DNA of 49,101 bases from Candidatus Hadarchaeales archaeon (lineage in GTDB: Archaea > Hadarchaeota > Hadarchaeia > Hadarchaeales > WYZ-LMO6). The stretch covers positions 1-49,101 of the forward strand of contig JAWCKR010000009.1 in assembly GCA_038851755.1 (NCBI GenBank), in the 5' to 3' direction. Position numbers and translations under genes: made by a program. Below are positions 1 through 49,101 of this stretch, one piece after another (the stretch's first letter is position 1; the number at the start of each line of letters is the position of its first letter). Under the pieces are notes generated by a model. It was given only the letters and a program-made list of their open reading frames with translations, was not told the DNA's origin and searched no databases.

Positions 1-2
1 AC

Positions 3-530
3 CTGCCCAAGGAGAACGCCAGGGAGCTGGTGCTCTCCCGGGACTGGACCTTCCTGCGGGAGCTCCACTTCGAGGGCACGGAGGAGCTGGAGGTGCCCGT
101 GCTGGCCACCCTTAAGGTTTCCCCCTCCGTGCTTCCGGGTTCGAGGGTAAACCTGTACGTCTGCGACCTCCAGACGGACAACCTTACCCTGCTGGTCGGA
201 AACGCCACGGTGACTAGGGTGATGAGTTCGGAGACAGACCTCAGGACCATCAACTGGAGCAGGACCGTGGGCACGGTCTCTTACTCCTACACCATGGATG
301 TCTGGGAGACCCTGAAGGCAGCTGCGGGAGGGTCCACCGATGCCGCGGCCCTGGACCTGGCAGGTTATGTTTCCAAGGTCCTCAGCTCCCTGCAGGGGGC
401 CGGGGCGGGGGAGTTGGGCCTGGAGATGGTGTACTTGGTGAGGGTCCCCCGGGAGGCCGGGGAGCTCATCCTCCAGTACGAGTTCTATCAAACGGCATCC
501 AAGGATGTGATCCTGGCCTCAGTGGCGTGA
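3..530 (+). CDS. C-terminal part of a hypothetical, probably extracellular protein (5' end outside the window)
   Basis: The frame of ORF 30..530 stays open back to position 3. The product is Thr/Val/Ser-rich with N-glycosylation sequons NLT, NAT and NWS, and lies directly upstream of the pilus ATPase. Confidence 0.6.
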   Translation: MPKENARELVLSRDWTFLRELHFEGTEELEVPVLATLKVSPSVLPGSRVNLYVCDLQTDNLTLLVGNATVTRVMSSETDLRTINWSRTVGTVSYSYTMDVWETLKAAAGGSTDAAALDLAGYVSKVLSSLQGAGAGELGLEMVYLVRVPREAGELILQYEFYQTASKDVILASVA

Positions 531-576
531 GCTATTCTCCCTTTTTTCCTAGCGCTGAGGAATATGGGGGAAGGGA

Positions 577-3500
577 GTGGGAGAGAGGAAAGAGGGAAAG
601 CGGAAGGAGATAGAGCGGCTTCTGAAGCTTAAAGAGGAGCAGGCCGGCGGGAAGGAAGTCCTCTCCCGTCTTCTGGGGGAGCCCCCCAAGCAGGCCCCTT
701 CTCCGCCAGCTGCCCCCAAGAGGCCCTCCCCCGAGGGGGAGAAAGCTGGTCCCGTGCTTTCCGCCGAGGTGAAGGGAAAGGTGGAGAAGGTGCTGGACCG
801 CTACGGAACGGCGGAGATCCTGAAGCTGGAGGGGGAGAGCCTCCCCCTGTACCGGCTGAGGATCCCCGACCTCACGGATAAGGAAAGGGAGCTGCTGGCC
901 ACCTGCAAGAAGAAGGCCGTGGAGGAAATCAAGGTGGACCCAGAGAGCATCGCCGATCCCTCCGAGCGCCGGAGGGTCTTCATGCAGGAGCTCATGAAGA
1001 TCCTGGAAAGGGAGAGCAAGGGCATGCGCCTGCCCCCGGCCAGGGTGAAGGAGCTCTCCGAGCTGGCCTTCCACGACATGATAGGTTACGGGCCGCTCGA
1101 TTACCTCATCTCCGATGACAAGCTGGAGGACATCCTGGTGATAGGGGTGAACAAGCCTGTCTATGTCTACCACAGCAGGTACGGGATGTGCTCCACCAAC
1201 ATCGTCTTTGAGGAGGAGGACACCATCCGGTACTACATAGACAAGATGGCCAGGCTGGTGGGCAGGAGGATAGACCACCAGATGCCCCTCCTGGACGCCC
1301 GCCTCCCCGACGGCAGCAGGATCAACGCCACCATCCCCCCGGTCTCCCTGGAGGGGCCCACCCTCTCCATCAGGAAGTTCAGAAAGGACCCCCTCACGGT
1401 GGTGGACCTGATGAACTTCGGCACCCTCTCCCCCGAGGTGGGGGCTCTCCTCTGGCTCCTGGTCCACGGTCTGGACGTGAAGCCCGCCAACATCCTCTTC
1501 GCGGGTGGGACGGGGAGCGGGAAGACCACCCTCCTCAACTCCGCCACCACCTTCGTCCCCGAGCACGAGAGGATCATCTCGATAGAGGACAGCGTGAGTG
1601 GGGAGGCGGAGGTGCTGGCCAGGGTGGAGGGTAGGGTGATCAGGACCACGCTGGGTGAGCTGGTGGAAAGGGCCCTGCAGGAGAGGGGATGGAGGGCGGT
1701 CTCCGGTCACGAGGTGGGAGAGGCCCCTTGGGAGGTCCTGACCCTGGATGGGGAGGGTAAGGTGCGCTTCGAGAGGCCCAGCCTCTTCATCAGGCACTGG
1801 GTGAGGAAGCCGCTGGTCAGGATTCGCACGGCTACGGGGAGGGAGATCAGGGTTACCAAGGATCATTCCCTTTTTGGGGTGAGAGAAGGGGAGTTTCGTC
1901 CCATCAGGGGTGGGGAGCTGAGGATTGGGGACTATCTGGCAGTTCCGGGGAGAATCAGGATAGAGGGGGAAGACCCTACCTTCGATCTGACTAGCGATTC
2001 CAGGTTTGGGAGGTTCAAGCTGGCGGCCGACGGGGGGATGTACGCGCCCCACGTGACCTCTCCCCAAATCCTCCCCCCCAGGATCAAGCTGTGCGAGGAG
2101 CTGGGGATTCTGGCCGGTATCTGGTTGGCGGACGGTTTCTACGACAAGAACTCCGTGGGCTTTTCCGTCGGACAGAAGGGTGAGCTGGCTGAAACCGTGA
2201 GGAGGCTCGCCTCCCGGCTGGGGCTTAGGGTGCGAGAGCACAGCGACGGGCACTCCCTCCTCATAAACTCCGCCGTTTTCAAGACCCTCTTCCAGGAGGT
2301 GCTGGGGCTAAGGGGGGACGACTACGAGCGCAGGGTCCCGGAGGTTTTCCTCGGGGCCACGGAGGAGGTGGTAGCTGGGCTCCTGCGCGGTTACCTGAGC
2401 GCCGATGGATGCGTGACAAGATACGAGGTTCAGTTCTCTTCCGCCTCCCCAGCTCTCCTGCGGGACCTCCAGGCCCTCCTCCTCAGGTTCGGCATCATCT
2501 CCCGCCTGAGGCTGAAGGAGAGGATGGTGGGAAGCTACGGTGGGAGGGGGGTATACAGGGGTTCCATCTCCGGCGCCAGGTTCCTCCGCCTCCTGAGGGA
2601 GAGGATAGGGCTGATAGGGGAGGAAAAGAGGAGGAAGTTGGAGCAGGCCGCTTCCCGCAGGACGAGACAGGAAACGGATTCCCTCCCTCTCGCGGGGAGG
2701 TTGAGGGAGGAGCTGAGGGAGCATAGAGCCGGGTTGGCCGGAAAGCTGGGGAAGAACCATTGGTTCCTCTCCCGCCTCAGGAGGGCCCTTCGGAGGGGGA
2801 GGGTAGGGAGGGAGGAAGTGCTGGTGCTGGGGGAGCTTTCCCCCGCCTTCAGGAGGACGGCCCTTTACAGGCTGGCCAGGAGCGATCTCTACTTCGACAG
2901 GGTCGTGGGCGTGGAAGAGGAGGAAGGGGAGGGATATGTCTACGACCTCAGCCTGCCCGAGACCCAGAGCTTCGTGTGCAACCAGATCCTCTGCCACAAC
3001 ACCGCGGAGCTTCAATTGCCCCACCCCCACTGGGTGAGGCTTGAGTGCGTTCACCCGTCCACCCACTTCGTGGACGGGGAGGGCGTGTTGAGGGAGGTGG
3101 GGAAGACCTTCGAGCTTGAGCTGAAGAGTCATAGGGGTGAAATCCTTCTCTCGGGTGCCAATCTCTACCTCAGGAAGCCCAATCCGCTGCGGACTTTGCT
3201 GGCCACGGAGACTGCTCGCCTGAGGGTTTTCAGGGACAGGGTGGAGCTTTTGGGCAGAACGCACATACCCGAGTACTGGGTTAGGGTGAGAACCTCCGAC
3301 GGTTCTGAGTTGAGACTAACCCCTGGTTCACCCCTCATCGCCCTCTCGGGAGGGAGAAGGGTGCGGGTGAGGGCGGAGGACCTGAGGCCAGGCGATTATC
3401 TCCCCGTCCTCAGGAGAATAAAGGCCAGGGGACGTGCTGTCGGGATTGACCCATACTCGATTTTTGGGCCCCGCTGGAGGGTCCCGAGCGAGGAGGCCCT

Positions 3501-6500
3501 TCCTAAGCTCCGGAGGCTGGTTGGGAAGCTCAAGAAGCGTGGGCTCACCAATCGGGAGCTGGCGAGGATGGCCGGGGTCTCCCTCAAGAGCTTGGAGGGC
3601 TTCCTCTACAAGAAGGGGAACCCGAACCACATTCCCCTAGGAGTTTTGATCAGGCTCTCAGAAGGTGTCGGGGAGAGACCCCCCCGTGTACGCATGCTGG
3701 TGGGGAGAAGGGGGAAAGTCCCGGTGAGGATTCCCGGGAAGGTGGACGAAGGGCTCTCCTATCTCGCCGGCGTCATCTCTGGTGACGGAAGTCTGGAGGA
3801 GTACCGGATAAAGATTTACCCTGGAAGGAGGATGGGTCGGATTTCCACCCTCTTCAGGGAGAGCTTCGGCCTGTTGCCAGTGGTGAGGAAGAGGGTGAGG
3901 AAGGGCAAGACCGAGTGGTGCTACGTGGTGGACTCTGCGGTGGTTAGCCACTTCTTCAGGAAGGTCTTTGGCCTGCCCGTGGGGAAGAAGGCGAAGTCGG
4001 TGAAGGTTCCGGAGGTAATCCAGAGGTCGGAAGAGGGAGTGATAGCCGCCTATCTCGCCGGGCTGGTCGATACGGATGGGTGCGTGGACTGGAGGAACAA
4101 CAGGATCTTCCTGAGCACCTCGAGCCGGGAGCTGGCTTTCGGGGTGAGATACCTCCTCCTCAGGTTGGGGGTCTTCAGCAAGCTCCGGAGGAGGAAAGGT
4201 GGTTTCAAGCGGAGCTTCGGGTACCAGGTGGTGGTGAGCGGCAGGGAGAGCGAGAGCCTCGCCTCAAAGCTCCTCCCTTACCTGGAGGATCGTAATAGGA
4301 AGCGGGCCCGCGCCATGCTGGGGAGGGACTGGCAGCACCGTCCCAGGGGGGTCCTGGTGGGGGAGGGTGATGCCCTGTGGTGCAAGGTGGTGGAGGTGAG
4401 GAGGGAGAGGAACTGGCGGGCCACACCCTCCTATAACGTGGCCCCGGCTTCCTCCCATTATTATCCGGCGGGGGAAACGGGTCTGATAGCCACCAACCCC
4501 AACACCCGTCCCCCCAACATCGAGGGGCGCGGGGAAATTACCATGGACGATCTGGTTAAAAACGCCCTCCGCATGAGACCCGATCGGATCGTGGTGGGGG
4601 AGGTCAGGGGGCCCGAGGCCAGGACCATGTTCACGGCCATGAACACGGGACATAATGGTGCCCTCTTCGATACCTCAGTCATTCAGTTCCCTGATGGAAG
4701 CCACAGGCTGATCGGGGAGGTATGCGAGGGGCTCTTCCGAAAGTACGCCGGGAGGGAGAGGAAGTACAGGGACCTGGAGTTCATCGAACTTGAGGAGGGG
4801 GACAGGTTCGACGTGGTCAGCGTGGACGGGAGGCTGAAGGCGGGCGTGCACACCGTGACGAGGGTCTGGCGCAGGAAGGTCAGGAAGGGAGAGAAGATGG
4901 TCAGGATCCTGACGAGGTCCGGTCAGGAGGTGATCCTCACGAGGAACCACCCGCTCTTCACGATAGCGGGAGGTGAGGTGGTGAGAAAGGAGGCAGGCTC
5001 CCTGAAACCAGGGGAGTTCGTGGCCTGCCTGCTCTCCCCTCCCGTGGAGGAGAGGGAACCGCGGGTGGATCTGGAGCTCTTCAGAGGCCTGAGCCGGTAT
5101 CTCCTTGTGCCGGACGAGGAGGGAGAGGTCACCTTCCTCGGGAGGAGGTACAGGAAGGTCCCGAACAACGGGGGTGATGAGCTGTGGAGGGCGGAGTTCA
5201 TGCTGAGCCCCAACAGCCATCCCGTGCGCATCCCCTCTTCCATTTCCACTGAGCTGGCTTACCTTGCCGGGGTGGTGTGCGGGGACGGGTACCTCTCGTC
5301 CGGCGGGTACTTCACCTCTGCGACCTTTGACGACGAGGAGTATCTGGAGGAGTTCATCAGGTGCGCCAGGATTTACCTGCCGGGCTACGAGTTCCGGGGG
5401 AGAAGGGAGGAGAAGTTCTGCAGACTGGACCTGGGGTCTAAGATTTTCTCCGAGGTGCTGGCCAGGGTCTTTGGAATCCCCAGAGGGAGCAAAGCTGCCA
5501 GCTGGACCGTGCCCGATCTCGTGCTGGTGCGGAGAGAGATCCTCTCGAGCTACCTGGCTGGGCTCTTCGATGCCGATGGGTCGGTGGATGCGGGAACCCC
5601 TTCCATCATGCTCACCACCAAGAGCGAGGAGGGAGCGAGGAAAGTCTGGTACGGTCTGCAGAGGCTGGGCATTCCGGCCGTAGTGAGGAAGTACGAGAAC
5701 AGGGGGTGGGGGAAGGGCGCGCTTTACCGGGTCATGGTCAGGGGAGTGGAGAACCTGGAGAGATTTCTGAAGACCATCCCCATGCACCACGGACGCAAGC
5801 GGAGGGAGCTTGAGAGGGTGGTCAGGGAGCAGAGGTCGTATCGCGGGACCTACGTGGAGAGGGTGCCAGGGGTGGGGGAGAGCCTCAGGAGACTGAGGGA
5901 GTCCCTGGGACTGAGCGTGGCGGAGCTCTCCAGGAGAGCTTCCAGGCACTTGAGGGTGAGCGAGAGCCTCATCCGCCACCTCGAGAAGGGGAGGACCCTG
6001 GCGGTGGGCAGGAGGGCCCTGGGCGCCATGGCATCCGTCATGCTGGAGGAGGCGAAAAAGAGGGGGGATGCAGGGGCAGTGGAGGTTGCGTGCAAGCTCG
6101 GTTTGCTGGCATCTTCGGACGTTTACTGGGATGAGGTGGAGAGGGTGGAGGAGGCGGAGCTGGAAGGAAAGACCGTGTACGACCTGACGGTGGACGAGGA
6201 CCACAACTACGTGGCCAACGGGGTCCTAGTTTCCAACTGTATGGGCACCCTCCATGCCAACAGCGCGGCCGAGACCATCACCCGCCTCACCGAGGCCCCC
6301 ATGAGCGTGCCCCCCATCATGATTCCCGCGCTGGACGTGGTGGTGATGCTCCAGCGCATCTACCACAGGCAGAAGGGTCACCTCCGCAGGATCACGGAGA
6401 TAGCCGAGGTCACGGGCCTGGAGGGGGGAAAGCCCCAGCTGAGCAGGATCTTCAAGTGGAACCCCAGGACGGACAGGGTGGAGCCCACGGGGGTCCCCCT

Positions 6501-6693
6501 GAAGTTCAGGCAGGTCCTCTCCGAGCTCAGCGGCAGGAGCGGGACGGAGATAGAGGTGGAGCTCAAGCGGAGGGCGGCGGTGCTGGAGTGGATGAGGGCG
6601 AAGGGGATAAGGAACGTGTTCGAGGTGGGCCGCGTGATCCAGGAGTACTATCAGGACCCCGAGGGCGTGCTCAAGAAAGTGAAGGGGGGATAG
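577..6693 (+). CDS. klbA: KlbA/TadA/VirB11-family type IV pilus assembly ATPase precursor with three inteins (about 556 aa after splicing)
   Basis: Walker [10 protein letters not shown], Asp box SIED|[18 protein letters not shown] and His box TGHNG|CMGTLHAN. The motifs are split by three insertions with intein termini. Followed by two TadB/C genes. Confidence 0.93.
1591..3000 (+). mobile_element. Intein 1 (470 aa, Ser1) with LAGLIDADG homing endonuclease
   Basis: Junctions IED|SVSGEAE and QILCHN|TAEL. Block B IRVTKDH, LAGLIDADG motifs LAGIWLADG and [10 protein letters not shown], block F VYDLSL. Confidence 0.92.
3046..4503 (+). mobile_element. Intein 2 (486 aa, Cys1, non-canonical) with LAGLIDADG endonuclease and XRE-like HTH
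   Basis: Junctions WVRLE|CVHPST and GLIATNPN|TRPPNIEG; removal restores WVRLETRPPN. Motifs LAGVISGDG and [10 protein letters not shown]. Block B reads LRLTPGSP, with no His. Confidence 0.85.
4660..6237 (+). mobile_element. Intein 3 (526 aa, Ala1, KlbA-type class 2) with LAGLIDADG endonuclease and HTH
   Basis: Junctions TGHNG|ALFDTS and GVLVSN|CMGTLHAN match the KlbA intein site and termini (Ala1, Ser-Asn end, Cys+1). Block B ILTRNHP; motifs LAGVVCGDG and [10 protein letters not shown]. Confidence 0.92.
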
Positions 6694-6697
6694 CGGG

Positions 6698-7783
6698 ATG
6701 GGCAGGAGGAGGGGCTGGCTTTCCCGCTGGTTCTCCAGAGTAGGGGGAGGGGTGGTGAGGACGGGGGAGGCCGTGGGCCGTGCGGGTGACCTGGCCAAGC
6801 TCAGGCCCTCCAAGGAGGACGAGGTGACGAGGAGGCTCAGGGAGCTCAAGGAGCTGGAGCTCAGAGCAGAGGAGGAGAGGAAGGAAGCGGAGAGGGAGAC
6901 CAGGGAGAGGAGGCTGAGGGAGGTCAGGAAGGAGGAGCTGGGCAGGCCCCTCTCCGAGCGCCTCTCCCAGACCTTCTACGGTCCCTTCCGGCGCCCGGCG
7001 GAGAAGCTCATGGGGTTCTTCAAGGGTATCGACCAGGACCTGTACCGGGCCAACCTCCCCTTCTCCCCCGACAGGTACGTCTCCACGGTGCTGGGGGTGA
7101 GCCTGCTGGTGGCCCTCCTCTCCTTCATCCTTTCCTTCCTCATGTTCTCACCCCTCTTGGCCCTGCTGGTGGCCCCCTCCTCCTTCTTCTTCACCTTCGT
7201 GTTCGGGAGGGTTTATCCCAGGAGCAGGGTGAAGAGCAGGTCGGTGCGCATCAACAGGGAGATCCCCTACGCTCTCAGGCACATGGCCACCCACCTCTCC
7301 TCCGGGATAGGTCTTCCCGAGAGCGTGACCTCGGTGAGCAAGGCCAACTACGGGGTGCTCTCGGAGGAGTTCGAGAGGGTGGTGAGGGACATGAACGGGG
7401 GGATGAGCATGGAGGAGGCGCTCACCGCCCTGGCCCAGAGGGTGGAGTCCGAGCCCCTCAGGCGCTTCGTCAGGCAGGTGGTGAGGACCCTCAGGGTGGG
7501 GGGGGACCTCTCCCACCTGCTCAACTCCCTGGCGGACGAGACCTCCTTCGAGATGCGCATGAAGCTCAGGGACTACACCCAGTCCCTGAACATGCTCACC
7601 CTCATCTACATGTTCGCCTCCTCCGTGGTTCCTGCCCTCCTCATCATCATGACCACCGTGACCTCGGGGATGGGGGGAGCCACCCTCACCACCCAGTCGG
7701 CCGCCGTGCTCTTCTTCCTCCTGGTCCCCCTCCTGCTGGTGGTCTTCCTCTTCATGGTGAAAAGGTTCGAGCCGAGGTTGTGA
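6698..7783 (+). CDS. Type II secretion F-domain (TadB/TadC-like) pilus platform membrane protein
   Basis: Motif INREIPYALRHMATHLSSGIGL...YGVLSEEF...G.SMEEAL, several TM segments, 4 bp after the ATPase. Confidence 0.88.
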   Translation: MGRRRGWLSRWFSRVGGGVVRTGEAVGRAGDLAKLRPSKEDEVTRRLRELKELELRAEEERKEAERETRERRLREVRKEELGRPLSERLSQTFYGPFRRPAEKLMGFFKGIDQDLYRANLPFSPDRYVSTVLGVSLLVALLSFILSFLMFSPLLALLVAPSSFFFTFVFGRVYPRSRVKSRSVRINREIPYALRHMATHLSSGIGLPESVTSVSKANYGVLSEEFERVVRDMNGGMSMEEALTALAQRVESEPLRRFVRQVVRTLRVGGDLSHLLNSLADETSFEMRMKLRDYTQSLNMLTLIYMFASSVVPALLIIMTTVTSGMGGATLTTQSAAVLFFLLVPLLLVVFLFMVKRFEPRL

Positions 7784-7784
7784 G

Positions 7785-8684
7785 ATGGGACTGGTGGAGA
7801 GGGCGGCGAAACTTTCCAGGCGCCTCCTGCCCGGCAGGCTGCTGGAGAGGATAGATCGCAAGCTCCTCTCCACGGGCATCCTGCTCAGCGCGGAGGAGTA
7901 CGCGGGCATCTGCCTCCTCTTCTCGCTGGTGGGTGGGGCGGTGGCAGGGATCCTGGGCCTCTTCCTCCTCTCCCCCGCCCTCTTCCTACCCCTTTTCCTG
8001 GTGGGCCTTCTGGGGACCTTCTTCGGGGGGGCCTTCGGCCTCCCTTCCTACCTCGTGCAGCGGAGGGCGGCCAGGCTGGAGAGGGAGCTTCCCGATGCCC
8101 TCAGGCAGATGGCCAGCACCCTGAGGGCGGGGATGAGCATAGACGTGGCGATGGAGGAGGTGGCCAGGTCCGGTTACGGGGTCCTGTCCGCGGAGTTCGA
8201 GAGGGCCCTGGCGGAGGTGAGGCGCGGGCGCCCCCTGGTGGAGGCCCTCTGGGCCATCTCCCTGAGGTCTGGCTCCCCCCTCTTCGAGAGGGCCTTCGGG
8301 CTCCTCATAGAGGGCATAGAGAGGGGGGTGGCGCTGGCGGATGTTCTGCAGGCGGTGGCCAGGGACATAGGGGAGGTGCACGCCCTCCAGAGGGAGAGGA
8401 GGGCCACCACCACCCAGCAGGTCCTCTTCCTGGTGGCGGTCTCCCTCTTCGCCTCCCCCTTCATCCTGGGCCTCACGGTCTCCATAGGGGGGGCCGGTGG
8501 AGGGGTGAGGATGCCGGAGGGGATGGGGGCCATCGTGCTCGGCTACACCCTCATCCAGGCCTCCCTCTGTGCTCTGGCGGTGGGAATCGTGAGGTACGGG
8601 AAGATGTCCAAGGGCTTCACCTTCCTGCCCCCCTTCCTGGTGGCCTCCGCCCTGGTCTTCAAGCTCTCGGGCTTCCTGGTGTGA
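7785..8684 (+). CDS. Second T2SS-F (TadC-like) pilus platform membrane protein
   Basis: Motif LERELPDALRQMASTLRAG...YGVLSAEF, TM segments, 1 bp after the previous gene. Confidence 0.88.
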   Translation: MGLVERAAKLSRRLLPGRLLERIDRKLLSTGILLSAEEYAGICLLFSLVGGAVAGILGLFLLSPALFLPLFLVGLLGTFFGGAFGLPSYLVQRRAARLERELPDALRQMASTLRAGMSIDVAMEEVARSGYGVLSAEFERALAEVRRGRPLVEALWAISLRSGSPLFERAFGLLIEGIERGVALADVLQAVARDIGEVHALQRERRATTTQQVLFLVAVSLFASPFILGLTVSIGGAGGGVRMPEGMGAIVLGYTLIQASLCALAVGIVRYGKMSKGFTFLPPFLVASALVFKLSGFLV

Positions 8685-8701
8685 GCGGGTTTCGGGTGTG
8701 G

Positions 8702-8707
8702 TTTAAA
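8702..8707 (+). promoter_or_regulatory. Archaeal TATA box for a leaderless transcript
   Basis: TTTAAA about 25 nt before ATG 8732. Similar spacing recurs before ATG 26607, 29221, 33455 and 47555. Confidence 0.55.
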
Positions 8708-8731
8708 TCCTAGGTGGAAAAGAAAAGACCT

Positions 8732-10288
8732 ATGCCAGAAGCCGGGAGGGGAGTGGAGATAGTGCTCACCTCCGACCTGCCGACCATGAGCAGCTTCGGG
8801 AACGATCCCTTCAAGGCCTTCCTCTGTACCTTCCCCCACCGCTTCGTCCGTCCCTTCCTGGAGAAGTACTTCGAGCCCCAGCTGGACAGGGAGGGTCATC
8901 CCCTCTTCGCTTCCTACGGCCTCAGGAAGGTGGAAAGCCTGCTGGTGCACGCCTTCGGGGAGGAGAGGGTGGCGGTGGCCCACCCCTCCACCCTGGGAAA
9001 GTTCGTGGGCGAGAAGACAAGGGTGATAGGCGTCTCCAGCCACGACCCGATGGGGCTGGCCTACGTGAGCAGGACCTACAATACCCTCCTGGGCCTGGGG
9101 GGGGAGGCCGTCAACCACTACTACTTCAGGCAGCTGATGGAGCATCCCGTGATAAGGGGGAGGAACAGGAACACCAGGCTGGTGGTGGGGGGACCGGGGG
9201 CCTGGCAGATAAGGGAGCTCGGCCTCCAGGAGGCCTTCGGCATAGACGTGCTGGTCCACGGAGACGCCGAGCGAGGCCTGGTGGAGGTGATGCGGGACCT
9301 GCTGGAGGGGAAGGAGGTGGGGAGGGAGGTCTGGCTGGAGAGGGTGGATCCGGAGACGGACTTCATACCCCCCATCCTCAGGCCCTCCAGCTACGGGTGC
9401 GTGGAGATCACCAGGGGGTGCGGCAGGGGGTGTCGCTTCTGCTCCCCCACCACCAGGAAGCCCTATTCCTTCCCCCTCGACTACGTGATGAGGGAGGTGG
9501 AGGTGAACATCAGGGGGGGCTCCCGGTCCCTCTTCGTGGTCACCGATGACCTCTTCCTCTACAGCGTGAGGCCACGCTTCTACCCCAACAGGGAGAAGCT
9601 GGTGGAGCTCTTCTCCAGGATGGCCGCGTACCCGGGGGTGGAGGAGATTCACCTCTCCCACGCGGCCATGGCCCCGGTGGTGGCCGATCCCAAGATGATC
9701 GAGGAGCTCACCCCCATCCTCCTGGAGAAGACCAAGCGGCGTCTCAACGGGGAGCCCTACGTGACGGCGGAGATAGGGGTGGAGACGGGGAGCATCAGGC
9801 TGATGGAGAAGAACATGCACGGGAAGGCCCTGCCCTTCAGCGTCAGGGACTGGCACGAGATCGTGGACACCGGGCTGGGAATCCTGAACGACCACTCCTG
9901 GTACCCCCTCTGCACCTTCCTCGTGGGGACCCCGGAGGAGACGGAGGAGGATACGATACAGACGCTGGAGCTTTTCGACAGGATCGGGGACAAGAAGCTC
10001 TTCTACGTGCCGGTGCTCTTCATCCCCATCAAGGGCACCGCCTGGGAGAACGAGAGGTGCGTGGGGCTCAGGAACCTCTCCGAGCTGCAGTGGGAGGTGA
10101 TCGCCAGGGCGTGGAGCAGGAACCTCAGGATATGGAAGAGGAACAGGGAGAGGGTGATAAAGACCCTGGGCTTTCTCTTCTTCTGGAGCTTCCTCTTCTG
10201 GAAGCACGGGCCCAAGTGCCTGCGTCCGGTGATGAGGTTCCTGGGCGTGCTTCCCGAGCGGCGCTCGCTGGAGGGAGTAAAGTTTTAG
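8732..10288 (+). CDS. B12-binding-type radical SAM protein, candidate tetraether-lipid modifying enzyme (Grs/Gms-like)
   Basis: CxxxCxxC in RGCGRGCRFC, plus YGLRKVES, HDPMGL, VVGGPGAW and GVETGS. The Grs/Gms resemblance is from memory only. Confidence 0.8.
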   Translation: MPEAGRGVEIVLTSDLPTMSSFGNDPFKAFLCTFPHRFVRPFLEKYFEPQLDREGHPLFASYGLRKVESLLVHAFGEERVAVAHPSTLGKFVGEKTRVIGVSSHDPMGLAYVSRTYNTLLGLGGEAVNHYYFRQLMEHPVIRGRNRNTRLVVGGPGAWQIRELGLQEAFGIDVLVHGDAERGLVEVMRDLLEGKEVGREVWLERVDPETDFIPPILRPSSYGCVEITRGCGRGCRFCSPTTRKPYSFPLDYVMREVEVNIRGGSRSLFVVTDDLFLYSVRPRFYPNREKLVELFSRMAAYPGVEEIHLSHAAMAPVVADPKMIEELTPILLEKTKRRLNGEPYVTAEIGVETGSIRLMEKNMHGKALPFSVRDWHEIVDTGLGILNDHSWYPLCTFLVGTPEETEEDTIQTLELFDRIGDKKLFYVPVLFIPIKGTAWENERCVGLRNLSELQWEVIARAWSRNLRIWKRNRERVIKTLGFLFFWSFLFWKHGPKCLRPVMRFLGVLPERRSLEGVKF

Positions 10289-10325
10289 AAGGGGAAAAAA
10301 ATCCAAAAAGTTGGGGGAGATTTTG

Positions 10326-10838
10326 GTGACCTCAGAGGCAGAGAGGGGACTGCCGGCGGTCTGCAGGTTCTGCGGCTACTGGGGGAGGGTGAGCTCTCTT
10401 GTGGAAGAGCTCGAGGGAAAGGTGCGGGACTGCCTTTCCAGGCTCAGCTGGGCCCAGGCGGAGCTGGAGAACCTCCTGAAGAGGATGGGCAGGGAGAGAG
10501 AGGAGGCCTCGGAGGCGGCTGTGGGGAGGCTGATGCTGAGGCTCCTGGAGGTCCTGGACAACTTCGAGAGGGCCCTGAGGAGCGGGGGGGAGGGAAAGGC
10601 CTTCGCGGAGGGTGTGGAGATGATTCACAAACAGCTCCTGAAGGTGCTCGAGGAAGAAGGACTGGAGCCCATCCAGGCGGTGGGCAGGAAGTTCGACCCC
10701 TTCCTGCATGAGGCAGTGGAGCGGGTGGAGGCCCAGGACACGGAGGAGGGCACGGTGGTCGAAGAGCTCCAGCGGGGGTACAGGTTCAGGTCCAGGGTCC
10801 TGAGGGCCTCGAAGGTGAGGGTAGCGAGAGCTTCCTGA
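10326..10838 (+). CDS. grpE: Nucleotide exchange factor GrpE
   Basis: [30 protein letters not shown] and QRGY...RVLRASKV; upstream of dnaK. Start may be GTG 10326 or TTG 10311. Confidence 0.92.
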
Positions 10839-10854
10839 GGGAAGGGTGGTGGGC

Positions 10855-12624
10855 ATGCCCGAGAAGATCATAGGGATAGACCTCGGGACCTCCAACTCCG
10901 CTGCCGCGGTACTGCAGGGTGGAAGGCCGGTCCTCATCCCCAGCGCGGAGGGCCTCACGCCCTACGGTAAGATGTTCCCCTCCTACGTGGCCTTCACCCC
11001 CGAGGGGCAGCTCCTGGTGGGGGAGCCGGCCAGGAGGCAGGCTTCCCTGAACCCCGAGCGAACGGTGACGGGGTTCAAGAGGAAGATGGGGACCGAGTTC
11101 AAGTACAGGATAGGGGACAAGGAGTACACCCCCCAGCAGCTCTCCGCCTTTCTCCTGCAGAAGATCAAGAGGGACGCCGAGGCCTTCCTGGGGCAGGAGG
11201 TGAAGAAGGCCGTGATCACCGTCCCCGCCTACTTCAACGACAACCAGAGGCAGGCCACCAAGGATGCGGGCACGATCGCGGGCCTGGAGGTGGTCAGGAT
11301 CATCAACGAGCCCACCGCGGCTTCCCTCGCCTACGGTCTGGACAAGCTGGAGAAGGAACAGAAGATCCTGGTCTTCGACCTGGGAGGGGGGACACTGGAC
11401 GTCACCATCCTGGAGTTCGGGGGAGGGGTGTTCGAGGTGAAGAGCACGAGCGGGGATACCCAGCTGGGGGGGACCGACATGGACGAGGTCCTGGTGAGGT
11501 ACCTGTGCGAGGAGTTCAGGAGGAAGGAGGGGGTGGACCTCACCGGGGACAGGACGGCCATGATGAGGCTGAGGGAGGCGGCGGAGAGGGCCAAGATAGA
11601 GCTCTCCACCACCCCCGTGACGGAGATCAACCTTCCCTTCCTCTACTCCGACGCCGGCGGGCCCAGGCACCTGCAGATGCAGCTGACCAGGGCCAAGCTG
11701 GAGGAGCTGGTGCGCCCCATCGTCGAGAGGTGCAGGCCCTGCGTGGAGCAGGCCCTGAGGGACGCGAAGCTCACGCCGGAGGAGATAGACAAGGTCATCC
11801 TGGTGGGGGGACCCACCCGCATGCCCATCGTCCAGCGCTTCGTGGAGGAGCTGATGGGGAAGAAGGTGGAGAGGGGGGTGGACCCCATGGAGTGCGTGGC
11901 CATGGGGGCGGCCATCCAGGCAGGGGTGATAGCCGGGGAGCTGAAGGACATCCTCCTGCTGGACGTTACCCCCCTCACGCTCGGCATCGAGACGCTGGGG
12001 GGAATCTTCACCCCTCTCATCCCCAGGAACACCACCATACCCACCAGGAAGAGCCAGGTCTTCACCACGGCCTCCGACTTCCAGACGGCCGTGACCATCC
12101 ACGTGCTCCAGGGAGAGAGGCCCATGGCCGCCGACAACGTCTCCCTGGGGCGCTTCGATCTGGTGGGGATACCCCCGGCCCCGAGGGGTGTGCCCCAGAT
12201 AGAGGTCACCTTCGACATCGATGCCAACGGCATCCTCCAGGTGACGGCCAGAGACCTGGGAACGGGGAAGGAACAGGCCATAAGGATCACCGCCCCCACC
12301 AAGCTCTCGAAGGAGGAGATAGAGAGGATGGTGAAGGAGGCGGAGCAGTTCGCCGAGCAGGACAGGAGGAGGAGGGAGGAGGCCGAACTCAGGAATGAGG
12401 CGGATGCTCTGGCCTACACCGCGGAGAAAACCGTGAAGGAGCTGGGGGAGAAGCTCTCGGAGGAGGAAAGGAAGGGAGTGGAGAGGGCGGTGGGGGAGCT
12501 CAGGGAGGCGCTCGCCGGGAAGGAAGTGGGGAAGATCAGGGAGAAGATGGAGGCCCTGAAGAAGGTGCTGGGGGAGGCCACCTCCAGGATTTACCGCTCC
12601 TCGGGTAGGGAGGAAAAGAAGTAA
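10855..12624 (+). CDS. dnaK: Chaperone DnaK (Hsp70)
   Basis: [39 protein letters not shown] and [13 protein letters not shown]. Confidence 0.98.
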
Positions 12625-12636
12625 GACGAGCGGAGC

Positions 12637-13683
12637 ATGAAGGATTACTACGAGATCCTAGGCGTCAGCAGGAACGCCAGCAAGGAGGAGATAAAGAGGG
12701 CCTACAGGGAGCTGGCGATGAAGTACCACCCTGACAGGAACAAGTCTCCGGACGCCGAGGAAAAGTTTAAAGAGATCTCGGAGGCTTACGCCGTTCTCTC
12801 CGACGACGAGAAGAGAGCGGAGTACGACCGCTGGGGGCACGCCGGGTTCACGGGCAGGTACAGTGCGGAGGACCTCCTCCGCGGTTTCGACTTCGACCTC
12901 CTCAGGGGCTTCGGGTTCGCCGACCTGGATCGGATCTTCGATATCTTCTTCGGGAGGGAGCGCGGAGGGGGAGGGGACCTGGTGGGTGAGCTGGAGCTGG
13001 ACCTGGAGGAGGTCGCCTCAGGCGGGGAGAAGGAGGTGGAGGTGGAGAGGGTGGAGGACTGTCCCTCCTGCTCCGGGTCAGGCGCCGCCCCGGGGGGCAT
13101 GCGGACCTGCGGGACCTGCGGTGGATCGGGGTGGAGGGAGTTCACCCGCAGCCTGGGAGGCTTCTTCACCAGCGTGAGGACCTCCTGCTCTGAGTGCGGG
13201 GGCTCCGGCAGGGTGGTGGTGAAACCCTGCCAGGAGTGCAGGGGTTCGGGCAGGGCGGTGAGGAAGAGGAAGGTCAGGGTGAGGATCCCGCCAGGTGTGG
13301 AGGAGGGTTCGGTGCTGAGGGTGAGAGGCGAGGGAAAAAGGGGGAGGGGACACCCCGGTGACCTCTACCTCACCGTGAGGATCAGGAAGCATCCCCTCTT
13401 CGAGCGGGTGGGAAATGACCTTCTCTGCGACCTCCCCCTGACCCTCCCGCAGGCGGCCTTGGGCAGCACGGTGGAGGTTCCCACCCTGAGGGGAAAGACC
13501 ACCCTCAAGGTACCACCGGGGACCCAGGACGGTCACGTTTTTAGGATCAGGGGGGAGGGGATGCCCAGGCCTGAGGGGGGGAGGGGGGATCTCCACGCAA
13601 GGGTGGTGATAAAGGTCCCCACCCACCTCACGGAGGAGCAGCGCAGGTACCTGAGGGAGTACGAGAAGGTTTTCGGCTCCTGA
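12637..13683 (+). CDS. dnaJ: Chaperone DnaJ (type I)
   Basis: J domain with HPD and four CxxCxGxG repeats ([32 protein letters not shown]). Confidence 0.97.
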
Positions 13684-13728
13684 GCTGTGGGCGGCACCGC
13701 TATTAGGATGGCTCTCGCAGAAGAGTAG

Positions 13729-15015
13729 ATGTCTTCCCTGCTCATCCGTCCGTCCAAGCTGGAGGGGGAGGTCAGGGCGCCCCCCTCCAAGAGCTACACC
13801 CACAGGGCGGTCTCCCTGGCCCTGCTGGCGGAGGGGGAGAGCAGGGTCCGGAGCCCCCTCAGGAGCCTGGATACGGAGGCCACCCTGGACGCTTGCAGGG
13901 TGCTGGGGGCGGGAGTCTCCGCTCTTCCCGAAGAGTGGAGGGTGGAGGGCACGGAGGGAAAGCTGAAGCCGCGTTCCCACCTCATAGACGCGAAGAATTC
14001 AGGTACCACTCTTCGGATCATGACGGCGGTGGCCTCTCACTCCCCCTCCCCAGTGCGGCTCACGGGGGACGAGTCCCTCAGAAGGCGCCCCATGGGTCCC
14101 CTGGTGGAGGCCCTGAGGGAGCTGGGGGTGGAGGCCAGGTGCGAGGGAGAGGGTGGGCGTCCACCGGTGGTGGTGGGAGGAGGGATGGTGGGAGGTGAGG
14201 TGGAGATCACCGGGGAGGTGAGTTCCCAGTTCATCTCCGCCCTCCTCATCGCCTGCCCCTACGCCAGGGAGGAGGTGAGGCTGAGCGTGGTGGGGGAGCT
14301 CCGCTCGCGTCCGTACGTGGAGGTCACCCTCTCCCTGCTGGGGAGGGTGGGGGCCAGGGTGAAGAGGAACGCCAGGCTCACGGAGTTCAGGATTCCGGGT
14401 GAACAGCTCTTCCGCCCCCTCTCCCTCACCATCCCGGGGGACTACTCCTCAGCCTCCTTCGTGCTGGCGGCCGGAGCCCTGGTGGGCTCGGAGGTGAGGG
14501 TGAGCAACCTGGATCCCTCCGACCCACAGGGCGACAGGATTATCGCGGAATTGCTGGAGGAGTTCGGGGCGGAGGTGGAGTTCGGGGATCGGACCCTCAC
14601 CGTCCTGGGTGCGGAGAGGCTGGAGGGGGTGGAGGTGGACTGTGGCGACTGTCCCGACCTGGTGCCCGTCCTGGCGGTGCTGGGAGCCGTGGCGGAGGGG
14701 AGGACGGTCCTCACCAACATCCCCCACCTGCGCCTGAAGGAGACGGACAGGCTGCACGCCCTTTCCTCGGAGCTGGGGAAGATGGGGGCGGAGGTGAGGG
14801 AGCTACCGGACGAGCTCAGGATAAGGGGTGTGAGGAAGCTCAGGGGGGCTAGGGTGAACTCCTTCGGGGATCACCGAATGGCCATGGCCCTGGCGGTGGC
14901 GGGACTGGTGGCGGAGGGGACCACGGTGGTGGAGGGGGCGGAGTCCATACCCGTGTCCTATCCGACCTTCGTCGAGGACATGAAGAGGCTCGGGGCCAGG
15001 ATGGAGTACGTCTGA
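13729..15015 (+). CDS. aroA: EPSP synthase
   Basis: PPSKSYTHRA, NSGTTLR, RRPMGPL, SSQFISAL, KETDRL and DHRMAMA. Confidence 0.97.
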   Translation: MSSLLIRPSKLEGEVRAPPSKSYTHRAVSLALLAEGESRVRSPLRSLDTEATLDACRVLGAGVSALPEEWRVEGTEGKLKPRSHLIDAKNSGTTLRIMTAVASHSPSPVRLTGDESLRRRPMGPLVEALRELGVEARCEGEGGRPPVVVGGGMVGGEVEITGEVSSQFISALLIACPYAREEVRLSVVGELRSRPYVEVTLSLLGRVGARVKRNARLTEFRIPGEQLFRPLSLTIPGDYSSASFVLAAGALVGSEVRVSNLDPSDPQGDRIIAELLEEFGAEVEFGDRTLTVLGAERLEGVEVDCGDCPDLVPVLAVLGAVAEGRTVLTNIPHLRLKETDRLHALSSELGKMGAEVRELPDELRIRGVRKLRGARVNSFGDHRMAMALAVAGLVAEGTTVVEGAESIPVSYPTFVEDMKRLGARMEYV

Positions 15016-15084
15016 CCCTCTGCGCGAGGAAGGTCGGGCAGAGGGTCCTTTTAGGTTGGTTTTCCTTCTTTAGTGGGTGGAGGG

Positions 15085-16188
15085 ATGGGAAGCCTCTTCG
15101 GCAGGAAGTTCAGGGTGATGACCTTCGGGGAGTCCCACGGTCCAGCCGTGGGGGTGGTGGTGGAGGGAGTGCCGGCAGGCCTGCCCCTCCGGGAGGAGGA
15201 CCTCCAGAGGGAGCTGGACAGGAGGAGGCCGGGGCAGAGCCAGGTGAGCAGTCCCAGGCAGGAGAGGGACAGGGTGGAGATCCTCTCAGGGGTCTTCGAG
15301 GGCAGGACCACGGGAGCACCCCTCTGCCTGATGGTGAGGAACGAGGGGGCGGACCCCTCCGCCTACGAGCAGGTTAGGACCAAGCCACGCCCTGGCCACG
15401 CGGACCTCACCTACCTCCTGAAGTACGGGCACGTGGACTGGAGGGGGGGAGGCAGGTCGTCTGGCAGGGAGACGGTGGGGAGGGTGGCTGCAGGGGCGGT
15501 GGCGAAGCTCCTCCTCTCCTCCTGCGGGGTGGAGATACTGGGGCACACCCTCGAGGCCGCGGGGGTGAGGGTGGAGAGGGAGGTGGAGGACAGGGAGATA
15601 AAGGAGAACGCGGAGCGCAACCCCATGAGGTGTGCCGACCCGGAAGTGGCCAGGAGAATGGAGGAGGCCGTGCTCGAGGCGGCCAGGCGGGGAGACAGCA
15701 CCGGAGGGGTGGTGGAGGTGAGAGCGGTGGGAGTTCCCCCAGGGCTGGGCGATCCCGTGTTCGACAAGCTGGACGCTGACATAGCCCACGCCATGATGTC
15801 CATAGGAGGGGTGAAGGCGGTGGAGATCGGGGAGGGGACTAGGTTCGCCAGGATGAGGGGGTCGGAGGCCAACGACCCCATCGTGATGAGGGGGGGGAGG
15901 ATCACCACCCTCACCAACAGGTCCGGAGGTATCCTTGGCGGGATAAGCGTGGGTACGCCCATCGTGGTACGCCTGACGGTGAAGCCCACCCCCTCCATCT
16001 CCCTTCCACAGCGGACGGTGGACCTGGAAAAGGGGGAGGAGACGGTGCTGGAGCTGAGGGGAAGGTTCGATCCCAACCTCTGTCCCAGGGTGGTGCCCGT
16101 GGCGGAGGCCATGCTGGCCCTGGTGCTGGCGGATCACCTGCTCCTCGCCGGAAAGCTTCCTCCGGACCGATGGGGTGGGAGAGGGTGA
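15085..16188 (+). CDS. aroC: Chorismate synthase
   Basis: [31 protein letters not shown] and GGILGGIS. Confidence 0.97.
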
Positions 16189-17045
16189 AGGGGAGGGCCT
16201 CGGCCTGCGGGTCGGCCACGCTGATCAACGCCATGGCCACCGGGAAAGGGGGGGCCTTCGCCGTGGAGCTGAGGGTGGAGGCGGAGGTGGAGCTGGTGGA
16301 GGGTGGAAAGGAAGTGAGGGGGGAGGTGAGGGGGGCCAGGGAGAGCCCCTCGCTGGTGGAGAGGTGCGTGAGGAAGGTCCTGGAGAGGGAGGGGGTGCTC
16401 GGGGAGTACGGGGCCAGGGTGAGGACGAGGGCGGGGGTCCCGGTGGCCGTGGGGCTCTCGAGCAGCAGCGCGGCCAGCAACGCCGCGGTGCTGGCCACCT
16501 TCGTTGCGCTGGGGAAGAAACCCAGACCCAGGGAGGTGCTGGAGCTGGCCATCCAGGCCTCGCTGGAGGAAGGTGTGACCCTCACGGGCGCCCTGGATGA
16601 TGCCGCGGCCTCCTATCTGGGGGGAGGGGTGCTTACGGACAACCTGAGGAGGAGGATCCTGAAGAGGTTCGAGGTGAATCCCGAGCTGGAGGTGCTCATC
16701 CACCTTCCCCCCAAGAGGCTCTACACCTCTCAGGTGAGGAGGGAGGTCCTGGCTCCCATAGCGGGGATGGTGGGGGAGCTGCACCGCCAGGCCCTGCTGG
16801 GGAACCTCTGGGGGGCGATGACGGTCAACGGCCTCCTCTACTCCTCCGTTCTGGGCCACGACCCCTCCGTGGCGCTGGAGGCCCTCTCCCTGGGCGCCCT
16901 GGCCGCCGGCCTCACGGGTAAGGGACCGGCCACGGTGGCGGTCTGCGAGCCCTCCAAAACCAAACGTATAAAGGAGGCCTGGGGGAGGAAGGATGGGAGA
17001 ATACTCGCCACACGGCCTTCTCCGGTGGGAGCGGAGGTGAAGTAG
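16185..17045 (+). CDS. aroK: Archaeal (GHMP-family) shikimate kinase
   Basis: [26 protein letters not shown] and GLTGKGP; GTGA overlap with aroC. Confidence 0.93.
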
Positions 17046-17848
17046 TGTCCGCCACCTCCAAGCCGGGGGGAAAATTGGAGGAACTCCGGGCGGAGATAGA
17101 TGAGATAGACCGCCAGCTTGTGACGCTTCTGGCCAAGAGGATGGCGCTGGCCGGGGAGATAGCGAGGGTGAAGGAGAGGGAGGGCAGGCCCCTCAGGGAC
17201 GAGAGGAGGGAGGGCGAGGTGGTGGAGAGGGCCAGGAGGCTGGCCAGGGAGCGGCGCCTGGACCCTGAGGTGGCGGAGACCGTGATGAGGGTGATCATCT
17301 CGAGGGCCACCCAGAAGCAGGCGGAGAGGCTGGAGAGGGCGGAGTGGTGGGACCACCTGAACAGAGTTTTCAGGGACTATCCCGCGCAGCTCAGGGTGGC
17401 CAAGGTCCTCTTCTCCCACGGGCTGAGGGTGGGGGAGGGGGGGAAGGTCATGTGCAGGAACCTCAGGGTCCCTTCCCTGCAGGTGGCCAGGGAGGCGGGT
17501 GTGGACAGGAGGACGGTGGAGACCACGGCCCTGACCCTGCTCAGGGATGAAAAGCTGGGCCCCCTTTTCTCCAACCTGGAGCCCCTCCCCTACCTCAAGA
17601 GCGTGGCGCACCACCTGGGTCTTGGGGTGGTGGAGATCACGGCGGAGGACCCCACCAAGCCTGGCATCCTGCACGAGGTGGCGGAGGTCCTCTCCAAGTT
17701 CAGAGTGAGCGTGAGGCAGGTGGCGGCCGATGACCCCCACCTCGTTCCCTTCCCCAAGATCACGGTGGTGACGGACCGCCCTCTGAAGGGCAAGGTCATA
17801 GAGGAGCTCAGGGCTCTTCCCAGCGTCCAGAGCGTGATCGTCTACTGA
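17045..17848 (+). CDS. Chorismate mutase (AroQ) fused to an archaeal ACT-domain regulator module
   Basis: N-terminal LEELRAEIDEIDRQLVTLLAKR...RDERRE. C-terminal YPAQLRVAKVL, VAREAGVDRRTV and ACT-like PGILHEVAEVLSKFRVSVRQ. Confidence 0.85.
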   Translation: MSATSKPGGKLEELRAEIDEIDRQLVTLLAKRMALAGEIARVKEREGRPLRDERREGEVVERARRLARERRLDPEVAETVMRVIISRATQKQAERLERAEWWDHLNRVFRDYPAQLRVAKVLFSHGLRVGEGGKVMCRNLRVPSLQVAREAGVDRRTVETTALTLLRDEKLGPLFSNLEPLPYLKSVAHHLGLGVVEITAEDPTKPGILHEVAEVLSKFRVSVRQVAADDPHLVPFPKITVVTDRPLKGKVIEELRALPSVQSVIVY

Positions 17849-17894
17849 GTGAGGGGCTAATAAGGAAAAAGTGGAGAGATAGGGAGGAAAAGGG

Positions 17895-19424
17895 ATGGCG
17901 CTCATCCTCTCGGCCAGGCCCATAGAGATGGAGTCCGGGTACAACCTGGTGCTCCTCCACGAGCGCGACGCTGAGGAGCTGGGGCTCTACGTGGGGGACA
18001 GGGTGAGGCTCTCCACCCCCTCCTCCTCGCTGGTCGCGGCCGTGAACCTCACCGGGGAGATGGTGGGGAGGGGAGAGGTGGGGGTCCTGCTGGAGGTCTC
18101 CAGGGGAATGGGGCTGAAGCGGGGGGACAGGGTGACGGTCTCCCCCCTTCCTCCCCCGGCCTCCGTGGAGGCCATCAGGAGGAAAATGGAAGGGAAGCGT
18201 CTCACGCATGAGGAGATAGGTGAGGTCGTCAGGGACATCGTTCGCAACAACCTCACTCCCACCGAGATCTCGGCCTTCGTGGTGGCGGAGTACACCAGGG
18301 GGATGTCCATGGAGGAGATCGTCTCCCTCACCACGCACATGGTGGAGACGGGGGAGAGGCTGAAGCTGGAGAGGGGGCCGGTGGTGGACGTGCACAGCAT
18401 AGGGGGAGTTCCGGGAAACAAGTACGCGCTGGTGACGGTCCCCCTGGCGGTGGCCGGTGGCGTAACGGTGCCGAAGACCAGCAGCAGGGCGATCACGAGC
18501 GCGGCGGGGACGGCGGACGTGATGGAAGTCTTGGCGAACGTGAGCTTCAGCCTGGGGGAGATCAAGGAGATCGTGGAGAGGGTGGGAGGGGTGATAGCCT
18601 GGGGTGGTTCGGTGAGCCTTGCCCCGGCGGACGACCTCCTGATAAGGACGGAGCGAGTGCTGCGCATCGACCCCCCCTGTCAGATGCTGGCGAGCGTGAT
18701 GGCGAAGAAGCTGGCGGAGGGTGCGGAGCACATCCTCATAGACCTTCCCACGGGCCCTGGCGCGAAGGTCAGGGAGGCGGAGGAGGCACGCTCCCTGGCC
18801 CACGACTTCATGGAGCTGGGGAGGAGGCTGCGCGTCAAGGTGGAGGTGGTCCTGACCTACGGGGGCCAGCCCCTGGGTAGGGCGGTGGGCCCGGCCCTGG
18901 AGGCCAGGGAGGCCCTGGAGGCCCTGCGGGGGGAGGGCCCCAACAGCCTGAGGGAGAAGGCGCTCAGCCTGGCCGGGGTAATGCTGGAGATGGGCGGGAA
19001 GGCACCCCTGGGGAGGGGGAGGGAGGTGGCCTGGGATCTCCTCAGGTCCGGGAAGGCGGAGGCGAAGTTCAGGGAGATGATCGAGGCGCAGGGCGGAGAC
19101 CCGAAGGTGAGGCCGGAGGACATACCGGTGGGAGACAAGAGGGCAGCGGTGGAGTCCCCCTCGGACGGCTACGTCACCCACATCCACAACGAGAGGATTA
19201 CGGCGATAGCCTGCGCGGCGGGGGCGCCCAGGAGCAGGGGAGCTGGGGTGAAGCTTTTCGTGAAGCGGGGGCATAAAGTTAATAGGGGGGAAAAATTGTT
19301 TGAAATCTATGCGGAGCATGAGAGCAAACTGGAGGAGGCGCTGAAGGTGGTGTCGCGGAGCTTCCCGATGAGGATAGAGGGGATGATGCTGGAGAGGCTC
19401 TCGGAGAGACCCAGGGAGTGGTGA
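17895..19424 (+). CDS. deoA: AMP phosphorylase (archaeal thymidine-phosphorylase family)
   Basis: N-terminal barrel extension, DVHSIGGVPGNK, PKTSSRAITSAAGTAD, QPLGRAVGPALEA and GAPRSRGAG. Confidence 0.93.
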   Translation: MALILSARPIEMESGYNLVLLHERDAEELGLYVGDRVRLSTPSSSLVAAVNLTGEMVGRGEVGVLLEVSRGMGLKRGDRVTVSPLPPPASVEAIRRKMEGKRLTHEEIGEVVRDIVRNNLTPTEISAFVVAEYTRGMSMEEIVSLTTHMVETGERLKLERGPVVDVHSIGGVPGNKYALVTVPLAVAGGVTVPKTSSRAITSAAGTADVMEVLANVSFSLGEIKEIVERVGGVIAWGGSVSLAPADDLLIRTERVLRIDPPCQMLASVMAKKLAEGAEHILIDLPTGPGAKVREAEEARSLAHDFMELGRRLRVKVEVVLTYGGQPLGRAVGPALEAREALEALRGEGPNSLREKALSLAGVMLEMGGKAPLGRGREVAWDLLRSGKAEAKFREMIEAQGGDPKVRPEDIPVGDKRAAVESPSDGYVTHIHNERITAIACAAGAPRSRGAGVKLFVKRGHKVNRGEKLFEIYAEHESKLEEALKVVSRSFPMRIEGMMLERLSERPREW

Positions 19425-19425
19425 G

Positions 19426-19887
19426 GTGTGGACTACCCCCAAGAGGTTCGCTCTGGTCTCGGCGGGCGCTGAAGGGCCTTTCGAGCTCGTGGCGCTTGAC
19501 AACGCTCTGAGGAAGGCGGGAGTGGGTGAGCTGAACCTCATCCCCGTGTCCAGCATCCTCCCGCAGGGTTGTGTCCTTTCCGAGCTTCCCCCCATCACAC
19601 CTGGTACCCTCACCCCCGTGGTCATCTCCAAGATCTGCAGCTCCACCCCCGGTCAGAAGATAGCGGCCGCCCTTGGAGTGGCCATGAGCGAGGACTCACA
19701 CGGCATGATCTCGGAGTACCACGACATAGGGGTCTCGGAGAGAACGGCGGGCAAGACGGCGGAGGCCATGGTGAAGTACATGATGGAGGAAAGAGGACTG
19801 CAGCCCACCAAGGTCACCTCCGTCTCGGCCGGGCACATAGTGAAGCGTCACGGTGCGGCGGTGGCCATAGCCGTCTTTCTGCCTTGA
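19426..19887 (+). CDS. pdaD: Pyruvoyl-dependent arginine decarboxylase
   Basis: ALDNALRKAGVGELNLIPVSSILP (Ser-Ser self-cleavage site) and GMISEY; 153 aa. Confidence 0.9.
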   Translation: MWTTPKRFALVSAGAEGPFELVALDNALRKAGVGELNLIPVSSILPQGCVLSELPPITPGTLTPVVISKICSSTPGQKIAAALGVAMSEDSHGMISEYHDIGVSERTAGKTAEAMVKYMMEERGLQPTKVTSVSAGHIVKRHGAAVAIAVFLP

Positions 19888-19990
19888 GACGGTCTGCTTT
19901 GGGAAGGTGGGAGCGCCTGCCCCGTCCTGTCCTTCGCTTCAGCAGTTCGGGGGATGGGGTATCCGCCGCTGGGCCCCTTCAGACGGCTCA
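19885..19990 (+). other. Long imperfect hairpin between convergent pdaD and thermosome genes (candidate structured RNA)
   Basis: Nested pairings TGAG/CTCA, GTCTG/CAGAC, AAGG/CCTT, AGCG/CGCT and GCCCCGTCC/GGATGGGGT. The G-U pairs favour the + strand. Confidence 0.4.
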
Positions 19991-20063
19991 GGAGACCTTA
20001 GGTAGAGTTGGTCCTTTCTTTGGGGGTGCTAAGTTCGGGAGATGTTAGATCCTGTCGGGAGGC

Positions 20064-21707
20064 TCAGTCGCTCTCCGACTCGCTCTTCTCCCCGCCCTCC
20101 TCCCCTCCGGGAGTCTTGGGCGAGGGGAAGGACTTCTTGGCGGCGGCGATGACGTCGTCGATCCTCAGGATCATGATGGCGGCTTCGGCCGCCGACTTGA
20201 TGGCCTGGGTCTTCACCCTCAGGGGCTCCACGACCCCCAGCTTCTTCATGTCCTCGATCTTCCCGTTGTACACATCCACCCCGTAGTACTTCCCCTCCTG
20301 TTTGGCGTGCTTGGCCCTCAGCTCCACCAGGATGTCCACGCTGTCCATTCCCGCGTTCTCGGCCAGGGTCTTCGGGATGACCTCCAGGGCGTCGGCGAAG
20401 GCCCTCACGGCCAGGGCCTCCCTTCCGCCCACCGTGTCCGCGTAGTCCCTCAGCCTGGTGGCAAGGGCCATCTCGGGCGCCCCTCCCCCGTACACGTACT
20501 TGTTGTCCTCCACGGCCGCGGCCACCACCCCCAGGGCGTCGGTCAGCCCCCTCTCGATTTCGTCCGTCACGTGCTCGGAGCCTCCCCTCACCAGGATGCC
20601 CACTGCCCTGGGGTTTTCGCACTCCCTGACGAAGATGAACTTCTTGTCCCCAATCTTCCTCTCCTCCACCACCCCGGCCTTCCCCAGCTCAGCGGGGGTG
20701 AGGTCCTCCAGGTTGGTGACGACCTTTCCACCCGTGGCCCTGGAGAGCTTCTCCATGTCGGACTTCTTCACCCTCCTGGCGGCCAGGATGCCGGCCTTCG
20801 CCAGGTAGTGCTGGGCCAGGTCGTCTATCCCTTTCTGGCAGAAGACCACGTTGGCTCCCACCGAGGAGATCTTCTCCACCATCTCCCTGAGCATCTTCTC
20901 CTCCTGGTCCAGGAAGGCCCTCAGCTGCTCGGGCCTGGTCACCCTTATCTCCGCGTCCGTCTCCGTCTTCTTTATCTCCAGGGGCAGGTCCAGAAGGGCG
21001 ATCCTGGCGTTCTTGATCACCTCGGGCATGCCCGGGTGTACCCTCTCCTTGTCCAGGATGAGCCCGTTCACGATCTGGGAGTCGTCCGTGCTCCCGCCGG
21101 CCTTCTTCTCAATCCCCACGTGGTCGAGGTCCACCCTGTACTTCCCATCCGCCTTGTCCGCGACCCTCCTGATGGCCTCCACGGCCAGCTCCGCCAGCTT
21201 CTCCCTGGCCCCCTCCGACTTCTTTCCCGTCATGGAGGTTATGGCGATCTTGCGGAGGGTTTGGGTGTCGTCGATGGAGGTCTTTTCGGCCAGCTCCTCC
21301 AGGATCTCCTTGGCCTTGTCGGCGGCCATCCTGTAGCCAGTGACGATGATCATGGGGTGGATGCCCTGATCGAGGAGCTTCTCTGCCTGGTGGAGGAGGG
21401 CCCCTGCCACCACCACCGCCGTGGTGGTCCCGTCCTTCACCTCCTCGTCCATGGTCTTCGCCACCTCCACCATCATCTTGGCGGCGGGGTGCTCCACATC
21501 CATCTCCTTCAGGATGGTGACGCCGTCGTTCGTGATGGTAACGTCCCCCAGGGTGTCCACCATCATCTTGTCCATGCCCCTGGGGCCCAGGGTGGTGCGG
21601 ACGGCCTCGGCTATGATCTTGGCTGCGGCTATGTTCATGCGCTTGGCATCTCTCCCCACCAGCCTCGTCGCACCTTCGGGCAGGATGAGGATGGGCTTAG
21701 CCGCCAT
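20064..21707 (-). CDS. thsA: Thermosome subunit (group II chaperonin)
   Basis: [34 protein letters not shown] and ILRIDDVI. Confidence 0.97.
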
Positions 21708-21761
21708 GCTGACCCTCCATAACTTGATAACTCATAATGGGAATAAAACATCTTCCTTTTA

Positions 21762-21777
21762 TGCTTTTCGGTAACTT
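21762..21777 (-). promoter_or_regulatory. Putative BRE/TATA of the thermosome gene
   Basis: The minus strand reads TTACCGAAAAGCATAAAAG. A similar TACCGAAAGGTTTTCAAA lies upstream of the second ATPase (about 25737-25754). Confidence 0.4.
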
Positions 21778-21793
21778 GCCACCCGTGACGGTT

Positions 21794-23626
21794 CTATCCT
21801 CCCGGGGAGATGGTGGGGAGCTTGAGGAAGGAGGAGAGGGGCAGGAGTTCCACTCCCGTGAAGATGAGCCACCCCATCACGCACATGAGGAGGGAGTGCT
21901 TGAGCCCGTCCCTGATCCTCCCCGTTCTGAACTGTCCTGCCAGGATGCCAAGGGCTATGGCTTGCATCAGCACGGCATGGTAGAAGAGGCTCCTGACCAT
22001 TCCTGGGTTGATGGGGTTGATCCCTATCCCCATTCCCCCCGGCATCTCCACGCTCTGGGTGGGCAGTGCGGGGACGAAGATCACCACCATTCCCACCGCC
22101 GTGATGGCGAAGACCCCGAAGATCATGTAGGCTATTAACACGTAGGTGAAGGTCTGGGCCCTGCGCTCTCTCTTGAGGTGGACCTCCGTGGACACGTCGT
22201 TGGCCAGCACGTTGAGCACGTCTCCTATGTTGCTGGTGGCCGAGCTGGCGATGTTCATTACCGAGATCACCCTCATGAGCAGGCCGCTCCTTATCCTCCT
22301 TTCCATCTCGGAGAGGGCCCTGGAGGCGGGGCTCCCCCACTCTATGTCCTTTTTCACCTTCGCCAGCTCGGGAGCCAGGGCACCGAAGCGCTCCGGTGGG
22401 AGAGTCTTGATGGCCTTGCCAGGGGGCAACCCTGAGGAGACGGCGGCCGAGAGGGAGGAAAGGTAATCAGGGGTGATGGTGATGATCTTCTCAATCCTCC
22501 TCTCCCTGAGTTCGTGGAGGATGATGAAGGGCAGGAGGGCGATCACCAGCGAGAGCACGAAGGTGGTTTCGGCCTGTGGCTCCAGACCCAGTTTGGTTTC
22601 AAGGTTCAGGAGGTCCGTGGAGAACCTCAGCAGGGCGAAGAGGGCCGCCGCCGGGACGGAGAGGTAGAACACCTTGACGGGATCGTCGGGGAGAGTCCTC
22701 AAGAAGGGGAACAGTCTGTGCGGGAACTCCATCCAGAGGCTCCCCCTCCTTCCCAGCCCCTTCGTTTCCTGGCTGAGCCTGGGGGGATGCTTGGCCTCCC
22801 ATGGGGAGTACTGGGAGAGGAGGAAGATGAAGAGCGCCGAGCCCAGGGGAATGGCCAGGTACACGGTGGCGTAGAGGACGAGGGGGGGAATGGGACTCAT
22901 CATCTGCATGGGGAGGAGGGTGACCAGGAGGAGGAAGGGCAGCAGACCTATGGTGATGGTGGAGATTTCCGCCATGATGGACACCGTCTCGAAGGACTTC
23001 AGCTGGGCGTCCTTGGCCTCGAAGTAGGCCTTCTCGCAGCGGGAGGCCAAGAAGTCGCTCAGGTTCGTCCCCGTTTCCACCACCGTGGAGAGGGTTTTGA
23101 GGAACTCCTTGAACTTCTCGGAGGGGGTGGTCTCGGCCACGTCCGTGAGGGCCTGAACGGGTGACATGCCGAAGGCTTCCACGTTCCTCACCACGGCGCT
23201 GGCCTCCTTGCATATCTCCCCGTAGTCCTCCCTATGCTTGCTGAGCTCGCGGAAGATCTGGATAATCCCGACCCCACCCTTGCTCATGGCCAGCATGAAG
23301 GCTATGGCATGGGGCAGTCTGGTCTCTATCTCCTTGCTCCTCGCCCTGCCCGTGTGCTCCAGGTTGAGGAGGAAGAGACGGTAGAGCCCGTATCCCGCCC
23401 CCACCCCGGACAGCACGGCCAGGAGGGGGAAGTAGGGGATCCCGTACCATAAACCCAGGAAGAGCACCAAGAAGAAAACGGCCAGGGAGAAGGCGAAGGA
23501 GAAGTTCAGAGCCTCCTGCAGGAACTCCCGCGCGGAGCGGGAAATCCTGGCTCTCCTGAGCGCCAGGCGCACTTCCTCTATTCTCTCCTTCTTGATCCTC
23601 TGGAGGAGTAAGCTCGTGGGGAACAT
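21794..23626 (-). CDS. FlaJ/TadC-type platform protein with two T2SS-F domains
   Basis: Two repeats, IETRLPHAIAFM...YGEICKEA and ITPDYLSSLSAAVSSG...FGALAPEL, with many TM segments; immediately downstream of the ATPase. Confidence 0.88.
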   Translation of the reverse strand: MFPTSLLLQRIKKERIEEVRLALRRARISRSAREFLQEALNFSFAFSLAVFFLVLFLGLWYGIPYFPLLAVLSGVGAGYGLYRLFLLNLEHTGRARSKEIETRLPHAIAFMLAMSKGGVGIIQIFRELSKHREDYGEICKEASAVVRNVEAFGMSPVQALTDVAETTPSEKFKEFLKTLSTVVETGTNLSDFLASRCEKAYFEAKDAQLKSFETVSIMAEISTITIGLLPFLLLVTLLPMQMMSPIPPLVLYATVYLAIPLGSALFIFLLSQYSPWEAKHPPRLSQETKGLGRRGSLWMEFPHRLFPFLRTLPDDPVKVFYLSVPAAALFALLRFSTDLLNLETKLGLEPQAETTFVLSLVIALLPFIILHELRERRIEKIITITPDYLSSLSAAVSSGLPPGKAIKTLPPERFGALAPELAKVKKDIEWGSPASRALSEMERRIRSGLLMRVISVMNIASSATSNIGDVLNVLANDVSTEVHLKRERRAQTFTYVLIAYMIFGVFAITAVGMVVIFVPALPTQSVEMPGGMGIGINPINPGMVRSLFYHAVLMQAIALGILAGQFRTGRIRDGLKHSLLMCVMGWLIFTGVELLPLSSFLKLPTISPGG

Positions 23627-25717
23627 TCAGCCTTCCCCAATTCTTCTGAGCACGCTCTCGGGGTTATAATAGTACTGGCTGAGCACATCCGCTATCTCAG
23701 AGGGGGTGATCTCGGGCTGGTTGGCCAGCCAGGTCAGGACCTTTTCCCTGTTCTTCAGTTCCTTCTTTAGCTGGATGGGGGTGAGTCCCAGGTTCCTCCT
23801 GAGCTCCCTCAGCACCCAGGATTCCTCCACCTTCCTGAAGGTGTCATTGGAGGGGTCCCAGTGGAAGGTATCCACCACCCTTATGTCCTCCGTGATGGGG
23901 TCCAGTCCCGCGAACTCCGTGATCTGGAGGTTGCGTCTCACCCTCTCACTCCCCAGATTGGTGAGCAGCTGGAGGCAGACGATGTCCAGTTCAGCCAGCA
24001 TGGGCCTGGGGAGGTTGATGGGGTCACCTTCCAGCCTGTTCACGGCAGCCTGGACGGACCCGGCGTGCATGGTGCAGAAGGCGGTGTGACCCGTGCAGAT
24101 GGCCTGGAACATGGCCTGGGCCTCCACCCCCCTCACCTCCCCCACGATCAGGCATTCCGGTCTCTGCCTCATGGCCACCTTCACCAGCTCGTTCATGTCG
24201 ATGGGCTTCACCCCCATCATCTCCCTGGTCACGTTGGGCAGCCAGTTCTTCTGGTAGAGAGAGAGCTCCCTGGTGTCCTCGATGGAGATGATCTTGGCGT
24301 CGGGAGGGATGAAGAAGGCTAGGGCGTTCAGAGTGGAGGTCTTCCCGCTGGCCGTTCCCCCTATCACCATCACGCTGCACCTGTTCTCTATGGCCAGCCA
24401 GAGGTAGGCGAGCATCTCGGCGCTGAAGGTGTGGAACCTTATGAGGTCCACAGGCGTGAAAACCCTCCCCAGCCACTTCCTTATGGAGAAGGAGGCCCCC
24501 CTGGCGGTGATCTCGTCCCCAAACGTAACCTGCACCCTGGCCCCGTCCGGCAGCCTGGCGTCCACCACGGGCTCCGCGAAGGAGAGGTGTTTGCCGCTCC
24601 GCTCCGCCAGCAGGGAGTTGAAGTGGTCCAGCTCCCCCCTCTCGAACTGTATGTTGGTTTCCATGTTGTAGTACCTGCGGTGGTAGATGAAGAGGGGGAT
24701 TTCGGGACCGTCGCAGGAGATGTCCTCGATCATGGGATCCTTCAGCAGGGCATCTATCTTCCTGAAGCCCAGGTTCTCCCTCCTAAGGAAGTAGTAGAGA
24801 CGGTAGAGGGTCTTCGGGTCGGAGAGGCCCATCTTCTTGGCCAGCCCCGTCATCTCCCTCACCAGCAGCTCCTCTTTCTGAGCCTGGGGTACCTCGTAGG
24901 GTAGCCTGCTCTTCAGTTCCTCCCACATCTCCTGCAGCATTCTCTGTTCCTCGAAGCTGAGCTTGGGCTCCACCAGCTGGTACCTGAGTCTTCCGGTTCC
25001 CTCCTCCCTCAGGATGACGGCGTAGGAGAAAGGTCTCTCTATCCAGTACCTTTCCACCTCCACGTAGCCCTTGGGGATGGAGGTGAACTCCTCCAGCCTC
25101 CCCATCACCCTCATGTCGTAGGGGGGTAGGCCCAGGGCGGCGAACTCGAAGGAGACCTCCTCTTCTTTCTCGGGCATCTCCTCCACCAGGTGCTCTATCC
25201 CCAGGGAGAGGAGGAGGAGACTCCTCACCCCTTCCTGGAGCTCTTGGTGTACCAGCCTCTCCTTCTCTTCCAGCCCCCTAAGCTCCTTGCCCTCCTCCAC
25301 CAGAAGCAGCATCCTCCTCAGCTCCACCCCGTCCTCCTTGACCTCCCTTTCCTCCAGGTACTCGATGTCCAGGGAGAAAGAGCGGAGGGTTTTTCCCTCC
25401 TCGGTCTCTGCAAGCCTTGGGGCTCCTTCCCCTTTGGATGGGGCCCCGGCGGAGGGAGGGGTCTCTAGGGGGTAGAGCAACCTCTTGAGCTTTTGCGCGA
25501 ATTCCTCCCTTTCCTCTTGCATTCCCAATTCCCTCTGGTCGTTATTATTTAAGGGGTTGTCTTCAGAGGCTGGGGAACTCCCACCTTCCTCTGAAGCGAG
25601 GAGCTTTTTGAACGCTGGATACTTGTCCACCAGCTTCCGGACGTATTCCGGGGTTCCTTCCAGGCCGTTTTCTTCCTCTCCCATGGGGGGTCCGCGAACC
25701 CCCCCCACCTCAGTCAA
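23627..25717 (-). CDS. FlaI/VirB11-type secretion ATPase, intein-free, with a long charged N-terminal extension
   Basis: IEDISCDG, GGTASGKTS, SIEDTREL, RQRPECLIVGEVRG and TGH...TMHA. The start may be ATG 25684. Confidence 0.92.
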   Translation of the reverse strand: MTEVGGVRGPPMGEEENGLEGTPEYVRKLVDKYPAFKKLLASEEGGSSPASEDNPLNNNDQRELGMQEEREEFAQKLKRLLYPLETPPSAGAPSKGEGAPRLAETEEGKTLRSFSLDIEYLEEREVKEDGVELRRMLLLVEEGKELRGLEEKERLVHQELQEGVRSLLLLSLGIEHLVEEMPEKEEEVSFEFAALGLPPYDMRVMGRLEEFTSIPKGYVEVERYWIERPFSYAVILREEGTGRLRYQLVEPKLSFEEQRMLQEMWEELKSRLPYEVPQAQKEELLVREMTGLAKKMGLSDPKTLYRLYYFLRRENLGFRKIDALLKDPMIEDISCDGPEIPLFIYHRRYYNMETNIQFERGELDHFNSLLAERSGKHLSFAEPVVDARLPDGARVQVTFGDEITARGASFSIRKWLGRVFTPVDLIRFHTFSAEMLAYLWLAIENRCSVMVIGGTASGKTSTLNALAFFIPPDAKIISIEDTRELSLYQKNWLPNVTREMMGVKPIDMNELVKVAMRQRPECLIVGEVRGVEAQAMFQAICTGHTAFCTMHAGSVQAAVNRLEGDPINLPRPMLAELDIVCLQLLTNLGSERVRRNLQITEFAGLDPITEDIRVVDTFHWDPSNDTFRKVEESWVLRELRRNLGLTPIQLKKELKNREKVLTWLANQPEITPSEIADVLSQYYYNPESVLRRIGEG

Positions 25718-25777
25718 TTAATACGTATAATGAGGGTTTGAAAACCTTTCGGTAGCCTTGTTTTCTCCGGTTTGGCC

Positions 25778-26506
25778 TCAGCCTAACTCTTCGGTTACCC
25801 TCCTAGCGAGGGAGGTGAAGGCCCTGGAGGCCGGGGAGCGCGGTTTGTACAGGACCACGGGCTTCTTCGCCAGGATGGACTCCTCCACCGCCTTGTCCTC
25901 GGGGATAATCCCCATCTCCTTCAACTTCAGGATGTTTTCCACCTCCCTCGGCTTCAGCTGCTTGGAACCGAAGAGGAAGCCCTTCCTGAGTCTGTTGATT
26001 ACCACCCCCATCACGCTCTTCTCCAGCAGCACCGCCACGTCCCTGCTGGTGGAAACGTCCGAAACGGCGACGGGATCGGGGGTGGTCACCAGGAGCACCC
26101 TATCTGACTCGGTGAGCGGAACGATGGAGTTCTTGTTGACACCTGGAGGCGTATCCACGAGGATGAGGTCATACTGGTCCTTCAGGGCGGAGAGCACGGG
26201 AGGGAAAAGGTCGAGCTTGGCCTTCAGGTAGCCCCTCAGGGAGGGGATGACGGGAAGGAGGGGCACACCGAAGGCGGAGCTAACGGTCTTCGTCACCTCC
26301 TCCTCGGAGACCCTCTCGGAGGAGAGGAGGGTGTGAAGTCCACGCGGTCCCGCCTTTCCACCCAGCTGGAGGGTCAAGTCACCGGAGGCAAGGTCCGCGT
26401 CTACTAGAAGGACCCTGATTCCCCTTTTGTTAAGTACCACGCCTAAATTGGCGGTCACGGTGGTTTTGCCCACACCACCCTTCGCGGAGACCACCGAGAG
26501 GATCAT
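25778..26506 (-). CDS. minD: MinD/ParA-family ATPase
   Basis: Deviant Walker A KGGVGKTT, LVDADL, VDTPPG and GVVINR; start re-called at MILSVVS. Confidence 0.88.
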   Translation of the reverse strand: MILSVVSAKGGVGKTTVTANLGVVLNKRGIRVLLVDADLASGDLTLQLGGKAGPRGLHTLLSSERVSEEEVTKTVSSAFGVPLLPVIPSLRGYLKAKLDLFPPVLSALKDQYDLILVDTPPGVNKNSIVPLTESDRVLLVTTPDPVAVSDVSTSRDVAVLLEKSVMGVVINRLRKGFLFGSKQLKPREVENILKLKEMGIIPEDKAVEESILAKKPVVLYKPRSPASRAFTSLARRVTEELG

Positions 26507-26606
26507 CCTTCTCTCCCCAATAATAAGGGGTAGGGGTTTAAAAAGGGAGGGTTTCCCCATTTTCTTGGCGCCATCTTTTTTTAACCCCCCACCCAAGAAA
26601 GAACGG
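26507..26606. promoter_or_regulatory. Divergent promoter region between minD and the KaiC-like gene
   Basis: AT-rich boxes TTTAAAAA (about 26537) and TTTTTTTAA (about 26576-26584, some 23 nt before ATG 26607) in 100 bp of non-coding DNA. Confidence 0.5.
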
Positions 26607-27404
26607 ATGCCCAGGATACCCACCGGGATAGAGAGTTTGGACCTGGCTCTCGGTGGAGGTATCCCCGCCGGTTCGCTGGTGCTTCTGGTAGGGGAGTCAG
26701 GAGCAGGAAAGAGCGAGTTCACCTACACCGTGACCGCCAATGTCAACTCCATGAGGGAGGATCCTTCCCTCTTACCCTCGGGTTTTGACTTGGTTCTCCC
26801 CGAGCATGTCTGGTACGCCACCTTCAGCAGGAGTGAGGAGGGCGTACTCTCCGATGTGAGGGGGAAGTTCAATGAGGACTTTTACGAGAGGTTCACCAGG
26901 GGGACCCTCTTCAGGGAGTTCCTCACCGTACCCTCCCGCCTCACTTCCTTCCACGAATGGGTGGCAAGCGTGATAAGTGACGGCGGGCACATCAAGCTGC
27001 GCAGGGAGGTCTTCACCACTCTGGCCAGATTCCTGGAGAGAGAGGGTCCGGGCATGATGGTGGTCTTCCACACCCTCACCGACCTCTCCATGCTGTTCAG
27101 GAAGGGAGAGGAGATGGAGTTCGTGAGCTTCCTGCAGAGCCTGAGGGAGATATGCAGGGAGTGGAACGTTACGGTGTTTGCCATTCTGGCGAGCGGGATC
27201 TTCAGCTCCGACGTGGAGGCCCTTCTCATCTCCAACGCGGATGGGGTCTTCTCCTTCGAGGTTCAGGGTGAGGAGCTGGCCAGGAGGGCCATGTTTTCGT
27301 GCAAGCGCATGAGGGGAACCACGATAACCCCCGAGCCCTTCGAGCTAACGGTCACCCCCGATGGGGTGGAGCTCACCCGTCTGAGGACTCTGGCGGGTCG
27401 CTAG
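26607..27404 (+). CDS. KaiC/RAD55/FlaH-like RecA-superfamily ATPase (single domain)
   Basis: RIPTGIESLDLALGGGIP, Walker A GESGAGKS, ADGVF and KRMRG. The Walker B position reads VVFHT. Confidence 0.85.
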   Translation: MPRIPTGIESLDLALGGGIPAGSLVLLVGESGAGKSEFTYTVTANVNSMREDPSLLPSGFDLVLPEHVWYATFSRSEEGVLSDVRGKFNEDFYERFTRGTLFREFLTVPSRLTSFHEWVASVISDGGHIKLRREVFTTLARFLEREGPGMMVVFHTLTDLSMLFRKGEEMEFVSFLQSLREICREWNVTVFAILASGIFSSDVEALLISNADGVFSFEVQGEELARRAMFSCKRMRGTTITPEPFELTVTPDGVELTRLRTLAGR

Positions 27405-28705
27405 TCCACCGGGAAGTAGAAGGGGGTCCTCTGGTCTATGGCGTGGGCCAGGTAGAGGTCCCTCACATAGAAACTTGTGTTCCTCAGGTACTCGGGAAGC
27501 CTGTAGAGGAGGTAGCGGAGCAGGTGGGGAGAGTTTATCTCCCTCATCCCCCAGGTCAGGAGTCCCTCCATTTCCCATCGGGTGAGGTGCGGGTGGTTCC
27601 AGACCAAGTGCTTGCAGTCGAACCTGTGCCAGTCCTTCTCGAAAATCCCGTACTCCCTGTCCAGGTGCTCCCAGAGGGGGGTGGAGGGAAGGGGGGTGAG
27701 GATGCAGAGCTGTACGAAGCCCGGGTTCAGCCCCTTCAGCTCCTTGAGGGCAGCTCTGATGGATTCCCTCGTTTCCTCCTCGTGGCCGATCATGTAGTAG
27801 CCTATCCCCCCTATCCCCCTCCCCGGGGACCTCCACGAGAGCCTTATCCTGCGTATCACCTCCTTCACGGCTTCTGCCCTCTCCTTCTTCTCCAGGTCGT
27901 CCAGAACTTGCTGGTCGAAGCTCTCTATCCCAAAGAGCGCCCCCCTCATCCCCAACCTCCTCCACTCCTCTAGTTTTTCCGCCAGTAGGTCCGCCCTTAT
28001 CATGGGCGCCCACATGAATCCGTATCTACCCAGCAGCTCCGCCACCTCCTCCGCATGTTTCCTGAAGAGACCGAAGTTTTCGTCCAGGATGATCACGTAA
28101 CCCAGCCCAAGCCTCTTATAGAATCTGAGCACCCTCTCTATGTTCCGCAGGGGTATGATGCTGGGCCTGGGGCAGAAGGAGGGCGTCTGGCAGAACTTGC
28201 ATCCCATGGGGCATCCTCTGGTGGTGAAGAGCACCCCCACTGGAGCGAACTTGAGGCCGAGGGTGGTCCCCACCGTCCCCAGGAGGGGAGGGTGCACCAC
28301 CTCCCTGATCTTCCTCCCGAAGAAGGAGGCCACCTCCTCCTCCGCGTACCCCCTGAACACCCTGTCGAAGTAGAGCTCCATCCCGGGGGTGAGGGCCCCG
28401 TAGTTCCCCGCCCAGAGCTCCCCCACCCCCTTCTGCCTGGCCAGGTCCGCCATCTCCAAGATCTCGGGAACCTCGTTCACGTAGAAGGAGAAGCCCACCA
28501 CGTCCCACCCCTCCTCCAGCTTCCTTAGGTACTCCTCCCGGGTGGGGTACTCCAGGATCTCCAGCTCGGGGACGTTCTGCTTCAGGAAGCGGAGACCCGG
28601 GGAGATCTGGGCGGGGGAAGAAAAGCGGACGGGTTCCCTGGAGCCCAGGTCCAGGAAGTCGAAGGGCTTTTCCCTGTACACCGTGGTGAAGAGTACCCTG
28701 GGCAA
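27401..28705 (-). CDS. B12-binding-type radical SAM protein
   Basis: TTRGCPMGCKFC, ILDENF, FGIES and TPLPSTPLW. TTG start preceded by GGAGTGA, 4 bp after the pilin stop. Confidence 0.85.
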   Translation of the reverse strand: MPRVLFTTVYREKPFDFLDLGSREPVRFSSPAQISPGLRFLKQNVPELEILEYPTREEYLRKLEEGWDVVGFSFYVNEVPEILEMADLARQKGVGELWAGNYGALTPGMELYFDRVFRGYAEEEVASFFGRKIREVVHPPLLGTVGTTLGLKFAPVGVLFTTRGCPMGCKFCQTPSFCPRPSIIPLRNIERVLRFYKRLGLGYVIILDENFGLFRKHAEEVAELLGRYGFMWAPMIRADLLAEKLEEWRRLGMRGALFGIESFDQQVLDDLEKKERAEAVKEVIRRIRLSWRSPGRGIGGIGYYMIGHEEETRESIRAALKELKGLNPGFVQLCILTPLPSTPLWEHLDREYGIFEKDWHRFDCKHLVWNHPHLTRWEMEGLLTWGMREINSPHLLRYLLYRLPEYLRNTSFYVRDLYLAHAIDQRTPFYFPVD

Positions 28706-28709
28706 CCTT

Positions 28710-29150
28710 TCACTCCAGCAGGCCCCTGTACAGGGGTATGCCTTGTGGGACATAAACGAGGAGGAGTTCGTCCCCCCTCCCGAATCCCTCCACGGGGAAG
28801 CTCAGCACGTCTCCCGCCCTGAGATCACACCTTCCACCCTCCCCCCTTCCGTTCAGCCTTCCCCCTCCCTTCACGGTTACCTTGATTGCGTTCACCCTCA
28901 CCTCCAGGTTCCTCCAGGAGATGGCCCCGCCCTCCAGCACGAAAGCATCCTTTATGGTTTCCCCGTATACGTGTTTAATCGTGAGTTCCGTGGAGTTTTC
29001 CCTGAAGCCCGAGACGGTGAGGAAGGGGAAGAGGGGAGGTTCAGGGGTGCGGGAGGAGCCTATGGCCCATCCCACGGCGAAGCCCAGGGACAGGGTGAGG
29101 GCGAGCAGCAGGACTTCGGCCACCGTGGGGGAGATTCCCGGGAAGCCCAT
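28710..29150 (-). CDS. Archaeal type IV pilin (small)
   Basis: Class III-like signal PG|ISPTVAEVLLLAL and the shared domain motif HVYGE...WRNLEVRVN...GDELLLVYVP. Confidence 0.75.
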   Translation of the reverse strand: MGFPGISPTVAEVLLLALTLSLGFAVGWAIGSSRTPEPPLFPFLTVSGFRENSTELTIKHVYGETIKDAFVLEGGAISWRNLEVRVNAIKVTVKGGGRLNGRGEGGRCDLRAGDVLSFPVEGFGRGDELLLVYVPQGIPLYRGLLE

Positions 29151-29220
29151 CCCTTTAGGTGGAAGGGGAAAGCTTTTACCTTGATGGAGGCTTTTACCAC
29201 CTCCCGTTTTAAGGAAAGGG

Positions 29221-29865
29221 ATGAAGGTTTCCGTGATCATCCCCACCTACAACGAAGAGGGGAAGGTGGGGCGGGTGGTGGAGGGGGTGAAGCGGGTGTT
29301 GCCGAGGGCCGAGGTGCTGGTGGTGGATGGTGGGTCCACGGACGGGACGGTGGAGGAGGCCCGCGACGCCGGGGCCAGGGTAGTGAGGGTGGGGAGGGGA
29401 AAGGGTCTGGCGGTGAGGAAGGGGGCGGAGGAGGCCAGGGGGGAGGTGCTGCTATTTATGGACGGGGACGGGAGCTATCCCCCTTCTTCCCTCCCCGCCC
29501 TCCTCTATCCCCTCCTCTCCGGGAGGGTGGACGTAGTGAGGGGCTCCAGGTTCAGGGGAAACTCCAGCTTCTCCCCCCTTCGCAGGGTGGGGAACAGGCT
29601 CTTCTCCCTCCTGGCTTCCCTCCTTCACAGCCCCACCTCCGACCTGCTCACCGGGATGTTCGCCATCAGGAGGAGGGATCTCCTTTCTTTGGGTTTGAGG
29701 GGCAGTGGGTTTGAGGTGGAGACGGAGCTCTTCGTGAAGGCCTCCAGGAAGGGTCTGAGGATGCAGGAGATGCCCGTGCGCTACTCCTCCGAGAAGGGAT
29801 CCAAGCTTTCCCCCCTCAGGGATGGTGCTAGAATCCTGCTCACCCTCCTGGGGGGATGGGAGTGA
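29221..29865 (+). CDS. GT2 glycosyltransferase (Dol-P-hexose synthase-like)
   Basis: VSVIIPTYNE, VVDGGSTDGT, GKGLA, FMDGD, GSRF and FEVETE. Confidence 0.92.
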   Translation: MKVSVIIPTYNEEGKVGRVVEGVKRVLPRAEVLVVDGGSTDGTVEEARDAGARVVRVGRGKGLAVRKGAEEARGEVLLFMDGDGSYPPSSLPALLYPLLSGRVDVVRGSRFRGNSSFSPLRRVGNRLFSLLASLLHSPTSDLLTGMFAIRRRDLLSLGLRGSGFEVETELFVKASRKGLRMQEMPVRYSSEKGSKLSPLRDGARILLTLLGGWE

Positions 29866-30656
29866 GATTGCTGGAGGTGCTGGGATGCTGGAGGGACGTC
29901 GTCATACGCCCAGAGCGGGTTCGTGGGGGGAGGTTCTCACTGGGCTTCATGCTGGTCGTCTCCTTCTATCTCGGTTTCCTGTACAACACCTTCCACTACT
30001 TTCTCTACCCCGTTTACACCGTGGAGGAGTTCCATGCGGGCCTCTTCTTCTGGCTGCACTCCCTTTTCGGTGGGGCAGCCGCGGCGGGGATGCTGCTGTA
30101 CGTGAGCGCCATAGGGTACTTTGGTTGCCTGGTGCTCGGTAAAAGGGTTTCCTACTCCAGGATAGAGCATCTGGTCTTCGCCTCTTCCTTTCTCTGGCTC
30201 CTTCCCCTTCTCCTCTCCCCCCTCCTGATAGGGTTGGGAGTGGAGGAGCCGGTCGGGAAGGTGAAGGAGGTGCGCCTCTTCGGAGACTGGTTCTACGTCA
30301 CCTGGGCCGTCCTCCTTAGCGCTCCCGTGGCCTCCCTCCTCACCTTCAGGGTCTTCAGGAGGGCCCTGGGCTTCGATACCCTACGCTCCCTCCTGCCCGC
30401 AGCTCTCATCCTCCCTCTGGGGTACATCGTGGGAAAGGGCTCTTTCATGTTTCCCTTCAGGGGCCTGCTCAGTTTGGAGGAGGAAGAGAGGATGGTGGCG
30501 GGCATTCTCTACTTTTCGCTCATGGGTTTCCTCTTCTACTATGTCAGGAAAAAGAGAGAAGGTGTGGAGAGGGTGCTCTTCGCCTTCCTCAGGAGGTTAG
30601 GGTTTCAATCCTCCAGAAGCCGAGGAGCTGGTCTGCTGGGGCGTAGGCGGCCGTGA
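29862..30656 (+). CDS. Multi-pass membrane protein, His-motif family copy 1 (Yip1-like outline)
   Basis: GFLYNTFHYFLY...FWLHSLFGG...GKRVSY; paralogue of 40580 and 46632; GTGA overlap with the GT2 gene. Confidence 0.75.
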   Translation: MRLLEVLGCWRDVVIRPERVRGGRFSLGFMLVVSFYLGFLYNTFHYFLYPVYTVEEFHAGLFFWLHSLFGGAAAAGMLLYVSAIGYFGCLVLGKRVSYSRIEHLVFASSFLWLLPLLLSPLLIGLGVEEPVGKVKEVRLFGDWFYVTWAVLLSAPVASLLTFRVFRRALGFDTLRSLLPAALILPLGYIVGKGSFMFPFRGLLSLEEEERMVAGILYFSLMGFLFYYVRKKREGVERVLFAFLRRLGFQSSRSRGAGLLGRRRP

Positions 30657-31983
30657 GCTTATCACCCGCTTTCAGGGGTGGAAAGGGAGAGAGTTCCAGC
30701 AGGTCTCCGTCCCGGAGGGAAACGGAACCTGGGCTCGGGTCCCCGTTAAGGACCGCCCAGGAACTCCGTAGTCTCTTCCCGTTCACCCTGAGCCTGAGGT
30801 TCTTCCACTCCATCCTCCCGTTCTCCAGGAGGAAAGAATTTTCTATTTCCTCCCCCCTCCACCTCAGCACCATCCTCAGTTCCCCCAAGTTCAGGCAGTA
30901 AAGGTGCCCATCGGAGGAGCCCACGTAAAGATGGTCTTCCAGGGGCAGGGGGGTGGAGGTCACGGGTCCGCCCGTGGGGAAGTATCCCCTCAGGCTCCCG
31001 TTTTCCCTGTCCAGACAGTAAACCCTTCCGTCCCTGGACCCCACGTAAAGCTCTCTCCCACGGAAGGAGGGTGGGGAGACGAGGGACCCCTCCGTCATGT
31101 AGTACCACAGTTCCTCCCCATTTTCGGCGTTCAGGCAGTGGAGCACCCCCGCTTCGTCTCCCACATAAATCATGTTCTCCCACACAGAGGGAGAGTGTGA
31201 GGTGTTTCCCAAATACTGGTGCCACACTCTTTCCCCGCTCTTCGCGTCCAAGCAGTAGAAGTAGGGACCTACGGGCAGGTAGATTCTGCCGTTTTCCACG
31301 CTGAGGCCAGTGGTCAGGGGGAAGGGTGCGGGCAAGGACCAGAGCACCTTGCCATCCCCGGCTTGCAGGGCGTAGAGTCCATCCCAAGTTCCTACATAGA
31401 TGGTGTTCTCCCAAATCACTGGAGAGGAGTAAACGGGGGAGCCCAGGGATTGTTTCCAGACGGAGGTCCCCTCCTGAGCCGAGATAGCGTAGACTTCTCC
31501 GGTCTGGGGGGAGGAGAGAAAGATGAGGTTTTCCCGGACCGAGGGTGGATAGAGGAGGGAGCTCTCCGTTTGGAAGCTCCATCTCATTCTTCCGCTCTCC
31601 CTTTCCAGCGCGTACAGCTTCCCATCGTAGGACCCCACATAAACGGTGTTGTCCGACACCAAGGGAGAAGAGACCACGGCTCCCCCCGTCTTGAAGGACC
31701 AGAGGGATTTCCCGGAGGGGGAGAGGGCGTAGACCCTCCCGTCGGTGGAGCCGAAGTAGATCCTCTCCCCGTCGGTGGAGGGGGAGGAGCGGACTTCGCT
31801 GGAGGTCTTGAAGGACCAGAGGTTCTCCCCGGTGTGGACCAGGGAGAGGGACAGGCTCCCGTGGACCCTTGGGGCGGGTTCCCCTAGCACTCCAAAAGCG
31901 TAGGTGATTAGGAGCATCACCGCTACAGTTCCCAGGATGACTATTACAGCCCCAGCCGTCTCCGAGACCCCTCTTCGGTTCAC
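30589..31983 (-). CDS. Type IV pilin with an inserted eight-repeat PQQ-type beta-propeller
   Basis: RRG|VSETAGAVIVIL signal, eight W-x-F...SSP...YVGSxDGxLYxL repeats, then WKNLRLRVNG...LKAGDKL..AYAP. Confidence 0.82.
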   Translation of the reverse strand: MNRRGVSETAGAVIVILGTVAVMLLITYAFGVLGEPAPRVHGSLSLSLVHTGENLWSFKTSSEVRSSPSTDGERIYFGSTDGRVYALSPSGKSLWSFKTGGAVVSSPLVSDNTVYVGSYDGKLYALERESGRMRWSFQTESSLLYPPSVRENLIFLSSPQTGEVYAISAQEGTSVWKQSLGSPVYSSPVIWENTIYVGTWDGLYALQAGDGKVLWSLPAPFPLTTGLSVENGRIYLPVGPYFYCLDAKSGERVWHQYLGNTSHSPSVWENMIYVGDEAGVLHCLNAENGEELWYYMTEGSLVSPPSFRGRELYVGSRDGRVYCLDRENGSLRGYFPTGGPVTSTPLPLEDHLYVGSSDGHLYCLNLGELRMVLRWRGEEIENSFLLENGRMEWKNLRLRVNGKRLRSSWAVLNGDPSPGSVSLRDGDLLELSPFPPLKAGDKLTAAYAPADQLLGFWRIETLTS

Positions 31984-32067
31984 CTTACCACCATACCTCC
32001 TTCCGCCGGATAAAAAGAGGGTCCAGCCCTCCGGAAGCCTCATATTCCTCCCCTCCAAAGAAGAAAA

Positions 32068-32925
32068 GTGCCAGACAAGAAGAACACGGCCCTTTTGGTG
32101 GTTTTATTCGGGCTTCTAGCCCTCCACGTCTTTTTGGAGTGGAAGAAGGAACCGCTGAAGGTCTTTGAACTCACGGCCGAGAGGGTAATCATGAACGGGT
32201 GGAGGATGGAACCGGCTGAGTACGGAGGGTATCAGGTCACCAAGATAACGGCGGAGTCCTCCCTTCTCTTCGACCTCACCCTCTCCCCCCTTAGTACTTC
32301 CTCGCCCTATGCGGAGGTCAGGAGCCTCACCGTCTACGCCCGTTCGGTGGAGGGTGCGGCTGGAGGGGTGGAGGCAGGCTGGAAGGGAGGAAACGTCCCC
32401 CTTCGGGTGCTTGAACTCCTCCTGCCCCCAGAAAACGCCGAGATGGTCGGAGTGAGGATGGAAATCCTGGCGATGGAGGCTGAGGAAATGGTTCTCCCCT
32501 CCCTCCTAGTGGAGGCTCCCTCTCCCTCGAGTTACAGAACGGTCAACATGCCTTACGTGAGGATGAAGGGCTGGGAAATCAGGGGTCCAGAGGACTACAT
32601 GTCGCCCTCGGGAAGGAAAACCAAGGTAACCCTCATCTCGAGCCAGGAGCTGAGCGGGGAGATGTACTTGGGTTATGGAAACTGTGTGCTGGGGGGAAAG
32701 GTGGAGCAGAGGGGGGCGGAGATAAGGTCGATCGAAACGGCTGGCCAGGTGCTGGGTTTCGGGGCGACTTGGTTGGGAAGCCAATCACCGCCCAACTTGA
32801 AATCGCTGGCGGGGGATCCAGCCCTCATGAGTGAGGTGAGGTTGAAGTTCCTTTCCCTCCGGGCGGACAATACCGTGCTTGAGGAGGTGAGCATGAGGGT
32901 GCTGGGCATTTGGCCGGGGGGTTAG
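32068..32925 (+). CDS. Membrane-anchored hypothetical protein with two tandem beta-rich repeats
   Basis: One N-terminal TM segment. Internal duplication MNGW..VTKIT..AGWKG..MVGVRM versus MKGW..VTLIS..ATWLG..MSEVRL. Confidence 0.7.
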   Translation: MPDKKNTALLVVLFGLLALHVFLEWKKEPLKVFELTAERVIMNGWRMEPAEYGGYQVTKITAESSLLFDLTLSPLSTSSPYAEVRSLTVYARSVEGAAGGVEAGWKGGNVPLRVLELLLPPENAEMVGVRMEILAMEAEEMVLPSLLVEAPSPSSYRTVNMPYVRMKGWEIRGPEDYMSPSGRKTKVTLISSQELSGEMYLGYGNCVLGGKVEQRGAEIRSIETAGQVLGFGATWLGSQSPPNLKSLAGDPALMSEVRLKFLSLRADNTVLEEVSMRVLGIWPGG

Positions 32926-32946
32926 GGGTGGGAGGGTTGGCTCGTT

Positions 32947-33402
32947 TTACAGTTCCATGCCTTTCAGCAGTATTTCTCCGGTGTAAAGGCGCTCCGCTGA
33001 GAGTTCGGACCCCCTCACCATGAGTTCTCTGACTTCCACATTTTCTCCCCTTTCCAGCAGGAGGAGCAAGAAGGACCCCATCCCACGGTTCTCCAGCGTA
33101 GAGGGATTTACAGTCATCCTCACGTTCTTGGCGACCACCCTGTCGGCCTTTATGTGGGTTGTTCCCTCCATGAAGAATTTCTTGGCGGTCATTTCCGAGA
33201 GCTCGATTACCAGCTTACCCTCAAGGGGGGCAAGGGTGCCAGTGATGGTCATCTCCTCCGCCTTTACAACGAGGTTCTCTCCACCAGCTTCCATCACCAC
33301 GTTCTTCAGCCTGATTCCGCTGGAGGGAAAGAGGAGGGAGGCGCTCAGCCCGGTGAGGGCAAGCACCACCATGGCAGCCGCCAGCGGGAAGGTTCTTTCC
33401 AC
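32947..33402 (-). CDS. Membrane-anchored or secreted beta-rich hypothetical protein
   Basis: N-terminal hydrophobic segment followed by alternating beta-strand patterns (VVKAEEMTITG, IKADRVVAKNV, ELSAERL). Confidence 0.65.
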   Translation of the reverse strand: MERTFPLAAAMVVLALTGLSASLLFPSSGIRLKNVVMEAGGENLVVKAEEMTITGTLAPLEGKLVIELSEMTAKKFFMEGTTHIKADRVVAKNVRMTVNPSTLENRGMGSFLLLLLERGENVEVRELMVRGSELSAERLYTGEILLKGMEL

Positions 33403-33454
33403 CTTTAAAGCTGGTCCCTCCCCCCTTTAAAGCCGTCTTTCCGAGGGGGTAGAG
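33403..33454. promoter_or_regulatory. Symmetric bidirectional promoter
   Basis: Palindromic CTTTAAAG at 33425-33432 lies exactly 22 nt from both GTG 33402 (-) and ATG 33455 (+). A second copy sits at 33403-33410. Confidence 0.6.
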
Positions 33455-34492
33455 ATGGAAGAGGTGGTAATCGTGGGAGGGGGACCAGCGGGCCTGTCCG
33501 CCGCCCTCTCCCTGCTGGAGGAGGGGGTATCACCGCTGGTGCTGGAGAAGAGCGCCGAGTTCGGTCACAAGGCGTGCGGGGAGCTTATGGCGGAGAGGCT
33601 TTACGGGTTTGACGTGGGGGAGCTGGTGAGGGGGGCGGTGGAGAGGGTTCACGAGAGCCTCACCTTCAGGTTCCACGGCAAGGAGCTCCGCCTCTCGGGG
33701 GTGAGGGCCCCAGGATGGCGCAGTGAGTTCAGGTTCCTCTTCATCAACAGGAGGGAGTGGGAAAGGCTGCTGGCCAAGAAGGTGGTGAGGGGTGGGGGGG
33801 AAATCAGGAGGGAGGAACTCCACTCCTTGGAGCGTGAAGAGGGAGGCCTGAGGCTGAACAGGGGGCTGAGGGCCAGGTTCCTGATAGGGGCGGATGGAGC
33901 CCTTTCGCTGGCAAGACGCTTCGTGGGAGGGAGGGTGAGGTACTTCGGGTTCGCGGTGGGGAAGAGGGTGGAGAGGGGTAAGGTGAGCGAGGTGGAGCCT
34001 ACCCTTATCGTGGATCCCTTCCTGACTCCTTTCGGTTACGCGTGGGTCTTTCCAGGGAAAAGGGAGGCCAACGTGGGGGCGGGTGAATGGTATAGAGGGG
34101 GCAGGGAGGGATGGGAAGCATGGAAGAGGTTCTCCAGGGCACTGGGGGTGGGGGAGGGGGGTGCCAGGGGGGCTTTCATCCCCCTCTCCCTCTCCACGCG
34201 CACCTGGACGAGGAGGGTCCTGCTCGTGGGGGATGCTGGAGGTTTCGCCGACCCCCTCACCGGAGGAGGGCTTAACGCCGCCCTCTTCACGGGCTGGCTG
34301 GGGGGGAAGGTCTGCGCGGGGGCCCTGAGGAGGGGGGAGGAGAGACTGGAGGAGTACGAAAGGGGCTGGAGAAGCATGTTGTATCTCAGGCATCTCCGGT
34401 CCTCCCTCATGGCCCACCTCTTCTACCGCCTCCTTCTCCGGTGGAAGAGGGTGACACCCTTCCTCGCAAGACCTTTCCTCCTAGCAGGGTAG
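33455..34492 (+). CDS. Geranylgeranyl reductase-family FAD oxidoreductase (copy 1)
   Basis: VGGGPAG, KACGE, IGADG, PFGYAWVFP and VGDAGGFADPLTGGG. Confidence 0.88.
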   Translation: MEEVVIVGGGPAGLSAALSLLEEGVSPLVLEKSAEFGHKACGELMAERLYGFDVGELVRGAVERVHESLTFRFHGKELRLSGVRAPGWRSEFRFLFINRREWERLLAKKVVRGGGEIRREELHSLEREEGGLRLNRGLRARFLIGADGALSLARRFVGGRVRYFGFAVGKRVERGKVSEVEPTLIVDPFLTPFGYAWVFPGKREANVGAGEWYRGGREGWEAWKRFSRALGVGEGGARGAFIPLSLSTRTWTRRVLLVGDAGGFADPLTGGGLNAALFTGWLGGKVCAGALRRGEERLEEYERGWRSMLYLRHLRSSLMAHLFYRLLLRWKRVTPFLARPFLLAG

Positions 34493-34525
34493 TCCCACTT
34501 TTCTATGGGGAGGAAGCAGCAAGGC

Positions 34526-35353
34526 TCAGAAGAGTCCGAGGAGTCCGAGCAGGGCGTAGGCGCCCAGGTGATACGTGCTCAAAGAGAGCTCCATGGGTTT
34601 CATCCTTCTCCAGAGGGGATCTTCTCCAAGGTGGAAGCCCCTTCTGGCTATCCTCCTCAGCCCCTCCCCTTTCAGGAGGGAGAAGACGGTGGTAATAAGG
34701 AAAAAAGGGCTGAGGGGCAGGAGGATGAGGGAGAGGATGGAGAGGGTAGGTGAGAGCCAGAGGGCGAGCCCCTCCACCCTTTTCCCCACCTCCTTCTTCC
34801 TGAGGAGGAGACCCAGCATCTCGTCCTGACAGGCGGCGAGGAAGACCAGGGAGAGGAAGAGGAGGTGGCTGATGGAAAGGGGACTGAGGAGAAGGTGTGC
34901 TTGTGCCGCGGTTAGGGTATACCCTGCAGGGAGAAGGAGGTAACCGAGTCCAGAGAACCTGTTTCTCATCCTGAGAGGGGGCAGGGAGTGCGTGGTCAGG
35001 ATGAGGAAGAAGAGGAAGAGAAGGAGGGAAGAAGGAAGGGGAAAGAGGGGGAGGAGGACGAGAGAGGAAAGGGGGAGGAGGACGAGCAGGATGGCCTTCC
35101 CCCTTCCCCTTCTACCCACTACCTCCCCCACGTAGTTGGTCTCACCCTCCAGCACGAAGTCGAAGTAGTCGTTGAGGGAGAAACCGTACATGAAGATCCC
35201 TCCCAGCGTGAGGAAGTTGAGAAGGACGAGAGGGGGATTCAGACGGTGGGAGAGGGCGTAGCCCAGGAGGGTATAACCTGAGAGTTTAATCCAGCTTCCC
35301 TTTCCCCTCCACGGCAGAAGGCGGTAAAATTTAAGCGGCTCAAGCGAAGACAT
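34526..35353 (-). CDS. UbiA-superfamily prenyltransferase, divergent subfamily copy 1
   Basis: FYRLLPW, FSLNDYFDFVLEGETNY and HSLPPLRMR, with many TM segments; start re-called at MSSLEPL. Confidence 0.78.
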   Translation of the reverse strand: MSSLEPLKFYRLLPWRGKGSWIKLSGYTLLGYALSHRLNPPLVLLNFLTLGGIFMYGFSLNDYFDFVLEGETNYVGEVVGRRGRGKAILLVLLPLSSLVLLPLFPLPSSLLLFLFFLILTTHSLPPLRMRNRFSGLGYLLLPAGYTLTAAQAHLLLSPLSISHLLFLSLVFLAACQDEMLGLLLRKKEVGKRVEGLALWLSPTLSILSLILLPLSPFFLITTVFSLLKGEGLRRIARRGFHLGEDPLWRRMKPMELSLSTYHLGAYALLGLLGLF

Positions 35354-35467
35354 TTTCGTCTCCTGCTTCAGGTCTCTCACAGCGAGCCTCCTTTTGTTGT
35401 GTGGTGCAAGCTTCCTACATCCAAAGAGGGTGGAAGGAGTTTTGTAGTTGAGCCCCCATGGAAGAGG

Positions 35468-36574
35468 ATGGAACCCCTTCACCTTCTGCTGGCTTTTCTT
35501 CTCCTTATCCCCCTGCCTTTCTTCCTTTACTCGGAGTGGATGCGCAGGCTCCTTGAAAAGCCCTGGAAGCCCCCAGGCGCTCCCCCTCGCTGGCCGTCCG
35601 TTTCCCTCCTGATACCTACCCACAACGAGGCCGGGGTGATAGGGGAGAAGCTCAGGAACCTCGCGGGGCTCAGGTACCGTGGAAAGCTGGAGATCATCCT
35701 GGTGGACAGCGGTTCCACAGACGGAACCTTGGAAGTGGTGAGGAGAACCCTGAAAAGGGGTTTCCCCTTCAGGGTCCGTCTGGTGGAGGAAAAAAGGAAA
35801 GGAGGGAAAGCCAGGGCCCTCAACCTAGGACTCCGGTTGGTCTCGGGGGAGGTGATTGCCACCTCCGACGCGGACGCCCTCTGGAATCCTGAGACGGTGG
35901 AGAGGGCCGTTTCCTACCTCTCCCAGCCGGAAGTGGGCGCGGTCACGGGGAGGGAGGTCTACCTTAACGCAGGAGAGAGCCTCTGGACGAGGGCGGAGGG
36001 AGGTTACAGGAGGTGGTATGAGAGGATGAGGATGGGGGAGTCCAGGCTTCACTCCTCCCTGAGCTTTCAGGGCGCGCTGGCCTTCTACCGGAGGGAACTC
36101 TTCAGGAGGTTCGAGGAGGAGGAGGCCTCCGACGACACCGGAACCGCGCTGGAGATATGTGGGAAAGGGTACAGATGTCTGATGGTCCCGGATCTTGTGT
36201 TCAGGGACACCGCCCCCTCCACCCTGAGGGCCTTTGTGAGGGTGAAGGTGAGGAGGGGGCTCCACATGTTGCTGGGGCTTAGGAAAGCCGTTGTGATGAA
36301 GAGAGAAGGGAGGCTTCCCCTCCCCTGGCCCGTCATCTTGTTCAATCTCTACCTCCATTTCATGGTTCCTTTTCTCTTCCTTCTTTGGGTCCTTCTTTTC
36401 CTCTTCTCCCTCCCCTCCTCCCTTCTCCTCCTTTTGCCCCCATCACTTTTCCTGTTGAAGAGAAGGACGAGGGCCTTGCTGGCGGGGTTCTTGGTTTCCA
36501 CCCTCTGCATGGTGGTGGCTTTCTTCCTCTTCCTGAAGGGTGAGAAGATGACTAACTGGAGGAAGTGGAGGTAA
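35468..36574 (+). CDS. Membrane-bound GT2 glycosyltransferase
   Basis: N-terminal TM, SLLIPTHNE, VDSGSTDGT, GKARALN, TSDAD, SDD and C-terminal TM segments. Confidence 0.9.
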   Translation: MEPLHLLLAFLLLIPLPFFLYSEWMRRLLEKPWKPPGAPPRWPSVSLLIPTHNEAGVIGEKLRNLAGLRYRGKLEIILVDSGSTDGTLEVVRRTLKRGFPFRVRLVEEKRKGGKARALNLGLRLVSGEVIATSDADALWNPETVERAVSYLSQPEVGAVTGREVYLNAGESLWTRAEGGYRRWYERMRMGESRLHSSLSFQGALAFYRRELFRRFEEEEASDDTGTALEICGKGYRCLMVPDLVFRDTAPSTLRAFVRVKVRRGLHMLLGLRKAVVMKREGRLPLPWPVILFNLYLHFMVPFLFLLWVLLFLFSLPSSLLLLLPPSLFLLKRRTRALLAGFLVSTLCMVVAFFLFLKGEKMTNWRKWR

Positions 36575-36578
36575 CAGG

Positions 36579-37268
36579 ATGGGGCCCAGTTCCCTCCCGG
36601 GGGAACCTTTCCCCTCGATTTTCGTCCCTCTCTACTATCTTGAGGCAGTTTTCAGGAGGGGGAGCTACCGAACCCTAGCGTCGGAGATAACCTCACGGTT
36701 GAGCAGAGGGAGAATTCTCGATGTGGGGACTGGTCTAGGTCTCTTGCCCTTGGAGCTCGCCCTGAGGTCCCCCTGGTTGGAGGTGGTGGGAGTGGATCCT
36801 TCTCCAGGCATGATAGCCTTGGCGAGGCGCTTGTGCAGGGAGGCGGAGGGCAGGGTGGACTTCATAGTGGGGGGGGTGTACCGTCTCCCCTTTCCATCCC
36901 CCTCCTTTGACATGGTGGTGAGTGTAGGCGTGTTGCATCATCTGCTGGACCTCCCGAAGGCGCTGGCGGAGATCCTGAGGGTTCTCAAGCCTGGAGGGGA
37001 GGCCTGGCTTTATGAGGTGGTAATGGACGCAGAATGGGTTGAGGTTAGGAGAACCTTCAGAGAAATGAAGATCTCCCCTTTTCCAGCCCTTCTCCTCTTT
37101 TCCATCCACAGGCTCTTGTCTCGGGTGGCGGGAGGACGCAGGATCATAGGTATGAGGGAGGAGGATGTGGGACGCTTGGAGGATGCACTGAAGGTGACTG
37201 AACTCAGCTGGGGAATGGAGCGGAGGGGCTCCCTCCTCAAGGTAGTGCTGGAGAAGGATGGGAGATGA
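36579..37268 (+). CDS. Class I SAM-dependent methyltransferase (UbiE-like)
   Basis: ILDVGTGLG, GVDPSPGM, LPFPSPSFD and EILRVLKPGG. Confidence 0.9.
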   Translation: MGPSSLPGEPFPSIFVPLYYLEAVFRRGSYRTLASEITSRLSRGRILDVGTGLGLLPLELALRSPWLEVVGVDPSPGMIALARRLCREAEGRVDFIVGGVYRLPFPSPSFDMVVSVGVLHHLLDLPKALAEILRVLKPGGEAWLYEVVMDAEWVEVRRTFREMKISPFPALLLFSIHRLLSRVAGGRRIIGMREEDVGRLEDALKVTELSWGMERRGSLLKVVLEKDGR

Positions 37269-38068
37269 TTGATTTCCTCAGGTTCTACAGGGTGAGGGGG
37301 TGGGGAAGGAAGCTCCCTTTCATTCGCTTTCTGGGCTATCCCCTGCTGGGGATGGCCGTGGGCCCGAAGGAAGGCTTTCCCTCCTTCCCCTTCCTCCTCT
37401 ACTTGGTGGATGGTCTGGCGGTGTCGGGTATTCTGGCGTTCTCCTATGCTCTCAACGACTACTTCGATTTCGTGCTCGAGGGGGACGTCAACTACGTAGG
37501 GGAGTGCATTAGGGTGGGGAGACTCACTCCACGCCAAGTCCTTCTCTTGCTTCTAGTCCCTCTCCTCTTCTTTCTCCCCTCTTTCCTGTTGCCTCGCCCC
37601 TCTTTCCTTCTCCTTTCCCTCTTTCTCTGTCTTTCCTTGCTCTATTCACTTCCGAAGCTGAGGATGAACCGTCGGGTCAAGATGAAGTTTTTCCTTTCTC
37701 CCCTCTCGGCTTTTCTTTTGACTCTCCAAGCCCTCCTCCTTTCTGGCGCTCCCTCCGCCCCGTCTTTGGGCCTGTTGCTGTTGGTTTTCCTTTTTCATTA
37801 TTACGTTAACTCTTTCCATCACCTAGAAGAGGGAGGGGGATGGGAGGGCTTCCTAAGGCTCTTTCCTCTCCTCTCCTTTCTCCTTTCCCTCCCCCTTTCC
37901 CTCTTCCTGAACTCCTTCTTTCTTTTGTCATCGTTTTTTTCCCTTCTCAGGCTGGGGTGGGTGGGGGGGAAGGACTTTTTTGCCCTCAGGTCTAGGCCCT
38001 TCGGTCCACCCCTCTTCTCGGAGGAGTTCGTGGGTTACGTCCTCTTGGGTATGATGGGGGTGCTGTAG
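37265..38068 (+). CDS. UbiA-superfamily prenyltransferase, divergent subfamily copy 2
   Basis: FYRVRGW, YALNDYFDFVLEGDVNY and LYSLPKLRM; ATGA overlap with the methyltransferase. Confidence 0.78.
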   Translation: MIDFLRFYRVRGWGRKLPFIRFLGYPLLGMAVGPKEGFPSFPFLLYLVDGLAVSGILAFSYALNDYFDFVLEGDVNYVGECIRVGRLTPRQVLLLLLVPLLFFLPSFLLPRPSFLLLSLFLCLSLLYSLPKLRMNRRVKMKFFLSPLSAFLLTLQALLLSGAPSAPSLGLLLLVFLFHYYVNSFHHLEEGGGWEGFLRLFPLLSFLLSLPLSLFLNSFFLLSSFFSLLRLGWVGGKDFFALRSRPFGPPLFSEEFVGYVLLGMMGVL

Positions 38069-39124
38069 GTGGAAGAGGTGGTGATAGTGGGTGGGGGACC
38101 GGCAGGACTCATGGCGGCGAGGACGCTGGCCGAGGAGGGAATCTCTCCTCTGGTGCTGGAGAGGAGCAGTGGCTTCGGCCTGAAGGTTTGCTCGGAAGTG
38201 ATGAGAGAGATAAGGTACGGCTTTCCCATCCTCCCCCTCCTGGGTCGCGGAGTGGTGGAGCGGGAGTTCGAGGAGGTGGAGCTGGTCTTTCATGGAAGGA
38301 CCTTCCGCATACCTTTCGCGGAGTCCCATCCGCTGCGGAGGTGGGTCAGGGCCTCCTCACCCCTCCTGCTGGTGAACAGGGAGAAAATGGAGAGGAGTCT
38401 GGCCAGGAGGGCCTCGTCCTACGGAGCGGTGATTCAGTTGGGGAAGGAGGTCAGGAGAATGGAGAGGGTGGAGGGGGGCTTGCTTTTGAACGGGGAGATA
38501 GGAACCAGGCTAGTGATAGGGGCGGACGGGGCCCTTTCCCTTGTGAGGAGGTTCGCGGGAGAGAGGTTGAGGAATCTGGGATACGGAATCAACCTCAGGA
38601 TGAGGAGAAGGGGGGAGGAGGGGCTGAGGGTTTTTGTTAGTCCTGAGGTAATCCCGCTGGGGGATGCTTGGAGGTTTGCTGGGGGGAGGAGGGAGAACGT
38701 GGGGATCTGGACGGCTGAGAGTAGGTACGCCGAGAAGGTGGAGGAGAGGTGGGAAGCTTTCAGGAAGAGGGAAGACCTCCCCTCTTTAGGGATACGGTTG
38801 ACCCCTCTCCCCTCTTCTCCCCCCTGCCGCACCTCCTTTCCCCACCTGCTGCTGGCGGGGGACGCTGGAGGACTGAACGATCCCTTCACCGGAGCAGGCA
38901 TCTACTCGGCCCTCCTCACGGGTTACCTGGCAGGGTCGGTGGCGGCGGAGGCCGTGGAGAGGAAGAGCTTCGGAGCATCCTTTCTTAGGAGGTACGAGGA
39001 ACTCTGGAGAGGACTCATGGGGAGGGAAATAAGGAAGTCCCTTCTCCTCAAGCGCATACATCCCTTCCTGATGCGGAAAGAGCTTGCCAGGTTTCTCCCG
39101 GTGATGGGGGCGAGTCCGGGGTGA
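38069..39124 (+). CDS. Geranylgeranyl reductase-family FAD oxidoreductase (copy 2, altered YxWxFP motif)
   Basis: VGGGPAG, KVCSE, IGADG, PLGDAWRFA and AGDAGGLNDPFTGAGI. Confidence 0.86.
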   Translation: MEEVVIVGGGPAGLMAARTLAEEGISPLVLERSSGFGLKVCSEVMREIRYGFPILPLLGRGVVEREFEEVELVFHGRTFRIPFAESHPLRRWVRASSPLLLVNREKMERSLARRASSYGAVIQLGKEVRRMERVEGGLLLNGEIGTRLVIGADGALSLVRRFAGERLRNLGYGINLRMRRRGEEGLRVFVSPEVIPLGDAWRFAGGRRENVGIWTAESRYAEKVEERWEAFRKREDLPSLGIRLTPLPSSPPCRTSFPHLLLAGDAGGLNDPFTGAGIYSALLTGYLAGSVAAEAVERKSFGASFLRRYEELWRGLMGREIRKSLLLKRIHPFLMRKELARFLPVMGASPG

Positions 39125-39128
39125 GGAT

Positions 39129-40583
39129 ATGAAAGTTTTTTTGGTCAACCCGCCCTCCCTCTCCCTTCCCACGGCCCTTCGGATCTCCCCTCCTCTGGGT
39201 CTGGCTTACGTGGCTTCCTACCTGGAGGCGCACGGTCATGAGGTGGTGGTGCTAGATGCCACGCTCTCGGCGCGGAGGGGGAAAAGGGAGGAAGGAGGGT
39301 TGGTGAGGGTAGGTATGACCCCAGGGGAAATCCGGAGGAAGGTAGAAGCTTGGGGGGCAGAGGTAGTGGGGGTGAGCTGTGTTTCCTCGACTTTGAGGGG
39401 GGAAGTCGCAACCCTCGTGAGGGAAGTCCGGAAGACGGGGGCAAAGGTGGTGGTGGGAGGGGTACACGCTTCGCTGAGGCCGGAGGAGGTGGTTACAGAC
39501 GGGGCGGATTTCGCGGTGGTGGGGGAGGGCGAGGAGACCATGCTGGAGCTGGTGGAGACCTTGGAGAGGGAGGGGTCTCCCCGCCGGGTGAAGGGGGTGG
39601 TGTGGAAAAAGGGGGGAAAGGTGGTGAGGAATCCCCCGCGCCCCCCCCTCCGGGAGCTGGACTCCCTCCCTTTCCCCGCCTGGCACCTCTTTCCCATGGA
39701 GGAGTACTTCAGGGTGAAGGGGCACGCGGCGGCCGTCAGGGGGAGGGTGGCGCCCGTGCTCACCAGCAGGGGTTGTGTCAACCACTGTATTTTCTGTTCC
39801 GTTCCGCTCGTTTGGGGGTGCTGGAGGGCCCGCTCTCCGGCGAACGTGGTGGAAGAAATCGAGTGGCTGGTGGAGAGATGGGGGGTAGAAGAGGTTCACT
39901 TCGAGGACGACAACCTTTCCCTAGACCAGGAGAGGATGAGGGGAATCTGCAGGGAGATGGTGAGGAGGAAGGTGGAGGTGGACTGGGCCACCCCAAACGG
40001 GATAGATGTGAGGACTCTGACCACGGACCTCCTGGAGGAGATGAGGAGGTCCGGGTGCTACTGCCTCAGCTTCGGACTGGAGCATGGGGATCCCCTCTTC
40101 AGGGAGAGGATGGGGAAGCTCCTCCAGCCCTCCCACGTGAGGAGGATAGTGAAGAAGGCGAAGGAGCTGGGGATCTGGACCCACGCCTTCTTCATGGTGG
40201 GCTGGCCCTGGGAAACGAAGGAGAGCCTGGAGAGGACCCTGAGGTTCGCGGAAGAGGTGGGAGTGGACTTCGCCACCTTCTTCGCCGTGGTCCCCTTTCC
40301 AGGAACCCCCCTTGAGAGAGTGTGGGAGAAGCGGGGATTAGACAAGCCCGACCTATCTTTCCATCCCCAGTTCCAACCCCAGGTGGATTTAGAGACGCTG
40401 AGGGCGGAGGAGCTGGGAAGATGGCTGGAGAAGGCGAGCTTGAGGTTCCAAACACGCGTGTTTTTCCGCTGGCTTCGCTCTCCGAGCGAGCTATTGGCGA
40501 GGCTCAGATCGGCGGAGGATGTGCAGTTCTTCTTTCGCCTGGTCCGGCACTTTGCCGGAGAAGTGGTGAGGAGGTACGGATGA
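39129..40583 (+). CDS. Cobalamin-dependent radical SAM enzyme (class B methyltransferase/HpnJ-BchE-like)
   Basis: PPLGLAYVASYL, VVVGGVHAS, GEGEET, TSRGCVNHCIFC, FEDDNL and PFPGTPL. Confidence 0.9.
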   Translation: MKVFLVNPPSLSLPTALRISPPLGLAYVASYLEAHGHEVVVLDATLSARRGKREEGGLVRVGMTPGEIRRKVEAWGAEVVGVSCVSSTLRGEVATLVREVRKTGAKVVVGGVHASLRPEEVVTDGADFAVVGEGEETMLELVETLEREGSPRRVKGVVWKKGGKVVRNPPRPPLRELDSLPFPAWHLFPMEEYFRVKGHAAAVRGRVAPVLTSRGCVNHCIFCSVPLVWGCWRARSPANVVEEIEWLVERWGVEEVHFEDDNLSLDQERMRGICREMVRRKVEVDWATPNGIDVRTLTTDLLEEMRRSGCYCLSFGLEHGDPLFRERMGKLLQPSHVRRIVKKAKELGIWTHAFFMVGWPWETKESLERTLRFAEEVGVDFATFFAVVPFPGTPLERVWEKRGLDKPDLSFHPQFQPQVDLETLRAEELGRWLEKASLRFQTRVFFRWLRSPSELLARLRSAEDVQFFFRLVRHFAGEVVRRYG

Positions 40584-41323
40584 GATCCCCATTCCGCGCC
40601 CTCCTCATGGTGCTGCGGTGCTGGTGGTACGGGGTCAAGGACCCCAAGCGGATAAGGGGGGACGAGTTCTCCACGGGCTTCATGCTGGCAGTAGTGTTTT
40701 ACTTGGGTTTCCTGTACAACACCTTCCACTACTTCCTCTACCGCGGCTACATCATAGAGGAGTTCCACGCCGGCTGGAAGTTCTGGCTGCACTCCCTCTA
40801 CGGGGGAACCTCGGCCCTTTCTTCTTTCCTGATGGCATGTGTGGGGGGCTACTTGGGCCTCAGGCTCCTCAGGAAGAGGATAAGCTACCGGAGGTGGGAA
40901 GGATTACTTTTCTCTCTGACCTTCCTAGCTGTTCTGCCCCTCCTCTTCGGGGTCATTTTTCTGCTTGTAGGCTTAACCGGACCTCTAGGGGGAGTGGTCT
41001 TCTGGTCCCTTCCCCTCTTTCCCAAACGAGTGGCCAGTTGCGTGGTGATCACGCTGTTAATAGGGATTTTCCTCTTCCTCAGGCTCTTCAGGTCCCTCGG
41101 CCTGGGCTGGAGGGGGTTGGCGGTGATGACGCTGGCAGTCCCAAGCTTCTATCTTTTGCTGGAGGGGACCTTCCGCACGGTGGAGAGCACGGCCATTTCC
41201 CTGGGGATGGTGAGCATGGAGGCCCAGTACCTGGCGGGCGTACTGTGGAGCCTTTTGGAAGGTGCTTTAGCTTGGGCAGTGAGGAAGAAGTTAAAGGGTC
41301 CGATGCGGGATTTCCGCGGCTAG
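40580..41323 (+). CDS. Multi-pass membrane protein, His-motif family copy 2
   Basis: GFLYNTFHYFLY...EEFHAG..FWLHSLYGG...KRISY; ATGA overlap with the radical SAM gene. Confidence 0.75.
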   Translation: MRSPFRALLMVLRCWWYGVKDPKRIRGDEFSTGFMLAVVFYLGFLYNTFHYFLYRGYIIEEFHAGWKFWLHSLYGGTSALSSFLMACVGGYLGLRLLRKRISYRRWEGLLFSLTFLAVLPLLFGVIFLLVGLTGPLGGVVFWSLPLFPKRVASCVVITLLIGIFLFLRLFRSLGLGWRGLAVMTLAVPSFYLLLEGTFRTVESTAISLGMVSMEAQYLAGVLWSLLEGALAWAVRKKLKGPMRDFRG

Positions 41324-43173
41324 CACAGCTTGTTCATCCACATGGCGGCAAAGGCCGTCAGCTCGGTCTTCCTACCCCAGAAGGCGTCGTCTCCCACTAG
41401 GTACATGTCGACGAGCTGGGGCTGGGCGTCGATGTTCAGCCCGCATCCCACCACCAGGAAGTCCAAGTTGAGCAGGCAGCTCACATCGTAGGTGGCCCTT
41501 ATGTAATCCCCTCCCGGGTCGAGGTAGAGGGGTTTGCTCCTGCTCCACACGACGTTGGGGGAGGAGATGGGATCCCCCGCGTACCCCGCCCTGCCCCCTT
41601 CTCCGGTGTAGGGGACGCTCAGTCCCGTGTACCTGCGGAAGTACTCGATGATGGGATGGTTGTTCTCCTTCAGGTCGTAGGTCAGGCCCCAGTTCTCGAA
41701 CCTCTCCGTCAGCTGGTGCTCGTCCACCCACCAGTACTGCCCCTCGCACTTGGTGGGGTAGGGGAGGCGGGGCCAGCCGTGGTTCCAGACGATGTGCTCC
41801 CACATGTTTACGGCTTGGTAGGTAACGGGCTGGAGGTTTTTGCTCCAGAACTGTGCATCAATCGATAGCTGGGAGAAACCGTTTCCCCTGTCGGCCCCTT
41901 GGTTGAAGTACCGGGAGACCCAGAAGGCAGTGTCCCCTGAGTCCTCCCCTTCGTGATCGTAGTTCTCGAACCACATGTACATTCTGGGAACAATGTTCTC
42001 CACCCGGGTGGTTCCAAGGTTGTAAATGCGTACCGCCAGGTGGAAGCCCCCGCCCATGCTGATCTCCAGTCTCTCCACCCAGGGGGTCAGGAAGGGTATG
42101 TACAGGTCCCTGCTAAGGTCCTGAACGAAACCACCTGGGATGGCCGTGAGGATGCTCATCCTGGCAATCTTCTCCGCGTTGGAGTTCCCCCTCTCGTTGT
42201 CCAGACAGTACTTGCTGGCGGCCCTCAGGTTCTCCACCATGCTTACGTTCTCCATGATGGCGCGGGCGTGTGCTGCGGCCGTGTTTATCTGACTTTCGGT
42301 CACGGCTTGGAGGAGGGAAGGATCGTCCACGTGCAGGTCCTGGTATATGATGGTTTCTATGAGTTCCAGGGCGTTGATGAGGTGGGGCAAGCACCCCTCG
42401 TAGATGATGATAAGGGTCTTGCACAGGTTCTCCGGGACCAGGTCTGGCATGTACCGGTGCAGCTCCCACAGGTTGTTGTCCAGGTACTTGCTGCGGGCCA
42501 GGTAGTTGTCGTGCAGGTCCCTGGCTATGGCTTGGAGCTCGTAGGCCAGCCTGCGGGCTTCAGAGAACCTCTTGTCCTTCATGGCCTGCACCGTGTCCGC
42601 CTGCCTCCCCAGCATCCTGGCGGCCCTGAGCTGGACGGCTGTGTCCACGTAGGCCCTCCCCGGGGTGGGCTCCGGAACGGTGGCCTCCGCTATCTTGTAC
42701 CCTATGGGGGTGTAGATCAGCTCCACCTTGTCCCCCACCTTCAGGTTCTCCCCCTTGAAGGAGAGGGCCAGAGCCTCCCCCGGGCCCGGGAGGTCGTTCA
42801 TCCCCCGCTTGACCGGTCCTGTGATCAAAGCGAGGTCGATCTCGTTCTCCATCCTTACCCCGTTCACCCTCAGCTCTATGTTCTGCCATCTGAGGTTCTC
42901 CAGCAAGGTACCCAGAGGCGTCTCTTCCAGGATGTCCGCCCTGTAGGCCTTGCTTATTCCCTCTCCGCTGGCGTGGACGATGGCCACCCCCCCGTACCCC
43001 GGGTAGTTGGTCCAGAGCTGCACCACCGTCTGGGGCGGGATGGAGGGTGCCCCCAGCCTTCCCAGGCCCTCCACCAGGAGCCCACCCGCCAGCAGGGTGG
43101 TCACGATGAGGAGGACGGTGGCTATGAGGGGGGAGACACTTCTGCGACCTAAAGGCTCATGCGTGCGGGGCAT
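41320..43173 (-). CDS. Large type IV pilin-like protein (617 aa) with an unknown C-terminal cargo
   Basis: RRS|VSPLIATVLLIV signal, WQNIELRVNG...LKVGDKVELIYTP pilin domain, then about 450 aa of helical and aromatic beta region. Confidence 0.8.
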   Translation of the reverse strand: MPRTHEPLGRRSVSPLIATVLLIVTTLLAGGLLVEGLGRLGAPSIPPQTVVQLWTNYPGYGGVAIVHASGEGISKAYRADILEETPLGTLLENLRWQNIELRVNGVRMENEIDLALITGPVKRGMNDLPGPGEALALSFKGENLKVGDKVELIYTPIGYKIAEATVPEPTPGRAYVDTAVQLRAARMLGRQADTVQAMKDKRFSEARRLAYELQAIARDLHDNYLARSKYLDNNLWELHRYMPDLVPENLCKTLIIIYEGCLPHLINALELIETIIYQDLHVDDPSLLQAVTESQINTAAAHARAIMENVSMVENLRAASKYCLDNERGNSNAEKIARMSILTAIPGGFVQDLSRDLYIPFLTPWVERLEISMGGGFHLAVRIYNLGTTRVENIVPRMYMWFENYDHEGEDSGDTAFWVSRYFNQGADRGNGFSQLSIDAQFWSKNLQPVTYQAVNMWEHIVWNHGWPRLPYPTKCEGQYWWVDEHQLTERFENWGLTYDLKENNHPIIEYFRRYTGLSVPYTGEGGRAGYAGDPISSPNVVWSRSKPLYLDPGGDYIRATYDVSCLLNLDFLVVGCGLNIDAQPQLVDMYLVGDDAFWGRKTELTAFAAMWMNKLC

Positions 43174-43176
43174 GCC

Positions 43177-45072
43177 TCAGCACCCTCCTCCTCCCCCGCT
43201 CCCTCCAGGCGGGGGCCTCCCCGGGCTCCAGTGGATGTTCCAGAAGTACTGCCACTCCCACCGTCCGGTCTTGGGGTGCTGGTAGAAGAAGTAGTAGTCC
43301 TCCAACCATATTTTATTGTCCGCTGCCGTGGGAGGAGTAATCCTTATGTTATCCACCCAGTAGCTCCCAGGAGCGAGGTTCTGCTTGTCTGAGGTCCTGT
43401 GCTCAGGCCTGTTCTCCAGCCTGTCGTAGAGCACCACACTTCCGTTGTCGGGATAGTACGGTACCTGCAGGCCGAAGAAGACGAGCTCCGGGCTCAGGTT
43501 CTCCAAATAGGTTTTTCCCTGCAGGCCAGGCCTGCTCTTCCACCAGTTGTCCAGCCTCAGCCTGTAGGTGTAGCGGTAAGTGTCGTGGTAGCCGTTGTCG
43601 TAGACCCTCGTGCCCCAGGTGCCCACAAGCTTGTTCTCCATGGGTACCAGCCAGTTCTCGGGAGCCACGTAGAGCATGTTTTCTGAGGTGCCAGTGTATC
43701 CCAGCTCCTTGGCCCTCCTGAAGTACTTGGAGACCCACCACTTGTTGTCCGTGCTGTACCAGAGGGTGGCGTACCTAGTGAAGCTGTTGGCGTTCTCGCC
43801 CCCCACGTTGTATACGTGGATTACGAACTCGAAGGTCGTGTTGTTCACCCAAGTGTAGCTCTTCAGAACCGGAACGATGGCAGGACGGTAAAAGTCCTCG
43901 TAGATATCATCCATTTCTGGCGAGACCCCGAAGTAGGTTAAGGCTTCCACAGGCACTCCCGGGTAGGGCGGCTGGCTCAGCAGGTTCTCTATCTTCCCTA
44001 TCAAAGGGAGCAGCTGCTTCTGAGTGATGTTCTCAGCCACGTTTTCGACAGTTCCTTTCCTGAAACCCGTGCTTTGCCAGGTGCTCACGTAGGAAGGGTC
44101 CCAGGCCCTGATGATGGGGTTTTCCATGGTGTAAATGATCTCCAGTCCGTTCACGGTCAGGTAGAGGAGCCTGTTTTCGGTGGGTACCCCCTTTCTTGCC
44201 TGGTCCCAGCTCTTGTAGGCCATGCAGAGCTTGTAGTAGTCCTGCTCGTTCACCATGTCCAGGTAGTAGTCCAGCTCCTTCAGGTCGTTCTCCAGATATC
44301 CTCCCGTGCTCTTGCAGGAGTTAAGGAGGAGCTGGATCTGCCCCGCCAGATTCTCGATGCTGGGGATGTAGCTCCTGGCCTTATCGAAGTTCTCCTTATA
44401 CCAACGGTAGTTCTCGTTGTACCTGACCTCCACCGTGGGAGAGAGGGCGCTCACCATCTCCCTCTCCAGCGTGCGGAGCTGAAGCGCCCTGAGGGAGATG
44501 CAGGAGTCCACCCGGTTCTGCCCCAGCCAGGCGCTTCCTATCTCCGTGCACTCCAGGGGAGGGGCCATGGTGGCGTTGGCCAGAATCCACCTGCTGGGCT
44601 GGTGTACCACCGCCACCTCGTCCCCCGTCTTCAGGAAACCCTGGCGGTAGGAAAAGACGACCAGCCCACCTCCCGAAGGGAGGGAGAGCAGGGAGTTCTT
44701 TACCTTGGCGCTCGAGGGGAGGGGTGAGGCGTACAGCACGTACTCAAGTTCGTTCTCCACCCCTTGCCCGTTCACCCTCACCTCCAGGTTCTTCCACCTC
44801 ACGTTCTCGAACAGGCTCCCCATGTCCGTGTCCATCAGGAAGTCGGCGTAGAAGGCCTCCCTTACCGCATCCCCCGTGACGTTGACCACCCCCACCGCCC
44901 CCCTCCCGGGGAAGTTCCTCCAGATCTGGAGGAGGACGTTCGGTGTCTCCTTCAGGTTGGGCCCTCCCACCCTCCCAGCGATGATGGAAACCCCTACCCC
45001 GAGCACGAAGACCATGGATACGAGCAGGATGGTCCCCAGGAGGGGTGAGACTCCCTGCTTTTTCCTCCCCAT
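43177..45072 (-). CDS. Large type IV pilin-like protein (about 631 aa), paralogue of 41320..43173
   Basis: KKQG|VSPLLGTILLV signal, WKNLEVRVNG...LKTGDEV, several NxS/T sequons and cargo motifs shared with its neighbour. Confidence 0.8.
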   Translation of the reverse strand: MGRKKQGVSPLLGTILLVSMVFVLGVGVSIIAGRVGGPNLKETPNVLLQIWRNFPGRGAVGVVNVTGDAVREAFYADFLMDTDMGSLFENVRWKNLEVRVNGQGVENELEYVLYASPLPSSAKVKNSLLSLPSGGGLVVFSYRQGFLKTGDEVAVVHQPSRWILANATMAPPLECTEIGSAWLGQNRVDSCISLRALQLRTLEREMVSALSPTVEVRYNENYRWYKENFDKARSYIPSIENLAGQIQLLLNSCKSTGGYLENDLKELDYYLDMVNEQDYYKLCMAYKSWDQARKGVPTENRLLYLTVNGLEIIYTMENPIIRAWDPSYVSTWQSTGFRKGTVENVAENITQKQLLPLIGKIENLLSQPPYPGVPVEALTYFGVSPEMDDIYEDFYRPAIVPVLKSYTWVNNTTFEFVIHVYNVGGENANSFTRYATLWYSTDNKWWVSKYFRRAKELGYTGTSENMLYVAPENWLVPMENKLVGTWGTRVYDNGYHDTYRYTYRLRLDNWWKSRPGLQGKTYLENLSPELVFFGLQVPYYPDNGSVVLYDRLENRPEHRTSDKQNLAPGSYWVDNIRITPPTAADNKIWLEDYYFFYQHPKTGRWEWQYFWNIHWSPGRPPPGGSGGGGGC

Positions 45073-45112
45073 CAATTATAGCTCTCCCTTCCTTTACTTA
45101 ATCCCCTTTGGG

Positions 45113-45898
45113 TCAGAAGAGGAGGCCCACCGCTGCGTAGAGGGCCAGCTCCTCCGCGAAGACCTCCGGTCGCCAGGCCTCTTTCCTGAGCTTCAGGAAG
45201 TCCGTTCGTTCTTCCATCCTCCTCACGGAGAGGAGCCTCACGCAGGAGGAGAAGACACCTATCAGGAAGAAGGGGTCTGCCAGGGAGAGGAGGGAGGAGA
45301 GGAGGAGGTGGGGGAGGGGCAGGATTCCGAGCCATTTGGCCTCTTTCACCTTCCCCACCTCCAGCAGGTGAAGAATCTCCAGGTGGAGCTGGAGGAGGAA
45401 GAGGAGGGGAAGGAGGAGGAGCACCCTTTGAGAGGGAGAGGGTGAGAGGGCGAGGTGGGCTTGGAGTACCAGAAGGGGGGAACAGAGGGGTGGTATCAGG
45501 AAGCCCCACTTCTCTTCCTTGAGCCTGAGGGGAGGAGCGGAGTAGGAGAGGGTGAGAAGGAGAAGGAGCATCAGGAGGAGGAGGGTGGGGAGGGTGGTGA
45601 GCAGGGAAAGGGGAAGGAGGAGAAGGGGGGAAAGGGCCAGCGCCAGGGTTTTCACTTCCCCCATCCTTTTCACCACTCTGGAGGAGAAGTTCTCCTCACC
45701 CCTCAGCTTGAAGTCGAAGTAGTCGTTGAGGGCGTAGGCGGACATGGAGCCCCCAAGCACGGCCAGGGTGTCGGCAACCATTTCCAGGGGTTTGAGGGTG
45801 GAGAGGGAGAAGCCCACCAAAGGGTAAACCATGAACCTCAGGCAGCTGAGCTTGCTCCTCCACCCCTTCACCCTGTAGAAGAGGAGGAGCCTCTTCAT
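45113..45898 (-). CDS. UbiA-superfamily prenyltransferase, divergent subfamily copy 3
   Basis: FYRVKGW, YALNDYFDFKLRGEENF and SYSAPPLRLK; start re-called at MKRLLL (ATGA overlap). Confidence 0.8.
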   Translation of the reverse strand: MKRLLLFYRVKGWRSKLSCLRFMVYPLVGFSLSTLKPLEMVADTLAVLGGSMSAYALNDYFDFKLRGEENFSSRVVKRMGEVKTLALALSPLLLLPLSLLTTLPTLLLLMLLLLLTLSYSAPPLRLKEEKWGFLIPPLCSPLLVLQAHLALSPSPSQRVLLLLPLLFLLQLHLEILHLLEVGKVKEAKWLGILPLPHLLLSSLLSLADPFFLIGVFSSCVRLLSVRRMEERTDFLKLRKEAWRPEVFAEELALYAAVGLLF

Positions 45899-46632
45899 TC
45901 TCCCCACACCTTCCTGAGCACGGGCAGGACCTTTCCCCTCCTCCTTCCTGCTGCCCAGAAGAGGAAGGAGGTCAGGGAGAAGTACACCGTCCAGAGAGCG
46001 TATCTGAGGGGCCTGGAGGTGTGAAAGGCCCTGCGGGTAAGGAACAGGAAGGCACCCTTCCCCCCGAAGTAGAGGAGGGGGAGAAGGAGGAGGGAGAGGA
46101 GGAGGGAGGAGGGTCGCCCGAAGCCGAAGGACCTGAGGATGTTGAAGGCCATCACCGTCCCTAGGATTCCGGCGAGCAGCACCCCCGCTGGCATCCCTAC
46201 CCAACCCTGGTAGAACTCCAGGTAGATCCAGCTCTTCAGGCCCAGAGCGTAAAGGAGGAAGGCTGGGAGGAGGGGAAGGAGGTAAAGGAACATGCATGAG
46301 AAGACCACGTGCTGGACCCGATCGTAAGAGACCCTCTTCCCCAGGAGGTTCGCGCCGTAGTACCCCAGCACGCTGGCGTAGTAGAAGAGGGCCACCGCCC
46401 CCATCCCTCCCGAGAGGTGGTGGAGCCAGAACTGGAGGTCGGGTTCATAGACTATCGTGCCGTCGTGATAGGCACAGCCGGGGTAGATGAAGTAGTGGAG
46501 GGCGTTGTAGGCGAAGCCGAAGAAGAAGGAAAAGAGCACCATGAAGCCCTCCGTGAACTCTCCCCCCCTAATCCACTCGGGGTGGAGGAGGGCCCTTCCC
46601 CAGGAGCGCAGGACGGTTCGCAGGACGCTCAC
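45895..46632 (-). CDS. Multi-pass membrane protein, His-motif family copy 3
   Basis: GFAYNALHYFIYP...FWLHHLSGG...GKRVSY; GTGA overlap with the upstream UbiA gene. Confidence 0.75.
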   Translation of the reverse strand: MSVLRTVLRSWGRALLHPEWIRGGEFTEGFMVLFSFFFGFAYNALHYFIYPGCAYHDGTIVYEPDLQFWLHHLSGGMGAVALFYYASVLGYYGANLLGKRVSYDRVQHVVFSCMFLYLLPLLPAFLLYALGLKSWIYLEFYQGWVGMPAGVLLAGILGTVMAFNILRSFGFGRPSSLLLSLLLLPLLYFGGKGAFLFLTRRAFHTSRPLRYALWTVYFSLTSFLFWAAGRRRGKVLPVLRKVWGE

Positions 46633-47462
46633 AGGTAAACCCACCATCCCGCGAAGAGGAGCTGGGAGGCCAGGGCCCAGAGCCTCACCAGCCAGAAGGG
46701 GTCCCTGCGCAGCAGCCCTTCGGAGAAGAAGAGGGTGGGGAGGAGGAGGGTGGCGGTGCAGACCAGGTAGCTCAGGAACCACTCCGGTCCCCTGGGGTTG
46801 AGGAGGAGGAAGAACAGCAGGGTGAAGAAGAGCCCGGAGGAGGAGAAGACCAGAGTGTTTCTCACCCCTAGCCTGGCTGGGAGAGTGGGCTTTCCGCCCT
46901 TCCTGTCACCCCCCCTGTCCTTCAGGTCCTTCAGGGGGGAGAGGAAGAGGGAGAGGAAGGTGAAAAGGAGGGCCACCTCCACCGCCTCTTCGGTCAGGGG
47001 GGAGAGGGAGAGGTGACCAGCGAGGAAGGGGAGGAACACGTATCCCAGCGAGGAGGTGGGATAGGAGGTGTACCATCTTCCCAGCGGGAGAGGGGGGAGG
47101 GAGTAGAGCAGGCCGAGCAGGACTCCCAGCAGGCTCAGGAGGAGGACGGGAGGACCCAGGAGGAGGGAGAGGGCGGAGAGGGAGAAGAGGAGGGAGGAGA
47201 GGAGGAGGAGCCTTCCACCCCCCACCTTCCCGCGGGGGAAGGGCCTCTCGGGATGGCTCACCCTGTCCAGCTCCAAGTCGGAGTACATGTTGAGCGTTTG
47301 CGCCCCCCCCGAGATCCCCATCCCCACCAAGCAAAGGAGGAGGAACTCAGGGAGGGGTACGGCCAGGCTACTCCCTCCCAGGACCATGCCCAAGTAGAGG
47401 GAGCCCAGCACCACCAAGGAGCTAGCCGGCTTCACGCATCCGAGGTAATCCCGCGCAGGCAC
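46629..47462 (-). CDS. UbiA-family prenyltransferase, canonical type (DGGGP-synthase-like)
   Basis: First motif LNMYSDLELDRVSHPERP, YSLPP, and second motif KDLKDRGGDRKGGKPTLP. Confidence 0.85.
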   Translation of the reverse strand: MPARDYLGCVKPASSLVVLGSLYLGMVLGGSSLAVPLPEFLLLCLVGMGISGGAQTLNMYSDLELDRVSHPERPFPRGKVGGGRLLLLSSLLFSLSALSLLLGPPVLLLSLLGVLLGLLYSLPPLPLGRWYTSYPTSSLGYVFLPFLAGHLSLSPLTEEAVEVALLFTFLSLFLSPLKDLKDRGGDRKGGKPTLPARLGVRNTLVFSSSGLFFTLLFFLLLNPRGPEWFLSYLVCTATLLLPTLFFSEGLLRRDPFWLVRLWALASQLLFAGWWVYL

Positions 47463-47554
47463 ATCTTCCTGAGGGTTGCGAGCATTTAGAGAATGAGCAT
47501 TGCCGTCTAATCCCCGGTTTTAGCTTTTATCTTCCCCGGGAAAGAGGGTATTGG

Positions 47555-48061
47555 ATGTCTCCGGAGCGGGGAGTCTCCCCCCTCGTGGCCACTATCTTGC
47601 TCCTCACCCTAGCCATAGCCTTCGGCATCACCATCCTGGCGGGGTACTTGGCTGCGCTGGCCCCCGGATCCCCTCCGAAGAGGGTCTCCCTCTCCCTCCT
47701 CTACGAGAACTCCCCTCCTAGGCTCACCCTCAGGCACCAGTGGGGGGATTACCTCTTCGGAGCCTTCCAGATGAGGGAGGGGAGCAAAATCGACGACAGG
47801 ACGGCCAGGGGGAAGCTGGAGAACTGGAAGGCGCTGGAGGTGAGGGTGGACGGGGCGAGGCTGGGCACGGACAGGGTGGAGAACGTGGTGCTGGTGCAGG
47901 AGAACCTCTACTATCAGCCCCTGGCACCCATCGTGGTCAACCTCGGTCCGGGGGACGAGGTTAGGCTGGAGGACTGGAAGGTCCCGCTCAGGTCGGGGGA
48001 GGTGGTGACGGTGGTGTACCTCCCCACTGGGCAGACACTGGCGGAGATGATGGTGGTATGA
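47555..48061 (+). CDS. Archaeal type IV pilin
   Basis: ERG|VSPLVATILLL, HQWGD, WKALEVRVDG and VVYLPTGQTL; TTTTAT about 25 nt upstream. Confidence 0.85.
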   Translation: MSPERGVSPLVATILLLTLAIAFGITILAGYLAALAPGSPPKRVSLSLLYENSPPRLTLRHQWGDYLFGAFQMREGSKIDDRTARGKLENWKALEVRVDGARLGTDRVENVVLVQENLYYQPLAPIVVNLGPGDEVRLEDWKVPLRSGEVVTVVYLPTGQTLAEMMVV

Positions 48062-48480
48062 GGGGGGTCTCCACCTTCATCGGGACCATTTTCCTTCTTG
48101 GTCTTACCCTCTCCATCTTCGCGGTCTACGTGTGGGGTGTGGTGGGGAAAGGGAGCACGACGCCGGCGCAGCCCATCCAGGCGGTGGTGAGGGTGGAGAG
48201 CGAGGGCGGGACGCTAGTAGTGAGGCACGTGGTGGGGGACGAAATCCCCAAGGCCTTCAAGCTGTACAACGGGGCGGTGACCTGGCTGAATCTGGTGGTG
48301 AGAAAGAATGGGGAGAACCTGAACGTGGTGGGGGGTGCTAGGATGGGAAGCCTCACCACGGGGATGGTGGACTTCGGTCCGGGGAGCAAGCTGGAGCTTC
48401 CCGTGAGCGTGGGAAGCGGAGACACAGTGACCGTCGTCTATGTCCCCACCGGGCAGACTCTCTGTGAGAAGGAGTTCTGA
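48058..48480 (+). CDS. Archaeal type IV pilin
   Basis: MRG|VSTFIGTIFLL, HVVGD, WLNLVVRKNG and VVYVPTGQTL; ATGA overlap with the previous pilin. Confidence 0.85.
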   Translation: MRGVSTFIGTIFLLGLTLSIFAVYVWGVVGKGSTTPAQPIQAVVRVESEGGTLVVRHVVGDEIPKAFKLYNGAVTWLNLVVRKNGENLNVVGGARMGSLTTGMVDFGPGSKLELPVSVGSGDTVTVVYVPTGQTLCEKEF

Positions 48481-48521
48481 AAAAAAAGAGGAAAAAAGAA
48501 AGAAAAAGTGGAGGAAGGGAC
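48481..48521 (-). terminator. Oligo-T (archaeal intrinsic) terminator of the minus-strand pilin
   Basis: The plus strand reads AAAAAAAGAGGAAAAAAGAAAGAAAAAG, giving several T5-T8 runs just after the stop on the minus strand. Confidence 0.65.
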
Positions 48522-48989
48522 TCAGTAAGTTACCTCTTTCTCCACGAGGGTCTGGTTCTTGGGCACCCACTTAAGCGACACCTTGTCTCCGATGTTTAGA
48601 GTCTTGCCGAGCGGTATCCATATTTGATCGCCCACCACCATGGAGTAAGTCCTAGCAGTAGCTCCCCAGGTGACTTTGGTGCCTTCGGAAATCATGATAG
48701 TGCTAGCAGTAGGTTGGATTATCTCTCCGTTGACCCTCAGCTCTAGATTCTTCCATTTGACCGTACCACCAGAGTTCTCAATTACATCGTTCGCCCTCTC
48801 ACCATAGGTGTGCTTGATAGTGATGGCAGTCCTTCCGTTCTCTACGTTCTCTAGGGAAAGCTGTCCGCTGAAGATCACGCTCGGCTGGGGAGCCGAGGCG
48901 AGGGAAAGCGCCAGGATGGCTGCGACGGCGAACACTATGGCTATCAGCACGATGGTCGCTATCATGGGTGAAACTCCTTTGCTGTCCAT
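48522..48989 (-). CDS. Archaeal type IV pilin, likely the major pilin
   Basis: SKG|VSPMIATIVLIAIVFAVA, HTYGE, WKNLELRVNG and KWVPKNQTL. Perfect GGAGGTGA RBS and its own terminator. Confidence 0.88.
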   Translation of the reverse strand: MDSKGVSPMIATIVLIAIVFAVAAILALSLASAPQPSVIFSGQLSLENVENGRTAITIKHTYGERANDVIENSGGTVKWKNLELRVNGEIIQPTASTIMISEGTKVTWGATARTYSMVVGDQIWIPLGKTLNIGDKVSLKWVPKNQTLVEKEVTY

Positions 48990-48993
48990 TTCT

Positions 48994-49041
48994 TCACCTC
49001 CTTTTTTCTGAAGGATATTCAGACTGGGGGCTTAAAAAAGG
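48994..49041 (-). promoter_or_regulatory. RBS and TATA box of the putative major pilin
   Basis: GGAGGTGA at 49001-48994 (-) and TTTTTTAAG at about 49040-49032 (-). Confidence 0.55.
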
Positions 49042-49101
49042 TTGGGAAAATCTCCTCGCGGTGGTATGGAAAGGTAACACGGAAAACTTTATTATTCCGG
49101 A

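Follow-up and report, generated by a model that had tools for sequence, protein, structure and literature searches.

The window analysed here is a 49,101-nucleotide stretch of contig JAWCKR010000009.1 from the Candidatus Hadarchaeales archaeon assembly GCA_038851755.1, and it contains an open reading frame for a secretion-family ATPase that is interrupted by three inteins (Table 1). The precursor has a Pfam T2SSE match (2.3e-39) and profile matches to the solved GspE (2oap) and CpaF (8rkd), and its frame is open across 2038 codons, inteins included. Two intact T2SSF genes that follow are the operon partners of the ATPase gene; elsewhere in the same genome there are two paralogous T2SSE ATPases with 33–35% identity. 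As a preliminary description of this DNA had stated, inteins 1 and 3 retain the TxxH and YDL motifs: intein 1 has canonical blocks (VTKDH and YVYDLS), and intein 3 carries LTRNH and VYDLTV together with the class 2, KlbA-type signature (Ala1, Ser at G:6, Cys+1) as given in PMC4031507. Intein 1 is missing from P0004, P0016, and G061, which are contiguous at that position as IISIEDTAELQL.

Table 1. Features of the ATPase locus and of intein 2, in window coordinates; a slash marks an intein–extein junction or an insertion point.
Feature	Position	Strand	Basis or remark
Precursor ORF, CpaF/TadA/KlbA-like type II/IV secretion-family ATPase with three inteins, 2038 aa	577..6693	+	translation
Walker A, GGTGSGKT, in ATPase ORF	1504..1527	+	
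Intein 1, 470 aa, Ser1 ... CHN/Thr+1, in the IISIED/TAELQL box	1591..3000	+	
Intein 2, 486 aa, predicted HINT splicing domain and LAGLIDADG homing endonuclease, between VRLE and TRPPN	3046..4503	+	translation, Pfam, alignments, structure match
Cys1, N-terminal nucleophile, block A CVHP...	3046..3048	+	invariant in 8/8 alleles
Arg71-Thr72-His73; His73 is 22 residues before B:10, Thr72 at the motif NX position	3256..3264	+	invariant in 8/8 alleles
Core of block B, Thr92-Pro93-Gly94-Ser95; Thr retained at B:7, Ser in place of His at B:10	3319..3330	+	alignments
First LAGLIDADG motif, LAGVISGDG, acidic residue retained	3763..3789	+	Pfam LAGLIDADG_3, 1.7e-19
Second LAGLIDADG motif, LAGLVDTDG, acidic residue retained	4054..4080	+	
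SYNVAP, block F region	4429..4446	+	
Asn464, block F position 4, where Asp is usual	4435..4437	+	
His471, block F histidine position	4456..4458	+	not conserved (Arg in P0004, L033)
TNPN, C-terminus	4492..4503	+	
Asn484 (opposite G:6 His), Pro485 (inserted, literal penultimate), Asn486 (terminal cyclising Asn)	4495..4503	+	
Thr+1, C-extein nucleophile	4504..4506	+	invariant in 8/8 alleles
Walker B region, in ATPase ORF	4579..4611	+	
Intein 3, 526 aa, Ala1 ... VSN/Cys+1, in the His box TGHNG/CMGTLHA	4660..6237	+	
Two T2SSF (TadB/TadC-like) platform genes 3' of the ATPase (overall 6698..8684)	6698..7783, 7785..8684	+	Pfam T2SSF, 4.9e-23 and 3.9e-19

Intein 2 interrupts the catalytic core of the ATPase after the Asp box and ahead of Walker B, and its boundaries are fixed by sequences that are contiguous at the insertion point: an intein-less allele in G061; P0017, P0018, and P0065, all three with HWVP[LM]T-TREPNPEGKGEV; and the solved CpaF 8rkd, which reads ...VRLE/TRPPNLEG... 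at residues 245/246. The insertion is in frame, and the features of a class 1 intein that it retains are Cys1, the C-terminal Asn486, and Thr+1, at positions where such inteins take Cys/Ser, Asn (or Gln/Asp), and Cys/Ser/Thr, respectively. Both LAGLIDADG motifs are likewise intact, and the 486-residue frame is open, in agreement with the preliminary description. The class 1 features that it lacks are the block B TxxH, the Asp at F:4, and the penultimate His at G:6. Asp is the residue most often found at F:4, with Cys or Trp taking its place in other classes.

The placement of these three losses was examined by alignment. Block B of intein 2, LTPGSP, falls opposite VTPTHP and VTPEHP of two Pyrococcus yayanosii MCM inteins (BLASTP), opposite ITSGHS of the solved PI-PkoII (phmmer), and opposite VTPIHK of the TliVMA intein (phmmer). 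All three alignments thus put Ser95 at B:10, as had been claimed for the codon at 3328–3330, and none moves block B to a stretch with a normal His. Profile alignments to TliVMA (YDITT) and PI-PfuI (YDLTV) place Asn464 at the position of the F:4 Asp, which upholds the earlier reading of SYNVAP as an Asp-to-Asn change. In the PI-PfuI alignment (AGENGMIFVHN), the G:6 His is opposite Asn484, Pro485 is a one-residue insertion before Asn486, and there is no His at or beside G:6; the C-terminus is therefore NPN/T, with Pro485 the literal penultimate residue, as previously read.

Curated intein models score intein 2 below their thresholds. Pfam Intein_splicing (PF14890) gives 19.4 bits (cut-off 35.8) over profile positions 37–129 of 155, TIGR01445 gives 15.4 (cut-off 24.5), and TIGR01443, a model of the C-terminal region, gives no match to intein 2 by itself and two matching stretches in the whole three-intein protein. 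Despite these sub-threshold profiles, intein homology is clear, with 2208 proteins found by phmmer at E <= 0.001. The whole AlphaFold2 model folds as a LAGLIDADG intein (pTM 0.84), and its best Foldseek matches are TliVMA 7qsu (E 1e-22, TM 0.82 on the target), PI-PkoII, PhoVMA, and PI-PfuI. In this model, intein 2 has the overall fold and domain order of TliVMA (7qsu/7qss), PI-PkoII (2cw7), and PI-PfuI (1dq3); blocks A, B, F, and G are alignable, and PI-PfuI likewise has an AGE motif ahead of block G. However, where solved class 1 inteins have TxxH, YDL, and VHN, intein 2 has TPGS, YNV, and TN-P-N. The pLDDT drops below 50 at model residues 477–506, which are intein residues 467–486 plus the C-extein flank, whereas a control fold of the canonical intein 1 reaches 61–83 over blocks F and G, although its alignment was shallower (four rows) and its model poorer overall (pLDDT 60.5). 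The predicted geometry of the C-terminal active site of intein 2 is thus not recognisably canonical.

Neither of the other intein classes accounts for this residue set. Class 2 (KlbA; Ala1, Ser at G:6, Cys+1) was rejected on Cys1 and Thr+1, and class 3 (WCT; no nucleophile at position 1, Trp B:12, Cys F:4, Thr G:5) on Cys1, Leu97 at B:12, and Asn464 at F:4. The class 2 intein of Mja KlbA has the same host family (PMC4031507, PMC7765530); its signature is shown by intein 3 of the present gene, at the His-box site, whereas intein 2 is at another site. Since intein 2 has Cys1, a class 2 bypass is not needed.

The odd residues are conserved. Alleles sharing TPGS and NPN, for which the preliminary description had proposed a search, do exist: eight distinct alleles (nine records), 53–98% identical, retain every odd residue. 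Cys1, His3, Arg71, His73, Thr92, Ser95, Asn464, Asn484, Pro485, Asn486, and Thr+1 are invariant in all eight. Invariance extends to only 197 of the 486 columns of the whole intein; within the splicing parts it holds for 91 of 175. That the key codons reflect an error of sequencing or assembly has, in our judgement, a negligible probability. No support for such an error was found among the assemblies, contigs, and alleles compared: P0003 and G063 (98% identical, a separate assembly) have the same key residues, as do six more divergent alleles. Hot-spring contigs from four runs of four studies, covering the intein 2 stretch at 95–99% identity, leave the codons of His73, Ser95, Asn464, and Asn484-Pro485-Asn486 unaltered, and each of the differences at 3054, 3324, 4443, 4464, and 4476 is a synonymous change in a third codon position.

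Purifying selection acts on both the splicing domain and the exteins. For the N-terminal splicing part, dN/dS is 0.35 (this sequence versus G063), 0.13 (L031 versus L033), 0.07 (L033 versus L034), and 0.28 (this sequence versus L034); for the N-extein, the values between intein-bearing lineages are 0.025, 0.149, 0.084, and 0.106. These data bear on whether splicing has been abolished, leaving an ATPase gene that is inactive or becoming a pseudogene. That B:10 and G:6 have no His and F:4 no Asp would fit such a decay, as would the sub-threshold scores in the curated models and the low-confidence fold of the C-terminal blocks, and the two T2SSE paralogues might cover the function. Yet the 2038-codon frame is open and its partner genes are undamaged, the odd residues do not vary among alleles that differ at ~45% of positions, and the dN/dS ranges (0.07–0.35 for the splicing domain, 0.025–0.15 for the exteins) come from lineages that all bear the intein. 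The Arth_1007 intein of Arthrobacter FB24 offers a comparison: like intein 2, it has no B:10 His and a non-consensus F:4 residue, but PMC3196547 describes an inactive, decayed pseudogene with just 66 extein residues and no homologues for them, whereas the host gene, operon, and intein are here conserved under selection. We therefore hold a dead intein to be very improbable. Among the three readings offered in the preliminary description, the one that made intein 2 a dead element inactivating its ATPase is contradicted by the allele and dN/dS data, and the "new mechanistic variant" fits the evidence best.

Intein 2 also diverges independently of its host. Between L031 and L033, dS is 0.97 in the extein and 0.10 in the intein; this sequence and L034 are 93% identical in the extein and 57% in the intein, and L033 and L034 are 65% and 72% identical, respectively. 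This decoupling indicates homing. The intein occurs in only 3 of 66 genomes of the phylum (G000, G063, and G062), and intein-less alleles are found in the same genus (G065) and the same family (G061). These observations also weigh on the idea that the insertion is merely tolerated as an extra domain, or is a BIL-like domain that cuts without splicing. The C-terminal motif is indeed unlike a canonical block G, and type B BIL domains are described in PMC4031507 as being without block G similarity and cleaving without ligating. Against this, the insertion splits the catalytic core, with the Asp box on one side and Walker B on the other, it is followed in P0004 and L034, after only 12 residues, by a second intein 528 residues long, a homing endonuclease and a decoupled phylogeny are intein traits, and the invariant Cys1, terminal Asn, and Thr+1 are needed for ligation and not for tolerance alone; we give this explanation scarcely any weight. 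Taken together, these sequence comparisons suggest that intein 2 is probably an active, mobile intein of class 1 type with a non-canonical catalytic set. The comparisons show the residues themselves, how well they are conserved, the purifying selection, the mobility, and where the boundaries lie exactly; the support for splicing is entirely evolutionary, and both splicing and the roles of individual residues are inferred.

Loss of the block B His has precedent. Natural inteins without it, Tko CDC21-1 and its orthologues, are active through Lys58 (PMC4031507, PMC3196547, and PMC6333167), and ~5% of functional inteins lack the G:6 His, according to PMC4031507. The B:10 His is absent in 56 of the 147 stretches that align to the N-terminal part of intein 2, and the relatives without it carry TPET, TPNT, or TPEN. 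The earlier description of this His as the most conserved catalytic residue was thus overstated. MCM inteins that combine TPET with Leu(-1), from Thermococcus nautili and T. thermotolerans, are among the relatives; Leu(-1) is a trait of Tko CDC21-1-type inteins in PMC6333167. Their host, their order within the protein, Leu(-1), and the absent His point to these as probable Tko CDC21-1 orthologues. Like intein 2, Tko CDC21-1 is a natural Cys1 LAGLIDADG intein in a P-loop ATPase of a thermophilic archaeon, with the B:7 Thr kept and the B:10 His absent, and a basic or imidazole residue common to both types lies 22 residues upstream of B:10 and two before a conserved Pro (W[KR]LKAP versus GRTHIP). 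They differ in that this residue is Lys, with Leu(-1), in the Tko type and His, with Glu(-1), in intein 2; moreover, Tko-type MCM inteins keep the canonical VYDLTV..H.F.ANG..VHN/T (9/9 junction rows), whereas in intein 2 neither the F:4 Asp nor the G:6 His is present and a Pro is inserted.

The nearest relatives of intein 2 are the site-b inteins of archaeal T2SSE ATPases (P0004/L017/L034, P0017, P0018/L037, P0065, and L038 from a Micrarchaeota MAG), with 29–33% identity over the full length and membership of one clade (SH-like support 96–97); our searches found no earlier description of them. They share with intein 2 the host family, Cys1, and the lack of the B:10 His (T-E-N-T) and G:6 His, and they sit 12 residues downstream. 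Unlike intein 2, they keep the F:4 Asp (PTYD[LIV]TP), end in Asp (LV[QM]D/[TS]), have no Pro insertion, and carry ~45 extra residues ahead of block F. In the best trees, this ATPase clade is separate from the MCM clade, with two state changes in each (FastTree, 173 rows; IQ-TREE, 52 rows), and its sister group (support 93) consists of ATPase inteins that have the His and occupy another site. In an AU test on 33 rows, a single His-less clade was not rejected (p-AU 0.208); the tree rows were picked for their relationship to intein 2 and to the His-less P0150, which makes them a biased sample. Intein 2 appears to belong to a small clade in archaeal pilus/secretion ATPases in which most textbook assisting residues are replaced. 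Judging from the alignments, its special feature is that it has also lost the F:4 Asp and a penultimate His, a trait shared only with the sister family 12 residues downstream, with its T-E-N-T block B and terminal Asp, which keeps the F:4 Asp.

As for compensation, Lys58 of Tko lies outside the conserved blocks, and intein 2 has no Lys there but His73: by alignment, its column is that of the Lys of W[KR][LI]KAP in the Thermococcus-type His-less MCM inteins, and we infer its equivalence to Tko Lys58 from this. The preliminary description had named the His of SSHYY or of THIPE as candidate compensating residues. The latter, His73, gains support, being invariant and aligned with the Tko-type Lys, but the SSHYY His is Arg in two of eight alleles. 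Lys at the His73 column occurs in 27 of the 91 aligned stretches with a B:10 His and is thus not a specific marker of compensation; the site-b family has Thr or Leu there. A second system of interest comprises PolB16 OarG and other Ser1 inteins, in which, according to Pasch et al. (2023, PMC10189870), the block B His can be dispensed with and a motif NX His in the strand ~20–40 residues upstream nears, from the other side, the scissile bond. The conserved Arg before the NX position is present in intein 2 (Arg71). However, in that paper the NX His is confined to Ser1/Ser+1(Thr+1) inteins, where it comes right after Arg/Lys, whereas intein 2 has Cys1, Thr72 at this position, and His one residue later; placed in a strand, His73 might then face away from the active site.

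The most likely mode of splicing, as far as it can be read from sequence, is a variation on the ordinary mechanism. Cys1 would attack the Glu(-1)-Cys1 peptide bond to form a thioester, assisted by Thr92 of block B, by the small polar groups of Ser95 (B:10) and Asn464 (F:4), and, most likely, by the invariant His73 at the place of the compensating Lys of the Tko CDC21-1 type. The N-extein would then be transferred to Thr+1, and Asn486 would cyclise without an adjacent His, with Asn484 at G:6 and Pro485 inserted after it. The ester would finally convert to a peptide bond, giving ...VRLE-TRPPN..., as in the intein-less alleles and the solved CpaF.

Splicing along this route could also be conditional or slow, occurring only at high temperature or in a certain redox or pH state and so gating assembly of the pilus ATPase. 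With three assisting residues gone, the first and third steps would be expected to be slower, three inteins in one ATPase core give room for regulation, and DNA nearly identical to intein 2 occurs in hot-spring metagenome runs of nine studies, so that the native temperature is probably high. Selection signals would be alike for conditional and constitutive splicing, however, and the mobility and patchy distribution resemble a selfish element rather than a fixed regulatory module; we consider such gating unlikely. A redox switch would, speculatively, pair Cys1 with Cys446, a residue of the motif GD..WC[KR]V that is present in five of five site-a rows and in none of three site-b rows of alignment A3.

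A preliminary description had reported that intein 2, the second of three inteins interrupting a CpaF/TadA/KlbA-like ATPase, lacks the block B histidine, the block F aspartate, and the penultimate histidine, and its statements on the sequence were all borne out by translation and motif positions. In Thr92-Pro93-Gly94-Ser95, a serine occupies the usual place of the block B His (B:10); in SYNVAP, Asn464 occupies that of the block F Asp (F:4); and in TNPN, Pro485 precedes the terminal Asn486. The two LAGLIDADG motifs are preserved. A placement of block B elsewhere, with a normal His, is refuted by alignments to canonical inteins, which all put it at LTPGSP. This stretch stands opposite VTPTHP and VTPEHP of two canonical Pyrococcus yayanosii MCM inteins (BLASTP), and opposite ITSGHS of PI-PkoII and VTPIHK of the TliVMA intein (phmmer against solved structures). 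When the last 56 residues were compared by phmmer with 257 other collected proteins, seven stretches matched, all of them from ATPase inteins at the intein 2 site (VRLE/TRPPN, site a) or at a site 12 residues downstream (site b); blocks F and G were therefore placed by profile. In the family profile A3, sYdvaP is opposite YDITT of TliVMA and YDLTV of PI-PfuI, and the C-terminal end is opposite AGENGMIFVHN of PI-PfuI. These alignments place Asn464 at F:4 and Asn484 at the position of the usual penultimate His (G:6), with Pro485 as a one-residue insertion preceding Asn486. The substitutions are not assembly errors, as four sequencing runs, each of a different study, have contigs (95–99% identical) that are unchanged at the codons of His73, Ser95, Asn464, and Asn484-Pro485-Asn486.

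The boundaries of intein 2 are exact: the intein-less allele of the same-family genome G061 is contiguous at this point, as are intein-less distant ATPases (HWVP[LM]T-TREPNPEGKGEV), and solved CpaF reads VRLE/TRPPNLEG, uninterrupted, at residues 245/246. Asn484 was considered as the true terminus (GLIATN/PN...) and rejected, because Pro would then be the +1 residue and two residues missing from every intein-less allele would remain. Cys1 and the residues at F:4 and G:5 rule out class 3 and class 2 readings. One intein-less allele of the same genus (L022, G065:C41) reads HWVRLE-C-RPPNIEG, with Cys (TGC) in place of the Thr (ACA in G061) of other intein-less alleles. TGC is also the codon of Cys1 of intein 2, and the L022 Cys may be what was left when an intein was deleted with a shift of one codon, which would have altered the homing site.

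Features of the ATPase locus in the window, and site-b inteins in other loci
Feature	Position	Strand	Remark
Precursor ORF, 2038 codons	577-6693	+	start of window
Intein 1	1591-3000		Ser1...CHN/Thr; within IISIED/TAELQL box
Intein 2	3046-4503		Cys1...TNPN/Thr; between VRLE and TRPPN
Intein 2, TPGS (block B)	3319-3330		Ser at B:10
Intein 2, SYNVAP (block F)	4429-4446		Asn at F:4
Intein 2, TNPN (terminus)	4492-4503		Pro before terminal Asn
Intein 3	4660-6237		Ala1...VSN/Cys; within His box TGHNG/CMGTLHA
T2SSF platform gene	6698-7783		3' of ATPase ORF
T2SSF platform gene	7785-8684		3' of ATPase ORF
Radical SAM protein	8714-10288		directly after pilus genes
Site-b intein, L017	238-1821		
Site-b intein, L037	1528-3120		
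Site-b intein, L038	1555-3153		Micrarchaeota MAG

Homologous alleles keeping TPGS and NPN, which had been proposed as a check, do exist. Across 5.8 billion plus 1.84 billion proteins, the genomes of the phylum, and metagenome contigs, nine records carry an intein at site a, amounting to eight distinct sequences: the window copy, P0003/G063 (98% identical), P0004/G062 and L034 (55–58%), and P0016, P0166, L031 (same as L032), and L033 (54–55%). Of 486 columns, only 197 are invariant; in the splicing parts the figure is 91 of 175. Ser95, Asn484, Pro485, and Asn486 are identical in all eight alleles, and so are Cys1, His3, Arg71, His73, Thr92, Asn464, and Thr+1; the block F His (His471) is replaced by Arg in two. 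The nearest database protein (98% over the intein) is named as from a Candidatus Hadarchaeales MAG, and hot-spring metagenome runs of nine studies contain DNA nearly identical to intein 2, with no RNA run found among the matching runs. Scanning genome contigs with alignment A1 of the intein family returned eight loci, with ATPase inteins only at L035/L036 (Hadesarchaea MAG), L037, and L038; the same scan with P. yayanosii MCM as the query gave no match.

The closest relatives of intein 2 are the site-b inteins, inserted after EGRGE[IV] in the same ATPase family and 29–33% identical over the full length (P0004/L017/L034, P0017, P0018/L037, P0065, and L038). Their hosts are T2SSE ATPases of Hadarchaeales and DPANN-type archaea, and in P0004 and L034 inteins at both sites adjoin, 12 residues apart. 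Site-b inteins have T-E-N-T in block B and no His at G:6; unlike intein 2, they end in Asp (LV[QM]D/[TS]) and keep PTYD[LIV]TP in block F. Both families fall into a single clade, with support of 96 and 97 (FastTree, 173 rows; IQ-TREE, 52 rows), which is sister to His-bearing ATPase inteins at another site (support 93). Because this clade stands apart from a large clade of MCM inteins that also lack the B:10 His, the trees need two changes of state, but a single His-less clade was not rejected by an AU test (delta lnL 6.0, p 0.208; LG+G4, 33 rows after removal of five long-branch rows and random thinning). An independent loss of the B:10 His in the ATPase clade is thus suggested by the phylogeny.

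The preliminary description had called the block B His the most conserved catalytic residue of inteins. In reviews up to 2020 it is missing from only two lineages, Arth_1007, a dead pseudogene, and Tko CDC21-1 with its orthologues, rescued by Lys58 (PMC4031507, PMC7765530, PMC3196547); the His-less state is nevertheless common among relatives of intein 2. In 147 stretches aligned to its residues 1–130, a sample of relatives and no census, 91 have His at B:10 (88 TxxH, 3 SxxH), and the others read TxxT (37), TxxN (13), or TxxS (6). Most of the latter lie in archaeal MCM, about 27 residues past the Walker A site (Pfam positions; spacing from PMC6801210). At that site TPET, TPNT, or TPEN forms the majority (62 of 117 MCM stretches, including P0212, P0203, and P0150, in a sample biased to relatives of the queries), a set far larger than the 'small group' given in print. 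Within it, the inteins of Thermococcus nautili and T. thermotolerans combine TPET with a Leu at −1; PMC6333167 describes Leu(−1) as a trait of Tko CDC21-1 orthologues, and we accordingly take both as members of the Tko CDC21-1 family. Topoisomerase VI-B inteins (L011, i.e., G043:C7; P0155; P0072) have TPEN, with Asn at B:10, and the one in L011, read to its end, is otherwise normal (VYDLTV...VHN/S). The His-less MCM inteins keep the canonical VYDLTV..H.F.ANG..VHN/T in nine of nine junction rows, whereas intein 2 lacks the F:4 Asp and the G:6 His, the latter missing in about 5% of functional inteins according to PMC4031507. An intein without the B:10 His alone is of a known kind; one that also lacks the Asp at F:4 and the His at G:6 is not.

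A candidate compensating residue is the invariant His73, in GRTH[IL]PEYW, 22 residues upstream of B:10 and two residues upstream of a conserved Pro. The same column is mostly Lys in His-less MCM inteins (W[KR][LI]KAP; 22 of 37 TxxT stretches), and in the T. nautili intein it is Lys66, 22 residues upstream of Thr88. In Tko CDC21-1, a natural intein active without the block B His, PMC4031507 puts Lys58 'one residue beyond' a position '22 residues past' B:10 that may activate the nucleophile. The column alignments fit His73 at the putative Lys58-equivalent position, with the Tko column taken from published descriptions. There are caveats: many His-bearing relatives (27 stretches) have Lys in this column as well, and the site-b family has Thr or Leu. 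The His of motif NX in Ser1 inteins ([RK]H; PMC10189870) aligns one residue before His73; at this motif intein 1 reads IRHW, while intein 2 has Arg71-Thr72-His73.

The preliminary description had left the choice between a new mechanistic variant, a conditionally splicing intein, and a dead intein that would inactivate the ATPase. We calculated dN/dS with a Nei-Gojobori script for the N-terminal splicing part (residues 1–125) and the N-extein (267 codons), respectively, and obtained 0.13 and 0.025 (L031 vs L033), 0.07 and 0.149 (L033 vs L034), 0.28 and 0.084 (window copy vs L034), and 0.215 and 0.106 (window copy vs L033), values that are rough only, with some dS close to saturation (>1). For the window copy and G063 the splicing part gave 0.35; the N-extein was left out, the G063 locus being without extein. 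Since all compared lineages bear the intein, the host gene was kept under constraint while interrupted. The histories of intein 2 and its host are decoupled: dS between L031 and L033 is 0.97 in the extein and 0.10 in the intein, and identity in exteins and inteins is 93% vs 57% between the window copy and L034, and 65% vs 72% between L033 and L034. The distribution is patchy. Ten of 66 genomes of the phylum match intein 2 at E ≤ 1e-20, and only the window's genome, G063, and G062 have a site-a intein; three loci read from the seven others (L011, L015, and L016) hold inteins that interrupt topoisomerase VI-B or V-ATPase A. Five of the family's six genomes have the ATPase orthologue, which is without an intein at site a in G061 and G065. 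Constraint, decoupled histories, and patchy distribution are together what a homing element would show, and a constrained gene would tolerate one only if the element splices. The missing residues would suit a dead intein, but by this argument that reading is very improbable, and so is a merely tolerated insert. Intein 2 is probably active and mobile, a class-1-type intein whose catalytic set is non-canonical; that its splicing is conditional, a sub-case of the active reading, seems unlikely.

AlphaFold2 on A1 (10 rows) gave a pLDDT of 77.4 and a pTM of 0.84, and the top Foldseek matches of the model were TliVMA (E 1e-22), PI-PkoII, PhoVMA, PI-PfuI, and PI-SceI. The model is confident in the endonuclease and around block B; pLDDT falls below 50 in the insertion that separates block A from block B (model residues 44–74) and in the last 20 intein residues (model residues 477–506, flank included). 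Canonical intein 1, modeled as a control with four rows, had a lower overall pLDDT (60.5; pTM 0.43), but 61–83 in blocks F and G. Compared with this control, the low C-terminal pLDDT indicates that intein 2 has a predicted C-terminal active site of no recognizably canonical form, and this model confidence is the main computed result against reading it as an ordinary intein.

Tentatively, the site-a and site-b inteins may represent a second, separate loss of the B:10 His, with no canonical acid/base residue at B:10, at G:6, or, depending on the subfamily, at F:4 or the terminal position G:7. Splicing would then rely on His73 in the place equivalent to Lys58, on carboxamide or hydroxyl groups where the old catalytic residues stood, and on the Asn-Pro-Asn terminus, in a new mechanistic subclass of class 1 working at hot-spring temperatures. 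Literature searches on inteins in KlbA/type IV secretion ATPases, Hadesarchaea, TXXH, and penultimate proline returned nothing on the intein 2 family. Intein 2 and its many His-less relatives suggest that inteins can dispense with their 'most conserved' residue much more frequently than the reviews imply (PMC4031507, PMC7765530), and intein 2 shows that the F:4 Asp and the penultimate His can both be absent from one selection-maintained, mobile intein. If splicing is confirmed, intein 2 would be a natural thermophilic scaffold for finding out how little catalytic equipment protein splicing needs, and would test whether a His or Lys in the strand, 22 residues upstream of B:10, serves generally as a back-up catalyst. 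Protein engineering, too, has a practical interest in inteins that are robust and histidine-independent.

The exteins encode an ATPase of the type II/IV secretion family, by a Pfam T2SSE match (2.3e-39) and by profile matches to the solved structures 2oap (GspE) and 8rkd (CpaF); its catalytic core is split by the three inteins. Intein 1 is a cysteine-independent Ser1/Thr+1 intein whose IRHW contains an [RK]H resembling motif NX of Pasch et al. 2023; a mini-intein occupies the same site in a Micrarchaeota ATPase (L038). Intein 3 carries the class 2 (Mja KlbA-type) signature as given in PMC4031507, and a mini-intein version is present at its site in G061 (L023). A further T2SSE ATPase insertion site, GPTF/CF[AT]DGY, lies 5' of Walker A and holds canonical TTNH or TKNH inteins (P0076, P0027, P0039, and P0100); with it, this ATPase family has at least five intein sites. 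The radical SAM protein following the pilus genes shows a weak match to a B12-binding domain.
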